A stretch of 64,000 bases of DNA from an uncultured Methanolobus sp. (GTDB lineage: Archaea > Halobacteriota > Methanosarcinia > Methanosarcinales > Methanosarcinaceae). This document shows positions 1-64,000 of this stretch, piece by piece. The stretch is from NCBI GenBank assembly GCA_963675495.1, contig OY776215.1:1017546-1081545 (forward strand), given 5' to 3'. The notes beneath the pieces were generated by a model that searched no databases, was not told the origin of the DNA, and was given only the letters and a program-made list of their open reading frames with translations. Positions within the stretch are counted from its first letter, which is position 1; the number at the start of each line of letters is the position of its first letter. The translations under genes were made by a program, and so were the position numbers.

Positions 1-1
1 C

Positions 2-1207
2 GTCAACGGAACCGAGCGAGTGGTCATGACCCTGGAGGACCTTGCCCCGAACAAGATACTCACTGAATTTGGTGAAAGATACGGAGATACCATCGAAGTT
101 TCAAAGGTATTCTCACAAAGAAGAGGATACAGGGCACTTGTTGTCGTAGAAAGAGGTAGGAAATCACTTCTGGAAGTATCATTCCCTTCAATTTCAGGAC
201 GTATTAACTTTATCACCCTTATGAGGGCACTTGGTGTGGAGACTGACGAAGAACTCGTAAAAGCAGTATCCACCGACCCCGAAATAATGAAGTTCATGTT
301 TGAGAACCTTGAAGAAGCAGAGGTTGACAATATAGAAGATGCAATGGAAAAGATCGGTTCAAGGGTTGCATCAGGACAGGCAAGAGACTACCAGATCAAG
401 CGTGCCAACTACGTAATTGACAGATATCTTTTGCCACACCTTGGAAACGAACCAACAGACAGGGCTCCAAAAGCAAACTTCCTTGGAAGAATGGCAGAAT
501 CATGCTTTGAACTTGCACTTGGAAGACGTAATCCAGATGATAAGGACCACTACTCCAACAAGAGACTCAAACTCACAGGTGACCTTATGGAAGACTTGTT
601 CAGAGTTGCCTTCAACAGGCTCTCAAGAGACGTCAAATATCAGCTTGAAAGAGCAAACATGAGAAACCGTGAGCTCAATGTGGTCACGCTTGTAAGAGCA
701 GATGTACTCACTGACAGACTGCAGCACCCACTTGCAACAGGAAACTGGGTTGGCGGCAGAACTGGTGTATCACAGCTGCTTGACAGGACAGATTATATCT
801 CAACACTTTCTCACCTGCGGCGTGTAATTTCCCCACTTTCAAGAGCCCAGCCTCACTTTGAGGCCCGTGACCTTCACCCAACACAATGGGGCAGGCTTTG
901 TCCTTCAGAAACCCCGGAAGGTCCGAACTGTGGCCTTGTGAAGAACTTTGCACAAATGGTGGAACTTTCAACCGGTACTGAAGATAACAAGAAAATAAAG
1001 AACATACTCTATGACCTTGGTGTTGTAAAGACAGTTCTTAACTCATCAATAAAAGCACTCCCGGAATATGATGAAGAACTCGATGATTACCTGGAGGAGC
1101 TGGAAGTAAAACCCGTAGTAGAAGAAGAGGAAAAGCCAGAACCTATCGGGTACACGAACTATTCAGATTCATTAGACGATGGCACAGGAGGACTTCTCGA
1201 TGAATGA
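2..1207 (+). CDS. rpoB2: DNA-directed RNA polymerase subunit B'' (N-terminal part of split archaeal RpoB); 5' end lies outside the window
   Basis: The frame is open from base 2. RpoB-type segments are present ([34 protein letters not shown]). The gene ends where the B' gene starts, the split seen in methanogens. Confidence 0.93.
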
Positions 1208-3014
1208 AGCTAAAGTTTTCCTTAACGGAGAACTCATAGGAACCCATACAGACCCTGCAGAACTGATTGAAAATATCAGAGATCAGCGTGGGCAAGGAAA
1301 TGTTTCAGACCAGCTCAATGTCACATATTATGAAGATATTCATGAGGTAATAATCAATACAGATATGGGTCGTGCAAGAAGGCCACTCATTGTTGTGAAA
1401 AATGGTGAAGCCCTTGTGACAGAAGAAGAAGAAGGACTTCTTGCAGAAGGCAAGATGTCCTACGACGAAATGAAAAAGGCTGGAAAGATAGAGTACATTG
1501 ATTCAGCAGAAGAAGAAAATGCATTCATTGCGCTTTACAGGGACCACATTACAAAAGACCACTCCCATATGGAGATCAACCCCGGACTTATGTTAGGTAT
1601 CTGCACAGGAATGGTACCTTACCCGGAGCACAATGCATCCCCACGTAACACAATGGGTGCAGCAATGGTAAAGCAGTGTATAGGAGTATCAACATCCAAC
1701 ACCAAGCTCAGACCAGACACACGTGCACATCTTCTACATTACCCACAAAAAGCAATGGTCAGGACACAGACCTGCGAATCAATTCACTTCGATGACAGAC
1801 CTGCAGGACAGAACTTCGTTGTAGCTGTCATGTCCTATGAAGGACACAACATTGAAGATGCCCTGGTATTTAACAAAGGCTCCATTGAAAGAGGACTTGG
1901 AAGAAGTCACTTCCTCAGGACATTTGAAGGTGAAGAAAGACGCTACCCCGGTGGACAGGAAGACAAATTCGAAATACCTGACTCCGAGTTCAGAGGCGCC
2001 CGTAGTCCCGAATCATATGCGAATCTCGACATTGACGGTCTTGTGAACCCTGAGACAATTGTCGGTCCAAATGATGTTTTGATCGGAAAGACAAGTCCGC
2101 CACGTTTCCTTGAAGAACAGTCCGATTTCGGCATCACCGTTGAGCAGCGCAGAGAAAGTGCTATCACAATGCGTTCTAACGAAAAAGGTGTTGTTGACAC
2201 AGTCATTCTTACAGAATCAATAAACGGAACCCGCCTTGCAAAGGTAAAGATAAGGGACCAGAGAATTCCTGAGATCGGTGACAAGTTCGCATCAAGACAC
2301 GGACAGAAAGGAGTTATTGGACTGATAGTGCCTTTTGCCGACATGCCATTTACAGAGCATGGCCTTGTACCGGACCTTGTAATCAACCCACATGCTATCC
2401 CTTCACGTATGACGGTCGGTCACGTGCTTGAGATGATCGGGGGCAAGGTCGGATCAATGGAAGGAAGAAGAATCAATGCAACCTCATTCTCCGGTGAGAA
2501 TGAAGATGACCTGCGCGCAGCACTGAAAGATCAAGGATTTTCACACACCGGTAAAGAAGTATTCTCTGATGGTGTAACTGGCAAGAAGATACAGGCAGAT
2601 GTGTTCGTTGGAGTTATCCTTTACCAGAAACTGCACCACATGGTAGCATCAAAGATGCACGCCAGGTCACGTGGACCAGTGCAGGTGCTTACAAGACAGC
2701 CAACAGAAGGTCGTGCCCGTGAAGGAGGTCTGCGTTTCGGAGAAATGGAGCGTGATGTGCTAATTGGACACGGTGCAGCAATGACCCTGAAAGAAAGACT
2801 GCTCGATGAATCCGACAAGGTAACAGAGCTTGTCTGCGGACACTGCGGAATGATTGCAACATTCGACAGGAAGAGAAACATCAGATACTGCGCAAATTGT
2901 GGTGCTGAAACTGATATCCACCCGGTAGACATGAGTTACGCATTCAAACTGCTGCTTGACGAAATCAAATCCCTTGGTGTGGCTCCAAGACTGCAACTTG
3001 AGGATGCTGTATAA
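1200..3014 (+). CDS. rpoB1: DNA-directed RNA polymerase subunit B' (C-terminal part of split RpoB)
   Basis: Motifs [25 protein letters not shown] and [11 protein letters not shown], plus a C-terminal Zn ribbon CGHCG..CANCG. The ATG at 1200 overlaps the B'' stop (ATGAATGA). An in-frame ATG at 1179 is the alternative start. Confidence 0.93.
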
Positions 3015-3028
3015 GGGGTGAAATTAAA

Positions 3029-5671
3029 ATGAACGATATTCCATCTATTCCAAAAAGAGTCGGTGCCATTAAATTCGGTCTGATATCTCCTCGCGAAGTG
3101 AGAAAGATGAGTGTGACCGCCATCATAACTGCAGACACATATGACGATGACGGATACCCAATAGACATGGGTCTTATGGACCTGCGTCTTGGAGTTATTG
3201 ACCCTGGTTTAAAGTGTAAGACCTGCGGAAGCCGTGCAGGAGAATGCCCAGGGCACTTCGGACACATCGACCTAGTTGCACCGGTCATACATGTGGGCTT
3301 CAACAAGACCATACGAAAGGCATTACGCTCCATCTGCCGCAATTGTGGCAGACTTCTACTTACTGCCGAAAAGAAAAATGATTTCCTTGCACAACTGGAA
3401 ACTTCAAAGGAAATGGGACACCTTCCGGACAATATTATCAATGAGGTCTTCAAGGAAGCACGAAAATCAAAGAGCTGCCCATACTGCTCAACAGAACAGC
3501 TTGAGATCAAGTTCGAAAAGCCCAGTGATTATGTAGAAGACGGACACAAGCTGACACCAACGGAAATACGTGACCGCTTTGAGAATGTACCTGATGAGGA
3601 TGTAAAAGTCCTTGGAATGGACCCTGAAAGCGCAAGACCCGAATGGATGATCCTCACGGTTCTGCCAGTCCCACCAGTAACAGTAAGGCCTTCTATCACT
3701 CTGGAATCCGGCCAGCGCAGTGAAGATGACCTGACCCACAAGCTTGTGGACATCATCAGGATCAACCAGAGGTTCCAGGAGAACAGGGATGCTGGTGCAC
3801 CACAACTTATTATAGAGGACCTGTGGGAATTGCTTCAGTACCATGTTACAACATTCTTTGATAATGAAGTATCAGGCGTACCACCTGCAAGACACAGATC
3901 AGGAAGACCACTGAAGACACTTACCCAGCGTCTTAAGGGTAAGGAAGGAAGGTTCAGAGGAAGTCTGTCAGGTAAGCGTGTGAACTTCTCAGCCCGTACT
4001 GTAGTATCCCCGGACCCTAACCTTAGTATTAACGAAGTGGGAGTTCCTTTTGCAATTGCAAGACAGATGACAATACCTGAAAGGGTAACAACAAGGAACC
4101 TTGAACTACTGCGTATGTATGTGCAGCGTGGCAGCTCGGTGCACCCCGGTGCAAACTACGCTATACGCGATGACGGAAGGCGTATAAGAGTATCAGAGAT
4201 CAACAAGGAAGAGCTTGCAGAGAAGATAGAGGTCGGATGGACAGTCGAAAGACAGCTTATGGATGGGGATATTGTTCTCTTTAACAGACAGCCTTCCCTT
4301 CACAAGATGAGTATCATGGCTCACAGGGTCAAGGTACTTCCAAACAAGACATTCAGGCTTAACCCTGCAGTATGCGCGCCATACAACGCTGACTTTGACG
4401 GCGATGAAATGAACATGCACGTTCTCCAGACCGAAGAATCCAGGGCAGAAGCCAGCATTCTAATGCAAGTACAGGAGAATATCCTGTCCCCTCGTTTCGG
4501 CGGACCTATCATCGGCGGTATACACGACCACATCTCCGGATTGTTCCTGCTCACAAGGAACGAGAACGCCATCACCAAGAATGCAGCTCTTGAACTACTC
4601 AGGAAATCAGACATTAGAGTCCTTCCCGAACCTGCAAGTTACGCTGAAAACGGAGAACCACTATGGAACGGAAAACAGATCTTCAGTCAGATCCTGCCAA
4701 AGGGACTCTATCTGGAGTTCCCCGCACAGGCCTGTTTCAAGTGCGAGACCTGCAAAAAGAAGGATTGCGAATATAATGCCTATGTTGTCATAGAAGATGG
4801 GGAAATGCTTCAGGGCACTATTGATGAACAGGCTATTGGTGCTTTTAAAGGCAAAATCCTTGATAAAGTTGTGAAAGAATACAGCCCTGAAGCAGGTGCC
4901 AAGTTCGTAGATGACTTTACAAGACTCGCCATTCGCGGTGTGATGAAGACAGGACTCAGTTTTGGTATTAGTGACGAAGATATACCCAAGACTGCAAAAT
5001 TGCAGATCAATAATCTCCTTAAAGAAGCTGAAGACAAAGTAAGAGCACTAATTGAAGCTTATGAAGCAAAAGAGCTGGAACCTTTGCCAGGACGTACACT
5101 CAAAGAAACCATCGAAATGAAGATCATGCAAGAACTTGGTAAGGCCAGAGATCAGACCGGTAACATTGCAGGTCAGCAGCTTGGTCTTGAAAACTCTGCT
5201 GTGTTGATGGCAAAGTCTGGTGCAAGAGGTTCAATGCTTAACCTTACCCAGATGGCTGCCTGTGTCGGACAACAGGCGGTTCGTGGTGAAAGGATAAGAA
5301 GAGGCTATGCAGGAAGGACACTCCCACACTTTGACAAAGGTGACCTTGGTGCAGATGCTCACGGATTCGTCAAAGCAAGTTACAAGAGCGGGCTTAATCC
5401 GACAGAATATTTCTTCCACGCAATTGGTGGTCGTGAAGGTCTTGTGGACACTGCTGTCCGTACTTCCCAATCAGGTTACCTGCAAAGAAGACTTGTAAAC
5501 GCGTTGCAGGATCTTGAGGTCCAGTATGACGGTTCAGTACGTGAGACACGTGGTGTGGTCGTACAATTCAAGTACGGAGAAGATGGTATTGATTCCACAA
5601 AGAGTGACTACAGCAAACCTGAGGCAATCCACAGAATTGTCAGAATGGTCACCGGGAAAGAGGTGAACTAA
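3029..5671 (+). CDS. rpoA1: DNA-directed RNA polymerase subunit A'
   Basis: N-terminal Zn motif CKTCGSRAGECPGHFGH and catalytic NADFDGDEMN motif; 880 aa; follows rpoB' after 14 nt. Confidence 0.95.
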   Translation: MNDIPSIPKRVGAIKFGLISPREVRKMSVTAIITADTYDDDGYPIDMGLMDLRLGVIDPGLKCKTCGSRAGECPGHFGHIDLVAPVIHVGFNKTIRKALRSICRNCGRLLLTAEKKNDFLAQLETSKEMGHLPDNIINEVFKEARKSKSCPYCSTEQLEIKFEKPSDYVEDGHKLTPTEIRDRFENVPDEDVKVLGMDPESARPEWMILTVLPVPPVTVRPSITLESGQRSEDDLTHKLVDIIRINQRFQENRDAGAPQLIIEDLWELLQYHVTTFFDNEVSGVPPARHRSGRPLKTLTQRLKGKEGRFRGSLSGKRVNFSARTVVSPDPNLSINEVGVPFAIARQMTIPERVTTRNLELLRMYVQRGSSVHPGANYAIRDDGRRIRVSEINKEELAEKIEVGWTVERQLMDGDIVLFNRQPSLHKMSIMAHRVKVLPNKTFRLNPAVCAPYNADFDGDEMNMHVLQTEESRAEASILMQVQENILSPRFGGPIIGGIHDHISGLFLLTRNENAITKNAALELLRKSDIRVLPEPASYAENGEPLWNGKQIFSQILPKGLYLEFPAQACFKCETCKKKDCEYNAYVVIEDGEMLQGTIDEQAIGAFKGKILDKVVKEYSPEAGAKFVDDFTRLAIRGVMKTGLSFGISDEDIPKTAKLQINNLLKEAEDKVRALIEAYEAKELEPLPGRTLKETIEMKIMQELGKARDQTGNIAGQQLGLENSAVLMAKSGARGSMLNLTQMAACVGQQAVRGERIRRGYAGRTLPHFDKGDLGADAHGFVKASYKSGLNPTEYFFHAIGGREGLVDTAVRTSQSGYLQRRLVNALQDLEVQYDGSVRETRGVVVQFKYGEDGIDSTKSDYSKPEAIHRIVRMVTGKEVN

Positions 5672-6814
5672 ATGACGATCAGTGAAGCTACTATTGATTC
5701 AATGATGTCTCAGCTTGACCTACCTAAGAACATCATGGAGACATTAAGAGATGATGTGATGAAAGTAGGTGTCACAAAGAAAGAGCTGGAAGATATCATC
5801 GAGCGTGTGAAAGACAGCTACGAATATGCGTGTGTGGAACCCTGTGAAGCAGTGGGTGTTGTATCAGCACAATCCATTGGTGAACCAGGCACACAGATGA
5901 CCATGCGTACTTTCCACTACGCTGGTGTCGCTGAAATTAACGTTACGCTAGGTCTGCCACGTCTCATTGAGATCGTTGATGCAAGGAAACAACCAAGCAC
6001 ACCAATGATGACCATCGCACTGGAAGAAGAATATGCAACTGACAGGGACAAGGCACGTAAGCTTGCGTGGGAAATTGAGGCAACTCATATAGAACATCTT
6101 GCAGACATCACTACAGACCTTGCAAATATGCACCTTATCATTGATCTGCATGAGAAAACATTGATACACAGAGCACTAAATGCAACTGATATTGCAGAAA
6201 GTCTTCATGAAGAACTTGGTGTCATGGTCAATGTATCAGACAGTATTGCAAATCAGGTAATAGTAACTCCAAGCGCACCCTCATACCGTGAACTTCTCCA
6301 GCTGGCAAAGAACATCCATTCTATAACACTAAAGGGTATTGAAGGAATTAAAAGAGTCGTCATCAGAAAAGATGGGGACGAATATACACTTTATACCGAA
6401 GGTTCACAGCTTAAGGAAGTACTTCAGATAGAAGGAATAGATGCTACAAGGACATATACCAACAACATCGGAGAGATATACGAGGTGTTTGGTATCGAAG
6501 CTGCAAGAAATGCTATCATAAAAGAAGCTACTGACACACTTGCAGAGCAGGGTCTTACTGTTGATATCAGACACATAATGCTTGTATCTGACATCATGTG
6601 TTGTGATGGAGAAGTTAAACAGATCGGAAGACATGGAATTTCAGGAGAGAAAGCCAGTGTATTTGCACGTGCCGCTTTTGAAGTTACTGTAACCCATCTG
6701 CTTGATGCCGGTATGCGTGGAGATCGCGATGAGCTCAATGGTGTTACCGAGAATATTATAGTAGGACAGCCTATAAAACTGGGCACAGGAGATGTTCATC
6801 TTGTCACAAGATGA
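5672..6814 (+). CDS. rpoA2: DNA-directed RNA polymerase subunit A''
   Basis: The ATG directly follows the A' TAA. Contains [19 protein letters not shown] (trigger-loop region) and a conserved C-terminal GQPIKLGTG. Confidence 0.95.
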
Positions 6815-6913
6815 ACTTCCAATATTATAATACAAAGAGCAACCAGAAAGTAGATATACGGAATCACTTATTAATACAAATCTCAAACTGACATTATAAA
6901 TGAGTTGATATAA

Positions 6914-7204
6914 ATGGATATTAACATTGACAAAGCACTGATCAAAGTGATCAGAACCGGAAAGGTGATAATTGGATCTAACAGGACTATCGATGCTGCC
7001 ATGAACAATGAAGCAAAAATGGTCATACTTGCCACAAACTGCCCTGCAGATGTAAGAGCCAAGATAGAAAGCCTAGATGTACCGATACTAAACTACTCTG
7101 GCACAGGAACAGAACTTGGACCTGCCTGCGGAAAACCATTTATCATTGCTGCAATGGCTATCATTGACAACGGTGAATCTGATATTCTGGCAGCTGCTGC
7201 TTAA
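6914..7204 (+). CDS. rpl30e: 50S ribosomal protein L30e
   Basis: 96-aa L7Ae/L30e-fold sequence ([24 protein letters not shown]) in the canonical position after rpoA''. Confidence 0.88.
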
Positions 7205-7209
7205 AGGAG

Positions 7210-7644
7210 TTGCAATATTTGGGCGAGATCAAGTTATCTACTGAAAACATCCGATATATCGCACTATTTGAAAATGTCACAGGTGCAGCGGTTAAAGATT
7301 GCATTATCGATGACGATAGAATAATATATGTGATAAACACAGGCGACATGGGTGCTGCTATTGGAAGAAACGGAGACCACATTAACCGCGTGAAGAAAAC
7401 AGTGGATAAACTTATCGATCTTGTCGAATACTCGGACGAACCTGCTACATTCATAAAGAATGCATTCGGTCCGGTATCGGTCAAATCGGTGAACATCACA
7501 AACAGGAACAATAAGCGATTGGCTTATGTAGAAGTATCTAATAAAGACAAGGGTCTTGCCATAGGACGAAATGGGAAAAACATTGAAAAGGTAAAACTTG
7601 TCGCTAAGAGACATCATGATATAGATGATGTCATCCTGCAGTGA
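7210..7644 (+). CDS. nusA: Archaeal NusA-like transcription factor (two KH domains)
   Basis: Two KH GxxG motifs (IGRNGDHINRVKK, IGRNGKNIEKVK), TTG start, conserved position between L30e and S12. Confidence 0.88.
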   Translation: MQYLGEIKLSTENIRYIALFENVTGAAVKDCIIDDDRIIYVINTGDMGAAIGRNGDHINRVKKTVDKLIDLVEYSDEPATFIKNAFGPVSVKSVNITNRNNKRLAYVEVSNKDKGLAIGRNGKNIEKVKLVAKRHHDIDDVILQ

Positions 7645-7695
7645 TAATCCAAATAATATCATACTCATCAAAGACATAGATTGGAGGACATAATT

Positions 7696-8124
7696 ATGCC
7701 AAATGGAAAATATGCAGCTCATACACTTCAGCGCATGCGAAAGGATGCAAGATGGAAAGATTCACGCTATAACAGGCGTACACTCGGACTTGACGTTAAA
7801 GCAGACCCTCTTGGAGGCGCACCTCAGGGAAGAGGCATTGTGCTTGAGAAAGTAGGAATCGAGGCTAAACAGCCAAACTCAGCTATTAGGAAATGTGTTA
7901 GAATACAGTTGATCAAGAACGGACGTCAGGTATCAGCATTCTGCCCTGGTGACGGTGCTATCAACTTTATCGACGAGCACGATGAAGTTACAGTAGAAAG
8001 AATAGGTGGCCGTATGGGTGGTGCAATGGGTGATATTCCCGGAGTACGCTTTAAGGTCACTGCTGTTAACAATGTATCCTTAAGAGAAATGGTCATTGGC
8101 CGAAAAGAGAAACCAAGGAGATAA
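7696..8124 (+). CDS. rps12: 30S ribosomal protein S12
   Basis: [19 protein letters not shown] motif. The ATG at 7696 is preceded by GGAGG; the listed TTG at 7681 is less likely. Confidence 0.93.
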
Positions 8125-8128
8125 TTAA

Positions 8129-8689
8129 ATGTACAAGTTATTTGAAAAATGGGATCTCACTGAAGTAGAGGTCACTGACCAGGGAATTAAAAGGTATGTG
8201 AACCTCGATCCGGTGATAATCCCTCACTCAAACGGAAAGCATGCAAGACAGCAGTTCAACAAATCAGACATCTGTATCGTTGAGCGTCTTGTTAACAACG
8301 TTATGCGCAATGAGCAGAACACCGGAAAGAAGCAGAACGCAATGAGAGTTGTTTCTGAAGCGTTAGATATCATAAACTCAAGGACCAAGAAGAACCCTGT
8401 ACAGGTTCTGGTAGAGGCTATCTCTAACGCCGGACCAAGGGAAGAAGTGGTCAGACTTAAGTACGGCGGAATATCCGTACCAAAGGCAGTAGATACTGCT
8501 CCACAGAGACGTGTTGACAGTGCACTCAGATACATTACAATGGGTGCAAACAAGGCTTCTTTCAAATCCAAGAGAAGTGCAGCAGATTGCCTTGCAGCAG
8601 AAATAGTTGCAGCTTCAAACCGTGATGCAAAATGCTTCTCAATCAACAAGAAGGATGGAAAAGAAAGAGTTGCGAAGGCAGCACGTTAA
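8129..8689 (+). CDS. rps7: 30S ribosomal protein S7
   Basis: 186 aa with S7-type sequence ([23 protein letters not shown]), immediately after S12. Confidence 0.92.
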
Positions 8690-8731
8690 TGCAAATCCTG
8701 CCACTTAGTAAATAAGAATAAGGTAATTAAT

Positions 8732-10933
8732 ATGGCTAGAAATGATAAAATGGTTGACCGTGTTGCAGCGCTCATGGGTGAACCAAAGATGATACGTAAC
8801 ATCGGTATTGTTGCGCACATTGATCACGGAAAGACAACTTTGTCAGATAACCTTCTTGCAGGCGCAGGCATGCTCTCAAAAGAGCTTGCCGGTAACGCTT
8901 GCTGGACTGACTCTGATGAAGAAGAACAGGAAAGAGGTATTACAATTGATTCAGCAAATGTTTCAATGGTCCACGAGTACGAGGACGAGGAATATCTCAT
9001 TAACCTTATTGACACGCCAGGTCACGTAGACTTTGGTGGAGATGTTACACGTGCAATGCGCGCAGTAGATGGTGCTGTAGTGGTTATTGACGCTGTAGAA
9101 GGTACAATGCCACAGACAGAGACTGTTCTTAGACAGGCATTGAAGGAACATGTAAAGCCAGTTCTGTTCATCAACAAAGTTGACCGTCTCATCAATGAGT
9201 TGCAGGTCGACGGACAGGAAATGCAGATCAGACTCGGCAAACTTATCGATCACGTTAACAAGCTCATCAAAGGTATGAACGAAGAGCGCTACAAGGCAGG
9301 ATGGAAAGTTGACGCAGCAGAAGGTACTGTTGCTTTCGGTTCAGCATTGTACAACTGGGCTATCAGTGTACCAATGATGCAGAAGACTGGAGTCACATTC
9401 CAGCAGATATATGATTACAATAAAGCAGATGATCCTGAAAAAATAAGAGAACTTGCAGATAAGTGTCCACTCCATGAAGTTCTGAACGATATGGTAATCA
9501 GGTTCCTCCCGTCCCCTCTTGAGGCTCAGGAAGGAAGGGTTAACGCTATCTGGCACGGTGACAAGGAATCCAAGATCGGCAAGTCAATGATCAATGCAGA
9601 TCCTGAAGGTGAACTTGCTTTCATGGTAACAGATATTACCATGGACCCACATGCAGGCGAAGTCGCAACCGGAAGGTTGTTCAGTGGGTCACTCAAACGT
9701 GGAATGGAAGCTTACGTATCCGGCGCATCAAGAAAGAACAGAATTCAGCAGGTCGGTGTTTTCATGGGTCCAAAGAGACTTGAAGTGGAGAACATACCTG
9801 CAGGAAACATTGCAGCTGTAACCGGACTTAAAGATGCTATCGTCGGTTCAACAGTAACCACCCTTGAAGGCATGGAGCCTTTCGAGAGTATCACTCACGC
9901 AAGTGAACCTGTAGTTACCGTTGCAGTAGAAGCTAAGCACATGAAGGACCTTCCAAAGCTTGTAGAAGTATTGAGACAGGTTGCAAAGGAAGACCCAACA
10001 CTTAAGATCACACTTGACGAAGAAACCGGTGAGCACTTAATGGCGGGTATGGGAGAACTTCACCTTGAGGTCATTGCGCACAGAATTGAGCGTGACAAGG
10101 GTGTAGAGATCACAACAACACCGCCTATTGTAGTTTACCGTGAGACCATTCGTGGCAGCGCTGGACCAGTAGAAGGTAAATCACCAAACAGGCACAACAG
10201 GTTCTATATTGTAGTCGAGCCACTTGAGGAAGGAGTTAGAGACCTTATCAAGGCTGGCGAGATATCAATGCGTATGCCTGAAGTTGAGCGTAGAGAGAAA
10301 CTCATGGCAGCAGGACTTAGCAAAGATGAAGCTAAGGGTATTGCTGACATCTTTGAGAGCAATGTTTACATTGATGTCACAAAGGGTATCCAGCACCTCA
10401 ATGAAACCATGGAACTCATCCTTGAAGGATTCCAGGAAGTAATGAAGGCAGGACCTCTCTCAAGAGAACCATGCATGGGTGTAAAGGTAAAGCTCGTTGA
10501 TGCAAAGTTACACGAGGATGCAGTCCACAGAGGACCTGCACAGGTAATACCAGCATCAAGACAAGGTATCCAGGCAGCAATGCTAATGGCAGATGATACA
10601 CTTCTTGAACCGTACCAGAAAGTATTCATACAGGTTCCACAGGACAACATGGGTGGCGCAACCAAGGAGATTCAGGGACGTCGTGGTACGATCATTGATA
10701 TGGGCTCAGAAGGCGACATGACCATCATCGAATCAAGAGCACCAGTATCCGAACTGTTCGGATTTGCAGGAGATATCAGATCAGCAACCGAAGGTCGCGC
10801 AATGTGGAGTACTGAGTTTGCAGGATTTGACACACTTCCAACAAACCTGACCGCAGAAATCGTAACTGGCATAAGAGAAAGAAAGGGACTCAAGAAGGAC
10901 CTACCACAAGCATCTGACTACATGAGTATGTAA
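8732..10933 (+). CDS. fusA: Translation elongation factor 2 (aEF-2)
   Basis: GTPase motifs [23 protein letters not shown]; diphthamide-loop [11 protein letters not shown]; 733 aa. Confidence 0.96.
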
Positions 10934-10943
10934 TTGCGGAAAT

Positions 10944-10968
10944 TTGCAGCTTTTTGCTGCAAAAATCC
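10944..10968 (+). terminator. Hairpin (TTTGCAGC-TTTTT-GCTGCAAA) downstream of aEF-2, followed by T-rich sequence
   Basis: An inverted repeat sits about 10 nt after the fusA stop, and AT-rich promoter-like sequence for tuf follows. Its function is inferred. Confidence 0.35.
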
Positions 10969-11053
10969 TATTTTGTCAGAAAGGTTTAAACGTAAAAAGA
11001 CCTATTATGGCAAATCAAACTGATATATTATAATTGAATTAAATAAAGGAGAT

Positions 11054-12331
11054 ATGAAAATGGCAGCTGACAAACCACACATGAACTTGGCAGTTATTGG
11101 TCACATTGACCACGGCAAGTCAACCCTTGTCGGAAGATTAATGTTCGAAACAGGAGCAGTACCTGCTCACCTTATCGAGAAGTACAAGGCAGAAGCAAAA
11201 GAAAAGGGTAAAGAATCATTCGCATTCGCATGGGTCATGGACTCACTTAAGGAAGAGCGTGAAAGAGGTATCACAATCGATATCGCTCACAAGAGATTCG
11301 ACACCGACAAGTACTACTTTACAATTGTGGACTGCCCAGGCCACCGTGACTTTGTGAAGAACATGATCACCGGTGCATCCCAGGCTGACGCAGCTATCCT
11401 TGTAGTCGCCGCACCTGATGGTGTAATGGACCAGACAAAAGAGCATGTGTTCCTTTCAAGAACCCTTGGTATTAACCAGCTTATCATTGCTGTAAACAAG
11501 ATGGATGCATCAAAGTACAGCGAAGAGAGATACAATGAGGTCAAGGAACAAGTAAGCCAGCTCCTCGGTATGGTAGGATTCAAGGCATCAGAGATTCCAT
11601 TCATTCCAACCTCTGCATTCGAGGGTGACAACATATCAGGTCCAAGCGCAAACACACCATGGTACAAGGGTCCATCTATCCTTGAATCACTTGACCTCCT
11701 TGTTGAACCAGAAAAGCCAGACACACTCCCACTCAGAATTCCTGTACAGGATGCATACACCATCTCCGGTATCGGAACCGTACCAGTAGGTAGGGTCGAG
11801 ACAGGTATCATGAAGAAGGGACAGACAGTAACCTTTAACCCAAGCGGCGTTAGCGGTGAAGTCAAGTCAATCGAAATGCACCATGAAGAGCATGATCAGG
11901 CTGGACCTGGAGACAACATCGGATGGAACGTACGTGGTGTAGGTAAGAACGATGTACGCAGAGGAGATGTCTGCGGACCGTCAGACAAGCCACCTTCAGT
12001 AGCAGACGAGTTTACAGGACAGATCGTAGTCCTTCAACACCCATCCGCTATCACAGCAGGATACACACCAGTATTCCACTGCCACACAACCCAGACCGCA
12101 TGTACTCTTATGTCCATTGACAAGAAGCTTGATCCAAAGACAGGCCAGGTCAAGGAAGAGAATGCAACCTTCATTAAGGCTGGAGACGCAGCAATTGTCA
12201 CCATCAAGCCAACAAGACCAATGGTGATCGAACCAGTAAAGGAAATTCCACAGCTCGGTAGATTCGCTATCCGTGATATGGGTATGACCATTGCTGCTGG
12301 CATGTGCATGAGTGTTAAACTGAAAGAGTAA
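11054..12331 (+). CDS. tuf: Translation elongation factor 1-alpha (aEF-1alpha)
   Basis: [21 protein letters not shown] motifs. An alternative ATG lies at 11060 (MAADKPH...). Confidence 0.96.
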
Positions 12332-12356
12332 GACACTCAACTTTTTCCTTTTTTAG

Positions 12357-12677
<321 letters not shown>

Positions 12678-12679
12678 AC

Positions 12680-12733
12680 TATAGTTATTGCTAGCAATAA
12701 CTATAACCTTTAAGTTACAGATAACATCTGTAA
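12680..12733 (+). terminator. Two consecutive hairpins ending the rpo-tuf-S10 cluster
   Basis: A perfect 26-nt loopless palindrome TATAGTTATTGCTAGCAATAACTATA lies at 12680-12705. GTTACAGAT-AAC-ATCTGTAAC follows at 12713-12733. The first begins 3 nt after the S10 stop. Confidence 0.4.
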
Positions 12734-12920
12734 CCTTCCACTTCTCATCTTTCAACGACACTGAAGAGTGTCTTCTATGAAAGATATTCAGACAAGACTG
12801 CTGAAAATACTCTTTTTTGATAAGTTCTTCCATTTGCTTAAATACTACTGGAGAAAAGTATCAGTACCGTAGTAAATTATATCTAAGACAATAACTCATA
12901 AAAATATGGGGTATTATATA

Positions 12921-14111
12921 ATGAAACAGAATGTATTGATACTAGGAGCAGGTTATGCCGGATCGGTAGTAGCTAACATATTAGCCAGAGAATTCAGGAA
13001 TAAGATTGCCAGAGATGAACTGGAAATAACTATTCTTGATAAAAATGATACAAACATAAATCAGGGTGGCTTTACCTTCATCCCTTTTGAACTTTATACC
13101 CCTGAAGATATCACAAGGCCCCGTAAAAAACTCATCAGTCCCAGAGTAAAGGCTTTTTTTGGAGCAGACGGGGAAGTGACAGCTGTTGACCTTCAAAATA
13201 AGGAAGTAACTGTCAAAAGTGATAAAAGATATACCTATGACTACCTGGTCATTTCAATTGGGTGCAGAGCCGATGTAGATTCTGTACCCGGGCTTGTGGA
13301 TGACCTGAACACTTTCTACACATCCATGGAAGATGCATTCAAGGTGAGAGACCTTGTTAAAAATATAAATGGTGGAAAGGTTGTTGTATCTGTAGCCTCA
13401 ATGCCAGTACCCTGCCCGGGAGCACCGGTAAAATTCACATTTATGCTGGACAGCTACCTGCGTAATATCAAAAAGAATAGGGATGATGTCCAGTTAACCC
13501 TAGTCTGGCCCATGGAACCAATTGGACCACCTGAATTCAATAAATTCGTGACATCCCAATTCGATGAAAAAGGTGTTGAAGTTATAAGGGATTTCCAGCT
13601 TGCTAATGTTGATGCAGGCAATAAGGAACTCACATCAAAAAGCGGAGACAAAGTGAACTACGACCTCTTGATCACGGTTCCTCCACATAGGGCACCGGAT
13701 GTCCTTATAGAATCCGGCCTTGCAGACGATAAGGGCTGGCTCTCTGCGGACAAAGCAACACTACAGTACCGTGGTCCCGCAGGCAATCATGACAATGTAT
13801 ATGTTCTTGGTGATCTCGGACCTGCTGATATCCTCAAAACTGGAATCGGAGCGCACTACCAGGCTATTGCCGTTAGCCAGAACCTGAAGAATGATATCTG
13901 TGGAAACGGCATTAAAACTCCCTATGAAGGAGAGACTGGATGTCCTCTTGTTACCGAACTGGAAACACCATCCACACCAGGACTAGGCTACATTGCAACA
14001 TGGAAATATGCAAAGCCTCCTGAAACATTTTCAACCACAAAAATGGGGTGGTTCCTGTATCGCATGTATTACCACATACATTGGGATATCAGTGTAAAAG
14101 GATTGTTCTGA
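12921..14111 (+). CDS. FAD-dependent pyridine nucleotide-disulfide oxidoreductase (sulfide:quinone reductase / NDH-2-like)
   Basis: N-terminal Rossmann motif VLILGAGYAGS and a second dinucleotide region. Partnered with a DUF1641 gene, as is typical. An alternative ATG lies at 12906. Confidence 0.75.
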   Translation: MKQNVLILGAGYAGSVVANILAREFRNKIARDELEITILDKNDTNINQGGFTFIPFELYTPEDITRPRKKLISPRVKAFFGADGEVTAVDLQNKEVTVKSDKRYTYDYLVISIGCRADVDSVPGLVDDLNTFYTSMEDAFKVRDLVKNINGGKVVVSVASMPVPCPGAPVKFTFMLDSYLRNIKKNRDDVQLTLVWPMEPIGPPEFNKFVTSQFDEKGVEVIRDFQLANVDAGNKELTSKSGDKVNYDLLITVPPHRAPDVLIESGLADDKGWLSADKATLQYRGPAGNHDNVYVLGDLGPADILKTGIGAHYQAIAVSQNLKNDICGNGIKTPYEGETGCPLVTELETPSTPGLGYIATWKYAKPPETFSTTKMGWFLYRMYYHIHWDISVKGLF

Positions 14112-14123
14112 GGAGGATATAAT

Positions 14124-14489
14124 ATGAGCGACAAAAATATTGCGAACCAGATATCAGGTATTGATATAAGACCGGGCGATGTAGAAGCTATTCTGGACCT
14201 TGTCAGAACAGTAAGAATACTACAGGATTACATCAACGATCAAACAGCCCACGGAATTGCAGACCTCACATCAACGGTGTTAAAACTCACAAACGCAATC
14301 ATGAGCACCGACCTGATTGGAGTGATGGAAACCGCAGTTCAGGATCCAGAACTCGATAAAGCCCTTCTTGAACCACCAAAGGTAGGAATAGGAGGATTGT
14401 TGAAACAGATGCAGGATGAAGACTTCCAGAAAGGGATGGGAGTAATGTTAACGCTGGTTAAAGCTATAGGAAGGGCAACAGAAGATTAA
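14124..14489 (+). CDS. DUF1641 domain protein
   Basis: 121-aa helical protein directly after the SQR-like gene. The family assignment is from recollection of this conserved gene pair. Confidence 0.55.
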   Translation: MSDKNIANQISGIDIRPGDVEAILDLVRTVRILQDYINDQTAHGIADLTSTVLKLTNAIMSTDLIGVMETAVQDPELDKALLEPPKVGIGGLLKQMQDEDFQKGMGVMLTLVKAIGRATED

Positions 14490-14525
14490 AAAAATCTACC
14501 TTGTGGGTATTATCTTTTTTCCCTT

Positions 14526-16208
14526 TTATTTTCCTTTTTTATGATCTGACGCAGCATCTAACTCAATTATAAATTTTGCACCTGACAGTTTGTTGTCCTC
14601 AACACGTATAGAACCACCGTACCGTTCAACTGTCCTTTTAGCTATATACAATCCAAATCCGGTTTTCCCGGTTTTTCCATACTTGTACCCCTCATCAAAA
14701 ATTCTGGATTTTACTTTATTAGGAATTCCAATACCGTTATCAGCAATTGAAATTTCACAGATGCCATTTTGCTTCAATATTTCAATATCGACCTTACTGG
14801 CATTACCATGAATAATGGCATTACCGACGATATTATCGAAAACTGAAGCCAGAGCTTTGTCTGCCATGATCAGACAATCTCCTGTGACGTTAAATTGTGC
14901 TTCATGAATGCTTACAATACTATCTACCAGATTTTTAACATTCAAAAGTTCAAGCTGCTCATCAACAACTGAGACCTTATCAATTTCCTTTACATTTTTT
15001 ATCAGGGAAGCACTTTTTTGCGAAGCTTTTCTGATCATGGAAAGGAATTTTTTATCGCCATTCTCCTCAAGCAAGTCCAAAGCTCCCATGATGATCTGAA
15101 GGTCATTAGCAATGTCGTGCCTCAAAATACGATTTGTAGTACGGAGCATTTCAGTAAGTTTCACCTGCTCTTCCTTTGACCTGAATACTTCGTGATAGCG
15201 TCTTATATTGGATATTGCAAGCCCTGAAGCCTTTGCAAGATCAAATGCAACACTTAGATACTCATCCAGATTTTCTGGAAAAGCAACACCATGCACCTCG
15301 ATAATACCAAAGAGAGTATCTGCTATTAAAACTTTTATTGCGAAACCATCTTCCGTATCGAACACAACATAGCTTTCATCAGAATCTTTCAATTTCATTA
15401 TGACATCTAGTTTGGTTTCAGAGGACTTGCAGTACTGAACCTCCATCCGATCGTCATAAAAAGAGTGATAAACAACGTTTTTCGGAGCGAACATTGTACT
15501 GAATAATTTACAAATAGATTTGATTTCAACAGATTCATCTGTAATGTCAGCAATTGTTTTGATAAAATCGATAGACATTGCATATGAAGCCGCTTTTCTC
15601 TGGCATACTTTCAACTGTTTTTGCTTCTTCTCAATGCTCCATCGAAGTATCAGGTTATCAAAGAGCACTCTGAAGTATCCCATCCCTAAATTTAATATTT
15701 TGAACGGGATATCTACAAAGTTGGAAAATTCCTCTGCCCTTACAGCAAGATCAGAATGAATACCTGTATCCAGAATCAAAATAGATGAATATAATTCGGA
15801 AAATGGGGGTGCTGAATTATTGTCATACATACCAATAGACCGCAGATTATTCTGCCAGTCTTCCAGCCATCCAGGAACTACAATAAAAGAACCTTCAGCT
15901 TCATACTCCTGCAAAACCGCACTCTCAGCAAATAAGTCATAGATATGCTCTGTATTATGAATTTTAACAGAGCCAGAGTACTCTTCCGGAATGCAAACTT
16001 CTGGACATGATGTGTCACACAGAAGCAGTATATCATTATCGCATTTTTGCTCTCTGATGATACCAAGGATTATTTCAGACTTCGGGGTATCCTGAAAAGA
16101 CTTAAAAAAGGCGCATTTTATCCCTTCATATTGGACATCACTGCTAAGGATATATTCAATCTCATGCCGAATGTATTCAGGTGCAACAACGTAATGATCA
16201 TAAAACAT
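14526..16208 (-). CDS. Soluble sensor histidine kinase (DUF1638-like N-terminal region, GAF-like middle, HisKA + HATPase_c)
   Basis: H-box LRHDIANDLQII. ATPase N/G boxes NAIIHGN, DNGIGIP, GFGLYIAKR. No TM segments. N-terminal features: ILLLCDTSC, FIVVPGWLEDW, ILILDTG. Confidence 0.8.
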   Translation of the reverse strand: MFYDHYVVAPEYIRHEIEYILSSDVQYEGIKCAFFKSFQDTPKSEIILGIIREQKCDNDILLLCDTSCPEVCIPEEYSGSVKIHNTEHIYDLFAESAVLQEYEAEGSFIVVPGWLEDWQNNLRSIGMYDNNSAPPFSELYSSILILDTGIHSDLAVRAEEFSNFVDIPFKILNLGMGYFRVLFDNLILRWSIEKKQKQLKVCQRKAASYAMSIDFIKTIADITDESVEIKSICKLFSTMFAPKNVVYHSFYDDRMEVQYCKSSETKLDVIMKLKDSDESYVVFDTEDGFAIKVLIADTLFGIIEVHGVAFPENLDEYLSVAFDLAKASGLAISNIRRYHEVFRSKEEQVKLTEMLRTTNRILRHDIANDLQIIMGALDLLEENGDKKFLSMIRKASQKSASLIKNVKEIDKVSVVDEQLELLNVKNLVDSIVSIHEAQFNVTGDCLIMADKALASVFDNIVGNAIIHGNASKVDIEILKQNGICEISIADNGIGIPNKVKSRIFDEGYKYGKTGKTGFGLYIAKRTVERYGGSIRVEDNKLSGAKFIIELDAASDHKKGK

Positions 16209-16214
16209 ATTATT

Positions 16215-17252
16215 CTACTCCGGGTACTGACCCCATTTTTTCACGGAATCGGAAATATTCATGATAACTTCTGAAGGAACAAGATAAGGTATTTCCCCAT
16301 GGTTATCAGAAAGAATATAGCCGCCACCGTTTGCTGCCTTTTCAATTGCTTCCTTCACATGGCATTCGGTTTCCTGAACAGTCCAATGTCTCATCTCAAG
16401 TCCATTCAGGTTACCCAGCACTGATATTTTTCCATTGCATGTATTTTTTATTTCTCCAAGGTCTTCCAGTACGCTTGTGCAAATAATAGAAGTCCCTGTT
16501 TTTGCAATATCACTTATTATGGGAAGACATCTTCCTGAAGCCATATGAGTTGCAACAGGTGCGTTAATTCTGGAGATTACACTTTTGGCAACCTTAAATC
16601 CTGTTTTCCTGTAGAGTTCAGGCGGAATGATAGTTGAGGACGACACAGGATCAAAATAACAGATCGCAGTTGCTCCTGACTCTATCTGGGCATTTGCCCA
16701 TTCAATACAGAATTCTTCATTGATGCGCATAAGTTCTTCAAACTTGTCAGGTTCCTCGTATATCATATCAAGGAAATGATGAAACCCCATTTGCATACCT
16801 GGCAATGCAAAGGGAGACATAACTACTCCAATTATAGGGATATCCTCACCTGCATGTTTCTTGATGAGTTCTGTGGTCTTCAAAACTTTATTTAATTGTG
16901 GTGATTCAAAAACATCAGGTGCTTCCAGCGATCCTATATCCCCTACGTTTGAGATTATTGGCTTACCAGCGTTAGGAGGGGCATCAGAATAGAAAATAGA
17001 ATTCCTTCCCCATGCTTCAAGTTCAAGAGACGCGTAGTAAAAAGAGTAGTAACAATCATGACCGTATTTCTGCTGCATCTTTATCTGGGCCTGTGAAACC
17101 ATTTCAGGCCTTGAGAAATATTCCTCTATGGATACATTGAATTCTTTAGCTCCCTGTGTTGTAAGTAAGTTGAAGAATGGAACCCTGTCAGCTTCTTCAT
17201 AATTAAGAGCTGTCAGGACTCTTTCCATAGGAGTCATTGCTTCACTTTTCAT
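16215..17252 (-). CDS. Uroporphyrinogen-decarboxylase-family methyltransferase (MT2 type, MtaA/MtbA/MtsA-like methylcobamide:CoM methyltransferase)
   Basis: 345 aa with a URO-D-family N-terminus (MTPMERVLTALNYEEADRVPFF). 4-nt overlap with the upstream corrinoid protein gene. Confidence 0.8.
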   Translation of the reverse strand: MKSEAMTPMERVLTALNYEEADRVPFFNLLTTQGAKEFNVSIEEYFSRPEMVSQAQIKMQQKYGHDCYYSFYYASLELEAWGRNSIFYSDAPPNAGKPIISNVGDIGSLEAPDVFESPQLNKVLKTTELIKKHAGEDIPIIGVVMSPFALPGMQMGFHHFLDMIYEEPDKFEELMRINEEFCIEWANAQIESGATAICYFDPVSSSTIIPPELYRKTGFKVAKSVISRINAPVATHMASGRCLPIISDIAKTGTSIICTSVLEDLGEIKNTCNGKISVLGNLNGLEMRHWTVQETECHVKEAIEKAANGGGYILSDNHGEIPYLVPSEVIMNISDSVKKWGQYPE

Positions 17253-17890
17253 TGCGATAACCCCAGAACATCATATATCTTATTAACAGACTCCGTGGCA
17301 TCAATTGCCATAGCATCGGCACCAACTTCTTTCCAAAGATCACGGTCAAACAAAAAAGGTGCACCACCCACTATTATCTTTGCTTTGATACCTTCGTGGT
17401 CAAAGATATGTCTGAGCTTTTTGATATTAAGGGCAATATTAAGCATTAGTGTCGAAACCATCAGGACCTCGATACCATCTTCTTTGACCTTTCTGGCAAC
17501 CTTTTCAGGCCCCATATCACCATAATCATGCATATTGAATCCATTGGCCTTAAGGAATGAAGAAACGATACGTTTTCCAAGCATATGTTCATCCCCAAGA
17601 GTTGTAATACCTATTATTGGCATGTTCTTCCTGTCAGGACTCGCGGCAGGCAGTATAGATTCCATTATTTCCTCACAGATCTTGCTCGCCATATACTCCT
17701 GTGATAATGCAATCTCACCGCTTTCCCAGAGAGCCCCTATTTTTTCAAGAGTCGGTGCAATAAGCTCATGGATAAGCTCAAAAGCATTGTCGCCGGTAAA
17801 TTCTTTTTTTACGATGTTGGCTGCTGCAATTCTGTTCAGGGAAAGAAGGGCATTTTCTAGGCCCAGAACATTCACACTACTAATACGCAC
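17249..17890 (-). CDS. Corrinoid (B12-binding) protein, MtaC/MtbC/MtsB-like
   Basis: B12 lower-ligand motif DxHxxG present as GDEHMLG, with a Rossmann-like C-terminal half (VLMVSTLM..., IIVGGAPF). The start is uncertain (GTG at 17890 or a downstream GTG). Confidence 0.82.
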   Translation of the reverse strand: MRISSVNVLGLENALLSLNRIAAANIVKKEFTGDNAFELIHELIAPTLEKIGALWESGEIALSQEYMASKICEEIMESILPAASPDRKNMPIIGITTLGDEHMLGKRIVSSFLKANGFNMHDYGDMGPEKVARKVKEDGIEVLMVSTLMLNIALNIKKLRHIFDHEGIKAKIIVGGAPFLFDRDLWKEVGADAMAIDATESVNKIYDVLGLSQ

Positions 17891-18073
17891 ACCACCTGAC
17901 TCATTAATAGGGAATATGCGACTTAATTATATAAAGTTGTTATTAAAAAATATAAAAAGGGTTGCTGAGTTTAGCGGCATTGTTTTGTTAATGTGTCATT
18001 TTCAATAAAGTATGCCCTCGTTTTTTAGTAGTGTCGGGAAACAATGGGAAAAAGTATATAAGAATAAACACAA

Positions 18074-18087
18074 TTCTCAATTGTGAA
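18074..18087. promoter_or_regulatory. Palindromic operator copy 1 (TTCTCAATTGTGAA) between a TATA-like box and nadA
   Basis: 13/14 match to TTCACAATTGTGAA. It lies about 10 nt downstream of GTATATAAGA (about 18054-18063) and 58 nt upstream of the nadA ATG. Confidence 0.6.
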
Positions 18088-18144
18088 TTGATGCCACATA
18101 TGGCGAATTCAAACTAATAAAGATAGCAAACAGGATATTTGTTC

Positions 18145-19074
18145 ATGACTTACATCGAAAAAATGACTCTTGATGTAGAATCACTCAAAGAGAAGATACT
18201 GCAACTCAAAAAAGAAAAAAATGCAGTTATACTTGCCCATAATTACCAGCTCGGAGAAGTGCAGGATATAGCTGACTTTATAGGCGACTCCCTGGAACTT
18301 GCCAGAAAAGCAGCTAACCTGGATGCAGATGTAATTGTATTTTGTGGAGTTGACTTCATGGCAGAGACAGCCGCCATCCTTTCACCTGAAAAGAAAGTGC
18401 TTCTGCCCGCTGCAGATGCAAACTGCCCAATGGCTGAAATGATAAATGCAGGGGAACTCCGTGTCCTTAAGGAAAGGTTCCCGGAGGCTGCGGTGGTCTG
18501 CTATGTTAACACCACAGCAGAAGTGAAAGCAGAGAGCGATATATGCTGTACATCCTCAAATGCCGTAAAAGTGGTTGAATCACTTGATGCGGACAAGGTG
18601 ATATTCGTACCTGACAGGAATCTGGGAAGTTACGTAGCCAGGTTCACCGATAAAGAGATCATGCCCTGGGAAGGATTCTGTTTTGTACATGACAGGATAA
18701 CACCTGAAGATGTAAAGAAAGCACGTGAACTTCACCCCGATGCAGAAGTCCTTGTTCACCCGGAGTGCAGGGCTGAGGTCGTTGGCATAGCAGACCAGGT
18801 ATTCTCAACATCCGGTATGATAAAACATGTCTGCAAGAGTGACAAAAGACAATTCATTATCGGTACTGAAGTAGGGATACTTCACAGGATGAAAAAAGAC
18901 TGCCCGGAAAAATCATGTTATCCCCTATCACCACAAGCCATATGCATTACTATGAAAAGAACAGACCTTGGAAAAGTGTACAGGTCACTTGAAAGTCTCA
19001 CACCAAGGGTAACAGTGCCTGAAGATGTTGCGGACAGGGCACGTCTGGCAATTCAGAGGATGCTTGATATTTAG
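18145..19074 (+). CDS. nadA: Quinolinate synthase NadA
   Basis: NadA-type sequence (AVILAHNYQ.., FCGVDFMAET, conserved Cys residues). The ATG at 18145 is preferred over the TTG at 18139. Confidence 0.88.
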   Translation: MTYIEKMTLDVESLKEKILQLKKEKNAVILAHNYQLGEVQDIADFIGDSLELARKAANLDADVIVFCGVDFMAETAAILSPEKKVLLPAADANCPMAEMINAGELRVLKERFPEAAVVCYVNTTAEVKAESDICCTSSNAVKVVESLDADKVIFVPDRNLGSYVARFTDKEIMPWEGFCFVHDRITPEDVKKARELHPDAEVLVHPECRAEVVGIADQVFSTSGMIKHVCKSDKRQFIIGTEVGILHRMKKDCPEKSCYPLSPQAICITMKRTDLGKVYRSLESLTPRVTVPEDVADRARLAIQRMLDI

Positions 19075-19103
19075 ATTTTAGCAAAAATGTTAACTTTGGA
19101 ATT

Positions 19104-19511
19104 TTAGGAATTATGGGCTTCCCCGGGAATCCAGCGATCACCGGCATTTCCTATTTCCTTTTTCCATATAGGGACACTTTCCTTTATCCTTTCAAGGACA
19201 TACTCACACGCATCAAACGCCTCCTTTCGGTGCCCTGCACCTACGACTATCAGGAGGATATTCTCGCCCACATGTAAATCCCCGATGCGGTGAATGACAT
19301 CCACACTCTCAATGTCAAACTTTCCAAAGGCTTCATCGCGTATGGTTTCAAGCTCCCTTATTGCAACTTCTTCGTAAACTTCAAACTGGAGCATATCAAT
19401 ACCATCATCCCTCACAGTCCCAAGAAAAGTTACCAGAGCACCCATTTTACTGGTTCTTGCCTGTGAGAGCATTGAATTTACATCAAAATCATCATGTGTA
19501 ATTTTAATCAT
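19104..19511 (-). CDS. moaE: Molybdopterin synthase catalytic subunit MoaE
   Basis: MoaE-type sequence (GALVTFLGTVRDD.., IWKKE). The internal ATG at 19511 avoids overlap with the upstream gene. Confidence 0.8.
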   Translation of the reverse strand: MIKITHDDFDVNSMLSQARTSKMGALVTFLGTVRDDGIDMLQFEVYEEVAIRELETIRDEAFGKFDIESVDVIHRIGDLHVGENILLIVVGAGHRKEAFDACEYVLERIKESVPIWKKEIGNAGDRWIPGEAHNS

Positions 19512-19521
19512 ATGATCACTC

Positions 19522-20256
19522 CTATGACTTGTTGGTTTTACCACATACACTGCAATCAGGTCTTCTGGATACCTTCAGAGTTTCCATCTCCGAATGAAGA
19601 CCATTCCAGATTAGAAGCCTGTTTGTCAGAAGGCTGCCAGTACCTACCAGATACTTGATTACCTCATTGACCTGTATCATAGCGATTATACCAGGGGTCA
19701 CGCCAACAACCGGAAACACTTCGGTTGGCGGAGGTGAAGGAAAAACACAGTTAAAGCATGCACTTTCCCCGGGGATGATAGACATGGCCTGTCCGTCAAA
19801 ACCACTTATTGCCCCATGAATAAGTGGAATACCTTTTTCGTGGGCGACCTGATTGAGAAGATAACGGACATGGTAATTATCCATGGCATCAACTATGATG
19901 TCCGCGTCTCCTACAAGCTCCCTGATATTTGATTCATCTATTGTCAGATGAAATGTTTCCACATCAATGTGAGGATTGGCTTCCTGTAGCTTGTTTCCAA
20001 CAGATGATACCTTTGCTCTGCCGACGTCTGTTTCCCAATGCAATACCTGCCGGTTAAGATTGCTTAGTTCCACGGAATCGCGGTCTGCAATTCTCAGGTT
20101 CCCCACGCCTGCAACTGCAAGATAAAGTGCAATTGGACATCCAAGTCCTCCTGCACCTGCAATGAAAACCTTTGCATCTTTTAAGCGCTTCTGGCCATCC
20201 TCACCAAAAAGCATTATCTGCCTGTTGTAACGTTCAAGCTCTTCCTTGCTTAACAT
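19522..20256 (-). CDS. ThiF/MoeB/UbaA-family E1-like adenylyltransferase
   Basis: RYNRQIMLFG, Rossmann motif GAGGLGCP, and two CxxC pairs (CFNC, CSVC) typical of MoeB/UbaA. The ATG at 20256 has better spacing to GAGGA than the one at 20265. Confidence 0.85.
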   Translation of the reverse strand: MLSKEELERYNRQIMLFGEDGQKRLKDAKVFIAGAGGLGCPIALYLAVAGVGNLRIADRDSVELSNLNRQVLHWETDVGRAKVSSVGNKLQEANPHIDVETFHLTIDESNIRELVGDADIIVDAMDNYHVRYLLNQVAHEKGIPLIHGAISGFDGQAMSIIPGESACFNCVFPSPPPTEVFPVVGVTPGIIAMIQVNEVIKYLVGTGSLLTNRLLIWNGLHSEMETLKVSRRPDCSVCGKTNKS

Positions 20257-20296
20257 GATACACATTCCTCAAATCTAATAATAAAGGAGAAGGAAA

Positions 20297-21670
20297 TCAG
20301 AGATTACCCTTGTTGACCTTTATTTCATACTTTTCTGCAATTTCCTGAAGTGAGTCTGCAAGATAGTTTACCTTTTCCCATGAAAGACCATAGGTACTTA
20401 GCTTCCATGCACGAGTTGCACCAGCAAATTCTCCCACTATTCCTTTCTTTGAGAGTTCATCGGAGAAGAAGAAACCTCTTCTTTTGTGGCTGTTTGCAAC
20501 AACATCAAAGCTTCCGGTAGTGTCAACCTTTGAAAGTGCGTGCTTTCGGGGGTACTCAGATAATACTGTACTTCCTTCTATTTCAAGCAACTTATCCATG
20601 AGGAAATTAGATTTCTTCACTTCCTCTTCCCAGTTCTGTGTACGTTCCTTAACAGCGGGGAAAGAAGCTATCATTGCCATCAAAGTTGAACCCATGAGGG
20701 TACATCCAAGCATCTCGACCTCTTTCACCCCGAATTTGCGATTGGTCAGGTCACCTGTCATCTGGGTTGTCCTGAATACTACATCAGCCCATTCATCGGT
20801 AGTTGCAAGGACACCTGATGGTGCAGGGGATGCCATACTCTTGTGACCGGAGCCGACTATGAAGTCTGCACCGATTCTTTTTCCATCCACGGGCATCACA
20901 CCTACTGTGTACGCTCCATTGTAAAGGTAGGGAATATCATACTGCCAGGCAATTTTTCCAATTCCTCTGACATCATGCTCATTGGCAAGCTGATAGTCGA
21001 AATGGTCCATCATGATAAGTGCTGGAACCTTTCCAGTCTCAGCAGTAACCTCCTCGATCTTATCTGCTACCGCATCGCCTGTTATGATATTATCCTCATT
21101 GAGAGGAACTTCCTTAACAACACCACCTGCCCCTTCAACCGCAAGGAACTCAGTGTAGTGTGCCAGCGAAGAGACAATAACAGGATCACCGGGTTTCACA
21201 ATACTGGAAGTAACTGCCTGAAATCCCCTTCTTGCTCCCGGCACTACACGGGCTGTACCCATGTTAAGGAAAGCTGCAAGCTCCTGATGGAAGTCAGCAA
21301 TTGGCGGCTTGGATATCTTGTCAAGTCTGAAGGGCTTACGGCAACTGTCACAGGTAGAGTATCCGTCCCCATATGCAATGAGTGCCTTGCGAGCCTCGGG
21401 GGTTAGTCTTCCTGCTGCCTGTATGGGTTGGATGTTTACGTATTCTTCCTCACGGCTTCGAATACCCAGTGTCCCACCGATCTTAGTGACCTCAGGAACG
21501 CCGGTTCCAGCTTCCAGATCGTCTATTACCGACCTGATATGCCGTATCTGATCGTTGAACCCATCCATGTCTGCAGGACCAGTTGAACCTGGTAAGGACT
21601 GGCGCAGCGTCTCACGGATGTCTTCAAGGGCAAATAGCGCTTCAAATGTTTTCTGTGCTCTGATATCCAT
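20297..21670 (-). CDS. pscS: O-phospho-L-seryl-tRNA(Cys):Cys-tRNA synthase (SepCysS) with N-terminal extension
   Basis: PLP-lysine motif GSGHKSMASPAPSGVL, CxxC (CDSC) and a later conserved Cys, as in SepCysS. An N-terminal helical extension of about 70 aa matches the long form. Confidence 0.78.
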   Translation of the reverse strand: MDIRAQKTFEALFALEDIRETLRQSLPGSTGPADMDGFNDQIRHIRSVIDDLEAGTGVPEVTKIGGTLGIRSREEEYVNIQPIQAAGRLTPEARKALIAYGDGYSTCDSCRKPFRLDKISKPPIADFHQELAAFLNMGTARVVPGARRGFQAVTSSIVKPGDPVIVSSLAHYTEFLAVEGAGGVVKEVPLNEDNIITGDAVADKIEEVTAETGKVPALIMMDHFDYQLANEHDVRGIGKIAWQYDIPYLYNGAYTVGVMPVDGKRIGADFIVGSGHKSMASPAPSGVLATTDEWADVVFRTTQMTGDLTNRKFGVKEVEMLGCTLMGSTLMAMIASFPAVKERTQNWEEEVKKSNFLMDKLLEIEGSTVLSEYPRKHALSKVDTTGSFDVVANSHKRRGFFFSDELSKKGIVGEFAGATRAWKLSTYGLSWEKVNYLADSLQEIAEKYEIKVNKGNL

Positions 21671-21759
21671 AGGAATACCTCTTGACGCATCCTGACTGTC
21701 AATGAATAAATGTCACCGTTCGACTAAATACGTCATTAATATCATGAATTTTAAATTAA

Positions 21760-21794
21760 TTCACGATTGTGAATTGATAGTTAACAATTGTGAA
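21760..21794. promoter_or_regulatory. Palindromic operator copies 2 and 3 (TTCACGATTGTGAA, TTAACAATTGTGAA), 7 nt apart, in the divergent SepCysS / HTH-regulator intergenic region
   Basis: Each is 13/14 to the consensus. Copy 2 abuts TTAATTTAAAA on the minus strand (SepCysS side). Copy 3 abuts TATATAAAA on the plus strand (regulator side). Confidence 0.65.
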
Positions 21795-21864
21795 TATATA
21801 AAACTATTGCATAAATGAAAAGTCCAAACTAAGAAGAGAAAAGACTTTTAAGACTTAGACCTTA

Positions 21865-21878
21865 TTCACAATTGTGAG
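21865..21878. promoter_or_regulatory. Palindromic operator copy 4 (TTCACAATTGTGAG) in the leader of the HTH-regulator operon
   Basis: 13/14 match, 49 nt upstream of the ATG at 21927 and downstream of the TATA-like box at about 21795. Confidence 0.6.
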
Positions 21879-21926
21879 TAAGCTCCATTAAAAATAATCA
21901 ATTTAAATCAAGAGGAAATCAATATC

Positions 21927-22232
21927 ATGAAATTACCCTGTCAGATGATTGTCTGGGATGTTCTACCAGCCATCAGAGCAGCAATTGCAGAAGAACTTGT
22001 TAACTGCGGACTTTCTCAGCAGGAAGTCGCCAGAGAGCTGGACATGGCACCTTCGGCCGTCTCGCAATACCTTTCCAAGAAAAGAGGTTACCGCATAGTA
22101 TTTGATGAAAATGTCAAAGAATCCATACGCATTCTTGCTGATGATATGAAAGAGAATCGCGTTGATGACCTTGCAGATAGAATCTGCAGTATTTGCCGGC
22201 AATTGCGTGAAGATGACCAGCAATGCAAATGA
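21927..22232 (+). CDS. Small HTH transcriptional regulator with C-terminal Cys motif
   Basis: XRE-like HTH LSQQEVARELDMAPSAVSQYLSKKRG. C-terminal CSICRQL...QQC gives three Cys. Confidence 0.7.
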   Translation: MKLPCQMIVWDVLPAIRAAIAEELVNCGLSQQEVARELDMAPSAVSQYLSKKRGYRIVFDENVKESIRILADDMKENRVDDLADRICSICRQLREDDQQCK

Positions 22233-22280
22233 ATTAGTAAGATTCTTCGCTACTTGTGATGCTTACCCGGATGATCTTAA

Positions 22281-23465
22281 ATGCTAAACGTAAAGAGGAT
22301 AAGAAACGATTTTCCAATCCTTGCGGACATTTCCTATATGGATAATGCAGCAACCAGCCTTTCCCCTGAACAGGTAATCAGTTCCACAAACGATTTTGAA
22401 AGACACTATCGCGCCAATGTTGGAAGAGGAGTGCATCGTCTTACAAATGTAGCCTCACAGAGATATTGGCACGCGCACGAAAAAATTGCCAGATTCATTG
22501 ACGGGGAACATGGTACAATCGTTCTTACTAAAAACACAACAGAAGCCATCAATATGGTTGCCTGTGGGACAAAGTGGAATAAAGGAGACAACGTGGTCAC
22601 CACTATCCTTGAACATCACTCTAATTTTCTTCCGTGGATGCGTTTGCATAATAGAGGCGTAGATATTTCAGTAGTAAGAGCGGACCTTTATGGTTCATTT
22701 AGCATTGGAGACTTTGAAGCCACCATTAATGAGAACACAAAAATTGTTGCAGTTACCCATGCTTCAAATGTACTTGGAAACCTGCTGCCAATGAAAGAGA
22801 TATCCGCCATCTGTAAGGATTACGGAGCGAAACTGCTTATAGACGGAGCGCAATCCGTCCCACACATCCCTGTCAATGTGAAAGAACTAGGCTGTGATTA
22901 TCTCTGCTTTTCAGGTCATAAGATGCTAGGACCCACCGGTACAGGAATACTGTGGATGAAAGAGCCAGATATTCAGCCACTTATGCTTGGTGGCGGTATG
23001 ATAGGAAGAGTATCGTCCAATGATTACACTCTTGCTGAAGATTATCAGAAGTATGAAGCGGGAACCCCCAATATATCGGGCATGATAGGACTTGCACGAG
23101 CTGTTGATTATCTTGAAGATATCGGAATGCAGAATGTAAGAGAACATGAGGAATACCTGACGAAAAAACTGCTTGAAGGACTTCAAGATATCAGTGATGT
23201 AACTGTTTACGGACCTGAAGCCAACCACGAAAGAATAGGAGTAGTATCCTTCAATATCGAAGGAATGCACCCTCATGAAGTAGCACATATCCTTGATGAA
23301 GGAGCAGCCATAATGGCCAGGTCAGGAGAACATTGCTGTCAGCCCCTGATGGAGTATCTGGGACTGGAGAATGGCACTGTAAGGGCAAGCCTCTACCTGT
23401 ACAACACCGAAGAAGAAGTTGACCTTCTGATAGCTACAATGGAAGAAATGACAAGGAGATTATGA
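22281..23465 (+). CDS. Cysteine desulfurase, SufS/CsdA-type (class V aminotransferase)
   Basis: PLP-lysine FSGHKMLGPTGTG and active-site loop RSGEHCCQP (group II cysteine desulfurase pattern). Confidence 0.85.
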   Translation: MLNVKRIRNDFPILADISYMDNAATSLSPEQVISSTNDFERHYRANVGRGVHRLTNVASQRYWHAHEKIARFIDGEHGTIVLTKNTTEAINMVACGTKWNKGDNVVTTILEHHSNFLPWMRLHNRGVDISVVRADLYGSFSIGDFEATINENTKIVAVTHASNVLGNLLPMKEISAICKDYGAKLLIDGAQSVPHIPVNVKELGCDYLCFSGHKMLGPTGTGILWMKEPDIQPLMLGGGMIGRVSSNDYTLAEDYQKYEAGTPNISGMIGLARAVDYLEDIGMQNVREHEEYLTKKLLEGLQDISDVTVYGPEANHERIGVVSFNIEGMHPHEVAHILDEGAAIMARSGEHCCQPLMEYLGLENGTVRASLYLYNTEEEVDLLIATMEEMTRRL

Positions 23466-24269
23466 ATGTACAGGGAAGTCGATTGCATAAAAGGAGATGA
23501 TGATTCCTTTGAACTGGAAATGCATCCAGTTATAGAAGAGATGCCACTTGCTGTTACAGTGAATGGGAGGCATGCCCTTACAGCAATGATAAGTCCTGAC
23601 CTGCTCCGGGAATTCATCCTTGGTTTTCTTTTCACGGAAGGCATAATCAAGGACATATACGAGGTCGAGTCCATAAGGATAGAAGACAGTAATGCCAGTG
23701 TACTGTCGAAAAATCCTTTCAAGATACTTGCATCAAAGAAAACAGTCCTCAGTGGTTGTGGGGGATCGATGTCTTATCTTGATATTGTCAAGCTTCCTGA
23801 AATAAATTCAAGCCTTCGCCTTGATTCTGAAACTATACGTGATTCTGTGAAAGAAGCTCTTGATTCAAAGCTTCACGTACTTACAGGAGGTATACATGTA
23901 GTCGGACTGTACAATGCCAGCGGAAAAGTGTGCGTTGTTGAGGACATAGGCAGGCACAATGCGCTTGACAAGATAATTGGATATGCACTTGAGAACGACA
24001 TCGACCTATCCAGCACATACATCATCTGTTCCGGCAGGATATCATCGGAAATGGTGAGAAAATGTCTGACTGCAAATATACCTGTTGTCGTTTCAAGAGG
24101 AGCAACTACTACACTTGCCATAGATATAGCAAAATCCCGTGGTCTTACCATTGTAGGTTTTGTGCGGAGCAAAAAAATGAATGTTTACTCATGGGGAAAC
24201 AGAATAACAGATATACCTTCTCCAGTTTCCGAATCTCTGGTGGATGCAGCACAGAACAAAACAGAATAA
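23466..24269 (+). CDS. fdhD: FdhD-family sulfurtransferase (formate dehydrogenase/Moco sulfuration accessory protein)
   Basis: FdhD-type sequence (LAVTVNGRH, LGFLFTEGII, SGCGG, EDIGRHNALDK). The ATG directly follows the desulfurase stop (TGAATG). Confidence 0.82.
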   Translation: MYREVDCIKGDDDSFELEMHPVIEEMPLAVTVNGRHALTAMISPDLLREFILGFLFTEGIIKDIYEVESIRIEDSNASVLSKNPFKILASKKTVLSGCGGSMSYLDIVKLPEINSSLRLDSETIRDSVKEALDSKLHVLTGGIHVVGLYNASGKVCVVEDIGRHNALDKIIGYALENDIDLSSTYIICSGRISSEMVRKCLTANIPVVVSRGATTTLAIDIAKSRGLTIVGFVRSKKMNVYSWGNRITDIPSPVSESLVDAAQNKTE

Positions 24270-24281
24270 AATATCCCTCGG

Positions 24282-24476
24282 TCAGCCACCGAATACAACC
24301 TGCATTATACGAATATCATCACAGTTATTGAGTACAGTATCCACAGGAATGATATGCCCATCCCTTGACACAAGCACTTCTCCCTGGCTGATCTTCAGCC
24401 CACGCAGCAACTCTTCAACAGTAATTGGTCCTAAATTCATTTCTCCGGTTTTACCGGATGGTAATTTTACTTTCAT
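24282..24476 (-). CDS. Ubiquitin-like beta-grasp sulfur carrier / small archaeal modifier (MoaD/ThiS/SAMP family)
   Basis: 64 aa ending in ...QVVFGG directly before the stop, giving the diglycine C-terminus. Its size and pattern match ThiS/SAMP-like proteins. Confidence 0.75.
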   Translation of the reverse strand: MKVKLPSGKTGEMNLGPITVEELLRGLKISQGEVLVSRDGHIIPVDTVLNNCDDIRIMQVVFGG

Positions 24477-24647
24477 GGTTCTGCCTGAATAAGTGATAAT
24501 AATAAAATGAGGAATTTAGACTTTCAGATTAGTACGTTTTTTAGCAGGAGTCATGATAACTCCTGCAATAAAGGTCGAGAAGACCACAACCCAAGGCCCG
24601 GATTCAAGCTGTGATGAATGGTTCCGGAACCTTGGAGAACGTTTTTC

Positions 24648-24661
24648 TTCACAATTGTGAA
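24648..24661. promoter_or_regulatory. Palindromic operator copy 5 (perfect TTCACAATTGTGAA)
   Basis: Perfect 14-bp palindrome in the 420-bp gap between the SAMP-like gene and the MATE gene, followed on the plus strand by TATGTATTATAA. Confidence 0.55.
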
Positions 24662-24896
24662 TATGTATTATAAGCACCTGTAATATTTAAGACTTTTGTT
24701 CGTGAGAGTACAAACTGTTATTACGAGCATATTCTTATAAAAGGGAAAAGAAAAAGATAACAAAACTCATAAACCGGCAATATAATTCTGTTTTCGCGGG
24801 TAGAAATACCATTTCTCACATCATATTTCTTACATAGTCAGACAAAAAAAACTTCGTAATAAATTACTTATTCACACATTTGAAATAAGACACTGT

Positions 24897-26270
24897 TTAT
24901 GCATTTATTGCCTTTATTCTGGTTACCCCAAGTTTGTTTACTTCTTTTTTCATTAGAACCACTGCCACAATAAATCCAAGGAAATCAGATACCGGGAATG
25001 ATAGCCATATACCTGTCACACCCATGAACAATGGCAGTACCAGTAAAAGAGGTGGCAGGAAAAACACCTGCCTTGAAAGTGTAACTATCAATGCTTGTTT
25101 TGATTTACCCATAGACTGGAGCAGGGCCGTAGCCACTACCTGACTTCCTATGAAAGGCATCATGAGGAAGCTTATTTTTATTGCCGGTACTCCCATAGCT
25201 AACAGCTCAGAATCATTACTGAAAACCCTGAATATCTGCTCTGGAATAAGGAAGACAACAATGACACTAATTATGCATATGCCAAATGCAATGTAATTTG
25301 AAAGTGAGACCGCTTCCCTGACCCTCCCAAAATCATTAGCACCGTAATTGAAACCGAATATGGGCAGTATTCCATGCTTGATACCTATAAGTGGCATCAG
25401 GAAAATCATGAACACTTTGATAATAATACCAAATACAGCTATAGCCACATCCCCTCCATACACAAGGAGACTCTGGTTCAAAAGAATAAAGACCAGACTT
25501 TCCACTGAATTGAAAATGAATTCGGACATGCCTATGCCTATAGTTTCCTGGGAAATGGCAAGATCCGGTGTCATATATTCCGGTTTAAACGCCACCATGT
25601 TAATGTTGCCCCTATAATAGTGAATTATCATCACACAGCCAATAATCTGAGATATGACTGTTGCAACTGCAGCCCCTATAATTCCCATGTTGAACTCAAA
25701 GATAAAGATCGGGTCTAGTATTATATTCACAACACTTGAGACTAGCATGACAGACATCGCAAACTTTGCATGGCCCTCTGCTCTTATGGCGTTGCTCATG
25801 GCTGCAGAAAAAGCAAAAAATATGGTTCCTATGAGAATATACTTCGTATAATCCCTTGCAAAGGGTAGTACACTCTCAGAAGCACCAAATAACCTTAACA
25901 TTGGATCAATGAATAATAATCCCAAGACTGTAAAGATCACACTTGCTATAATTACCAGAGTGACCATATTAGCCAGAGTTCTCTCAGCCTTGTCTGAATC
26001 ACCCATTCCCAGAGCTCTCGAGATGACAGACGCACCTCCAATGCCTATTCCCATGGCTATTGCCATCATAAGCATCTGTATAGGAAACGCAACAGAGATT
26101 CCCGCTATTCCAAGAGCACTGTCAGCGCCCAGTCCCCTGCCCACAAATATGGTGTCCACGAGATTATAGAATGCCTGTACAAGCAATCCTATAATTGCAG
26201 GTGTTGAAAGCTTGAAGATGAGTTTCCTTATACTCTCGGTTGCAAGCATATCGTATCTTTCGTGTTTCAT
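24897..26270 (-). CDS. MATE family efflux transporter
   Basis: 457 aa with about 12 predicted TM helices and a MATE-type N-terminus (LSTPAIIGLLVQAFYNLVDTIFVGR). Confidence 0.85.
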   Translation of the reverse strand: MKHERYDMLATESIRKLIFKLSTPAIIGLLVQAFYNLVDTIFVGRGLGADSALGIAGISVAFPIQMLMMAIAMGIGIGGASVISRALGMGDSDKAERTLANMVTLVIIASVIFTVLGLLFIDPMLRLFGASESVLPFARDYTKYILIGTIFFAFSAAMSNAIRAEGHAKFAMSVMLVSSVVNIILDPIFIFEFNMGIIGAAVATVISQIIGCVMIIHYYRGNINMVAFKPEYMTPDLAISQETIGIGMSEFIFNSVESLVFILLNQSLLVYGGDVAIAVFGIIIKVFMIFLMPLIGIKHGILPIFGFNYGANDFGRVREAVSLSNYIAFGICIISVIVVFLIPEQIFRVFSNDSELLAMGVPAIKISFLMMPFIGSQVVATALLQSMGKSKQALIVTLSRQVFFLPPLLLVLPLFMGVTGIWLSFPVSDFLGFIVAVVLMKKEVNKLGVTRIKAINA

Positions 26271-26471
26271 ACAATGGACATCCTGATGGGGAGGTGGGTA
26301 AGAGCACCTTGAATGAGTTTGCCGTATTTAATCATTTGCAAACTCTAAGCAAACAAAGGACATTAAACTTGGCACCCCAATCAATATTAAAATCAAATTT
26401 TAAACCAACATCCTATACAACACTATATTTATCTCCAATGAGAAACATGCAAATCCTTATACTCAAATAAT

Positions 26472-26543
26472 GGACCTGTAGTGTAGTGGATATCACTTTA
26501 GCCTCCGGAGCTTAGAACCCGGGTTCGATTCCCGGCAGGTTCG
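26472..26543 (+). tRNA. tRNA-Arg (anticodon CCG)
   Basis: Manual cloverleaf: acceptor GGACCUG/CAGGUUC, D arm GUGU..CAC, anticodon stem UUAGC/GCUUA with loop CU-CCG-GA, T arm CCGGG-UUCGAUU-CCCGG, discriminator G. CCA is not encoded. Confidence 0.85.
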
Positions 26544-26655
26544 TCAACATTTTTGCTATTGAGATTCTTTTTATCTTTATATAAGAATTGAGCCACCTCT
26601 CATCTTTATATACATACAGAACCAAATTATTTCATCAATAATTGAGGTGGGAGTT

Positions 26656-27153
26656 ATGAAAACATTAGTAACATATATGTCACAGACAGGGAATACAAAA
26701 AAACTGGCAGAAGCAATTTTTACTGAAATTGCTGGTGAAAAGGATATAAAAGACATTAAGGATGCAAGCAATTTTGAAGGCTATGATCTTGTATTTGTAG
26801 GATTTCCGGTAATTCAATTCACAATTCCACCGAATATTTCCAAATTTGTTTCAGAGAATGTGGATGATAAGAACATAGCATTCTTCATGACCCATGGTGT
26901 TCCTGATGGATTTGAAGCCATTAAATCATGGACAGGATCAATAAAGGATATAGCAGCCAGTGGTAATTTACTTGGTACATTTGAATGTCAGGGTGAGATT
27001 GCACAGAACGTTCTTGATATGCTCGAAAAGTCCGATGATCCTGAAATGAAGGCCTTTGCCAAGTTGGGTCCTGGCGCAAAAGGACAGCCTGATGAAGCCC
27101 ATGTTCAGAAAGTAAAGGACTTTGCAAAGGAAATTCAGTCAAAGGTCCAGTAA
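26656..27153 (+). CDS. Flavodoxin-family protein (paralog 1)
   Basis: FMN phosphate-binding N-terminus MKTLVTYMSQTGNTKKLAE. The ATG at 26656 is preceded by GAGGTGG. It has a close paralog at 34814-35311. Confidence 0.85.
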   Translation: MKTLVTYMSQTGNTKKLAEAIFTEIAGEKDIKDIKDASNFEGYDLVFVGFPVIQFTIPPNISKFVSENVDDKNIAFFMTHGVPDGFEAIKSWTGSIKDIAASGNLLGTFECQGEIAQNVLDMLEKSDDPEMKAFAKLGPGAKGQPDEAHVQKVKDFAKEIQSKVQ

Positions 27154-27435
27154 AGAGTTACTAATGGTTGTATCCGGGCTAAAGCAAAACTGAATACTAC
27201 TGCTTAACATCTGATCAGCCAATTCCAAAGTAAATATTAAAAAATGAAAGGCAATAGAAGCCTTTTATTCTCTTTTTTTTAAGAAATTGTGTAACAGTAT
27301 AGGCTCCCCGGAGATTATCCACCTATTATAGTTATTATAATAACAACCGACATAATGTCCACAACATTCTTTTAATATTATAATAATATTGGATTATATA
27401 TTCATACAAACGTCGGAAAAGCAACGGTGTTCAAA

Positions 27436-30048
27436 ATGATTTCAAAAAAGTTACACATAGTCAGATATTCAATGATATTGCTGATCTTCATATCATGCAT
27501 TGGAATCGTATCTGCAGCGACAATCACCGTTGGGGACAGCGGAAAGGACCATACCACAATAAGCGCTGCAGTTTCTAATGCAAGTTCAGGCGATATTATC
27601 CTTGTAAGTGATGGAACTTACACTGAGAATGTAGTTGTCAACAAGGCTGTCACCATTATCTCAGAAAATGGTGCTGCAAGCACGCTAGTTCAGTCAACTG
27701 GCAGCCATATTATTAGTATAAGCTCTGATAATGTTACCATTAGTGGATTCAACATAACCTGTACTGTACCCAGCACCCACGCCGGCATATATGTTTCATC
27801 TGCTTCGAATTGTAACATTTCAGATAATAAATTGAATGGAAATTGTTATGGTATTTATCTTGCTTCTTCAAGTAACAATACTTTAAGCAACAATAATGCC
27901 AATAACAATGAGTATGGTATTTATCTGGAAGGTTCAAGTAATTATAATACTTTGACCAGCAATAATGTCAGTTCAAACACGGATTACGGTATTTATCTTG
28001 ATCATTCAAGTAACAATACTTTGACCAGCAACATTGCCAGTGACAATAGGTACGGTATTAATCTTGGTTCTTCAAGTAACAACACTTTGATCAGCAATAA
28101 TGCCAGTTCAAACACTGGTTACGGTATTTCTCTTTCTTATGCTAGTAACAACACTTTGACCAGCAATAATGCCAGTTCAAACACTATTATTGGTATTTAT
28201 CTTTCTTCTGCTAGTAACAACACTTTGACCAGCAATAATGCAAATTCAAACACGCCTCATGGTATTTATCTTGATTCTTCAAGTAACAATACTTTGACCG
28301 GCAATAATGCCAGTTCAAACAATTATTATGGTATTTGTCTTGATTCTTCAAGTAACAATACTTTGACCAGCAATAATGCCAACAACAATGAGTATGGTAT
28401 TTATCTTGATGATTCAAATAACAATACTTTGACTAATAATTTGATGTCATCAAATAGTTATAATTTTGGAATTTCTATTTCATATCTAGAAGATTTCCTG
28501 CATGATATAAACGAGAGCAATTTGGTTGATGGCAAACCACTGTATTATTGGACTAATCGCTCAAATGAAGAAGTACCTTCAGATGCAGGAGCTGTATATG
28601 TGATTAACTCAACAAATATCACTGTAAAGGACATTGAATTAGCTAATGTAGATGCTGGTATTCTGTTTGCGTATACTAACAATTCAACAATACAGAACGT
28701 CACCGTATCAAAAGGCTATACTAGTGTTCTGTTTGCGTATACTAACAATTCAACAATACAGAACGTCACCGTATCAGAAGGCTTTATTGGTGTTCAACTG
28801 GTATTTTCAAGCTATAACATTCTTGATGCTATCACTGCTAATAATACTGCTTGCGGTATCTATCTTGACTATTCCAGTTACAATGCTTTGACCAGCAATA
28901 ATGCCAATAACAATGAGTATGGGATTTATCTTCTTGATAGCAGTAACAATACTTTAAGCAATAATAGTGTAATAAATAACTCTATCTATGACTTCAACTC
29001 CGAGTCGACATCATCTGCTAACATAATAGAGAATCTGGTACTGACAAACAACTTCACAGAGATATCGTTTATTAGCGACCCTGGTACTATAGTAAAAGGA
29101 CTTGAAACTGTTGCAGCAACAGTTTCTGGCAAAATTAGCATGAACCATTATGTGACTATTGTCAATTCAAGTGCATCACCTATGAACTTCACATTTCACT
29201 ATAATGATTCCGGGCTGAGTACTACTGATGAATCTTCTGTGGCGTTGTACAGGCTAAATGGCAGCGAATGGCTTGCAGTTTCTGGAACTTCACTCAACAC
29301 AACCGGTAATTATGTTTCTGCCAATCTCACAGAATTCGGTACATTCGGAATCTTTACAGGTGGTGATATTTCCATTTCCTCAAGTTCATCCAGTTCCAGC
29401 TCAAGTGGTGGTTCTGTAGCTTCAAGAGTAATCTCACAGGGAACTGTCGAACAGTTATCTTTAGGTGAGGATGGAGAGATAATGGGTGATACTGTTATTA
29501 AATCATCAGACACAAAAGCGACATTAACACTGTACAAAGGAACTGTGGCTCTTGATTCCTTTGACGAACTTGTGAATAAAGTTATGATCACCGTTCCGGC
29601 ATCTCTGCCGGCAGACGTTCCTGCAGATATGGCTTATTCAGGTCTTTACTATGAATTCGGGCCATCAGGAACCACTGTAAATAAAGATGTCATGGTCACC
29701 ATCGATTTCGATCCGGTAGAATTTGAAGGTAGAAGTCCGATCATCTATACTTACACTTCTGAAGATGGATGGGTAGCCCTGGAAACAACAGTTGACTGGG
29801 AAAATGGCAGAGCAACAACAATGACACGTTACTTTTCGACCTGTGCATTATTTGGAGCCGATGTGGAAGAAGTAGAGGAGAATGTGGTGGAAACAGTGGC
29901 ATTAGATTCCTCGCCAGTTACATGTGTAGAAACACCGGTTGAGGATGATACAGGTTTAGGTTACCTCAATTGGATTGCAGGTGTCGGAATTGTTCTGATG
30001 CTTGGAATCGTCCTTGTAAGAAAACAAAAGAGTGGTGGAGGGCTTTAA
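27436..30048 (+). CDS. Secreted, membrane-anchored parallel beta-helix (PbH1/NosD-like) repeat surface protein
   Basis: Signal peptide (LLIFISCIGIVSA) and about nine 22-23-aa coils of the form NNTLTSNNASSN..YGIYL. Also a poly-Ser linker and a C-terminal TM plus basic tail (GIVLMLGIVLVRKQK). Confidence 0.8.
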   Translation: MISKKLHIVRYSMILLIFISCIGIVSAATITVGDSGKDHTTISAAVSNASSGDIILVSDGTYTENVVVNKAVTIISENGAASTLVQSTGSHIISISSDNVTISGFNITCTVPSTHAGIYVSSASNCNISDNKLNGNCYGIYLASSSNNTLSNNNANNNEYGIYLEGSSNYNTLTSNNVSSNTDYGIYLDHSSNNTLTSNIASDNRYGINLGSSSNNTLISNNASSNTGYGISLSYASNNTLTSNNASSNTIIGIYLSSASNNTLTSNNANSNTPHGIYLDSSSNNTLTGNNASSNNYYGICLDSSSNNTLTSNNANNNEYGIYLDDSNNNTLTNNLMSSNSYNFGISISYLEDFLHDINESNLVDGKPLYYWTNRSNEEVPSDAGAVYVINSTNITVKDIELANVDAGILFAYTNNSTIQNVTVSKGYTSVLFAYTNNSTIQNVTVSEGFIGVQLVFSSYNILDAITANNTACGIYLDYSSYNALTSNNANNNEYGIYLLDSSNNTLSNNSVINNSIYDFNSESTSSANIIENLVLTNNFTEISFISDPGTIVKGLETVAATVSGKISMNHYVTIVNSSASPMNFTFHYNDSGLSTTDESSVALYRLNGSEWLAVSGTSLNTTGNYVSANLTEFGTFGIFTGGDISISSSSSSSSSSGGSVASRVISQGTVEQLSLGEDGEIMGDTVIKSSDTKATLTLYKGTVALDSFDELVNKVMITVPASLPADVPADMAYSGLYYEFGPSGTTVNKDVMVTIDFDPVEFEGRSPIIYTYTSEDGWVALETTVDWENGRATTMTRYFSTCALFGADVEEVEENVVETVALDSSPVTCVETPVEDDTGLGYLNWIAGVGIVLMLGIVLVRKQKSGGGL
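27829..28462 (+). repeat. About nine tandem 66-69-nt coding repeats (beta-helix coils) inside the surface-protein gene
   Basis: Periodic DNA and protein repeat (aacaatactttgaccagcaataatgcc...ggtatttatctt) read directly in the sequence. Confidence 0.85.
28661..28792 (+). repeat. Recent 66-bp (22-codon) tandem duplication
   Basis: 28661-28726 and 28727-28792 are identical over the first 50 nt (ttctgtttgcgtatactaacaattcaacaatacagaacgtcaccgtatca) and then diverge at a few positions. Confidence 0.9.
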
Positions 30049-30146
30049 GCCTTCCAATTCTTTTTTTTAAATATCAATTACGCCCCTTCACTTTTATTGA
30101 ATAAGAGATTTCAACAGAGCCCATAAATTGATAATTGAAATGGGGT

Positions 30147-30200
30147 ATTTTTCTGTACTAATTTGAATGTTGTACATAATCATAACGATTAAGTATATAT
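30147..30200 (+). promoter_or_regulatory. Shared promoter/operator module, copy A (upstream of the DUF1638 gene)
   Basis: ATTTTTCTGTAC-N12-TGTACATAATCATAACGATTAAGTATATAT. It has the inverted half-sites TGTAC/GTACA and a terminal TATA-like box, 229 nt before the ATG at 30429. Confidence 0.7.
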
Positions 30201-30428
30201 CAATGCATTATTTATCTTAATCTAGTAATAATTGATAGAACTGGAATACATCAAAAAATACGTAGAAGATGCTAATGAAAAATAACTCAAATCCTTTTGC
30301 TTTCTTGGCCAGAAGTTACAGGGACAGTAAGTAGAATTCATTAGAGATCTGCTATTTTATTTTTTGATTATATCCATGTTATATTTAATGCACAGATATT
30401 TCAGAACCAATGCATTCGGAGGGTGAAA

Positions 30429-31250
30429 ATGACTGTATTAAGCATATTAGGTTGCAAAATGCTTCAGGATGAAGTTGTATGGCTTTTGAGCAATGATTCC
30501 AGAATTTCAAAAGTAATGATTGTGGAAAGTGAAAATATTTCTGAATTCATTGGGAAACTTGATGAGCAACATACATCTTATGAAATTCTACAACTTGAAA
30601 CTATCTCAAATATCCTTAAGGATGAAGATAAGGATGAACTAACTGTTGTCGTTAACTTCCTTGAACTTCAACTTCATGTAGTGCCAAAAAAACTAAAATC
30701 TGGTGTTTATGAAACCATAGAAAAAATGACACCATTTTCCAGTGGGATCCTCCTATTTTATGGCCTCTGCGGTAACGTTCTGGGTAATGTAGAAGAAGAT
30801 TTCTGTCTGGAAAAAGATGGTTGTGTCGTGAGAATACTCAGAGACGATGAAAGAATTGTTGATGACTGCATAGGGGCAACTGTCGGGGGTGGTGCAAACT
30901 ACTTGAAATTACTGAAAGAAAACAGTAAAGAGCCTGCATTCTATTTCACACCCATGTATGTCAATTCATGGAAAGAATTCAATATTTCAGGCTATGATTA
31001 TAATACAAACCCTGAAAAAGCAGTGAAGATGGACAAAATGATCAATGACCTGGCAGGATACTCAAGAGTTGCAAAGGTCAATACCGGTCTTACATATGTG
31101 AAGGATTTTGATGAGAAAATAGAAGAATATGCAAAAATATTTGGATACAGTATTTTTGAGATAGATGGCAATCAGGAAATATTCGAGAAATGTTATGCTT
31201 CAATAAAAAATGAAATAACCGGCGAAGATTCAGTGAACGGATGTAGCTGA
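30429..31250 (+). CDS. DUF1638 domain protein
   Basis: 273 aa. Pattern GILLFYGLCGN, DDCIGA, YFTP..W as I recall for DUF1638. ATG at 30429 after GGAGGG (GTG at 30423 is the alternative). Confidence 0.6.
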   Translation: MTVLSILGCKMLQDEVVWLLSNDSRISKVMIVESENISEFIGKLDEQHTSYEILQLETISNILKDEDKDELTVVVNFLELQLHVVPKKLKSGVYETIEKMTPFSSGILLFYGLCGNVLGNVEEDFCLEKDGCVVRILRDDERIVDDCIGATVGGGANYLKLLKENSKEPAFYFTPMYVNSWKEFNISGYDYNTNPEKAVKMDKMINDLAGYSRVAKVNTGLTYVKDFDEKIEEYAKIFGYSIFEIDGNQEIFEKCYASIKNEITGEDSVNGCS

Positions 31251-31535
31251 TTTTTCTTTTTTATCAGGTTGATAAAAACCCATTTTTTGCAATGTTTCGA
31301 TCTGTTCATCGAAACGTGTTTCAGCTCGTCCTAAACAATTGGCACATTGATCAGATCCTGCCGCAATTTGCTTGAGCTTATCGAAATTGTTTTTTAAATG
31401 TAAAATATTATCCTTTGATAATTCTCCTTCTTTTGCATAATTGGCTAAACCTTCAAAATGAGCAATAAAATTTGGTTCACATCCACTGATGTCACCAGAA
31501 TTTGAGGGGACGAATTGATGGAATGGGTAGACAAG
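31230..31535 (-). pseudogene. Start-less remnant of a regulator-like gene (N-terminal part only)
   Basis: 101 open codons on the minus strand (...CANCLGRAETRFDEQIETLQKMGFY...) with no ATG/GTG/TTG before the last about 20 codons. It shares a 51-nt segment (48/51) with 35676-35726. Confidence 0.45.
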
Positions 31536-31600
31536 TCACTGTACATTCAGAAGAAAAGTAAATGACTTTTTAGACAACAAAATAACAACTGTGTTTAGTC

Positions 31601-31654
31601 ATTTTTCTGTACAAAGGCAACTTCAGTACATAATTATAACGCTTAAGTATATAT
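31601..31654 (+). promoter_or_regulatory. Shared promoter/operator module, copy B (upstream of the Isf-like pair and ribBA)
   Basis: ATTTTTCTGTAC-N12-AGTACATAATTATAACGCTTAAGTATATAT, exactly 70 nt before the ATG at 31724. Confidence 0.7.
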
Positions 31655-31723
31655 TCATACACTCCATGTTATTATTTGCGCCCATTCACGAAAATAGATA
31701 GAAACTAATGGAGGAGCTTAAAT

Positions 31724-32425
31724 ATGAAAATACTAGGAATATCAGGAAGCCCAAGACCAGAATCACGTTCAGATTCTATTAAAATGGTACAGAAAGTCCT
31801 TGAGAACACAGGATGTGAATATGAACTTATTTCATTACAGGGTAAGAAAATCAATGGCTGTATCGCATGTATGGCATGCGTTCATGATAATGTATGCAAA
31901 GTAAATGATGACATGAAAACCTTGCGTGATAAAATTGTTGAAGCTGATGCATATGTTTTGAGTGGTGTCAACTACTACAATACGTTGAATGCATTGATGC
32001 ACTCTTTCATGGAAAGATGGTACCAATTCAGGCACCGTGAAGCTGATATCCTCTGGGGAAAGCTTGCAGTTACTGTCAGTCTTGGGGGTTTTAATCCTGC
32101 ACCACCTGCTGAGCTTCTAAATACAATGTGCTTAACCAACTTGATTAAGGTTACAGATACTATTGAAGGAATAGGTGCTTTTGGCTGTTGTTATTGCGGA
32201 TATGGTGAAACCTGCAAGGTAGGAGGGCACTATAACAAATATGGACCTGACGTTCCAATCACTCCGGAAACCATTCCTGATGTTACAAAGGATGAAGCAG
32301 TCATGCTTGCAGCTGAGCAGGCAGGTAAAAAGCTCGGTGAACAACTGCGTTCTGCTGATTATAGCCGTGAGAAAACAACTCAAGAGCTTATGCAAGCTAT
32401 GTTGTCCATGGAAGGCTATGAGTAA
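31724..32425 (+). CDS. Iron-sulfur flavoprotein (Isf) / NADPH-dependent FMN reductase-like protein
   Basis: Flavodoxin-like N-terminus MKILGISGSPR and compact Cys motif CIACMACVHDNVC, as in Methanosarcina Isf. Confidence 0.75.
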   Translation: MKILGISGSPRPESRSDSIKMVQKVLENTGCEYELISLQGKKINGCIACMACVHDNVCKVNDDMKTLRDKIVEADAYVLSGVNYYNTLNALMHSFMERWYQFRHREADILWGKLAVTVSLGGFNPAPPAELLNTMCLTNLIKVTDTIEGIGAFGCCYCGYGETCKVGGHYNKYGPDVPITPETIPDVTKDEAVMLAAEQAGKKLGEQLRSADYSREKTTQELMQAMLSMEGYE

Positions 32426-32472
32426 TCATCGTAGTTTATAGATTTATATGAAATGTTTATTGGAGGAATATT

Positions 32473-33132
32473 ATGAAAGTTATAGGAGTTTCTGGCTCAC
32501 CATCACCAAACAGTAACACTGACAGGGCCGTTAAAGCAGTACTTGAATCAACTGGAATGGAAACGGAATTCATTAAACTTAGTAATTACAAATTTGAACC
32601 ATGCCGTGCCTGTTTGAAATGTGCTACTACCAATGTATGTATTCTTAAGGACGATGCAACCGAACTGGCACAAAAAATAAAGGATGCCGATGCACTTGTT
32701 GTTGGTGGTTATTCTCCGTATAGCTCACTGGATGGACGGACAAAATCTTTCCTTGAACGTCTCTATTGCCTGCGTCATCAAAAAGGTCTTATGAGAGGTA
32801 AAATCGGGGGCATAGTCATCACATCCGCAGTCCCGCAACAGGAACCATACCCTCCGGTAGCAGATGTGGGAGTTGCTGTTGTAAAATCATACATGCAGGG
32901 AGAAGGAATGAATGTTGTCGGTGATGTGAAGATATTCGGCACGGCAACTTGTGCGAAATGTGGCTATGGCAATGAGTGTGAGCTCAGCGGAATTAAAGGG
33001 ATCTTTGGTCCTGATGCTACAGTTGAAGGTGTTGGATGTCCACGTTTCGAGGACCAGCCTGAAACGTTGAAGGCAGCACAGGAACTGGGTGAAAATATCG
33101 CACAGGAACTCAGGAAAGATTCAGACGAATGA
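32473..33132 (+). CDS. Iron-sulfur flavoprotein (Isf)-like protein, paralog
   Basis: MKVIGVSGSPS and Cys motif CRACLKCATTNVC; tandem with the previous gene. Confidence 0.75.
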   Translation: MKVIGVSGSPSPNSNTDRAVKAVLESTGMETEFIKLSNYKFEPCRACLKCATTNVCILKDDATELAQKIKDADALVVGGYSPYSSLDGRTKSFLERLYCLRHQKGLMRGKIGGIVITSAVPQQEPYPPVADVGVAVVKSYMQGEGMNVVGDVKIFGTATCAKCGYGNECELSGIKGIFGPDATVEGVGCPRFEDQPETLKAAQELGENIAQELRKDSDE

Positions 33133-33249
33133 GGGGATCTGGCATAGTCCGAATGAAAAGAAAAGAAAAGAAAGTAAGATTTGACTTATTACAAAGGCTG
33201 TGACAGTGACAATAATTTAACAGGATTAATATAAGGAGTGAGTTCGAAT

Positions 33250-34479
33250 ATGTCTAAAATAACCATTGAGCAGGCCATTAAGGACATCAGGGCCGGGCGT
33301 ATGGTCATTCTTGTGGATGATGAAGATCGAGAGAATGAAGGGGATTTGACCATGGCAGCAGAGGCGGTGACCCCTGAAGCTATTAATTTTATGGCCAGGT
33401 ATGGTCGCGGTCTGATCTGCCTTTCCATGACCGGTGAAACGGCTGACCGGTTGGGCCTCCCCATGATGGTGGAGAAAAACACCTCTTCCTTTGAGACCGG
33501 ATTTACCGTTTCAATTGAAGCAAAGAAAGGAGTGACCACCGGCATTTCTGCTGCAGACAGGGCCACCACCATTCAGACTGCCATTGCCGATGCTGCAACT
33601 GCGGACGACCTTGTTCGGCCTGGCCACATTTTTCCTCTGAGGGCCAGGGATAATGGTGTCATGGTTCGTGTGGGCCAGACAGAAGGCTCTGTGGATCTGG
33701 CACATCTTGCCGGATGCAAGCCTGCCGGTGTCATCTGTGAGATAATGGATGATGACGGTACCATGGCCAGAATGCCCTCCCTGGAAAAATTCAGCGAAAA
33801 ACATGGCATCGGTATCTGTACAGTGGCGAATCTTGTGAAGTATCGACTGAAGACAGAATCTTTTGTCAGAAAAGCAGCCGAAACTGTTATTCCCACGAAA
33901 TATGGCGGTGAGTTTCGAATGATCGCCTATGAAAATGACCTGGATAACCTTACCCACATAGCAATGGTCAAAGGTGAAGTCGATCCTGAAAAGGACATCC
34001 TCGTAAGAGTTCATTCAGAATGTATGACAGGAGATATTTTCGGCTCCATGAGATGTGACTGCGACGACCAACTCCATAAAGCCATGGCCATGGTGGAGAA
34101 AGAGGGAAGTGGTGTTATTATTTATCTCAGACAGGAAGGCCGAGGGATTGGCTTGGTCAATAAACTCAAGGCCTACGAACTCCAGCGCCGGGGATACGAC
34201 ACGGTTGATGCCAATCTTGAGTTGGGATTTGATGCCGATATGAGGGATTATGGTGTCGGAGCCCAGATTCTTACAGATCTGGGAGTTCGAAAAATGCGTC
34301 TGATGACCAACAATCCAACAAAGATAATGGGTCTTGAAGAATATGGATTAAGTGTGGTGGAACGGGTGCCTATTGAAATAATGCCCAATTCGCTTAATAA
34401 TGATTATCTCAATTGTAAGCAATTGAAAATGGGACATCTTTTAAAAAGGGATAGCCAATTGTTAATTTGTGATCAATGA
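33250..34479 (+). CDS. ribBA: Bifunctional 3,4-dihydroxy-2-butanone-4-phosphate synthase / GTP cyclohydrolase II (bacterial-type RibBA)
   Basis: RibB part: VILVDDEDRENEGDL, GRGLICL, VRPGHIFPL. RibA part: VRVHSECMTGDIFGSMRCDC, YLRQEGRGIGL. The GTG at 33238 is an alternative start. Confidence 0.9.
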   Translation: MSKITIEQAIKDIRAGRMVILVDDEDRENEGDLTMAAEAVTPEAINFMARYGRGLICLSMTGETADRLGLPMMVEKNTSSFETGFTVSIEAKKGVTTGISAADRATTIQTAIADAATADDLVRPGHIFPLRARDNGVMVRVGQTEGSVDLAHLAGCKPAGVICEIMDDDGTMARMPSLEKFSEKHGIGICTVANLVKYRLKTESFVRKAAETVIPTKYGGEFRMIAYENDLDNLTHIAMVKGEVDPEKDILVRVHSECMTGDIFGSMRCDCDDQLHKAMAMVEKEGSGVIIYLRQEGRGIGLVNKLKAYELQRRGYDTVDANLELGFDADMRDYGVGAQILTDLGVRKMRLMTNNPTKIMGLEEYGLSVVERVPIEIMPNSLNNDYLNCKQLKMGHLLKRDSQLLICDQ

Positions 34480-34690
34480 TTGGCCCGCTTTTCTTTTTCA
34501 ATCAAGTTATTGGCATGCTTTTAAAATAAATTATAGAGTCAAATAGCTAAAATGGGCAAGATAATTTTGAAGACTCTGTGAACTAATGAGGGAAGTTCCC
34601 GTTTCAGTCACCATTAATTGATATTTGCCACTGGAGTGTTAGCTGTCAACGATTATTGGGGAGAAAGTATTTTACAAACTTGAATAGGTT

Positions 34691-34744
34691 ATTTTTCTGT
34701 ACTCAGACGACATCAGTACATAATCATAACGCTTAAGTATATAT
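34691..34744 (+). promoter_or_regulatory. Shared promoter/operator module, copy C (upstream of flavodoxin paralog 2)
   Basis: ATTTTTCTGTAC-N12-AGTACATAATCATAACGCTTAAGTATATAT, exactly 70 nt before the ATG at 34814. The leader is also similar to that of copy B. Confidence 0.7.
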
Positions 34745-34813
34745 TCCTATACTGCAAATCATTAATTGCGATTATTTACGGAAATGACAGGAACCATTGG
34801 AGGAACATTAAAT

Positions 34814-35311
34814 ATGAAAACATTAGTAACATATTTTTCACAGACAGGAAACACAAAGAAAATAGCTGAAGCAATTTATGACGAGATTACCGGTGAAAAG
34901 GACATTCAGGAGATCAAGGACGTAAGCAATCTTGAAGACTATGATCTTATATTCGTGGGATCTCCAGTAATGGAATTTAACATACCTAAGAAAGTTACAA
35001 ATTTCATTTCAAATAATGTGGCTGGTAAAAACATAGCATTCTTCATGACCCATGCTGTTCCAGAAGGATTCGAGGCCATTAAATCATGGACTGGCTCCAT
35101 CGAGGATTTTGCAGCTAGTGGAAATTTCCTTGGTACATTTGAATGTCAGGGAGAACTCGCACAGCCTGTTTATGACATGTTGATTGGATCCGATGACCCG
35201 GAAATGAAAGGATTTGCTGAAATGAGTTTATCTGGAAAAGGACAGCCTGACGAAATTCATGTACAGATGGCAAAGGAGTTTGCAAAAGAGATTCAGGCAA
35301 AAGTCCAGTGA
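34814..35311 (+). CDS. Flavodoxin-family protein (paralog 2)
   Basis: MKTLVTYFSQTGNTKKIAE; collinear with 26656-27153 over the full length with most residues identical. Confidence 0.85.
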   Translation: MKTLVTYFSQTGNTKKIAEAIYDEITGEKDIQEIKDVSNLEDYDLIFVGSPVMEFNIPKKVTNFISNNVAGKNIAFFMTHAVPEGFEAIKSWTGSIEDFAASGNFLGTFECQGELAQPVYDMLIGSDDPEMKGFAEMSLSGKGQPDEIHVQMAKEFAKEIQAKVQ

Positions 35312-35339
35312 CCTATTTTCCTATTTTTCTTTTTTGATC

Positions 35340-35731
35340 TCAATTTTGTATACTATTCCCAATATCCAATGCTTTTACAAGATCTAGCAGTGAATTAAGG
35401 AGATTATGTCCTTTCAGACTGATATGATATTCACCTCGCTCTTCACGCTGGTGTATCAATCCTTTGCTTTGCAATTTATCCAGATAGACAGAAGATTTCC
35501 ACCACGAAGTTTTGTGAGTTTTGAAAGTGCAGTAAATGATTTGCCCTCATCATACAATGCTTTCATGATTTGAACTCTTGCAGCGCAGTTCAATGCATCC
35601 CCTACCAGACTGGAGATCTCTTTTTCCGGAATGTCCTGCACTTGCATCTGCTCGTCGTTATCAGAATGGTAGAAGCCCATTTTTTGCAATGTTTCGATCT
35701 GTTCTTCGAAACATATTTCAGCTCGTTTAAC
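35340..35731 (-). pseudogene. Disrupted ArsR-like winged-helix regulator gene (upstream in-frame stop plus internal frameshift)
   Basis: The listed ORF 35456-35689 carries the HTH start (ARVQIMKALYDEGKSFTALSKLTKLRGGNL). The expected continuation YLDKLQSKGLIHQREERGEYHISLKGHNLL... is in another frame down to the stop at 35340-35342. A TAG lies at 35732-35734 upstream. Confidence 0.5.
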
Positions 35732-36045
35732 CTATGTCTGCAGAAAGCTATTAAAATTAAAGCAGAGAGAAATTCAAATTCCCGATTCAAAAATGAAAAT
35801 GCGACTCTAAAAGAGATTATAGAGTCTAATATCTAAATATAGCCTTACTATCTTTGCAATGGATAGACATTTCAGTTTTGTAATTTCTTGATACCCGGAC
35901 ACTAATCCATTTAAAACAGTGCGTAACTCCCCTCAAAGCTGTATTTGCAAAAATACACAACAATAAGGATTGAGGGAACAGGGGAAGAAATATCATATGA
36001 GTGTGTCAAGTAACTTATTTGGAATCTGTTGTAGGGAGTGCTAAA

Positions 36046-36501
36046 ATGGCCGATAAAGCAAAGGAAATATCTTGTCCAATCTGCGGAAAAACAGGAGTTC
36101 CTGTTGAAAATTTGACAGTAGAACAAATGGTGAAAGAAGAGTTTGTGGATGAGTTGAATGATGATGATCACTGGCTTTGCATGAGTGAGGAATGTGAAGT
36201 TGCATACTACACCGATTCAGGTAGAAAATTCAATACAGAAGACATAAAAGTACCTATCTGGTTCAAGAAAGACGCTGATCCTAAGTACGCATGCTATTGC
36301 AACAACATAACTGAAGAACAGGTAATTGATGCAGTGGTCAATCAGGGCCTTGGCAACATGAGAGATATCATTGTTTCGATCAACGGAAAAGCCAGAATAC
36401 GATGCAAGGCCAAAAATCCTACCGGAAAACGCTGTACTAAGGTCTTCAATGAAGCAATAAAAAAAGGTATGGATATCAAGAACAAAGGAGAACGGACATG
36501 A
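36046..36501 (+). CDS. Cys-rich metal-binding protein (N-terminal zinc-ribbon/CopZ-N-like, C-terminal BFD-like [2Fe-2S] domain)
   Basis: CPICG...WLCMSEECEVAYY, then YACYCNNITEEQVIDAV...RCKAKNPTGKRC. ATG at 36046 after GGGAG. Confidence 0.5.
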   Translation: MADKAKEISCPICGKTGVPVENLTVEQMVKEEFVDELNDDDHWLCMSEECEVAYYTDSGRKFNTEDIKVPIWFKKDADPKYACYCNNITEEQVIDAVVNQGLGNMRDIIVSINGKARIRCKAKNPTGKRCTKVFNEAIKKGMDIKNKGERT

Positions 36502-36908
36502 AAATAGCCGTCAGATACTATACCAGATCAGGAAACACAAAAAAAATTGCAGATGAGATTGCGGAAGCAGTTGGAGTAGAGGCGCTGCCAGTCACTCAGC
36601 CAATTACTGAGAATCTGGATATTCTTTTTCTGGGAAGTTCAGTTTATGCATCAGGAGTTGCAGCCGATGTTAAAAAATTCATAGCTTCAATTGACTGCTC
36701 TATTGGAATGCTTGTTAATTTCAGTACTTCTGCATCGTCTAAATCTACATACGAACGAGTAAAAAAGCTTGCAGATGACAAAGAGATCAAAATATCCGAT
36801 AAAGAATACCATTGTCTGGGTTCTTATGGCCAGAGGAATAAAGGCAAGCCAGACGAGGAAGATATTCAAAATGCTGCTATCTTTGCAAAAGAGATCGTGC
36901 AATCATGA
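36498..36908 (+). CDS. Flavodoxin-like protein
   Basis: MKIAVRYYTRSGNTKKIADEIAE; 4-nt ATGA overlap with the preceding gene. Confidence 0.75.
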   Translation: MKIAVRYYTRSGNTKKIADEIAEAVGVEALPVTQPITENLDILFLGSSVYASGVAADVKKFIASIDCSIGMLVNFSTSASSKSTYERVKKLADDKEIKISDKEYHCLGSYGQRNKGKPDEEDIQNAAIFAKEIVQS

Positions 36909-36934
36909 TCAACTAAAAATTATCCAATAACAAT

Positions 36935-38134
36935 ATGACAAAATCACTTTCCATTCAGCAAGCCAGAAAACTGGTGTTGCTCTCACAGAGACTGCCTCCA
37001 ACAAAACAAACCGGTGGTGCAATTACCGCCACGCTGTCAGCTATTGAACATCTTGGTTATGTCCAGATAGACACGATCTCGGCCGTCCAGCGTGCACACC
37101 ATCATACCCTATGGAATCGCAACCCTCGCTACGACCTTTCTCACATCGATCAACTGCTTGCTGACAAAAAAATCTTTGAATACTGGTCTCATGCTGCCGC
37201 TTACCTGCCCATGTATGATTACCGCTACACCTTACCTCGCAAACAGGCCATTGCAAACGGGGATCTGAATCACTGGTATGAGCGTGATGAGAAGCTGATG
37301 AGATCGATGCTCAAACGTATTGCTGATGAAGGGCCATTGATGGCTAAAGACTTTGAACATACTGGTGAAAAAATCGGCGAATGGACGATAAAACCCACTA
37401 AAATCGCCTTAGAATATCTGTTTATGCAGGGCGACCTCATGGTCCCTGGCCGGGTTAATTTTCACAAGGTTTATGACCTCACCGAACGGGTATTGCCTGA
37501 GGATATAGACACTTCCATGCCCACTCCAGAGGAATATGCTCGTTTTCTGATCACACGATATCTGCAATCAAATGGACTGGGGCAGGCTACCGAAATAACA
37601 TATTTACTGAAAAACACCAAATCGCTTGTTTCTCTTACCTTACAGGAAATGGTTTCAAGTGGGGAGTTGCTACAGATTAGTGTCGGTGATACTAGCTATT
37701 ATGCGTTACCAGCTTCACTTGAACTGTTGAGTAAAACGCTGGCTCGCAGTAAACTTAAAATTCTATCACCATTTGATAATCTGCTCATCCAGCGCAAGCG
37801 CATGCAGACATTGTTTGGCTTTGACTATCAGGTCGAATGCTATGTCCCTAAAGCTAAACGTCAATACGGCTATTTCTCTTTACCCATTTTATGGGATGGA
37901 AAACTGGTTGCACGCATGGACTGCAAAGCCGATAGAAAAGAATCATTGTTGCATATTCATCATCTTGCACTGGAACCCTGGCTTGTAAAAACTGAAGCTT
38001 TTTCCATTGCCCTGTATAAAGAACTTGTATCCTTCATGCAGTTTAATAACTGTAGTAATCTTCAATTACACAGAACCTCCCCTGCTGAATTTAAACCAAT
38101 ACTGGAAACTGCAATCAACAGCTTGATGAAATGA
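36935..38134 (+). CDS. Winged-helix DNA-binding protein of the YcaQ/AlkZ (DUF1006) family, putative interstrand-crosslink DNA glycosylase
   Basis: 399 aa. N-terminal pattern LSIQQARKLVL..QRL and GYVQIDTISAVQRAHHHTLWNR, as I recall for YcaQ. Confidence 0.6.
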   Translation: MTKSLSIQQARKLVLLSQRLPPTKQTGGAITATLSAIEHLGYVQIDTISAVQRAHHHTLWNRNPRYDLSHIDQLLADKKIFEYWSHAAAYLPMYDYRYTLPRKQAIANGDLNHWYERDEKLMRSMLKRIADEGPLMAKDFEHTGEKIGEWTIKPTKIALEYLFMQGDLMVPGRVNFHKVYDLTERVLPEDIDTSMPTPEEYARFLITRYLQSNGLGQATEITYLLKNTKSLVSLTLQEMVSSGELLQISVGDTSYYALPASLELLSKTLARSKLKILSPFDNLLIQRKRMQTLFGFDYQVECYVPKAKRQYGYFSLPILWDGKLVARMDCKADRKESLLHIHHLALEPWLVKTEAFSIALYKELVSFMQFNNCSNLQLHRTSPAEFKPILETAINSLMK

Positions 38135-38353
38135 TTTTTTGGTATTAAGGCGACTATCGTTGTCCAGGCTAAAATGGGAGCAAACACCTGTCTACTAAGG
38201 TATTTCTATTCATGATGACCAAGTCCTGTTTTAGTTCCTGAATTTGGAATAATGTTTAATTACAAGATGCCATTCATTTGAACATTTGCTATCCAAATAA
38301 TGAACATCATCTATTCTACGAATCATCACACAATGCAAAAATAAATAAAAATA

Positions 38354-38379
38354 TTTAATGGTGTAGCTACACCATTAAA
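38354..38379. terminator. Perfect 26-nt loopless palindrome between convergent genes
   Basis: TTTAATGGTGTAGCTACACCATTAAA, 15 nt beyond the stop of the minus-strand protease gene. Confidence 0.4.
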
Positions 38380-38394
38380 CTTTGAATGATGTTT

Positions 38395-39606
38395 TTATTG
38401 TTGTTCTCTTTTCAGAATCAGACCCATCAGTGATACCAGGCCAATTGCCATGAATATGCTGAAGCCAGGTGTTTTATCAACAGGTTCAGATTCAGAATCA
38501 GGTTCAACTTCAGTTTCAATTGGCGTTTCTGCAGAAGCACCAATGCCCATGAACCCAAGATAGTTAGTATCGAATTTGATGGTCTTTGCTTCCATATCCA
38601 GTACTGAATCTTCTATTTCATTCCACTGTTCGGTTTCACGATCATATGAGAATGCTTTGAGAGTAAACTCATTTACCTGTCCGAAAGGAACACGGTGCTG
38701 GTCACCAATGAAATACGCTCCTGAAAGATCTTCACTGGTATATGATATGGTAACACTGGCTGGAACCTCAAGCACTTCTATTACAGGATTCGTGTATACA
38801 TCTACACCAACTATTATTGCATCAGTTCCCTCTGGTAGATTTGTTGGATCAGGTGTGGACATGTGTGACAGTGGTCGAATGAACACATTTGCAGTTTCAT
38901 AGAGTGATCCTTCCCTGAAACTGATCTTTGTATTCCTAAATTCTATATTACCACCTGCTGGTGCTATGGTGCCGTTACCAGTGCTTGCTTTTCGAATAAT
39001 GGTTCCATTCTTGGATTCATTTTTATCGCTAGCTGAAAGTGTAGCATTGTGATTCCCCGGACTTACAGGATCTTCCAGATTACCCGTATCTGTTCCATCA
39101 TTGGTATGCCTCATTCGCAACACATGGCCAAACTCATGCATAGCTACCACAACAGGATCAAGACTATTGTTTCCGGTTATGTTCCAACCGGATGGTGCTT
39201 TTCCATTCCACAGTTCATCAGAAAGGTTTGTGTCGAATACTATTGACAGGTTGGATATACGGCCATTGGCATCCCTTGAATTAAAATCAGTTGCATGAGC
39301 ACCACCTGAATTCTCCGATGCAGGTATGTCTTTCAATATGATGGTCACCTGACATGGAACTGTGGCACTTTCAGTTAGCTTCCATCCTGTTTCTGCATCA
39401 TTCCAGTTCTTTGCTGCATCTCTTGTCCAGTTCTTCCATTGGTCTGTCACGTTTGAATCAAAGCAATAGTGAACCTCTGTTTTATACTGGCTTTTGTTGT
39501 CTACTGTGACATTATGCCAGTCCCAGCTGTCATCAAATTCAGCACTAACAGGTAATGACATCACGATTAACCCCAATAGTACAAGTACTACGTATTTCAT
39601 TTTCAT
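38395..39606 (-). CDS. Secreted zinc metalloprotease-like protein with PGF-CTERM archaeal sorting signal
   Basis: Signal peptide MKMKYVVLVLLGLIVMSLPVSA, HExxH site (VAMHEFGHVLRMRH), and a C-terminal PGF + TM + basic tail (TPGFSIFMAIGLVSLMGLILKREQQ). Confidence 0.75.
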   Translation of the reverse strand: MKMKYVVLVLLGLIVMSLPVSAEFDDSWDWHNVTVDNKSQYKTEVHYCFDSNVTDQWKNWTRDAAKNWNDAETGWKLTESATVPCQVTIILKDIPASENSGGAHATDFNSRDANGRISNLSIVFDTNLSDELWNGKAPSGWNITGNNSLDPVVVAMHEFGHVLRMRHTNDGTDTGNLEDPVSPGNHNATLSASDKNESKNGTIIRKASTGNGTIAPAGGNIEFRNTKISFREGSLYETANVFIRPLSHMSTPDPTNLPEGTDAIIVGVDVYTNPVIEVLEVPASVTISYTSEDLSGAYFIGDQHRVPFGQVNEFTLKAFSYDRETEQWNEIEDSVLDMEAKTIKFDTNYLGFMGIGASAETPIETEVEPDSESEPVDKTPGFSIFMAIGLVSLMGLILKREQQ

Positions 39607-39856
39607 GTACAAATATCTCCTTTGAGTTAAATACCGGGTTTTGCATAGCAAACGCTGTTTCTGAGTAAGCAAACCCGCCCCATATTGAACATGAATAATA
39701 GCAATTTAAGTTATGTGGTCAACTTAGAAAATACTATGAAAAAGACTGTATGCTGATATCATCTACTTTACGAGTCATCATACCATAAAATGTACGATAT
39801 GTTTATACACTTTTAAAGAAGAGACCCGACAGGTTCGTAAAAATTTTGGTGATTCC

Positions 39857-40804
39857 ATGAGTCAAAAGCATTCTACAAAAGGAAAAAGAAAAACACCTGA
39901 AAAACAGAAAGTTAACATCAAAATGTTGCCACTTGTTCTGGGAGTACTACTTATGATAGCAGGTGTCATCGGAATAATTAGCAGTTCTGATGATCAGGCT
40001 AAGTGGTCTGTTTCCGACGAAGGTATTCTTTCTTACTCACAAATAGAAGATGGACAATACACTGTAGGCGAGGTTACAACAACAGACCACAATGACTCTG
40101 TTAAAGAGGTCACATTCAAAAGCAGGGACTCTGATATTGAAGGACTGATAAGGATACCTGAGTCAGGTACAAGTGTACCCGGTGTTGTGGTCCTTCCCGG
40201 AGCTGGTATATCCAAAGAACGACAAACTGCTGTTCCTGGGTTGCTCTCTGAATTGGGATATGCCTCCATAACCATTGACCAGAGGAATCTTGGTGGGATA
40301 GACCCGCAGACAGACCTTGAACTTTTCATAGATGGCGAGGAGCCAGTGGAATATATGATGATACATGATTCATTGGTGGCTGCAAATGTCCTTGGAGACC
40401 AGCCGGAAGTCAATGGCGAAAATATTGCAATGCTTGGACTTAGTAACGGTGGAAGGTTTGCCATAATCGCAACTGCGATCAACCCTGAAATAAAGGGTGT
40501 TCTGGCTATCAGTACAAGCGGATATGATACCGATACTATTCTTGTTGATGAAAACACAGACAAGGACGCATATCTGTTCTACAGGTCTATAGACCCTGAC
40601 AATTATCTGGATAAAATTACACAACGCAGGTTTGTCATGTTCCACTCCATCAACGACAGCATTATACCATATGAACTGGCACAACGCAGTTTTAACAAAT
40701 CACCGGAACCAAAGGCATTCTACAGCATTAATGGCAGTGGCCACGGATACAGCACACTTATGGACCCGGGAATTGAAACGGAACTTGAACTCATATTCCT
40801 ATAG
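39857..40804 (+). CDS. Membrane-anchored alpha/beta hydrolase (dienelactone hydrolase/peptidase S9-like)
   Basis: N-terminal TM anchor, nucleophile elbow GLSNGG, and C-terminal ...GSGHGY histidine region. Confidence 0.65.
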   Translation: MSQKHSTKGKRKTPEKQKVNIKMLPLVLGVLLMIAGVIGIISSSDDQAKWSVSDEGILSYSQIEDGQYTVGEVTTTDHNDSVKEVTFKSRDSDIEGLIRIPESGTSVPGVVVLPGAGISKERQTAVPGLLSELGYASITIDQRNLGGIDPQTDLELFIDGEEPVEYMMIHDSLVAANVLGDQPEVNGENIAMLGLSNGGRFAIIATAINPEIKGVLAISTSGYDTDTILVDENTDKDAYLFYRSIDPDNYLDKITQRRFVMFHSINDSIIPYELAQRSFNKSPEPKAFYSINGSGHGYSTLMDPGIETELELIFL

Positions 40805-40828
40805 CTTCAACCAGTTTAGAAAATAAAA

Positions 40829-40847
40829 ATGGGAAATAATTTCCCAT
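40829..40847. terminator. Hairpin ATGGGAAAT-A-ATTTCCCAT between convergent genes
   Basis: Inverted repeat read in the 67-nt gap between 40804 and 40872. Confidence 0.35.
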
Positions 40848-40871
40848 CTATCCACTTAGTTATTTATTTGT

Positions 40872-42023
40872 TTATTTTACAACAATGGTACCTTTTATTG
40901 CAGCATTGTTTGCCACACTGAATGTGTAAATACCAGGCTCCTCAAAGGTGTAAGTGAATATCTTACCGTAATAGATAGTCTGGTCATCCCACAATCCATC
41001 GTCACTTACAAGCACAACAGGAAACTTGGGTCTCTGTAGATTTCTCCAGGTAACAGTTTCTCCGGCATCAATTTCTATTGAACCGGGAGTAGCTATTCGA
41101 ATAAGAAGAAACTCATTGGTGTGATCTACAATCTGCTCACGCTCCATTGAACGGACAGGTTCGCCTGCCTCATCTCCCATCATCACTTCTGGACCTGGTG
41201 CCATCATAGCACCATTGGCAGGAGTATCAACTACCGATGTCATTCCCTTTTCTATAACCACAACAGTTCCTGTTATTGCTGGCTTATCCTGAGCTTGGAA
41301 TGTGTATGTGCCGGTTTCTTCAAAAGTGTAAGAGAATGCCTTACCATAGTAGATGGTCTGGTCATCCCAAAGTCCCTCATCACTCATAAGCACGACAGGA
41401 AACTTGGGTCTCTGTAAATTTTTCCATGTGACGGTCTCTCCTACATAGACTTCCAGTGCCGTTGGTGTTGCTACACGAACAATAAGGAAGTCATGTCCAT
41501 GCGCCATTGCCTGTTCCCGCTCAGGTCCCATCGGACTGACCATCCCCGTCCTATCCCTCATCACGGCTTCCGGGCCAGGTACCATCATACTCTCCTCTTC
41601 AGAAGTGTCGATAACAGATGACATTCTTTTTTCATTAACCACAACTGTTCCGCTTATTGCAGGATTGTCCATTGCGCTGAATGTGTAAGTACCAGGCTCT
41701 TCAAATGTGTAGGAGAATATCTTACCGTAATAGATAGTATGATCATCCCACAGTCCTTCGTCACTTATAAGCACAATCGGAAATTTGGGTCTCTGCAGAT
41801 TCCTCCAGGTTACCGTATCACCCACTGAGATCTCAATCGATTCAGGAGTGGCAACCTTGATCATCAAAACCTCATGTTTTTGTGAACTTGTTTCCACAGA
41901 TTTAACAGATAGGTCCGTGACACTCACATAAGGACCATCAGCAGCCGATGACACTGCTACTAACAAAGTAGATGCTGTTATGAATACAGCTATAACTAAT
42001 GCCATTGTTCTAATGTATTTCAT
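40872..42023 (-). CDS. Secreted protein with three tandem cupredoxin-like domains separated by Met/His-rich linkers
   Basis: Signal/TM MKYIRTMALVIAVFITASTLLVAVSSA after GGAGG. Three repeats with a 127-aa period (VGDTVTWRNLQRPKFP..EEPGTYTF...GTVVV). No Cys in the mature protein. Confidence 0.7.
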   Translation of the reverse strand: MKYIRTMALVIAVFITASTLLVAVSSAADGPYVSVTDLSVKSVETSSQKHEVLMIKVATPESIEISVGDTVTWRNLQRPKFPIVLISDEGLWDDHTIYYGKIFSYTFEEPGTYTFSAMDNPAISGTVVVNEKRMSSVIDTSEEESMMVPGPEAVMRDRTGMVSPMGPEREQAMAHGHDFLIVRVATPTALEVYVGETVTWKNLQRPKFPVVLMSDEGLWDDQTIYYGKAFSYTFEETGTYTFQAQDKPAITGTVVVIEKGMTSVVDTPANGAMMAPGPEVMMGDEAGEPVRSMEREQIVDHTNEFLLIRIATPGSIEIDAGETVTWRNLQRPKFPVVLVSDDGLWDDQTIYYGKIFTYTFEEPGIYTFSVANNAAIKGTIVVK

Positions 42024-42214
42024 AAGAAGATTCCTCCCTGAGTTCCCCTCCTCATATATATTTTGTACTCGATTCCATATAGCCAAAACCATAAGGATAT
42101 GACAAATGATGAATGAATATTCCAATGCTTTTAGAAAAGTAGAAAGCTAGAAGAATATGAAACATTTTTCCAATGATTATATATGCATTTAAAAGCAAAG
42201 TAGAATGGGGTTTT

Positions 42215-43084
42215 ATGCAGTCTTCTTTACTTGACACGTTATTCCTTTCTGAAAAAAGAAAGGAATTGTTACTGTTCCTGAAAGACGGTACAAAAAAATC
42301 GGATGACATAAAGGCAGCTTTTGATTTCCCCTGGAAGTCTATGATACCACAGATAAAGAGACTTGTCGAATGGGATCTGATAACCTACAATAAAGGTAGT
42401 TGTAACCTTACTATCATGGGCGATATCGTTGTCGAGAATATGGAACACTTCATGGGTACCCTGAAAACTCATGAGCAATACAGGAGCTACTGGTTGGAAC
42501 ACGACACTAGTCCTATACCAAAAGAGTTACTCTATAGAATAGGTGAACTTGGGCATTGTGAAATTAGTGAACCAACCCTCCCGAATATATTTGAACAACA
42601 GGAAGAGGTGCTAAAAAGGATAGATGGTTCACAAAGAATTATGGCTTTTGTTTCTGTATATCATCCTGCACAACTTATTATATTTTCTGAATTCATGGAA
42701 AATGGGACAAAACTTGATCTGATAATGACGGAAGAAGTCTACAAAACCATCAAGGGAGAGATACAACCAAACATCAGCATTCTTCAGAATGGGAATTCAA
42801 TTTTCACATCGTTGAAAAAGGAATATGAGAAAGAGATGGAGAATCTTTTCAAAGACCAAAAGTCGAGAATATTTATTTACAGAGACAGTATGAAACCTCC
42901 ATGCATCATTGTAACTGACAGATTTCTCTCACTGGCACTTCTTGACAATGAAGGGAGATATGATAATTCAAGTATCATAAGTTCCGAGTCTTCAGCAGTC
43001 TTGTGGGGAGAGAGACTTTTCAGCCATTATAGAGATAGGTCGGATAGACTGCCAGAAAAGGAAAGAGGTTCAATTAAAATGTAA
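42215..43084 (+). CDS. ArsR-type HTH + DUF1724 regulator (Msr-like family of Methanosarcinales)
   Basis: N-terminus LLDTLFLSEKRKELLLFLKDG.. and size match the HTH-DUF1724 family, which includes the MsrA-G methyltransferase regulators. Divergent from the cupredoxin-like gene. Confidence 0.6.
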   Translation: MQSSLLDTLFLSEKRKELLLFLKDGTKKSDDIKAAFDFPWKSMIPQIKRLVEWDLITYNKGSCNLTIMGDIVVENMEHFMGTLKTHEQYRSYWLEHDTSPIPKELLYRIGELGHCEISEPTLPNIFEQQEEVLKRIDGSQRIMAFVSVYHPAQLIIFSEFMENGTKLDLIMTEEVYKTIKGEIQPNISILQNGNSIFTSLKKEYEKEMENLFKDQKSRIFIYRDSMKPPCIIVTDRFLSLALLDNEGRYDNSSIISSESSAVLWGERLFSHYRDRSDRLPEKERGSIKM

Positions 43085-43441
43085 GAGGATGGACTGAATA
43101 CAGTCATCCAAAAAAGTGGGATATTTAATCTTTCAGATGTTACCGTTTTACCGTATACGTATGAAAGCCTGACCGCATGATGAATAAAAGCCCTGTTCTT
43201 CTTTTTGTAGACCAGATGTCTCATCTGCCATTGGAATTTGCAAGCGCACACCAGTATCATTTTTCTGTTTAGATCGCATTTCTGTAACCATAATTCACCC
43301 TCATTGCTCAAAGTATTCATTTTTTTAATACTTTTCATAGTATACTAATAATTATATATAAACTTTCTTTAGTTAGAACTCATGTTAAACGAATATAAGA
43401 TATATGAACGCTGCATTATTTTAGATAGATAAAATACCACA

Positions 43442-44170
43442 ATGTTTCAGAGACAGGATGAAGGCATGAAAGACAAAAAGATCAAAGGTGTCATTTTTGA
43501 TATGGATAATACACTTTTTGATTTTGTGAAAGCTAAAATAGCTGCCTGCACAGCCATTGTAGAGCACATTGGTACAGGTGACCCTCATGAACTCTTAGCT
43601 TATTTTCGAAGAGGTAAATATGGCTTTGAGGACATTGAAAACATAAGCGATTATCTTGTTGAATACAAAGTATACACTCAAGAGAGATTTTATGAATGCT
43701 GTACGATATACGAGAGAGAAAAGATTAGCACCATTGAACTTTATCCTGATGTAAAAAGAACAATGATCGAACTGAAAAGCATGGAGCTGAATATAGGTAT
43801 ACTAACAGATGCCGACAACATAAATGCAAGTAAGAGACTTAGAAAAGTTGGTTTGTGCGGATGTTTCGATTCACTTTTCACCTTTGATCAGACAGGATGG
43901 AAGAAACCTTCACATAAACCTTTCATGTATGCATTAGATTCAATGGGACTTAACGCTCATGAGACACTGTTTGTGGGAGACAGTCTCAGGCGGGACATTG
44001 AGCCTTCAAAACAGATTGGAATGCTGGCTGTCCACGCAATATACGGCGACTGTAATCCTTCAGTCGATAGCCAGCTTGTAGAAGAAATACCAGACCATGT
44101 GATCAATAAGTTCAGGGATCTGCTAACTATAATTCAAAATGGGAACAAGTATCAATATGACAGAATATGA
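43442..44170 (+). CDS. HAD-superfamily hydrolase
   Basis: Motif I FDMDNTLF, motif III/IV K..GDSLRRDI. An alternative ATG lies at 43466. Confidence 0.8.
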   Translation: MFQRQDEGMKDKKIKGVIFDMDNTLFDFVKAKIAACTAIVEHIGTGDPHELLAYFRRGKYGFEDIENISDYLVEYKVYTQERFYECCTIYEREKISTIELYPDVKRTMIELKSMELNIGILTDADNINASKRLRKVGLCGCFDSLFTFDQTGWKKPSHKPFMYALDSMGLNAHETLFVGDSLRRDIEPSKQIGMLAVHAIYGDCNPSVDSQLVEEIPDHVINKFRDLLTIIQNGNKYQYDRI

Positions 44171-45365
44171 TGTTGTTGTCGTCGGAGCCGGACCCATTGG
44201 CTCTACGGCTGCAAGATATGCCGCAATGCATGGCGCACGAACGCTGATGGTTGAAGACCATTCATTTATAGGAAGCCCCGTTGGATGCACAGGACTCCTG
44301 AGTACCCGGGCAGTCAGTGAATGTGACATAAAGCCATCGGATGATTTTGTACTTAATTCTGTAAGAGGTGCCTTTGTGCATCCAATGACCGGATCATGCC
44401 TCCCTATCGATGGCAAAAAGACGAAGGCATACGTTGTTTCCAGAAAGATATTCGACCGGCGCTTAGCTGCAATGACACTGGGGGAAAATGTGGACCTCTG
44501 GCTGAACTCAAAGGTGAATGCTATCGAAAAAGCGGACGGGAAACAAAAGGTATCCATAATCAGAAATGGGCAGCCTGAAACCATAAAAGCAAATGTGGTA
44601 ATTGGTGCAGATGGTGTTCGCAGCAAGGTTGCAAAGATGGCCGGACTTGGAAATGTAATTAAAGTATTGCCAGGGATACAGGCAGAAGTGCCTTATCGCT
44701 CAGATGACACGGATTTTGTAGAATTATTCGTAGGCTCACAGGCACCTGGTTTCTTTGCGTGGGCGGTTCCTGTGAACGAGAACATATCCCGCATAGGAAT
44801 GGCAATAGACCCCGGACACAGGAATGCTACAGTGGCAAAGCAGCTGCTTGATAAATTGCTGACAAATAACTCACACATTGCCTCAAGATATGGCGGTGGA
44901 AAACTTGACCTTGTGATGGGCGGAATACCACTTGGACCACTTGAGAAGACATATTCAGACGGAGTAATTGTTGTAGGAGATGCCGCAGGCCAGGTCAAAC
45001 CCACATCAGGCGGCGGAATATATACGGGTGCGGTCTGTGCGAAGATAGCAGGAGAAATCGCTGCCAGAGCTGTTATTGAAGAAAATAATTCAGCGAATTA
45101 CCTTTCAGAATATGACAGGAGATGGCGGGCTAAAATTGGGAAGGAGCTTGCCATGGGAATGAGGATACATCGGTTCATCGGCGGTCTTGAAGACAGTGAA
45201 CTCGATGGACTTATAGGCTCGATGAACAATCCAGCTATACTTGACACAATTACGCGCTATGGAGATATGGACCATCCATCAATACTCATAAAGAAAATGT
45301 TGCACCCTTCAAAGTCAGTGCATATGTTAAAGGTCTTCAGAGCATTTGCAAAAGCTGTTCTTTGA
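44157..45365 (+). CDS. Geranylgeranyl reductase family flavoprotein (digeranylgeranylglycerophospholipid reductase-like)
   Basis: YDVVVVGAGPIGSTAAR FAD motif and VVGDAAGQVKPTSGGGI motif; about 400 aa. Confidence 0.82.
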   Translation: MTEYDVVVVGAGPIGSTAARYAAMHGARTLMVEDHSFIGSPVGCTGLLSTRAVSECDIKPSDDFVLNSVRGAFVHPMTGSCLPIDGKKTKAYVVSRKIFDRRLAAMTLGENVDLWLNSKVNAIEKADGKQKVSIIRNGQPETIKANVVIGADGVRSKVAKMAGLGNVIKVLPGIQAEVPYRSDDTDFVELFVGSQAPGFFAWAVPVNENISRIGMAIDPGHRNATVAKQLLDKLLTNNSHIASRYGGGKLDLVMGGIPLGPLEKTYSDGVIVVGDAAGQVKPTSGGGIYTGAVCAKIAGEIAARAVIEENNSANYLSEYDRRWRAKIGKELAMGMRIHRFIGGLEDSELDGLIGSMNNPAILDTITRYGDMDHPSILIKKMLHPSKSVHMLKVFRAFAKAVL

Positions 45366-45381
45366 ATGAAAAGTGCTCAGC

Positions 45382-45894
45382 CTAATAGATGCTTACACCC
45401 TTTACAGAATCGAGTTTGAGCAATTCTTCTACGATGCTGCCTGGAACCTTGGTATCTGTGATGATAGTGAGCTTTGGTTCGGTGACGAAAAAAGGATCAT
45501 CTGATACTGCTTGCCTGATACTGATGTTGTGCTGTGATATAACTGTGGATACCTCAGAGATTATACCTTTGTGAGAAGCATCATCCGGTGATATTATAAC
45601 GACACCCTGTCCCATCAGGGGTGCCACATCACGAAGGAAGGGTATGGATCTGACATTCTGGAAGATCTTCTTTAGCAGTTCGTCGGAAAGTATTACCTCA
45701 GTAGTTGAATCCACAACACGCCGGTCAACACCTGCTTCCCTGGCAAGCTGTGTATGAGCTATCTCTATTGCACCAGAGGTAACCTTACCATCATCATTGA
45801 CCTGAAAACCACGTTCAAAAAGAATCTTTAATACCTTTTGCTGGGCGGGGTATTTTTCGAACTTACTGAGTAATGTGCTCCACATATTAATCAT
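45382..45894 (-). CDS. ACT-domain regulator-like protein (archaeal COG2150-type)
   Basis: About 170 aa, with an N-terminal wHTH-like part and a C-terminal ACT-like part (GIISEVSTVISQHNISIRQA). The start may be 45894 or 45885. Confidence 0.5.
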   Translation of the reverse strand: MINMWSTLLSKFEKYPAQQKVLKILFERGFQVNDDGKVTSGAIEIAHTQLAREAGVDRRVVDSTTEVILSDELLKKIFQNVRSIPFLRDVAPLMGQGVVIISPDDASHKGIISEVSTVISQHNISIRQAVSDDPFFVTEPKLTIITDTKVPGSIVEELLKLDSVKGVSIY

Positions 45895-46148
45895 GTAATC
45901 ATTTAAATTATAAAGATTTACGGTTAAGTTAATGTGGTTCAGACTAATCAAATGTACAAAAATTATGAAAGAAAAGACATTTTAAGTATAAGGTCGTTTA
46001 TGACAGTCTACAATTCATCTTTCAATAAAGATAATAATCCGGAGTAAAATCACTTTCTTATGTGATTTTGGAATATTGATATTAACTCATTTCTACAATT
46101 GATCATAAACTCCGGGATCTTTACGATTTACACCAAAGGAGGTATTTA

Positions 46149-47504
46149 ATGAAAATATACAAGGATTATGAAGACCTTCCAAAAATAAAATTGCCACTTG
46201 GGCAAGAGGTTTCTATCAGCGACAGCACAATCAGGGACGGGGCACAGATGCCTGGTATTGTGATGAAGAGCCAGCAGAAATTTCAGATATACAATTACTT
46301 GCACGATATAGGAATTGAGAAGCTTGAGACATTCGTTTACAACGACAGGGACCGAAAAGCTATCAAGCTCATGATGGATCAGGGATATGAATTTCCGGAA
46401 ATCACCGGATGGGCACGTGCAAACCCTGCTGATATAGACATGGTCCTCAACATTGACGGCATAGAAGAAACCGGCATCCTCATGTCAGTTTCTGATCCGC
46501 ATATCTTCGATAAGATGGGGCTTCCTACCCGTGAGGCAGCAGAAGAAAAATACCTCAATACGCTTCAGTACGCAGTGGACCATGGTCTTCGCACAAGGGC
46601 ACATATTGAGGATATGACCCGTGCAGACAATTATGATTTCACCTTCCCCCTAATTAAGAAGATAATGGACATTGACCCGGATTGTACCATACGCATATGT
46701 GATACTATCGGATTTGGCGTACCATTTGTTGATGTTGACGAACCATTCGGAATACCGACCATCGTGAAACACCTCAAAGATGAACTCAATGTCAAGAATA
46801 TTGAGACACACTGCCATGATGATTTTGGTCTGGCTGTTGCTAACTCCATCTCAGGGTACTGGCACGGTGCCAACTGGTCAAACGTAACTTTCCTGGGAAT
46901 CGGAGAAAGAGCAGGTAATGCGGAAATGGAAAAGCTCCTGCTGTTCCTTGCAAGGCGTATAGAAGGATTTGACAAATATAACCTTGAATCCCTTGTCGAG
47001 TTTGCAAAATTCATGGAAAGGGAGATTGGTATTCGCATCCCAAGAAACAAGTCTGTTATCGGGAAAAATGTATTTGCCCACGAATCAGGCATTCACTCTG
47101 CAGGTGTCATCAAGAACCCATTCACATACGAACCCTATCCTCCTGAGATCGTTGGTGGGAAGAGGATATTCCTCATAGGTGATTCATCTGGTATCGAGGT
47201 TCTGAGATACAAGGTTCAGGAAACACTGAACGAACTAATGGATGTACAGATAGAGATCGGTAAAGATGACAAGCGTCTGCGTGCTATCCAGACAGACATT
47301 CAGAAGCTCTATAATGATGAGAAAAGAGTTTCCTGCATATCTGACGAAGAGATCATGGCTTACGTGAAGAAGTATTTCATGTTCAACTCCATAGTAAGTA
47401 AGGATATGCACCGCAACGACGAAGATGATGAGAACGGTGACAATGAGGTTGAAACTGACAACCTTGGTAATACGAAAGCTCGTATGCATGACATTATAGA
47501 CTAA
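46149..47504 (+). CDS. Homocitrate synthase / 2-isopropylmalate synthase / citramalate synthase family (HMGL-like) enzyme with acidic C-terminal tail
   Basis: DSTIRDGAQMPG, HCHDDFGLAVANS, HESGIH motifs. The substrate cannot be assigned from sequence alone. Confidence 0.8.
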   Translation: MKIYKDYEDLPKIKLPLGQEVSISDSTIRDGAQMPGIVMKSQQKFQIYNYLHDIGIEKLETFVYNDRDRKAIKLMMDQGYEFPEITGWARANPADIDMVLNIDGIEETGILMSVSDPHIFDKMGLPTREAAEEKYLNTLQYAVDHGLRTRAHIEDMTRADNYDFTFPLIKKIMDIDPDCTIRICDTIGFGVPFVDVDEPFGIPTIVKHLKDELNVKNIETHCHDDFGLAVANSISGYWHGANWSNVTFLGIGERAGNAEMEKLLLFLARRIEGFDKYNLESLVEFAKFMEREIGIRIPRNKSVIGKNVFAHESGIHSAGVIKNPFTYEPYPPEIVGGKRIFLIGDSSGIEVLRYKVQETLNELMDVQIEIGKDDKRLRAIQTDIQKLYNDEKRVSCISDEEIMAYVKKYFMFNSIVSKDMHRNDEDDENGDNEVETDNLGNTKARMHDIID

Positions 47505-47547
47505 GACAAAATCAGACAAGCAAACTATTGTGTTTGTAACTTATAGA

Positions 47548-47569
47548 TATGGTGGAGATTTCCACCATA
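47548..47569. terminator. Hairpin TATGGTGGA-GATT-TCCACCATA between convergent genes
   Basis: Inverted repeat read in the gap 47505-47595. Confidence 0.35.
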
Positions 47570-47595
47570 CAATTATTTCGCTATGAAAAAAGATA

Positions 47596-47790
47596 TTACT
47601 TGGTTCCTTCAGGATCCTTTATCTCAATTATATCCGCTACGGGAGCATTCTTTTTTACGGATTCAATTCCATGCATACAAGCAGCTTTGCTCGAATATGC
47701 CTGACCTGTTGCGATTACTTCTCCGTTTGGAGCTTTTAGCCTGAATCTGTATTTTCCAATCTTGTCTGTGAACACTTCAAATTTTGGCAT
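47596..47790 (-). CDS. DUF1508 (YegP-like) protein
   Basis: 64 aa: FEVF.DK.GKYRFRLKA.NGEVIA.GQAYSSK..C..GIESVKKNA is the YegP repeat pattern. Confidence 0.7.
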   Translation of the reverse strand: MPKFEVFTDKIGKYRFRLKAPNGEVIATGQAYSSKAACMHGIESVKKNAPVADIIEIKDPEGTK

Positions 47791-48350
47791 TTTATCACTT
47801 TCTCCTTTAATTCAAAATTGGGAAAATATACACTAACAATATTCTCCCCCAATAAACATTATAAGTGTCTATTAAAAAAGTTTGTGATTTTATGCACTAG
47901 TTGAATGGACATTCCAAAGTTGTTGCATGCAACACAAAACGTGAAAATAGATAATGAAATAAAAAGAAAATAAAGGAGATGAAGATTCATCCGGCATCGA
48001 AGTATTGAGATATAATAACGAGAAAAGAGTTCCGGCATAAAGACATTAGAATTGAATACATTGATTCTTCAAAGTTCCGAAAGCACCTATTGAACATCAC
48101 TGCATTTCAAATATTATTGAAACCGTCACCTTTAAATATAGATTAATTAATTATATATTATCGGTTTTGTAAGAATACTCCAATACCGCGCTGATGAGTT
48201 TCATGAGATATTAAATTTGGTAAAAATGAAATGCTCGAACTTGATTCGAATCCCACGGATACCATTGTCCAGAAACATCATTTGGATTGAGACTTGCTTG
48301 GACAGCTATGGAAAAGCTTGGTGAATTAACAACAAACAGAGGATATTAAA

Positions 48351-48950
48351 ATGATCGACGTAAATGAGTATCTTGAAACAGGATTTACTTTTCATGGCCA
48401 CAGGTGTCCTGCTATGCCGCTTGGAATGAGAATTGGGGCTGCTGCTATGAATGTACTCGGGGTTGACAGATCGAAAGATAAAGAGCTCCATCTGATCGCA
48501 GAGACAGGAAACGATCATGCAGCTGGGTGTTTTGTTGATGGCCTTATGGCTATTACAGGATGTACTTATGGAAAAAGCAATATTGAGAAGACCTACTATG
48601 GCAAAATGGCCTTTACACTCATCGATACCATAAATCAAAAGGCAGTCAGAGCATATATAAAGCCTGAATTCTTTGGAAACATGCTGAAATCTCCGTTTGT
48701 CGAACAGAGGAAAATAGGTGTACCACCACAGAACATTGATGCTGATATTGCTGAGCCATTGATTAACAAAATACTAAGCATACCTGAAGAAAACTTCTTG
48801 TTTATTGGCCCTGTTTTCGATTATCATTTTGAAAAGAAAAAAGGTGTTTTTGATACAGCATTGTGCGAGGGATGCGGTGAACGTACATTTGCTAATAAAT
48901 TGCAGGATGTTAATGGTAAAATGCTTTGCAAACCCTGTGCTGACAAATAA
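48351..48950 (+). CDS. FmdE/FwdE-family protein with C-terminal zinc ribbon
   Basis: FHGHRCPAMPLGMRIG motif and C-terminal CEGCGE...CKPC. Confidence 0.8.
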   Translation: MIDVNEYLETGFTFHGHRCPAMPLGMRIGAAAMNVLGVDRSKDKELHLIAETGNDHAAGCFVDGLMAITGCTYGKSNIEKTYYGKMAFTLIDTINQKAVRAYIKPEFFGNMLKSPFVEQRKIGVPPQNIDADIAEPLINKILSIPEENFLFIGPVFDYHFEKKKGVFDTALCEGCGERTFANKLQDVNGKMLCKPCADK

Positions 48951-49040
48951 GTAGTCGATAAACTAGAGCATTTGACGAGAGGTGCAATTGCACCAACTAT
49001 TTTTACATAATATACTGCTACAAAGTCTGGAATTGGTCAT

Positions 49041-49727
49041 ATGGATGTTATTTTAATTGCTGTTATCATCTTTTTCTTAGCTGTTATATTTTCAATGCTT
49101 GGCCTGGGTGGATCCTTGGTATATGTGCCTTTATTTTACTGGCTTGGCATTGATATGCTCATAGCAATACCTACAGCATTGCTTCTCAATGGTATAACTG
49201 CCAGCTCAGCAGCGATCACATATTACAGAAAAAAAATGATAGACTTGCAAGTGGCAGCTCCTTTTGTAATAGCTTCTACCATAGGAGCACCTGTTGGTGC
49301 TTACTTTACCAAGTTCATCTCCATTGAAACATTGTTGTGGATACTCAGCACTGTGTTGGTTTTTGCCGGAATACGCATGCTATTCTCCGGGAAAAAAAAT
49401 GTAGAGGCTCAAATTTCAGCCATCTCTACTGATAAAAGAAAGAGTTTTACCATTGGTATTTCTCTCGGTTTTGCAATTGGTGTTATTGCAGGACTTCTTG
49501 GAATTGGTGGTGGCGTATTCATAGTCCCTATTTTAATAGCACTTGGTTATGAGGTAAAACGTGCTTCTGCAACATCGGCTTTCATCGTATTGTTCTCTTC
49601 TTTCTCAGGGTTCTTTGGTCATCTGAGCACAGGACATCTGGACATAACTCTCATGATCTATACAGCTCTAGCTGCATTTGTTGGAGGACAGGTAGGTTCT
49701 CATCTAATGCACAGCAAAATGAAATAA
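49041..49727 (+). CDS. TauE/SafE (DUF81) family membrane transporter, apparently truncated by an in-frame TAA
   Basis: Multi-TM with the internal repeat typical of DUF81 (GLGGSLVYVP / GIGGGVFIVP). 23 further in-frame codons encoding a hydrophobic helix follow the TAA, up to the TGA at 49797. Confidence 0.75.
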   Translation: MDVILIAVIIFFLAVIFSMLGLGGSLVYVPLFYWLGIDMLIAIPTALLLNGITASSAAITYYRKKMIDLQVAAPFVIASTIGAPVGAYFTKFISIETLLWILSTVLVFAGIRMLFSGKKNVEAQISAISTDKRKSFTIGISLGFAIGVIAGLLGIGGGVFIVPILIALGYEVKRASATSAFIVLFSSFSGFFGHLSTGHLDITLMIYTALAAFVGGQVGSHLMHSKMK

Positions 49728-49831
49728 GAAACAATCAAACAGATGTTTGGTGTGGTTTTGTGGATAATGGCGTTCAAAATCGCTTATGGATTGATATGAT
49801 TTTGTGTAGATAGCACAAATTAAAAACTAAA

Positions 49832-49857
49832 AAAGCCCCGGCCGAAACCAGGGCTTT
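49832..49857. terminator. GC-rich stem-loop with flanking T/A runs between convergent TauE and icd genes (bacterial-style intrinsic terminator)
   Basis: AAAGCCCCGG-CCGAAA-CCAGGGCTTT. On the minus strand it is followed by TTTTTAGTTTTT, 22 nt past the icd stop. Confidence 0.5.
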
Positions 49858-49878
49858 CCTTTTGTTTCCAGAATATAA

Positions 49879-52206
<2,328 letters not shown>

Positions 52207-52301
52207 TCACTGCTGCTGATTTTGTCATATTTCAATCTTCTGATAATTTAATATTATAAAATGGAAGCTAAGTACAAATTGCTTTATTGATGACGGCATC
52301 A

Positions 52302-52484
52302 TATATATGTCATACCTAGAATGTGAACCAAATCTATGCGCTCGTCGTCACGGAAGAAGTAGCTGGTGGCAGTGCCGTTGTCCACTTCGTAGAACTGGTT
52401 GACGTAGTAGCTGAACTCACCGACAGAGTTCTGTTTCTTGACGCTCTGGCCGTTGGCGTCGTACCAGTATTTCTCACAGGAAAC
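52302..52484 (-). pseudogene. Rhs/YD-repeat coding remnant
   Basis: The minus-strand open frame lacks a start: CEKYWYDANGQSVKKQNSVGEFSYYVNQFYEVDNGTATSYFFRDDERI (YD-repeat pattern). It is bounded by stops at 52485-52487 and 52299-52301 and is visibly G+C-rich. Confidence 0.6.
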
Positions 52485-52541
52485 CTAAAGCATAACTAAA
52501 TATACATGCAAATGCATAATTCTATGTAAATGGTGAGAGTC

Positions 52542-52697
52542 ATGAAAAGATTTACTATCTCTATTCCGGATGATCTTAAACACGAAATGGATTCTTTGCC
52601 GGATATCAACTGGGCTCAGGTTGCAAAGGAAAGTATCCAAAAAAAGATCCATTTGCTCGACGAATTTGAAAGTTTTGAAAGGAGCCATGATCAATAA
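52542..52697 (+). CDS. Ribbon-helix-helix (CopG-like) antitoxin-like protein, 51 aa (below the ORF-track cutoff)
   Basis: Translated by hand: MKRFTISIPDDLKHEMDSLPDINWAQVAKESIQKKIHLLDEFESFERSHDQ. The TAA overlaps the next ATG (TAATG). Confidence 0.6.
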   Translation: MKRFTISIPDDLKHEMDSLPDINWAQVAKESIQKKIHLLDEFESFERSHDQ

Positions 52698-52984
52698 TGT
52701 CCACGTTGACGATCCCGATAGATGACGAACTCTATAATAGGGTACAGGCTTTTTCATGGGTAAAATGGTCCAAGGTCGCACAGGACGGTATAAGGAAAAG
52801 AAAGATACTTGAGATCTATATCCGGGACAAGACGATCTCCGAGGAAGACGCTGAGTTCTGTGAGATGATCGACTGGCACCCTGTTGATGAATTGCCGATA
52901 AAGCAGGAGATTATCGGGAAATTAAAGGCGACGGATAAGAGCTCGTATGAAGCTGTCGAGGACATATCTGATATCTTCAAATAA
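52697..52984 (+). CDS. RHH-like antitoxin paralog with acidic C-terminal extension
   Basis: MSTLTIPIDDELYNRVQAFSWVKWSKVAQDGIRKRKI aligns with the N-terminus of the preceding 51-aa product. Confidence 0.6.
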   Translation: MSTLTIPIDDELYNRVQAFSWVKWSKVAQDGIRKRKILEIYIRDKTISEEDAEFCEMIDWHPVDELPIKQEIIGKLKATDKSSYEAVEDISDIFK

Positions 52985-52992
52985 ATGATCCG

Positions 52993-53271
52993 GTGATCGG
53001 TGTGACCTATTCCCTTTTTATTTCACCGGAATGCAGGAAAGATATCAGGAAGCTGACAAGGAAGAATCTCCATCTGCAGAACATACTTGAAAAGAAGATC
53101 AAGGACATCCTTGATAATCCAACCCGATTCAAACCGTTACGTAATGAACTTGCTGGCTACTACAGGGTGCATATCATGACCAGCTTTGTCCTTATTTTCA
53201 CCGTGGATACGGAGGAAAGGACAGTTTCGCTCGTACATTTTTCCCATCATGATGATGCATATAAAAGGTGA
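52993..53271 (+). CDS. RelE/ParE-family type II toxin
   Basis: Pattern Y.L.IS..C.KDIRKL...., NP.RFKPL...LAGYYRV.I...FVLIF.VD.E...V.LV.F.HHDDAYK. GTG start at 52993 or 53002. Confidence 0.7.
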   Translation: MIGVTYSLFISPECRKDIRKLTRKNLHLQNILEKKIKDILDNPTRFKPLRNELAGYYRVHIMTSFVLIFTVDTEERTVSLVHFSHHDDAYKR

Positions 53272-53471
53272 TTGTTCTTTCACCTGCTGCGTAGAGAGAT
53301 TTAAGAATCTCTTCAAAGAAGACAACAGAAGCATAAATTACTGCAATCAACGAGTGAGAGATGGATATGGGCAGAAGGTTGCTTGGTGTTTTACCGGCCC
53401 TGCGGGCCGGTCTTTGTGCGACGACAAATATGTGCCCACATTATCCAGAGCCTCTGTTGCACTGAATAGTA

Positions 53472-54350
53472 TCAATTGCCTTTGCTAATCAAAAAATCAT
53501 CCTTTTCTAATATATTCAAAGCAATGGCGAGACATTCGTCACTTTTTGGTTTAAAAATGTCTTCTCCAAAATTCACGACGAATATTTTGTATATTTTTGT
53601 TGCTAGTTCTTGCTCATCTATTTCTCCTTTAATTTTCATTTCTTTGATAAATTCACAAATTGAAACTGATTCTTTATTGTACTCATCTTTTGGAGCATGA
53701 GGAAACAATCCTATTGGATCCCAAGTTTCAACCATTTCACTAGAAACTCCTCTTTCTTTCATTCTCTCAGCACCGTGCAACGTAGTTTTACTCCAATAAA
53801 CTTTCAGGCCCGGATTCTTGACATAAGTGCCCAGTTTTCCAAAGTCATGCCCATACTCCATAAAGTAATTAGATGTATGGAGAGAGTCACCTAAATTATC
53901 TCCTTTCTTGGCATCTGCTGTCTTGTCCAATAGCTTGAACAAATCACCAACATTGTCTGCATGAGTCACACCTTCCTCAACGGCCATAACTGCAACTCTA
54001 CCGCCTGTTGCAACTGGCAAAGCTAAGCATACAACATCGACAGCAAGACCAATATAGGTCCACTTATCAGCATTACCAGTACAGATGTCATTCAGGTCCA
54101 TCGCAAGGAAAGCAAGGTCCAGTCCAGTCTCAACATAATGCCCACTCGGATCAACATACCTCACCTGATTATTCAACGTATAAGCATACCTATTCAGCGC
54201 CTGCGGATAATACACATCTTGCAGCATCGTATCAGGCTGCACGAATACCCTGTACTCAGGCGAGTAATACCTCGCGTAGTACATCAGTTCAGTGTCTGCA
54301 TCGTTCTCCTGACCTGTGAAACCGTACTTTTCCAGACCGCCGGACTGCAC
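53472..54350 (-). CDS. Orphan Rhs C-terminal core + PT-TG-like region + variable toxin domain (5'-truncated polymorphic toxin cassette)
   Basis: KYGFTGQENDADTELMYYARYYSPEYRVFVQPD..NRYAYTLNNQVRYVDPSGH is the Rhs-associated core ending in DPxGH. Next come LALPVATGG (pre-toxin TG-like) and TTLHGAERMKERGVS (DUF4258-like motif). An out-of-frame Rhs fragment lies immediately upstream (54351-54411). Confidence 0.7.
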   Translation of the reverse strand: MQSGGLEKYGFTGQENDADTELMYYARYYSPEYRVFVQPDTMLQDVYYPQALNRYAYTLNNQVRYVDPSGHYVETGLDLAFLAMDLNDICTGNADKWTYIGLAVDVVCLALPVATGGRVAVMAVEEGVTHADNVGDLFKLLDKTADAKKGDNLGDSLHTSNYFMEYGHDFGKLGTYVKNPGLKVYWSKTTLHGAERMKERGVSSEMVETWDPIGLFPHAPKDEYNKESVSICEFIKEMKIKGEIDEQELATKIYKIFVVNFGEDIFKPKSDECLAIALNILEKDDFLISKGN

Positions 54351-54468
54351 CTGTCCGTATGGTAGTACTCGGTGCGCTCGACGTCGCGGAAGAGAGAAGA
54401 TTCATCTATTTAAAATTATTTTGCTGAAACATAATTGAAAATTGGTTTTTTCCAGAGTCCTACACGAC

Positions 54469-54702
54469 TCATTTTGAATTTGCATACCCTGTGCTCTTTG
54501 CCAAATTGAGTAACCTTAAAATTGTGACGGAAAAAATAAAGGTAAAACCAAGTAAAACAACTACAAGAAAGATGGCTCTTTCTAAAGACACATCTGTGTA
54601 GAACAACATAACAGAAGCAATGGATATAATGATAATCTGCCCAAGCAAAGAAAGCAAACTGAGCCTGACATACTTGTGCTTTAAGAACATTCCTAGATTC
54701 AT
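54469..54702 (-). CDS. Hypothetical small membrane protein (two TM helices)
   Basis: 77 aa with two clear hydrophobic helices. It is preferred over the overlapping Cys/His/Phe-rich 103-aa frame. There is no family signal. Confidence 0.3.
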   Translation of the reverse strand: MNLGMFLKHKYVRLSLLSLLGQIIIISIASVMLFYTDVSLERAIFLVVVLLGFTFIFSVTILRLLNLAKSTGYANSK

Positions 54703-54800
54703 CAGGATATATTGAAATTGAAGCCATTTATAGATAATTGCCCTATAATTTTGATTTGCGATACAGTATCATTTTACATAATGGTAACATATATCCATAT

Positions 54801-55643
54801 ATGACACCAAAATTTCCTATCACCGACGAGCACATGCACATAGACCTGCGGGCAAAGGGACTAAAAGCGGTCAAGGAGTTCCAGAATAATGGTGGAACAC
54901 ACATTTTTCTTGTCATGAAACCGAGCTGGACCCTTGGGATCAAAGTTACAAAACCTGAAGACCACATCGCTGTCTTTGAGGAAACTGTTGACATTTCCCG
55001 CCAGATAAATGAAACCGGCGTTACCTCATTCCCCGTACTTGGAGTTCATCCGGCAGAGATTTCGAAGCTCATTGAATATATGGACCTTGAAAAAGCTGTT
55101 GAGACCATGAAAGGCGGACTGGACATTGCAGCTGGCTATGTGGACAAAGGACTTGCTGTGGGACTTAAGAGCGGACGGCCGCATTACCCGGTAAGCCCGG
55201 AAGTGTGGGACGCTTCTAATGAGGTCATGGAATATGCATTCACACTTGCAGCAGATCATGACTGTGCTGTTCAGCTTCATACTGAGACTGTGGAAGAGCC
55301 GGAACTGATCGACATAACGCAGCGTGCCAAGAAAACTGGCGTCAAACTTCACAAGGTGGTAAAGCACTATGCTCCGCCACTTGTCGATGTTTGTGAAAAG
55401 CTTGGAATATTTCCCGGCGTGCTTGCAGGCAAAGGTGCCATTGAGGAAGCACTTGAGCAGGGTACCCGGTTCATGATGGAAACGGATTATATTGACGACC
55501 CGGAAAGACCAGGAGCAGTCCTAGGACCAAAAACAATACCCAGAAGAACATTGAAGCTTGCAGAACAGTTCGGAGAAGAACCTTTCTGGAAGATCCATAA
55601 GGAAAATCCGGAAAAGGTCTACGAAGTTGATATTGAGCTTTAG
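54801..55643 (+). CDS. TatD-related metal-dependent hydrolase (TIM barrel)
   Basis: N-terminal metal motif ITDEHMHID, later HTE.. and D residues. The ATG at 54801 is preferred. Confidence 0.65.
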   Translation: MTPKFPITDEHMHIDLRAKGLKAVKEFQNNGGTHIFLVMKPSWTLGIKVTKPEDHIAVFEETVDISRQINETGVTSFPVLGVHPAEISKLIEYMDLEKAVETMKGGLDIAAGYVDKGLAVGLKSGRPHYPVSPEVWDASNEVMEYAFTLAADHDCAVQLHTETVEEPELIDITQRAKKTGVKLHKVVKHYAPPLVDVCEKLGIFPGVLAGKGAIEEALEQGTRFMMETDYIDDPERPGAVLGPKTIPRRTLKLAEQFGEEPFWKIHKENPEKVYEVDIEL

Positions 55644-56965
55644 AAGCGCTCAATAAGGATCATATAGATATCCATTACATTGGTGCCTGTGGGGCCTGTT
55701 GTGATCAGGTCGCCTGTTTCCTTAAAGTAGACATAGGAATTGTTATCGTAAAGCTCACGCCTTGCATCCATCTGCACATTCTTACCCCGCTGGACAGTGT
55801 CACCGTCAGCAAAGGCACCTGCATGGTCTGTGGTACCATCACTGCCATCTGTACCTGCAGCAAGGAAAAGGACACCTTCAAGGTCTACGACCTCTATGCC
55901 AAATGAAAGAGCCATTTCCTGACATCTTCCACCTGCTCCTTTTCCCTTCATGGTAACTGTGGTTTCACCACCGGCAAGAATACATGCAGGAAGTGGCAAA
56001 GGAGTCCCTCTCAACCTTTCCTCCCTGGCAATCGCAGCAAATACCTTGGCTACCTCCTTTGCTTCACCAATGATCGATGAAGTAAGAATAGTGGTATTGT
56101 AGCCAAGTTCAGATGCTTTCTTTTCTGCTTCCTGAAGGGCAAGGGCGTTATTGCCTACCAGATAATGAGAGGCACTTTCAAAAACATGAGCCCCAAATGA
56201 TGGAGTCTCATCTACCACACCTTCAAGACCGTCCTCAAGCAAGCCGCTTACAGCAGGTGATAATTTGAGATCATACCTTTGCACTATCTCATAGAACTCG
56301 TCAAACGTGGAAGTGTCGGGAACCGTGGGACCTGACGCAATAACATCCAGCGGATCCCCCACAACATCAGAAAGAATGAGACTCACAGACTGTGAAGGAT
56401 AAGCCATTTTGGCAAGTCCGCCACCTTTTATGGAACAGAGATGCTTTCGTATTGTGTTAAGCTCATCAATCGTAGCACCTGCACGGATGAGACCATTAGT
56501 AAGCTTTACAATATCAGTGATGGATATTCCTTTGCGTGGAAGTGTAATTAGTGCAGAACCACCACCTGAAATAAGGAAAAATATAAGGTCTTTCTCACCT
56601 GTGTGCTCAAGAAAATCATGGATGGTTTTACCGGCAGCAACACTAGTACCATCAGGTATCGGATGGCTTGCTTCATAAACTTTCATCTTTGTAAGGGAAT
56701 CAACAAAACCATATTTAGTGATAGCAACACCACCTGTCAGGTAGTCTCCGAGGATGTCTTCAATAGCCTTTGACATAGAGATTGCAGCTTTCCCAAAGGC
56801 AATGGCATATATGTTATCGTAAAGTGAAAGGTCATAGGAACTATCGTTAATGATAACGGTCTCACTTTCTTTGTTCATAGCCCTGTAGATACAGGCAGAT
56901 GGATCTACTGCAGAAATTGCTTCTGATAATATAGAGTAAGCATCGTTTCTCATTTTTTCAGCCAT
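55640..56965 (-). CDS. Glycerate 2-kinase / hydroxypyruvate reductase family (DUF4147 + MOFRL)
   Basis: AFGKAA, LISGGGSAL, SIKGGGLA and C-terminal GTDGSDG motifs; 441 aa. Confidence 0.8.
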   Translation of the reverse strand: MAEKMRNDAYSILSEAISAVDPSACIYRAMNKESETVIINDSSYDLSLYDNIYAIAFGKAAISMSKAIEDILGDYLTGGVAITKYGFVDSLTKMKVYEASHPIPDGTSVAAGKTIHDFLEHTGEKDLIFFLISGGGSALITLPRKGISITDIVKLTNGLIRAGATIDELNTIRKHLCSIKGGGLAKMAYPSQSVSLILSDVVGDPLDVIASGPTVPDTSTFDEFYEIVQRYDLKLSPAVSGLLEDGLEGVVDETPSFGAHVFESASHYLVGNNALALQEAEKKASELGYNTTILTSSIIGEAKEVAKVFAAIAREERLRGTPLPLPACILAGGETTVTMKGKGAGGRCQEMALSFGIEVVDLEGVLFLAAGTDGSDGTTDHAGAFADGDTVQRGKNVQMDARRELYDNNSYVYFKETGDLITTGPTGTNVMDIYMILIERF

Positions 56966-57008
56966 ATGACATCATCCATGTTTAAAACATAACCAAAATA
57001 TCATCAGT

Positions 57009-57683
57009 TCAGGAAGGACTGTACATTCCAATAAGTTCACCATAGGCAATAACGTGACCATCTATGGCATCCTCTACAAGAGCTCTACCAGAACCACTTT
57101 CAATCTCCAGCTTCGAATCAAGTGCGTAGAATTTGAAAAAATACCTGTGGGTACCTGAAGGAGGACATGGACCGGTGTATGACACCTTATTTGCATTATT
57201 TACCCCTTCTATACCAGGAATACTGTCTTCAGCAATTATCGTTTGATATATATCCCAGACAACCCAGTGTGTAAAGGTTCCTGAGGGTGCATCAGGGTCA
57301 TCCATGATCAACAAAAGAGATTCGACATCCTCTGAAAGACCAGCAACTTCCAGCGGAGGATTGATGTTTTCCCCGTCACATGTATATTTCTCAGGAATAA
57401 AAGTTCCATTTTCAAAAGCAGAACTGGATATGATCAATTCACCCACAGGGACATGGTTAGAAACTATTTCCTGTGGCACTGAAGAATCGTTCTTTGATCT
57501 GTTAACATCGTATAGGTCAGGGAGCTCATCCGGCTCTTCATCCGTTGGTTCAACACAACCTGAAAATGTTAGAACGGATAATATTAGCAATATAATTACA
57601 GATGTTGCTCTTAAACGATGATAACATATGATAATATCACGAAAATATTGATATGAATTGTTGACCCCTAACATATTTCCCAC
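57009..57683 (-). CDS. YbhB/YbcL (PEBP, Raf-kinase-inhibitor-like) family protein, probable lipoprotein
   Basis: Lipobox-like LTFSGC. PEBP motifs DPDAP..TFTHWVVW and GPCPPSGTHRYFFKFYALD. Confidence 0.8.
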   Translation of the reverse strand: MGNMLGVNNSYQYFRDIIICYHRLRATSVIILLILSVLTFSGCVEPTDEEPDELPDLYDVNRSKNDSSVPQEIVSNHVPVGELIISSSAFENGTFIPEKYTCDGENINPPLEVAGLSEDVESLLLIMDDPDAPSGTFTHWVVWDIYQTIIAEDSIPGIEGVNNANKVSYTGPCPPSGTHRYFFKFYALDSKLEIESGSGRALVEDAIDGHVIAYGELIGMYSPS

Positions 57684-57790
57684 AAGTGATACACTAATTG
57701 CAGCCTATTTATTGTTTGTGGACTAAAAAAAGTGCTAGAAATAGTTAATTCGAGACGCACGAACCACTGTTTTGGAGGTTACATAAAAAT

Positions 57791-57973
57791 TTATTCCTCA
57801 GGAATTATGATCCATGCAAGTATATAGAGAAAAAGACCTGAACCATACATGAATATAGCAACTGCCCACAGGAGTCTTATTATCACCGGATCGATACCAA
57901 GATGATTTCCAAGACCGCCGCAAACACCTGCAATCATTCTATCTGTTCTGGAACGCGTTAATCTATTGTTCAT
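57791..57973 (-). CDS. PspC-domain membrane protein
   Basis: 60 aa: LTRSRTDRMIAGVCGGLGNHLGIDPVIIRLLWAV + TM. Internal ATG at 57973. Confidence 0.75.
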   Translation of the reverse strand: MNNRLTRSRTDRMIAGVCGGLGNHLGIDPVIIRLLWAVAIFMYGSGLFLYILAWIIIPEE

Positions 57974-57992
57974 ATTTACCTCATAATTGATC

Positions 57993-58349
57993 TTACAGTT
58001 CACAAACCTTACAATTTGTTCCGCTACATTCAGGATTATCAAACTGCCATTTGAGACCCCATTTTTTAATGCTCTGTAATATAGATAAAAACTCCTCACC
58101 ACTCTCTGTAAGTGAGTATTCAGACTTGATAGGGAACACTGAATCATCAACCTTCTTATCAACAAGGCCATGCTGTTCCAGTTCTTTCAATCTTGTAGAA
58201 AGAGTCTTTGGGGTCACGTCCTGTAATTTGTTTTTCAGCTCATTGAAACGTTTTTGCTTATTTTCCCCCTTGTATAACTCGTGCATAATACATAAAGACC
58301 ATTTTTTGCCGACAATATCGACCGTTTTGTATATAGTACAATCTTTCAT
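57993..58349 (-). CDS. HxlR-family transcriptional regulator with C-terminal Cys cluster
   Basis: VDIVGKKWSLCIMHEL..RFNELK..L.DVTPKTLSTRLKELE..GLV is the HxlR pattern. C-terminal CSGTNCKVC. ATG at 58349. Confidence 0.78.
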   Translation of the reverse strand: MKDCTIYKTVDIVGKKWSLCIMHELYKGENKQKRFNELKNKLQDVTPKTLSTRLKELEQHGLVDKKVDDSVFPIKSEYSLTESGEEFLSILQSIKKWGLKWQFDNPECSGTNCKVCEL

Positions 58350-58440
58350 AGTATCTAATAAGAAACCACCCAATATATAAGTGAGTATCCATAATATACC
58401 TAGTATCCAGAAGATTATTTTGGAAGAAGGAGTGACCAAT

Positions 58441-59100
58441 ATGGCAAAAGATCTACTTGAAAAGGGAGCAATTCTACAGCGAGACCAGGAAACATACGCA
58501 ATAGCACCACATTTACCTGGTGGAATTGTTTCGGCTGAACATCTTGGAAAGATAGCAGATGTTGCAAAAAAGTACGGAGCTGCAACATTAAAAGTAACTT
58601 CATCACAGAGAGTAGCTATCGTAGGATTGAAAGAAGAGGATATCGATAAAGCCTGGGAAGACCTTGGAATAAAGCCAGGTGCAGCAATCGGACTTTGTGT
58701 CAGGAGTGTAAAGATATGCCCCGGTACGACGTTCTGTAAGCGTGGACAACAGGATGCTGTAAGTCTTGGATTAAAACTTGATGAGAAATATCATGGAATG
58801 GAACTTCCATGCAAATTCAAAATGGCTGTTTCCGGATGTATGAACTCATGCTCAGAACCTGCTATCAAAGATATTGGTGTCATGGGTGCCCCAAAAGGCT
58901 ACACTGTCATGGTCGGCGGAAATGCAGCTATCAAACCAAGAATCGCTGATGTCATCGCAGATGAATTAAATGAGGATGAAGTACTTGCACTTGTAGACAA
59001 GATAATCAGCTTCACTAAAGCCAATGGATCAAAACACCGTCTTAGCAGAGTAATTGATGAGATGGGAATTGACAAATTCAAGGAAGAGATAGGCTTATAA
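58441..59100 (+). CDS. Small nitrite/sulfite reductase-like protein (siroheme/[4Fe-4S] domain, Dsr-like protein type)
   Basis: Cys pattern C..VK.CPG...C ... SGC.NSC is typical of the NiR/SiR Fe-S/siroheme site. About 219 aa. ATG at 58441 after GGAG. Confidence 0.7.
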   Translation: MAKDLLEKGAILQRDQETYAIAPHLPGGIVSAEHLGKIADVAKKYGAATLKVTSSQRVAIVGLKEEDIDKAWEDLGIKPGAAIGLCVRSVKICPGTTFCKRGQQDAVSLGLKLDEKYHGMELPCKFKMAVSGCMNSCSEPAIKDIGVMGAPKGYTVMVGGNAAIKPRIADVIADELNEDEVLALVDKIISFTKANGSKHRLSRVIDEMGIDKFKEEIGL

Positions 59101-59265
59101 TCGGAAGTATTTTTCAAAGGGGAATTTTCCCCAGATTTTCTTTTATTTTAAAATTAATTCTTTAAAAACGGAGTTGTTATTATCGAAGATGTTAAACCGG
59201 TCACTAAAATTGCAGTAATAAGATGCGATATAGTTTCGGAAGCATGCCCGGGTGTCGGTTGCTTT

Positions 59266-59523
59266 ATGGCATTTAATAAAAAGAGCATGCACTTTAGTGA
59301 TTATGACGAAAATACAGAAATGGTTGCCTTCTTCACATGCGGAGGATGCTCCGGTCGCAGAATATATCGCCTGTTGAAATCGTTGAAAAAACGAGGAGTA
59401 GATGCTATCCACTTAAGTTCCTGTATGCAAATGGAAAACTACCCGAAATGCCCACACATCGATGAGATCAAGAGAACGGTTGAAAATGCAGGAATTAAAC
59501 TTGTAGAAGGAACGCATCACTAA
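59266..59523 (+). CDS. CGGC-domain protein (minimal ORF; conserved coding sequence continues upstream without a canonical start)
   Basis: FFTCGGCSGRR motif. The in-frame upstream codons encode KIAVIRCDIVSEACPGVGCF, which belongs to the same domain. Confidence 0.65.
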   Translation: MAFNKKSMHFSDYDENTEMVAFFTCGGCSGRRIYRLLKSLKKRGVDAIHLSSCMQMENYPKCPHIDEIKRTVENAGIKLVEGTHH

Positions 59524-59540
59524 CACATGGAGAGAAAAAC

Positions 59541-59909
59541 ATGACCAGTAGAATGATAGTAAAGATAGATGAAGATAAATGTACCGGATGTGGAAAATGT
59601 GTATCCCCCTGTGCTGAAGGAGCTATTCAGATCATTAACGGAAAGGCAAAGGTCGTTTCAGAGGAACTCTGTGACGGCATGGGATTCTGCATAGGAGTTT
59701 GTCCTGAAGGTGCTATTACCATCGAGAAAAGAGAAGCAATTCCCTTTGACCTGAGGAAAGCCGAATCACAACCAAAGAAGACTGATGTTTCTATCCAGTG
59801 TTTCAGTTGCGGTTGCGGTGAGAAGAACAATTACCTGATGCCTGTAAGACACAATATGGAAAGTCTCTGGGTTTGTACAAGATGTCTTCCAAAACTTATC
59901 CATGGATGA
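59541..59909 (+). CDS. 4Fe-4S dicluster ferredoxin-domain protein
   Basis: CTGCGKCVSPC and CDGMGFCIGVCP motifs, plus an additional C-terminal Cys pair. Confidence 0.8.
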   Translation: MTSRMIVKIDEDKCTGCGKCVSPCAEGAIQIINGKAKVVSEELCDGMGFCIGVCPEGAITIEKREAIPFDLRKAESQPKKTDVSIQCFSCGCGEKNNYLMPVRHNMESLWVCTRCLPKLIHG

Positions 59910-60894
59910 GAGAATGGTAATTGAGATCGAGCTTAGCAAAGAAGCAGACTACCTCTGCGACTATACTTTCAATTTTTACTGGCACGACAAAAGTCTTGAT
60001 CCCGACTCACTGATACCACATCAGAATGGTACTGAACTGACTTACAGGGACCTTGTCAATGAACTTAAGTCAGGTGGCGAGGTCCATATCAAAGGTAATG
60101 TATCAAAGAACTTTGCCTACAGTCTGGGTGCAGACCTTGGTCATTTCGGAGGAAGCGGAGAAGCTGAAAATACCGGCATGATATTCATTCAGGGAGATGT
60201 GGGTCCTGAAGCTGGTATGGGTATGATTGCCGGAGTCCTGTATATCAAAGGCAATATCGAATACCCAATCGGAAACATAGTGGAACTTGAATCCGACGTT
60301 CCAGATTACAGAAAATTCCGCTCGATCACAGATATTCTCTGCAACGGAATTGAAGAAGACAGACTCATAGATAATGACTATAGTGATAATGGAAGGATAC
60401 TGACCCTTAAAGATGGAATTCCCAGAGGCACTGTTGCTGCAAGATGTCCGTGTAAATCAAAGGTGATAATCGAAGGTGATGCCTACAACGGAACAGGTAT
60501 GCTGGCAAAAAAAGCTACTGTGATCGTTAATGGTAATGCGGGCATGAACACAGGTTCACACCTTAACGGAGGAACTGTTGTGGTCCATGGAGACGTTGGA
60601 GAATTTGCAGGTGCTTATATGAAAGATGGGAAACTCGTGTTCCAGAGTGCTAAAGGTTTCATTGGTGCTGCAATGGAAGGTGGCTCCATCTATTCAAAAA
60701 GTAAGGCAAAGACAAGTCCCCCTGCTGCAAAGTCCAGAATGAAAGGAGAGGATAGCGCACTCATAAGAGAGCTAATGAATGCTGGAAGGGTTGAGTCAAT
60801 GCTCTATAACAAGTACGAACCAGAGAAAGAAAAAGAAAAATTTGTGGAAGTCCACATGCGTGACGGGTCAATAGTTATGCGTAAGATCGAATGA
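59902..60894 (+). CDS. GXGXG-motif protein (glutamate synthase alpha-subunit domain 3 / FwdC-like beta-helix)
   Basis: Repeated G-rich coils (GNVSKNFAYSLGADLGHFGGSG, GDVGPEAGMGMIAG, NGNAGMNTGSHLNGG, HGDVGEFAGAYM). 8-nt overlap with the ferredoxin gene. Confidence 0.65.
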   Translation: MDERMVIEIELSKEADYLCDYTFNFYWHDKSLDPDSLIPHQNGTELTYRDLVNELKSGGEVHIKGNVSKNFAYSLGADLGHFGGSGEAENTGMIFIQGDVGPEAGMGMIAGVLYIKGNIEYPIGNIVELESDVPDYRKFRSITDILCNGIEEDRLIDNDYSDNGRILTLKDGIPRGTVAARCPCKSKVIIEGDAYNGTGMLAKKATVIVNGNAGMNTGSHLNGGTVVVHGDVGEFAGAYMKDGKLVFQSAKGFIGAAMEGGSIYSKSKAKTSPPAAKSRMKGEDSALIRELMNAGRVESMLYNKYEPEKEKEKFVEVHMRDGSIVMRKIE

Positions 60895-60896
60895 CC

Positions 60897-62639
60897 TCAC
60901 GCCTTATTCAGCATTACCCAGAAAACAGAACCTTTGCCCTGTGGATTATCTTCTACACCAACAGTACCCTTGTGAATATCGACTATCCTTTTTACAATAG
61001 CAAGACCAAGACCAGTTCCTTTTATTCCTTTTTTGTCAGCCCTTTTGAATCTCTCAAAAATATATGGCTTCACTTCATCTGGAATCCCATCTCCTTCATC
61101 GATTACCATTATTTTCCAACTATTGTTAACATCAACAATTTCTAATTTGACCGTACTGCCCGATGGACCATATTTAAGAGCATTGGATATCAGATTGGAA
61201 AAGACATCCTCCATTACATCGTTTATTCTGCAAGGATACGTACCTTCGATATCGAAGTCAAGCACAACATCTTTGTTTGTGAATTCTGAGGAAAAACTGT
61301 CTGCAACCTGCAACAATAAGAAACCTACATCCTTTGTTTCAAATTCCATCTCTTCATATGATTCAAGTTTGGCAAGTTTGGCAGCAGAACCTATCATCGA
61401 GATCAAATGATCGGTGTGTTCGTTTATCAATTTGAGTTTTTCTTTTTTCTGCGAATCGGTTTCTTCAGTGTACAAAACATCACTGAAACCCTTGATAATA
61501 CTTGCCGGATTTAACAGGTCATGCCTCATGATATCGGTAAAAAGGTCCTTCAGTTTATTTGAAGTCTCAAGCTTTGATTTTTTTACCTTTTCCAACGTTA
61601 AACGTGAATGTACCTCTATAATTATGAATAACATCAAAATGAGGACCAAAATATACCAGTGTTGCACCAGTACATCCATAAGAGATACCACACCATAATC
61701 AACGTAAGGCCCCATCCTGAGCTCTCGCATAAGTTCATCAATAGAACTATAATCTGCTGGAACGGACCATCCATTTGAAGCAAGGGCAATAGCAGGTGTA
61801 CTATTTGGAGCAATCCTCAAAAGAGCAATAGAAACCTCTTTGGAAATATTATCAGGTGTAGAGCTTGTCTTTGCAAATGCCCAGTCGGGGTAAATATCTG
61901 TACTTGCCAGGAAAGGATAATCATCATATTCCTTTTGATCCAGGACTTTGACATCTTCAATATTGATCTTGCCTTCAAGAAGCATTTTTTCAAGAGTACC
62001 TGCCCTTACCGTACCGGCATCCACATCACCGTTGACAATTGCAAAAACAACATTGTCATGCGTATGGCCATATTTTAGTTCGCCAAGGTCTTTTCTGTAG
62101 TCAATTCCATTGCGCTGCAATTCTCCCATTGCAGCCAGAAATCCTCCAAAAGAAAATTCACTTACTGCCATGAAAGATCTTCCTTTCAGGTCCTGTACAG
62201 AATTAATATCATCTCTGCTAGCATTGGCAATGATCACCCCCCCAAGACCTGAGTATGGAGAGTTGTTCCATACAGGATGGAAAGTTGCTATCCTGCTGGC
62301 TCCATAACTGCGCTCCATTTCCACATAAAGCATGGGATTTGCATAGAAGAAATCAACATCATCATTGCTTACAGTAAGGACAAAATCATCATAATCCAAA
62401 GGTACAATTTCAAAACTTGAATTCGGAATGTTAAGTGACAGGTAATTCGCAGTTGGAGTCCATAACTCCATTGAATTTTCCTTGTCTCCATAAACAGAAA
62501 GAACACCAATCCTGTAAGAGTTGGGTTCACAATTTATCACGGGAACAAGAATTGCATTGATGATGAGTAAAAGCAATATCATCCTGACAAATGAACCCGA
62601 TAGTTCCTTATTTATTAAGACTCCCCCGAGAAGATCCAA
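60897..62639 (-). CDS. Sensor histidine kinase with extracytoplasmic PhnD-like solute-binding domain
   Basis: Signal/TM, then a periplasmic-binding-protein-like region (YRIGVLSVYG...), a second TM, H-box MRHDLLNP, and HATPase motifs (NALKYG, DEGDGIP, GTGLGLAI). Start is TTG at 62639 or ATG at 62582. Confidence 0.78.
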   Translation of the reverse strand: MDLLGGVLINKELSGSFVRMILLLLIINAILVPVINCEPNSYRIGVLSVYGDKENSMELWTPTANYLSLNIPNSSFEIVPLDYDDFVLTVSNDDVDFFYANPMLYVEMERSYGASRIATFHPVWNNSPYSGLGGVIIANASRDDINSVQDLKGRSFMAVSEFSFGGFLAAMGELQRNGIDYRKDLGELKYGHTHDNVVFAIVNGDVDAGTVRAGTLEKMLLEGKINIEDVKVLDQKEYDDYPFLASTDIYPDWAFAKTSSTPDNISKEVSIALLRIAPNSTPAIALASNGWSVPADYSSIDELMRELRMGPYVDYGVVSLMDVLVQHWYILVLILMLFIIIEVHSRLTLEKVKKSKLETSNKLKDLFTDIMRHDLLNPASIIKGFSDVLYTEETDSQKKEKLKLINEHTDHLISMIGSAAKLAKLESYEEMEFETKDVGFLLLQVADSFSSEFTNKDVVLDFDIEGTYPCRINDVMEDVFSNLISNALKYGPSGSTVKLEIVDVNNSWKIMVIDEGDGIPDEVKPYIFERFKRADKKGIKGTGLGLAIVKRIVDIHKGTVGVEDNPQGKGSVFWVMLNKA

Positions 62640-62709
62640 ATGCGCCTATGATAGTGAACATATTTATGGATATTGGAATGTTCTTTTGGCTTAAATAAAA
62701 TAATGTCAA

Positions 62710-64000
62710 TTATTTTACCTCAATGAACTTCAAAAGATTTGTGCCACCTGGCTTTCCATGACCTGACACCTGTCCCTGGGTAAGAATTACCATATCTCCC
62801 GAATCCACAATACTTGCTTTATTCAGAGCATCCATGACTGTTTCCTCCCAATCATCCACTTTCTGACGGGTAAGCACGGGATACACTGCGTATTGTATTG
62901 CAAGTTGTTCACATGTCAGAGGATAGCGGCTAAAAGCAAGTATCCAGATATCTGGCCTGAATCTTGAAATATGCCGGGGAGTCTTCCCGGAAACCGTAGG
63001 AGTAATAACATAACGTACAGACAGACTGCGAAGTGCATCATTTACCTGTATGGATATCATATCCTCCACACTCATATTCATTTTCTGGATAGCCTTTTTC
63101 ATCATTTCAAGGCCTATTGTCGTATGATCTCTCCATTTTTCCGTGGACCTGGCGATCCTTGCCATCATCCTCACTGTTTCAACAGGATATTTTCCTACAG
63201 CAGTTTCCGCAGAAAGCATGATTGCATCTGTCCCATCTATTATCGCATTTGCCACATCTGTGGCTTCAGCCCTTGTAGGCCGGATATTGCCCGTCATTGA
63301 TTCAAGCATCTGTGTTGCTGTTATTACCGGAGTGCTCATTAGGTTAGCCTTATGGATGATATCCTTTTGCACGATAGGAACGTCCTGTATTGGAATTTCA
63401 ACGCCAAGATCTCCACGGGCTATCATAATGGCATTGCTCACTCTGATGATAGAGTCTATATTCTCTACAGCTTTTTCCCTTTCGATCTTTGAAACGATGA
63501 ATATATCCTTGCCCTTACTTTCTGCATAGTTTCGAACCTCAATGACATCCTCTTTTGATTCTATGAAAGAAAGACAGAATATGCTCAAGCCTTCCTCAAG
63601 TCCAAAATCAATAATCTCCAAATCCCTTCCGGTTATGGGATTGATAAATAATCTGGAACCTGGTAAATTAATACCTTTTTTAGAGAAAAGAGGACCACCA
63701 ACAACGACTTCACAATAGATATCTTCGCCTTCAATGTGTGTGCAATCAAGCTGAATGAAACCATCGTTCAAATAAATAGGACTACCGGGAGTCACACTAT
63801 CTGTAATCTGTTTGTACTGAACAGGAATCAGTGAATCCTTTCCAAGAACTTCACGTGAAGTAAGAACAACCTGTTGGCCTCTTTCCAGTATCATTGGCTC
63901 ATTCTGGATGACGCCTACCCTTATCTTTGGACCTGGAAGGTCTGCCATTATAGCCACTACTCTATTGAGTTCTTTGGCAATCGCCCGTATTCTTTTGATA
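62710..64000 (-). CDS. pyk: Pyruvate kinase (N-terminus beyond the window edge)
   Basis: IMADLPGPKIRVG, MIARGDLGVEIP, TQMLESM motifs. The frame stays open upstream of the listed M to base 64000. Confidence 0.9.
   Translation of the reverse strand, partial: IKRIRAIAKELNRVVAIMADLPGPKIRVGVIQNEPMILERGQQVVLTSREVLGKDSLIPVQYKQITDSVTPGSPIYLNDGFIQLDCTHIEGEDIYCEVVVGGPLFSKKGINLPGSRLFINPITGRDLEIIDFGLEEGLSIFCLSFIESKEDVIEVRNYAESKGKDIFIVSKIEREKAVENIDSIIRVSNAIMIARGDLGVEIPIQDVPIVQKDIIHKANLMSTPVITATQMLESMTGNIRPTRAEATDVANAIIDGTDAIMLSAETAVGKYPVETVRMMARIARSTEKWRDHTTIGLEMMKKAIQKMNMSVEDMISIQVNDALRSLSVRYVITPTVSGKTPRHISRFRPDIWILAFSRYPLTCEQLAIQYAVYPVLTRQKVDDWEETVMDALNKASIVDSGDMVILTQGQVSGHGKPGGTNLLKFIEVK

Follow-up and report, generated by a model that had tools for sequence, protein, structure and literature searches.

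The window analysed here, a 64-kb stretch of a Methanolobus genome, contains four transcription units that, as judged by homology, act in sulfur metabolism or encode a [4Fe-4S] enzyme: nadA, a SepCysS-ubaA-moaE operon, a regulator-sufS-fdhD operon and a gene for a SAMP-like sulfur carrier. Pfam and NCBIfam searches agree with the identities that a first-pass annotation had given to the products (NadA, MoaE, E1, SepCysS, HTH, SufS, FdhD and SAMP-like). That annotation had also picked out five intergenic copies of a palindrome. A pattern search with the 14-base palindrome TTCACAATTGTGAA recovered the same five, at the same coordinates and with the same sequences: a perfect copy at 24648 and copies with one mismatch each at 18074, 21760, 21781 and 21865. 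All five are indeed intergenic. When two mismatches are allowed, the window contains seven matches (0.73 expected), a count attained in none of 100 dinucleotide-preserving shuffles. The two extra matches are weak; the one at 11318 has two mismatches and lies within the EF-1alpha coding sequence, and both mismatches of the one at 47811 hit invariant core positions. With a matrix trained on sites from relatives, scores across the window are bimodal: the five sites score 21.6–24.7 bits and the next best 12.8 and 9.9 bits, consistent with the original remark that the motif was not seen elsewhere in the 64 kb.

The nadA gene (quinolinate synthase; 18145..19074, plus strand; PF02445, E=6e-129; NF006878) encodes a [4Fe-4S] enzyme. 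The mechanical open reading frame begins at TTG 18139, and alignment places the start at a conserved ATG at 18145. Operator 1 (TTCTCAATTGTGAA, 18074..18087, 21.6 bits) was said to lie between a TATA-like box and nadA, and the box in question, BRE/TATA-like (GGAAAAAGTATATAAG region, 18051..18062, plus strand), is conserved in 12 aligned Methanolobus nadA upstream regions. From the centre of the TATA to that of the operator, which covers the predicted nadA start site, is ~22 nt in the downstream direction. Eleven Methanolobus loci, as well as loci L021 and L023, keep the site upstream of nadA.

The minus-strand operon comprises SepCysS (20297..21670; NF006810, 618 bits; TIGR02539, 404 bits), a gene for a UbaA/MoeB-type E1 adenylyltransferase for sulfur-carrier proteins (19522..20265; PF00899, E=9.8e-77) and, as its last gene, moaE (molybdopterin synthase catalytic subunit; 19104..19550; PF02391, E=1.3e-33; start codon uncertain). 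Among NCBIfam models the E1 hits both MoeB and UbaA, in each case under the equivalog cut-off. SepCysS has an N-terminal extension of ~60 residues (a SepCysSN-type fusion), the model match beginning at residue 61–70. Alignment of the regulator/SepCysS intergenic region reveals a conserved TATA box (21795..21804, minus-strand GTTTTATATA), which reads TATATAAAAC, TATATAAGAC and similar in relatives. We infer that this box serves the minus strand because a separate conserved BRE/TATA serves the plus-strand operon. Operator 3 (TTAACAATTGTGAA, 21781..21794) abuts the box at ~+12 and operator 2 (TTCACGATTGTGAA, 21760..21773) is TATA-distal, ~+33 from the TATA centre. Both are downstream of the TATA box facing SepCysS and thus belong to the SepCysS promoter. 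Copies 2 and 3 had been described as each abutting a TATA-like box, in opposite directions; copy 3 does abut such a box, inferred to be the one facing SepCysS, but the 'TATA' on the left side of copy 2 lacks conservation.

The plus-strand operon encodes a 101-residue HTH protein (21927..22232), a SufS/CsdA-family cysteine desulfurase (22281..23465; PF00266, E=9e-127; TIGR01979, 441 bits against a cut-off of 475) and FdhD (23466..24269; PF02634, E=4e-67; TIGR00129, 197 bits), annotated by homology as the sulfurtransferase that acts on the Moco of dehydrogenases for formate or formylmethanofuran. Its BRE and TATA elements (GAAAAGACTTTTAAGAC, 21838..21854, plus strand) fall in invariant or near-invariant columns across 12 Methanolobus loci. 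Operator 4 (TTCACAATTGTGAG, 21865..21878) is centred ~22 nt downstream of the regulator TATA; it lies only ~10 nt past the conserved BRE/TATA (GAAAAGnCTTTTAAGAT) and therefore covers the regulator's own start site. The autoregulation suggested for this copy is supported, but the copy, which had been placed in the leader, does not lie deep within it. A site is present 20–57 nt upstream of the regulator ATG in almost every orthologous locus, Methanomicrobiales included, and a distance between site and HTH gene that stays nearly constant in two orders is what autoregulation usually leaves behind.

Operator 5 (perfect TTCACAATTGTGAA, 24648..24661, 24.7 bits) lies, as originally noted, upstream of a gene for a ubiquitin-like protein with a GG C-terminus (24282..24476, minus strand), a 64-residue SAMP2/ThiS-like sulfur carrier (PF21965, E=1.6e-7; PF02597) that adjoins ttuA in loci L021 and L095. 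The predicted ancestral target is instead a tRNA gene. In relatives the operator stands immediately before an intact tRNA-Cys(GCA) gene, ending 6–12 nt ahead of the mature 5' end, and in the window a decayed tRNA-Cys(GCA) gene (24589..24638, minus strand) aligns with the intact tRNA-Cys of L001, L002, L006, L007, L010 and L011. Only 50 of 72 nt are left, part of the D arm and the anticodon arm being deleted, and neither ARAGORN nor Rfam called a tRNA at the remnant. By this comparison, the tRNA-Cys gene targeted by copy 5 has decayed in this genome to a remnant in the SAMP leader. The promoter has a conserved TATA box (24683..24691, minus-strand CTTAAATAT, with invariant TTAAATA columns), then a degenerate second operator recognised by intergenic alignment (24671..24683; minus-strand ttacaggtgctta, in relatives TCACAATTGTGTA), then operator 5 as the TATA-distal site; the same arrangement of TATA followed by operators recurs at tRNA-Cys in L023 and L077. 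The leader also contains a hairpin (GCAGGAG-N9-CTCCTGC, 24544..24566, minus strand), conserved in the alignment and predicted by folding, with one compensatory change, G-C to A-U, in L012. Control of SAMP in the window depends on read-through of the 170-nt leader, and co-transcription of SAMP with the tRNA remnant is inferred.

The first-pass annotation held that one palindromic operator unites these four promoters and that the adjacent Cys-rich HTH protein is the likely binder, claims that absence of the motif upstream of the orthologues in relatives would have refuted. The motif is present in both Methanosarcinales and Methanomicrobiales. It precedes orthologous nadA, SepCysS/ubaA, SAMP and 101-residue HTH genes in 15 Methanolobus genomes; M. 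vulcani and M. bombayensis, in which sufS-fdhD is absent, nevertheless retain sites in the promoters of the regulator gene and SAMP. Copies without a mismatch are present in Methanomethylovorans, Methanofollis, Methanoculleus, Methanocalculus and one Methanoregulaceae-like MAG, where sites also precede iscS-iscU-thiF-moaD-moaE(-ycaO-tfuA), cysK-cysE-SAMP-ttuA, larE-fdhD, thiN and a LipS2-like radical-SAM gene. Perfect sites lie between iscS and the divergent regulator gene and between the cysK operon and nadA in Methanofollis, and between iscU-thiF-moaD-moaE-ycaO-tfuA and the regulator gene in Methanoculleus; the MAG has eight sites (tRNA-Cys-SepCysS, regulator, thiN, nadA, rSAM, DUF1890). The strongest and most constant target in Methanomicrobiales is iscS-iscU. 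Within 8 kb of a regulator homologue in Methanocorpusculum there is no copy of the motif and no sulfur context.

Throughout the 372 kb of loci examined, which are not complete genomes and outside which further sites, also at unrelated genes, may exist, we found 77 sites with at most one mismatch, where simple arithmetic for a 14-mer predicts ~0.06 by chance. None of the 77 is in a gene; all fall in promoter regions, with few exceptions beside the regulator gene, sulfur/Fe-S genes or tRNA-Cys. The sequence CAATTG is recognised by type II restriction enzymes, and CACAATTGTG repeats on unrelated metagenome contigs, so that the palindromes might be restriction-site by-products, remnants of repeats or mobile elements, or chance occurrences with no regulatory role. 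We regard this explanation as effectively refuted. The shuffled sequences never match the window count, no site falls in coding sequence, and neither terminal repeats nor a transposase context was noticed around the sites. The operator columns are the most conserved part of the intergenic alignments, their positions in orthologous promoters being kept across two orders while the flanks diverge. A metagenome scan for tandem cores, blind to gene content, led back to these genes in every case in which the full motif was matched by the flanks.

The HTH protein has 890 homologues, and its family comprises 624 clusters at E<1e-10. Its HTH_3 match is marginal (25.9 bits against a cut-off of 23), and a Pfam search gave no match to Rrf2 (PF02082). 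The recognition-helix region, PSA(V/I)SQY.S.KRGY, is invariant or nearly so among orthologues. The cysteines form an N-terminal Cys5 plus CxxC-x9-C pattern; among 114 family representatives Cys5, Cys87 and Cys90 are 83–87% conserved and Cys100 56%, the position of this fourth, C-terminal cysteine varying. Profile searches of the PDB found no solved relative (best match, a lambda-repressor-like protein, E=0.012, HTH only), Foldseek found no significant fold match (E>=0.5), and the AF2 model has low confidence precisely at Cys5 and Cys100. A literature search found no paper describing the family.

We infer that the HTH protein is the operator-binding protein. Of all genes called in the examined loci, its gene is the only one for a DNA-binding protein that recurs beside the sites (ArsR and DtxR genes in L021 are not conserved neighbours), the site distance upstream of it is near-constant in two orders, and a 14-bp perfect palindrome suits a dimeric HTH protein. 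The regulon could instead be real but governed by a transcription factor encoded elsewhere, with the HTH gene a regulated member. No binding data exclude this, and M. hollandica keeps its perfect tRNA-Cys-SepCysS operator although no recognisable site lies upstream of its regulator gene; we nonetheless give the possibility little weight.

Relative to TATA, operators are observed singly at ~+22 or paired at ~+11 and +33, a placement at or just downstream of the box that indicates repression. Operators downstream of TATA are repressive for NrpR, MDR1, LrpA and TrmB, and archaeal activators normally bind upstream of BRE. The bound HTH protein would thus block RNA polymerase recruitment at nadA, SepCysS-ubaA-moaE, its own operon and tRNA-Cys(remnant)-SAMP. 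The closest mechanistic analogue is NrpR, the nitrogen repressor of methanogens, whose palindromic operators, single or tandem, lie just downstream of TATA over the start site in the same organisms; NrpR itself is unrelated, ~60 kDa, senses 2-oxoglutarate, and acts through GGAA-N6-TTCC on nitrogen rather than sulfur genes. At divergent promoters such as cysK/nadA in Methanofollis, the operators are upstream of one of two TATA candidates, so that repression is not the sole possible reading there. The protein might then activate, or do both as SurR does, switching sulfur genes on when loaded with cofactor. With TATA upstream and the predicted start inside or between operators at the nadA, regulator, SepCysS and tRNA-Cys promoters, we consider activation or a dual role unlikely.

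The signal is likewise inferred. Most likely the four conserved cysteines carry an Fe-S cluster or serve as a thiol/persulfide sensor; by analogy with the XRE-type antitoxin MqsA, they could bind only structural zinc. MqsA and related XRE/lambda-Cro-type proteins resemble the regulator in having a short HTH_3-type region, a four-cysteine metal site and palindromic operators bound as a dimer, but PDB profile and Foldseek searches gave no significant sequence or fold match, and the zinc of MqsA is in its N-terminal domain. Sensing without Fe-S, through structural zinc plus a small-molecule effector (cysteine, O-acetylserine, phosphoserine or sulfide) or through persulfide or oxidation as in CstR, SqrR and SurR, remains a serious contender, if short of an even chance. 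The present data do not separate Fe-S from zinc or thiol chemistry, the fourth cysteine is variable, and cysteine and sulfur carriers are as central to the regulon as Fe-S assembly is. There is no direct counter-evidence, but iscS-iscU is a classical target of cluster-sensing feedback. The question touches the signal only, not the existence of the regulon. SurR, the sulfur-response regulator of Thermococcales, is also archaeal, tied to sulfur status and switched by cysteines (a CxxC redox switch); it differs in its two ArsR-type winged HTH domains, its GTTn3AAC motif and its targets (hydrogenase versus S0-reduction genes), and Pfam, NCBIfam and PDB profile searches detected no sequence relation to the regulator.

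Without binding, start-site or expression data, we think it probable that the five palindromes are operators of one repressor, most likely the adjacent HTH dimer, in a sulfur/Fe-S feedback regulon. The repressor would stay on DNA while the supply of sulfur and Fe-S is ample and come off when it runs low. This negative feedback would resemble that of IscR, a [2Fe-2S] protein of the Rrf2 family that represses iscRSUA in bacteria, and of the related CymR and SufR, the likely logic being an autoregulated repressor beside desulfurase/scaffold genes. IscR shares the iscS-iscU targets seen in Methanomicrobiales, and the conserved cysteines here are candidate cluster ligands; fold and family, cysteine pattern and operator differ, as do the archaeal TATA/BRE promoters and the inclusion of SepCysS, a tRNA-Cys gene, SAMP/E1, MoaE, FdhD, LarE and NadA.

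As judged from homology, Methanosarcinales and Methanomicrobiales share a conserved regulon that has at its core the mobilisation and trafficking of sulfur (cysteine desulfurases, IscU, E1 and ubiquitin-like carriers, MoaD/E, TtuA, LarE, FdhD, ThiN). It also extends to the provision of cysteine (SepCysS, a dedicated tRNA-Cys copy, CysK/CysE) and to NadA. Such a circuit, with a Cys-rich DNA-binding protein over cysteine synthesis, sulfur carriers, Fe-S assembly and, in relatives, a tRNA-Cys gene, is not known to have been described. The gene association matches that of clade VII SepCysS, in which fused SepCysSN lies beside tRNA-Cys, sulfur-metabolism genes and tRNA-Thr-ED (Mukai 2017; PMC5424206), locus L023 being an exact match. 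The authors suggested that, in some conditions, the additional copies may raise RNA-dependent Cys synthesis; the text has no occurrence of 'promoter' or 'regulat' and describes no promoter, operator or regulator (PMC5424206). The palindrome and the HTH protein provide a candidate control element for these clade VII SepCysS/tRNA-Cys/sulfur clusters.

A pattern search recovered all five copies of the 14-base palindrome that the first-pass annotation had reported, at 18074 (TTCTCAATTGTGAA), 21760 (TTCACGATTGTGAA), 21781 (TTAACAATTGTGAA), 21865 (TTCACAATTGTGAG) and 24648 (TTCACAATTGTGAA), here called operators 1 to 5. All five lie outside genes, as it had said. A scan with a scoring matrix built from sites in relatives agreed that the motif is absent elsewhere in the 64 kb: the five sites score 21.6–24.7 bits, and a sharp gap separates them from the next best matches at 12.8 and 9.9 bits. 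With up to two mismatches allowed, the window contains 7 matches against 0.73 expected, a number reached in 0 of 100 dinucleotide-preserving shuffles.

Two lesser matches were rejected. The near-match TTTACAATTGTGGA (11318–11331) lies inside the EF-1alpha coding sequence, where it encodes FTIVD, and was put down to chance. The 9.9-bit match TTCAAAATTGGGAA (47811–47824) was dismissed with both of its mismatches at invariant core positions; judged from its sequence, it is probably non-functional. It sits between a TATA-like box and a 64-residue ORF (47599–47790, minus strand) that we take to resemble YegP/DUF1508.

Pfam and NCBIfam confirmed the proposed names of all eight products concerned: NadA, MoaE, a ThiF/UbaA-type E1, a SufS-family desulfurase, FdhD, SepCysS (with ~60 extra N-terminal residues), a 101-residue HTH_3 protein (21927–22232, plus strand; hereafter the regulator) and a 64-residue SAMP2/ThiS-like sulfur carrier with a GG end (24282–24476, minus strand; hereafter SAMP). 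A gene pair for a putative methyltransferase and a corrinoid protein, apparently with URO-D family and B12-binding domains (16215–17890, minus strand), is the immediate upstream neighbor of the nadA promoter and has no operator; this neighborhood is kept in most Methanolobus loci.

The operators occupy regular positions relative to TATA boxes that are conserved in intergenic alignments and lie 10–33 nt upstream of the operator centers. At the nadA promoter (conserved TATA, 18051–18062), operator 1 is centered ~+22 from the TATA center, the same spacing as operator 4 relative to the BRE/TATA element GAAAAGACTTTTAAGAC (21838–21854) of the regulator operon. The minus-strand SepCysS operon (SepCysS-ubaA-moaE) has its element GTTTTATATA at 21795–21804, with operators 3 and 2 at ~+12 and ~+33. 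The other minus-strand promoter, upstream of SAMP and of a tRNA-Cys remnant (see below), has CTTAAATAT at 24683–24691, a degenerate operator at ~+10 and operator 5 at ~+32. The TATA-operator-operator layout recurs at the Methanofollis cysK promoter. Two details of the first-pass annotation were revised: the AT-rich stretch left of operator 2, which it had called a TATA-like box, is not conserved, and operator 4, placed by it in the leader of the regulator operon as a sign of autoregulation, is indeed upstream of the regulator gene but covers the predicted start site, not a position far into the leader. In archaea, NrpR, MDR1, LrpA and TrmB repress from operators placed at the TATA box or slightly past it, where they keep RNA polymerase from being recruited. 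The operators described here satisfy this criterion for core-promoter repressors (overlap with the TATA box and start site, or a position right behind them), which argues for repression, with start sites inferred and not measured.

We scanned one genome per species for regulator-encoding loci, which yielded 15 Methanolobus and 2 Methanocalculus. At the Methanolobus loci the motif again lies upstream of nadA, the regulator gene, the SAMP gene and SepCysS (or ubaA where SepCysS is missing), and in three intergenic alignments the best-conserved columns are the operators and the TATA-like boxes. Methanolobus vulcani and M. bombayensis lack sufS-fdhD and have the SAMP gene immediately after the regulator gene; both promoters still have sites.

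Regulator orthologues with 63–72% identity are encoded on contigs of four further lineages, all with the same 14-mer, perfect or with one mismatch, so that the predicted presence of the motif upstream of orthologues in relatives was met. In Methanomethylovorans hollandica a single site precedes tRNA-Cys-SepCysS and a gene of the O-acetylhomoserine sulfhydrylase type, and the regulator's own gene has no recognizable one. In Methanofollis aquaemaris, iscS-iscU-thiF-moaD-moaE and the regulator-sufS-fdhD operon are separated by one site, cysK-cysE-SAMP-ttuA and nadA by two; in Methanoculleus one site separates iscU-thiF-moaD-moaE-ycaO-tfuA from the regulator gene. A Methanoregulaceae-like MAG (L023) has eight sites, before tRNA-Cys-SepCysS, regulator-larE-fdhD, thiN-thiL, nadA and a radical-SAM gene, with a further position between a desulfurase gene and DUF1890/DUF1894. 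The additional genes were found to encode LarE (270 bits) and a radical-SAM protein that is LipS2-like or a variant. On Methanomicrobiales-like contigs, units with predicted operator control encode LarE (L023, 8384–9193), the LipS2-like radical-SAM protein (L051, 1551–2582) and YcaO-TfuA (L146, 4206–6045). LarE is a sacrificial sulfur transferase, and YcaO-TfuA is the thioamidation pair for MCR.

A motif frequent irrespective of gene function would have refuted the proposed regulon. In the window and 30 loci together (372 kb), we found 77 sites with at most one mismatch against a chance expectation of ~0.06 by our own arithmetic. All 77 are intergenic, nearly all beside the regulator gene, the sulfur genes listed or tRNA-Cys; four have no classified neighbor within 350 nt. 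This speaks against a function-independent motif but covers only 372 kb, not whole genomes. We also scanned metagenomes for two CACAATTGTG cores spaced 3–30 nt apart, ignoring gene content. The scan gave 80 loci, most of them unrelated repeats or chance matches. Nine loci (L038, L045, L051, L054, L077, L082, L087, L093 and L095) had full-motif flanks and recognizable genes, and all nine returned the same set: the regulator gene divergent from iscS-iscU-thiF-moaD-moaE, with larE, fdhD, SAMP-ttuA, a radical-SAM gene, nadA and tRNA-Cys. Found blind to gene function, this recurrence again supports the link to sulfur genes. The Bacteroidetes-like loci L062 and L070 and the arrays L084, L088, L100 and L101 were set aside as unrelated repeats or chance matches. 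In one of these, GTCACAATTGTGAA-like units recur every ~38 bp (L100, 794–1334) with no recognizable sulfur genes; by its sequence it looks like an unrelated tandem repeat that has the motif core in common.

The HTH protein is inferred to bind the motif because its gene is almost always beside a site, because the site upstream of its own gene lies at a near-fixed distance, and because a palindrome suits a dimeric HTH protein. A site precedes the regulator's own gene in almost all loci. Its HTH_3 match (PF01381, residues 20–53) exceeds the cut-off by a small margin (25.9 bits against 23), and many homologues have no precomputed Pfam match. The AF2 model has five helices (pLDDT 75), with confidence below 50 at residues 1–8 and 97–101; Foldseek with this model found no PDB match at E<0.5. 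The best PDB profile match (E=0.012) covers the HTH only, and no solved structure is related beyond it.

Four cysteines mark the protein. In 16 orthologues that represent both orders, Cys5, Cys87 and Cys90 never vary, Cys100 is nearly invariant, and the recognition region PSA(V/I)SQY.S.KRGY is nearly invariant. The family signature, complete in the window protein, comprises an N-terminal PC(Q/E)xxVW, an HTH with AxSQYxxxKRG and a C-terminal CxxC followed by a further Cys; its elements are invariant in the 16 orthologues and 83–97% conserved over 114 family representatives, in which Cys5, Cys87 and Cys90 are 83–87% and the fourth cysteine 56% conserved. The public gene call (P0001, 95 residues, identical to residues 7–101) begins at Met7, without the conserved Cys5; the MKLPCQ N-terminus is conserved in homologues, which makes the start at 21927 likelier (region 21927–21944). 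The family comprises 1739 clusters at E≤1e-3 and 624 at E≤1e-10, named in databases only "transcriptional regulator" or "helix-turn-helix domain-containing protein". Distant homologues in Methanocorpusculum (L144) and Thermoplasmata (L145) have neither the motif nor a sulfur context at their loci, so the regulon and function cannot be extended to the whole family.

The proposed regulon would work like that of IscR or CymR, but with an unrelated protein on archaeal promoters. A search with Pfam and NCBIfam (E≤0.01) gave no match to the Rrf2 winged-helix domain (PF02082). The regulator also differs from the ArsR/SmtB sensors (BigR, SqrR, SurR-like) in lacking their ArsR-type winged HTH at family cut-off (NF033788, 17.8 bits against 55; PF01022, 17.3 against 22). 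The IscR ligands are Cys92, Cys98, Cys104 and His107, a pattern different from Cys5, Cys87, Cys90 and Cys100. The shared IscR traits of autoregulation and Fe-S assembly targets are met by site position only: iscS-iscU is a divergent target in Methanofollis, Methanoculleus and metagenomic contigs, and no other target is as constant in Methanomicrobiales. Fe-S feedback would follow if the four cysteines carried a cluster. Cluster binding is inferred from nothing more than conservation of these residues, and an Fe-S signal is put forward only tentatively, at an even chance or somewhat less. The same cysteines could carry a structural zinc, with a small-molecule effector as the signal, or could act by thiol or persulfide chemistry; the AF2 model is of low reliability at the two termini that bear cysteines and gives no sound basis for assessing a metal site at Cys5 and Cys100, and neither alternative is excluded. 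Whatever its signal, the reading with the best support makes the regulator a self-regulated repressor that would control the mobilization and trafficking of sulfur, the supply of cysteine and some cofactor steps that depend on sulfur or Fe-S. The constant membership of nadA is unexplained; NadA is an enzyme with a [4Fe-4S] cluster, and NaAD, the substrate of LarE, comes from its pathway, neither link having been tested as the reason.

The proposed regulon extends to a tRNA gene that was out of reach of the first-pass annotation. In six Methanolobus species, an intact tRNA-Cys(GCA) gene starts 6–12 nt after the operator pair upstream of SAMP. The order in L023 is operator, 7 nt, tRNA-Cys, SepCysS; operators also precede two tRNA-Cys genes in L077 and one in L093, and in M. 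hollandica tRNA-Cys is ~100 nt from the operator. The window itself retains a tRNA-Cys(GCA) remnant (24589–24638, minus strand) of 50 of 72 nt, which keeps the acceptor and T-arm halves, has lost ~24 nt including the anticodon arm, and is recognized by neither ARAGORN nor Rfam. Intergenic alignment indicates that the same copy has decayed differently and independently in other Methanolobus species, which implies another tRNA-Cys gene elsewhere in these Methanolobus genomes. The operators and TATA box persist where the tRNA has decayed, and in two species the SAMP start codon follows the tRNA after just 47 nt, which argues that the promoter drives SAMP too.

Between the remnant and SAMP lies a conserved hairpin, GCAGGAG-N9-CTCCTGC (24544–24566, minus strand), which shows a single compensatory change (G-C to A-U) in M. 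profundi (L012); the SAMP leader as a whole (171 nt) folds with z = −4.2. The function of the hairpin is unknown; it may be a processing or stabilizing element. A small ORF (MTPAKKR...) in the leader was dropped, its frame not being conserved and the region being the hairpin. Just upstream of the operator-tRNA-Cys-SepCysS unit in M. hollandica, a gene (L019, 14750–15094, minus strand) encodes a free-standing 114-residue protein with the CysRS C-terminal DALR_2 and anticodon-binding domains, which may be a tRNA-Cys-binding accessory factor.

Taken together, these observations support the regulon interpretation, with the corrections to operator 4, the supposed TATA box at operator 2 and the added tRNA-Cys. 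We consider it quite probable that the regulon is real, conserved and controlled by the adjacent HTH protein, in the absence of binding, start-site or expression data and of a whole-genome scan. We give about even weight to the fuller picture, in which a specific metabolite- or cluster-sensing transcription factor represses a dedicated tRNA-Cys gene, its product serving as a biosynthetic scaffold, together with SepCysS and the genes for sulfur carriers and Fe-S assembly, and this repressor, from an uncharacterized, widespread archaeal Cys4 (possibly Fe-S) HTH family, is the archaeal counterpart of IscR or CymR.

The first-pass annotation knew of no such circuit, and our full-text literature search brought up no account of either the motif or the regulator, no sulfur or Fe-S regulator of methanogens acting this way, and no regulator of methanogen sulfur assimilation, Fe-S assembly or tRNA-dependent cysteine synthesis. 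The sole gene-neighborhood context it turned up is that of clade VII SepCysS (a SepCysSN fusion), often found beside a tRNA-Cys gene, sulfur genes and tRNA-Thr-ED, with the suggestion that additional copies could raise RNA-dependent cysteine synthesis in some circumstances (Mukai et al., 2017; PMC5424206). No promoter or regulator is described there. The SepCysS neighborhood of L023 fits this context. A tRNA-Thr-ED gene (L023, 3036–3521, minus strand) lies there downstream of SepCysS and three further genes, for a Cys/Met-metabolism PLP enzyme (OAH sulfhydrylase-type), an alpha/beta-hydrolase (MetX-like) and a CBS protein.

A feedback repressor regulon is of a known kind; this one differs in its new regulator family, its archaeal promoter logic and its inclusion of a tRNA gene as a target. 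Few organisms need as much Fe-S and sulfur as methanogens, and the finding supplies a candidate regulator, an exact operator sequence and a predicted regulon across two orders. A role as a module expressed only under some conditions would be a possible reason for the puzzling presence of the additional SepCysS and tRNA-Cys copies that Mukai et al. (2017) noted. If true, this would place a tRNA gene under the control of a pathway-specific transcription factor, a rarity as far as we know, and would give a first function to a family of >600 protein clusters.

Follow-up and report, generated by a model that had tools for sequence, protein, structure and literature searches.

Within the 64-kb window analysed here, the whole stretch of DNA from an uncultured Methanolobus species, one short sequence recurs upstream of a DUF1638 gene, of a unit encoding two Isf proteins and RibBA, and of a flavodoxin gene. 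The locus raises the question of what this module is, how far it extends beyond the window and which protein might act on it.

Architecture of the repeated module

The three copies (A, B and C), placed by the initial annotation at 30147–30200, 31601–31654 and 34691–34744, were read directly in the sequence and also recovered as a repeat family. The palindrome of inverted TGTAC/GTACA half-sites holds as well, but its extent had been underestimated: conservation sets in 3 nt further upstream, at 30144 (A), 31598 (B) and 34688 (C), and each copy presents a 43-bp dyad, GTyATTTTTCTGTAC-N13-GTACATAAtyATAAC, followed by 6 nt (GmTTAA) and the TATA-like GTATATAT. The arms span 15 nt each, with the form GTCA-N7-GTAC ... 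GTAC-N7-TGAC, for a site of 42–44 bp. On the + strand of the window the pattern TTCTGTAC-N13-GTACATAAT is matched exactly three times (at 30151, 31605 and 34695), against a chance expectation of 0.10 ± 0.30 per shuffle, with none of 100 shuffles reaching three; a search of the full 64 kb for arm pairs under relaxed criteria returned the same three sites and no others.

All three modules and their target genes lie on the + strand. In module A, the distal arm GGTATTTTTCTGTAC (30144–30158; 14/15 to the family consensus GTyATTTTTCTGTAC), a non-conserved 13-nt spacer (30159–30171) and the proximal arm GTACATAATCATAAC (30172–30186) precede the linker GATTAA and GTATATAT (30187–30200, read in the sequence). 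Modules B and C, likewise read in the sequence, consist of the distal arms GTCATTTTTCTGTAC (31598–31612) and GTTATTTTTCTGTAC (34688–34702), the spacers 31613–31625 and 34703–34715, the proximal arms GTACATAATTATAAC (31626–31640) and GTACATAATCATAAC (34716–34730), and the linker GCTTAA with GTATATAT at 31641–31654 and 34731–34744. Transcription probably starts ~23 nt beyond GTATATAT, which would place the start sites at ~30222–30225 (A), ~31676–31679 (B) and ~34766–34769 (C) and give module A a leader of ~205 nt to its ATG at 30429. As described initially, B and C end 70 nt before their ATGs (31724 and 34814), A ends 229 nt before its own, and the B and C leaders are similar (51/69 identical); the gap between TGGAGGA and TAAATATG, reported as 5 nt, is in fact 3 nt in B (GGAGGA at 31711–31716) and 4 nt in C.

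Conservation is concentrated in the arms and the promoter elements. Over arms, linker and TATA, B and C agree at 42/44 positions, as against 8/13 in the spacer and 35/60 in the 60 nt upstream; A matches B or C at 40–42/44 positions and at 6/13 in the spacer, with unrelated leader and flanks. Across 32 instances the distance from arm to TATA is a constant 6 nt, and the operator lies wholly upstream of the TATA element in every one. Positions 1–10 of the distal arm, which did not form part of the search pattern, carry 1.0–2.0 bits of information versus 0–0.7 bits in the spacer. At their five central positions the arms are conserved without being complementary (TTTTC vs ATAAT), which argues that base pairing is not under selection. 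Within one arm the GTCA and GTAC tetramers stand 11 bp, or one helical turn, apart, and the arm centres are separated by 27–29 bp, a non-integral number of turns. Each of the three copies is best described as a promoter joined to a candidate protein-binding site of 43 bp with two arms. The BRE/TATA element proposed just downstream of the site is retained as far as the TATA is concerned; the “ATAAC” assigned to it forms the outermost part of the proximal arm, and GCTTAA alone is left as a candidate BRE.

Genes downstream of the modules

The gene assignments of the initial annotation were all confirmed by Pfam, with the Isf motifs read from the translations. Module A precedes the DUF1638 gene (30429–31250; 273 aa from the ATG; PF07796, 138 bits), for which an alternative GTG start is present at 30423 and which abuts a fragment of a regulator gene described below. 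Module B precedes Isf1 (31724–32425; FMN_red fold, 56.9 bits; cluster motif CIACMACVHDNVC, CX2CX2CX5C), which shares 77% amino acid identity with the Isf of a related cassette (L038), and its paralogue Isf2 (32473–33132; FMN_red, 65.4 bits; motif CRACLKCATTNVC). RibBA, a fused DHBP synthase/GTP cyclohydrolase II (33250–34479; 286.8 and 255.3 bits), starts 117 nt after Isf2, and we assume that it is co-transcribed with the Isf genes; ribBA is 92.8% identical at the DNA level to that of Methanohalophilus levihalophilus (L007) and has a GC content of 47% vs 36–41% in the neighbouring genes. Module C, whose counterpart in L007 (18158–18200) has a spacer of identical length, precedes flavodoxin 2 (34814–35311; 165 aa; Flavodoxin_3/5).

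The module across methanogens

A pattern search of a 596-Gb genome collection returned 27 matches, 26 of them in methanogens and one a chance match without the outer arm. Matches number one or two per genome and always lie 5′ of a few gene families, in a single orientation relative to the gene: flavodoxin, Isf, PNPOx-like proteins, DUF1638, MTH865 and a 66-aa Cys-rich protein. Comparison loci retrieved by protein rather than by motif carry the same module upstream of DUF1638 orthologues in M. alaskense (14-nt spacer), Methanococcoides LMO-2 (12-nt spacer) and Methanolobus ZRKC2, of flavodoxin genes in LMO-2 and M. levihalophilus, and of PNPOx genes in M. horonobensis and LMO-2. The module also precedes a DUF1638 orthologue in a provirus cassette and flavodoxin genes in a Methanolobus cassette and a metagenome contig; Methanosarcina, Methanogenium and Methanoregula have the same arms with unrelated spacers. 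In relatives, the same cassette is located within a head-tail provirus. Variant arrangements also occur: L007 and L036 have direct-repeat versions of the arms with the 13-nt spacer retained, the M. levihalophilus Isf promoter beside an intact regulator gene is differently arranged, as direct repeats, and the M. alaskense MTH865-Isf promoter has TGTAC-N8-GTACA only. A metagenome scan with a pattern that left out the TATA and the outer proximal arm yielded eight matches in which a complete arm and GCTCAx were accompanied by a TATA at the constant distance, all eight adjoined by a regulator gene, and nine others with no full arm, GCTCAx, TATA or adjoining regulator gene.

The presence of the same module at orthologous genes in other genera, the variable spacer between constant arms and the candidate regulator gene beside the module in most genomes bear out the earlier proposal that a few flavoprotein genes share a palindrome for a regulator, placed immediately upstream of an archaeal TATA, although the regulon, called small at the time, spans methanogens and is neither small nor local. 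Judged from these sequence comparisons, the module is the mark of a genuine flavoprotein regulon, one that is probably redox- or iron-responsive.

A candidate Cys-rich regulator family

Of 23 genome loci that could be evaluated, 17 have a gene for a ~250-aa protein divergently adjoining the module; sites with no adjacent regulator gene include those at DUF1638 in M. alaskense and LMO-2 and at the PNPOx loci L012, L032 and L033. The protein combines an N-terminal helical domain, bearing four invariant or near-invariant cysteines (Cx5C...CxxC), with a C-terminal ArsR/SmtB winged helix (HTH_5, 30.8 bits; cut-off 22), and its best Foldseek matches in the PDB are NolR, SrnR, CadC, BigR, HlyU, CzrA and SqrR, at target-normalised TM-scores of ~0.7. 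Across 55 sequences Cys71, Cys125 and Cys128 do not vary, and Cys77 is retained in at least 90%; in an 18-sequence alignment all four are invariant, and so is the recognition helix RGGNLLFH in the family. The AlphaFold2 model features an N-terminal helix of 66 residues, and the ~160-aa N-terminal helical domain returned no match in Pfam or the PDB. Judged by the best 120 of 372 matches, the family occurs in methanogens and ANME only; our literature search found no paper on it and only the existing name “ArsR family”. The four conserved cysteines point to redox, Fe-S or iron rather than flavin as the signal; they could equally form a structural Zn site.

The window itself holds no intact regulator gene, only two decayed fragments, both on the − strand. 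Fragment 1 (31230–31540; detected by translation and tblastn, with no match in Pfam) corresponds to residues ~77–152 of a 253-aa family member, with no start codon, no HTH and the first Cys of Cx5C lost; it is 54–57% identical to M. alaskense P0128/P0131 and is divergent from module B at 58 nt, the standard place for the regulator gene. Fragment 2 (35340–35731; with the translation repaired, Pfam assigns HTH_45 at 28.6 bits) retains the C-terminal half (residues ~130–251, linker and winged helix) and lacks the N-terminal Cys domain, and the loss of 1 nt near 35487 disrupts it within the recognition helix; its syntenic counterpart in M. alaskense is the 222-aa P0128, beside flavodoxin/CopZ/AlkZ. 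The 2.87-Mb source contig contributes no member to the best 120 of the 372 family matches. Given the decay of the linked copies, the three intact operators of the window would depend on a paralogue encoded at another locus, or regulation of the genes may since have been lost.

Proposed mechanism and alternative explanations

We favour, with reasonable confidence, a composite promoter at whose operator a Cys-rich ArsR-type protein acts, most likely as a repressor. The operator would be the binding site of these methanogen-specific one-component regulators. In place of the single dimer on TGTAC/GTACA suggested initially, two dimers probably bind, one per 15-nt arm, since tetramers 11 bp apart provide the geometry that an ArsR-type dimer needs; N-terminal helices holding both dimers together would allow spacers of 12, 13 or 14 nt and direct-repeat arms to be tolerated. 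The reduced or cluster-bearing regulator would most likely repress a strong promoter, its operator abutting the BRE/TATA, and oxidation of the Cys site or loss of its metal or cluster, under oxidant or iron shortage, would release it. Iron-free or flavin-based electron carriers and their helpers (flavodoxin, Isf, PNPOx-like FMN proteins, DUF1638) would thereby be switched on, with RibBA securing the FMN supply. Flavodoxin replaces ferredoxin in Methanosarcina under iron limitation or oxidative stress (PMC7399021), and DUF1638 is linked genetically, together with RamA, to cob(II)alamin re-reduction (PMC5764234, PMC12478193). Counting against this picture are the non-integral number of helical turns between arm centres, the differing promoters at Isf in M. 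levihalophilus and at MTH865-Isf in M. alaskense, the lack of an intact regulator gene in the window and the possibility that the four cysteines form a structural Zn site.

The sign of regulation is the part of this proposal most exposed to an alternative: the same regulator on the same operator could instead be an activator that recruits TFB/TBP from just upstream of the BRE, a possibility that we rate as real, if clearly the less probable. The operator lies entirely upstream of TATA at a rigid 6 nt in 32/32 instances. In archaea such a position usually goes with activation (upstream sites of Ptr2, SurR and TrmBL1 mostly activate, and downstream or overlapping ones mostly repress), so the assignment as a repressor is a weak one. 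RbkR has moreover been proposed as an activator of archaeal rib genes (PMC5397151). Against activation, loss of the linked regulator would silence an otherwise well-kept cassette in the window, and ArsR/SmtB proteins are almost all repressors. Both the TATA (GTATATAA/T) and the linker GCTCAA/GCTTAA, which scores 5/6 against the BRE consensus RNWAAW, also appear strong rather than activator-dependent.

It is improbable that another transcription factor binds the module, with the Cys-rich ArsR-type gene as no more than a frequent divergent target. Three perfect operators do persist in the window though both linked regulator copies have decayed, and several sites have no adjoining regulator, but sites in trans are normal in any regulon, and against such a factor stand both the divergent adjacency, seen across four orders’ worth of methanogens and at all 8 true metagenome loci besides the 17 of 23 genome loci, and the pairing of an invariant recognition helix with near-invariant operator arms.

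A recent promoter duplication or gene conversion in a rearranged, horizontally acquired cassette, sharing a strong promoter without a dedicated regulator, is very unlikely as the whole account. B and C are homologous past the module (leader and spacer), module B with its leader is closer to the L007 flavodoxin promoter than the L007 Isf promoter is, and the region is rearranged, as the regulator fragments and the DUF1638 gene abutting one of them attest. Duplication would nonetheless account for the origin of B and not for arms that stay fixed, given that A has only arms, linker and TATA in common with B and C and that the same arms recur with unrelated spacers in the three further genera named above.

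The scenario put forward initially as fatal to a regulon, a mobile element or a repeat scattered over unrelated loci, is scarcely credible, and the same goes for a miniature mobile element, a cruciform or an RNA hairpin: the module is an inverted repeat in several copies and relatives carry the cassette in a provirus, yet there are one or two matches per genome at few gene families in one orientation, flanking duplications are absent around the modules, the conserved arm middles are non-complementary, and the module, being upstream of TATA, falls outside these transcripts and gave no match in an Rfam search.

Comparison with known regulatory systems

The proposed Cys-rich repressor finds partial counterparts in several systems. 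MsvR is a methanogen-specific, autoregulated protein with Cys-dependent, redox-sensitive DNA binding that tolerates ±1 nt in spacing and is encoded divergently beside an oxidative-stress operon in M. thermautotrophicus (PMC3729527). Its HTH is N-terminal, with a C-terminal V4R domain and the site TTCGN7-9CGAA, whereas the candidate regulator has a C-terminal HTH and arms of the form GTCA-N7-GTAC, and Pfam detects no V4R domain in it. SurR of the Thermococcales, an ArsR-like winged-helix protein with a CxxC redox switch, controls electron-carrier and redox genes from sites beside BRE/TATA; its CxxC lies within the DNA-binding domain, its motif is GTTn3AAC and, to our knowledge, it has no detectable homologue of the candidate’s N-terminal domain.

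In Archaea, Methanosarcinales among them, the known protein regulator of riboflavin genes is RbkR, which has paired palindromic sites (PMC5397151). It joins an HTH to a CTP-dependent kinase. Neither the modules nor the region upstream of ribBA contain its Methanomicrobia motif TnnCA-N4-TGnnA, whose 39 matches in the window show no enrichment over the 31.5 ± 6 expected. The Fe-S sensors (IscR/NsrR/RsrR, SufR, FNR, WhiB) and bacterial Fur-type control of flavodoxin or rib genes resemble our proposal in their logic, in which a Cys-ligated cofactor, here putative, is lost under oxidant or iron shortage and iron-sparing or repair genes are switched on; outside the HTH they have no sequence relationship to the candidate. 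The Cx5C and CxxC spacings recur at FNR- and WhiB-type sites. SufR also joins an ArsR-like HTH to four cysteines (bioRxiv 10.64898/2025.12.26.696629), in a domain order opposite to that of the candidate.

The ArsR/SmtB sensors of thiols (BigR, SqrR, HlyU) and metals (CzrA, CadC, SmtB) differ in being ~100–120 aa long rather than ~250 aa; the candidate has a distinct N-terminal helical domain of ~160 aa for its putative sensing cysteines and is further set apart by two 15-bp sites per operator, an archaeal TATA promoter and a family of methanogens and ANME (best 120 of 372 matches). Common to both are the winged-helix fold and Pfam family, a dimer-type pseudo-palindrome whose elements are spaced by a single turn of the helix, the location of the operator at the promoter, the frequent divergent orientation of regulator and target genes and, as we infer for the candidate, Cys-based sensing.

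Anatomy of the operator-promoter module

Sequence reading over 29800-35400 and a repeat search (family D4) confirm three copies of the module, at 30147-30200 (module A, before the DUF1638 gene), 31601-31654 (module B, before Isf1-Isf2-RibBA) and 34691-34744 (module C, before flavodoxin 2), as the initial annotation had placed them, except that the conserved block begins 3 nt earlier. The core, TTCTGTAC-N13-GTACATAAT, matches three times in the 64-kb window against 0.10 ± 0.30 in shuffled sequence, and a relaxed scan of the same 64 kb for paired 15-mers resembling the arms returns the known three sites only, with no further module found either by single arm or by arm pair. The assignments of the downstream genes also hold in Pfam searches (DUF1638 at 138 bits, two FMN_red domains, RibBA at 287 and 255 bits, and flavodoxin).

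The inverted repeat is considerably longer than the short TGTAC/GTACA half-sites first proposed and comprises 15 + 15 nt, in the order distal arm GTyATTTTTCTGTAC, free spacer, proximal arm GTACAkAATTATrAC, 6 nt (GCTCAA/GCTTAA), and GTATATA(A/T). Reduced to tetramers, the dyad reads GTCA-N7-GTAC ... GTAC-N7-TGAC, so that the 'ATAAC' previously taken as part of a BRE is instead the outer end of the proximal arm. Each arm has its own A/T filler (TTTTTC distal, ATAATT proximal), an asymmetry kept across genera, which points to selection on sequence rather than on base-pairing. The putative TATA element, GTATATA(A/T), is invariant and always equally far from the operator; it lies 35-70 nt before most start codons, and transcription would be expected to start about 23 nt past TATA GTATATAT.

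Pairwise comparison separates the module into conserved and drifting segments. Modules B and C agree at 42/44 positions in arms, linker and TATA, but over the spacer, leader and upstream stretch the counts drop to 8/13, 51/69 and 35/60. Module A matches both at 40-42/44 positions in arms, linker and TATA and at 6/13 in the spacer, with no recognizable similarity to them in flanks or leader. From this selective conservation, B and C read as old duplicates in which only the functional parts have been kept fixed, those parts being all that A has in common with them.

The leader of the DUF1638 gene (30201-30428) is 229 nt long, compared with 196 nt in Methanococcoides alaskense and 113 nt in Methanococcoides sp. 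LMO-2, and retains conserved patches between the two closest genomes. It contains no Rfam match to a riboswitch or other RNA element, and no consensus structure is supported over the three orthologous leaders (-1.97 kcal/mol); a second promoter or small element within it is possible. A sigma-70 promoter and terminator scan is irrelevant to an archaeon and gave results at shuffle level.

The module marks a flavoprotein gene set across methanogens

Orthologous loci collected by protein rather than by motif carry the module before the DUF1638 genes of M. alaskense (locus L001, spacer 14), LMO-2 (L003, spacer 12) and Methanolobus sp. ZRKC2 (L004, a TATAC variant) and before flavodoxin genes in LMO-2 and Methanohalophilus levihalophilus, with variants before the PNPOx-like genes of LMO-2 and Methanosarcina horonobensis. 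It is absent, in the protein-fetched loci, from two DUF1638 paralogues that lie behind a TetR gene. The TetR gene heads a DUF1638-DUF1638-radical SAM-DUF2115 cluster (L007, from M. levihalophilus; also L005 and L008) and is bordered on either side by near-identical palindromes (cctatctacatgtaggtagata; L007 9215-9250 and 9895-9925); this cluster is a separate regulatory unit of other DUF1638 paralogues.

Scanning a 596-Gb genome collection with the pattern TGTAC-N12-14-GTRCA-N6-TRAC-N6-GTATATA yielded 27 stretches, 26 of them from methanogens (many Methanosarcina, other Methanosarcinaceae, M. alaskense, two Methanogenium and one Methanoregula); the remaining deltaproteobacterial stretch lacks the outer arm and is a chance match. 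Over 32 non-redundant instances, positions that the pattern did not specify are nevertheless conserved, with 1.0-2.0 bits at distal-arm positions 1-10 and 0.9-1.6 bits in the linker, against 0-0.7 bits in the spacer; 21 of the spacers are 12 nt long, seven 13 nt and four 14 nt. A metagenome scan whose pattern left the TATA and the outer proximal arm unspecified gave 17 matches in two clean classes: eight carry the full proximal arm, GCTCAx and the TATA at the fixed distance, and the other nine, with all three features absent, are attributable to chance. That operator and TATA go together is therefore no artefact of the first pattern. Nor does the module behave as a dispersed repeat or mobile element: the window holds three copies in 64 kb, all upstream of genes, and genomes of the collection have one or two copies each, all before a few gene families. 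The only motif match in IMG/VR lies within a portal gene and is due to chance.

The proposal of a flavoprotein regulon is supported by a coherent set of downstream genes, but its extent is methanogen-wide rather than small. The set comprises a 66-69-aa Cys-rich protein, PNPOx-like FMN-binding proteins (134-143 aa), an MTH865-like protein, Isf, flavodoxin and DUF1638, with RibBA added in the window's cassette. In Methanosarcina, the gene that most commonly comes first after the module is that of the conserved 66-69-aa protein, which matches no Pfam family; next in line there is often a ~145-aa protein (apparently CoA-binding-like, judging by its sequence), a Rieske-like protein or DUF1638. The Cys-rich protein has four cysteines (…PKYCTCASKCSQNCELAK…; for example at 5718-5918 of the Methanosarcina locus L010, and also in L009, L018-L030, L035, L043, L044, L050 and L056), and a 102-116-aa paralogue stands behind a second module in L020, L030 and L054. 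A second operator class, GTyAGAAATnTGTAC-N14-GTAyAyTTTTGTAAC, is found before PNPOx-like genes (L037 9921-9964; L017 1792-1835; L028 817-860) and may pair with another branch of the regulator family described below (proteins P0153, P0156 and P0204).

A Cys-rich winged-helix protein is the candidate regulator

Isf-RibBA-flavodoxin of M. levihalophilus has a divergent neighbour gene whose 253-aa product ends in a winged helix, and a homologue of this protein lies divergently beside the module at 17 of the 23 genome loci with sufficient upstream sequence and at all eight true metagenome loci. This co-localization of gene and operator suggests that the two form a pair. Since the gap between the regulator's start codon and the distal arm is 4-246 nt, its own promoter would often overlap the operator, and autoregulation is likely.

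The family measures 247-290 aa, with the HTH beginning at about residue 163 and scoring against HTH_5 at 30.8 bits (L010 protein) and 23.0 bits (L007 protein), for a Pfam cut-off of 22. The AlphaFold (AF2) model (pLDDT 79.5 overall, 90+ across the HTH) has an N-terminal helix of 66 residues followed by a helical middle domain and the winged helix. Among the top 50 Foldseek matches in the PDB, most are ArsR/SmtB proteins and some MarR-type winged helices (target-normalized TM-score ~0.65-0.75, E 2e-3 or weaker); the alignments, to NolR, SrnR, CadC, BigR, HlyU, CzrA and SqrR among others, are confined to the last ~95 residues, and the first 160 residues are without a match in Pfam or the PDB. 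A 55-sequence alignment shows no variation in Cys71, Cys125, Cys128 or the recognition helix RGGNLLFH, with Cys77 conserved in at least 90%; all four cysteines are invariant in an 18-sequence alignment. They form a Cx5C pair (Cys71/Cys77) and a CxxC pair (Cys125/Cys128), both N-terminal to the HTH.

The family comprises at least 372 clusters at 90% identity; among the 120 best matches, all those with a named organism come from methanogens or Methanoperedens, and the best-listed matches carry no annotation more specific than 'ArsR family / winged helix'. No description of the regulator or the motif was found in the literature searched, outside which most subscription journals lie, and an earlier description is possible. 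Taken together, sequence comparisons indicate that the initial reading was essentially right, to which they add a precise anatomy, a phylogenetic footprint and a candidate regulator.

Regulator remnants and flavoprotein genes in the window

The 64-kb window itself encodes no intact member of the family and retains two decayed pieces. Fragment 1 (31230-31540, minus strand) stands where the regulator gene canonically lies, divergent from module B at 58 nt; the start codon, the first cysteine and the HTH are missing, and the abutting DUF1638 gene marks its end. Fragment 2 (35340-35731, minus strand) preserves the C-terminal half, interrupted by a 1-nt deletion in the recognition helix; repairing the frameshift gives 28.6 bits against 25.5 for HTH_45 and 18.5, under the cut-off, for HTH_5. 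It is syntenic with the gene of the 222-aa M. alaskense homologue, which lies between flavodoxin and the CopZ/flavodoxin-like/AlkZ genes. The 69-nt repeat D5 corresponds to the part of the regulator gene retained by both fragments. Each fragment also includes the palindrome GTTTCGATCTGTTC(A/T)TCGAAAC (31294-31315 and 35691-35712), equivalent to TTCG-N10-CGAA and thus 1 nt over the MsvR box TTCGN7-9CGAA, probably a coincidence of the conserved FxEQIE peptide.

Relatives carry two or three regulator paralogues, across which the recognition helix is invariant, so another paralogue elsewhere in the genome could serve the window's operators, and the perfect state of those operators argues for one. 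No family member on the source contig (2,874,008 bp) appears among the 120 best of the 372 family matches.

Isf proteins combine a flavodoxin-like FMN_red fold with a compact N-terminal CX2CX2CX4-7C cluster motif. Both window genes (FMN_red, 56.9 and 65.4 bits in Pfam) encode the form CX2CX2CX5C, as CIACMACVHDNVC and CRACLKCATTNVC, and their products have no close sequence match in the PDB. The flavodoxin was not equated with M. acetivorans FldA, as no solved flavodoxin is close to it (best E 3e-10). Two further flavodoxin-type genes, Fld1 among them, lie at 26656-27153 and 36001-36908. A flavodoxin-like gene overlaps the end of the gene for a zf_CopZ/BFD-like [2Fe-2S] protein, and the CopZ-flavodoxin-AlkZ trio recurs in M. 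alaskense. Upstream of module A, an 873-aa gene (27427-30048) contains tandem 69-nt (23-aa) repeats SSNNTLTSNNASSNxxYGIYL (D1-D3), and its product, judged from the sequence, resembles a beta-helix surface protein anchored in the membrane at its C-terminus.

The cassette is also found within proviruses

Window positions 31708-35334 are 82-93% identical in DNA to M. levihalophilus, and the regulator is >90% identical among Methanohalophilus, a Methanolobus MAG and Methanosarcina sp. WWM596. The Fld1 protein is 71.5% identical to the flavodoxin of the Methanolobus cassette contig L038. RibBA (33250-34479), fused and of bacterial type, has the highest GC content of the region (47%, with neighbours at 36-41%), and its features suggest a horizontal origin. 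A sub-threshold Rfam match to the Vibrio antisense RNA AS9 on the minus strand (33347-33450; 47.5 bits for a gathering score of 50) probably reflects similarity of the ribB coding sequence only.

In M. levihalophilus and the Methanolobus contigs, the whole cassette is flanked by genes of a head-tail provirus. The block runs flavodoxin-RibBA-Isf, divergent regulator, DUF1638, DUF2115, radical SAM and two more DUF1638 genes, with terminase large subunit, ParB-methyltransferase and primase on one flank and a Mu-F-like minor head protein, a head decoration protein and an HK97-type capsid (Linocin_M18) on the other (by Pfam and PHROGs, L007 1-9000 and 19000-20804; L038/L039 1-6700 and 15700-20762). 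The cassette looks like a virus-carried auxiliary redox/cofactor module with its own switch. Neither the cassette nor a regulator homologue was found in IMG/VR.

The window's own cassette is chromosomal and rearranged, and none of the provirus flank genes occurs in the 64 kb. A 30-nt stretch is repeated at 87% identity, without extension, upstream of module C (34522-34551) and of fragment 2 (35808-35837), and ~140 nt between RibBA and module C (34506-34645) have no counterpart in M. levihalophilus; either may be a rearrangement scar.

Proposed mechanism

The GTCA and GTAC of an arm are separated by 11 bp and hence face the same side of the DNA, a geometry that suits an ArsR-type dimer, whereas the inner GTAC pair (16-18 bp) and the outer pair (38-40 bp) are spaced in a way that suits no single dimer. 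The 15-mer arm is also found in direct repetition, again with a 13-nt spacer, both in the Isf/regulator intergenic region of the M. levihalophilus and Methanolobus cassettes and upstream of the 222-aa M. alaskense regulator (P0128), an arrangement that a single symmetric dimer could not read. We therefore favour a model in which each arm would bind one dimer and the two dimers would be bridged through their long N-terminal helices, which would also account for spacers of 12-14 nt being tolerated.

Nearly all ArsR proteins are repressors, and with the proximal arm ending only 6 nt upstream of a near-consensus TATA we consider repression somewhat better than an even prospect. An upstream operator is also typical of archaeal activators, and the regulator might instead act as an activator, which we regard as about half as likely. 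The Cx5C/CxxC quartet in the helical domain suggests that the signal would be received either by a switch of the thiol/disulfide (or Zn) type or by a redox-labile Fe-S cluster.

The set of targets, namely carriers that are iron-free or flavin-based and the supply of FMN, resembles the iron-limitation/oxidant logic proposed for Methanosarcina flavodoxin (PMC7399021). DUF1638 and RamA have been genetically tied to cob(II)alamin re-reduction (PMC5764234, PMC12478193), a step that needs low-potential electrons and would thus provide a rationale for co-regulating DUF1638 with flavodoxin and Isf in a methylotrophic methanogen. As a tentative composite, doubtful in its entirety, we propose an undescribed, methanogen-wide one-component class in which an ArsR winged helix joined to a four-Cys sensor of Fe-S/thiol state would act on a two-dimer, 42-44-bp operator to control flavin-based, iron-sparing, oxidant-tolerant carriers and DUF1638 corrinoid helpers, the cassette also travelling as head-tail provirus cargo between Methanosarcinaceae genera.

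Significance and comparison with known regulators

To our knowledge, very few transcription factor-operator pairs have been defined in methanogens, and how these organisms sense oxidants or iron shortage is largely open, with MsvR as the main case. Here, a sharply defined, highly conserved operator has coherent targets and an obvious regulator candidate, which makes the question directly testable in genetically tractable Methanosarcina. DUF1638 gains a regulatory context beside low-potential flavin carriers that fits its proposed role in corrinoid re-reduction, and the provirus-borne cassette suggests that methanogen viruses carry redox/cofactor auxiliary genes plus their own switch.

MsvR combines an N-terminal HTH with a C-terminal V4R domain and recognizes TTCGN7-9CGAA (PMC3729527). 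The candidate regulator has its HTH at the C-terminus and no Pfam match to V4R, and is a different protein; the MsvR motif is absent from all three modules, and an MsvR site was rejected. RbkR binds TnnCA-N4-TGnnA before rib genes in Methanomicrobia (PMC5397151); this motif has no match in 30100-30430, 31550-31724, 33133-33250 or 34640-34814, and is not enriched across the window, so an RbkR site was rejected; RbkR is also a different protein from the candidate. AmzR (MA2561) is of another family and lacks an HTH.

With ArsR/SmtB proteins the candidate shares the winged-helix domain and the fold of solved members, but those are compact (~100-120 aa) and sense through sites within the HTH dimer (alpha3N/alpha5 and others), and it differs from them in both respects. 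As judged from its predicted parts, the system is of an ordinary kind, a one-component regulator with its operator; what appears new is the sensor domain, the two-site operator joined to an archaeal TATA, and the methanogen-specific flavoprotein regulon.
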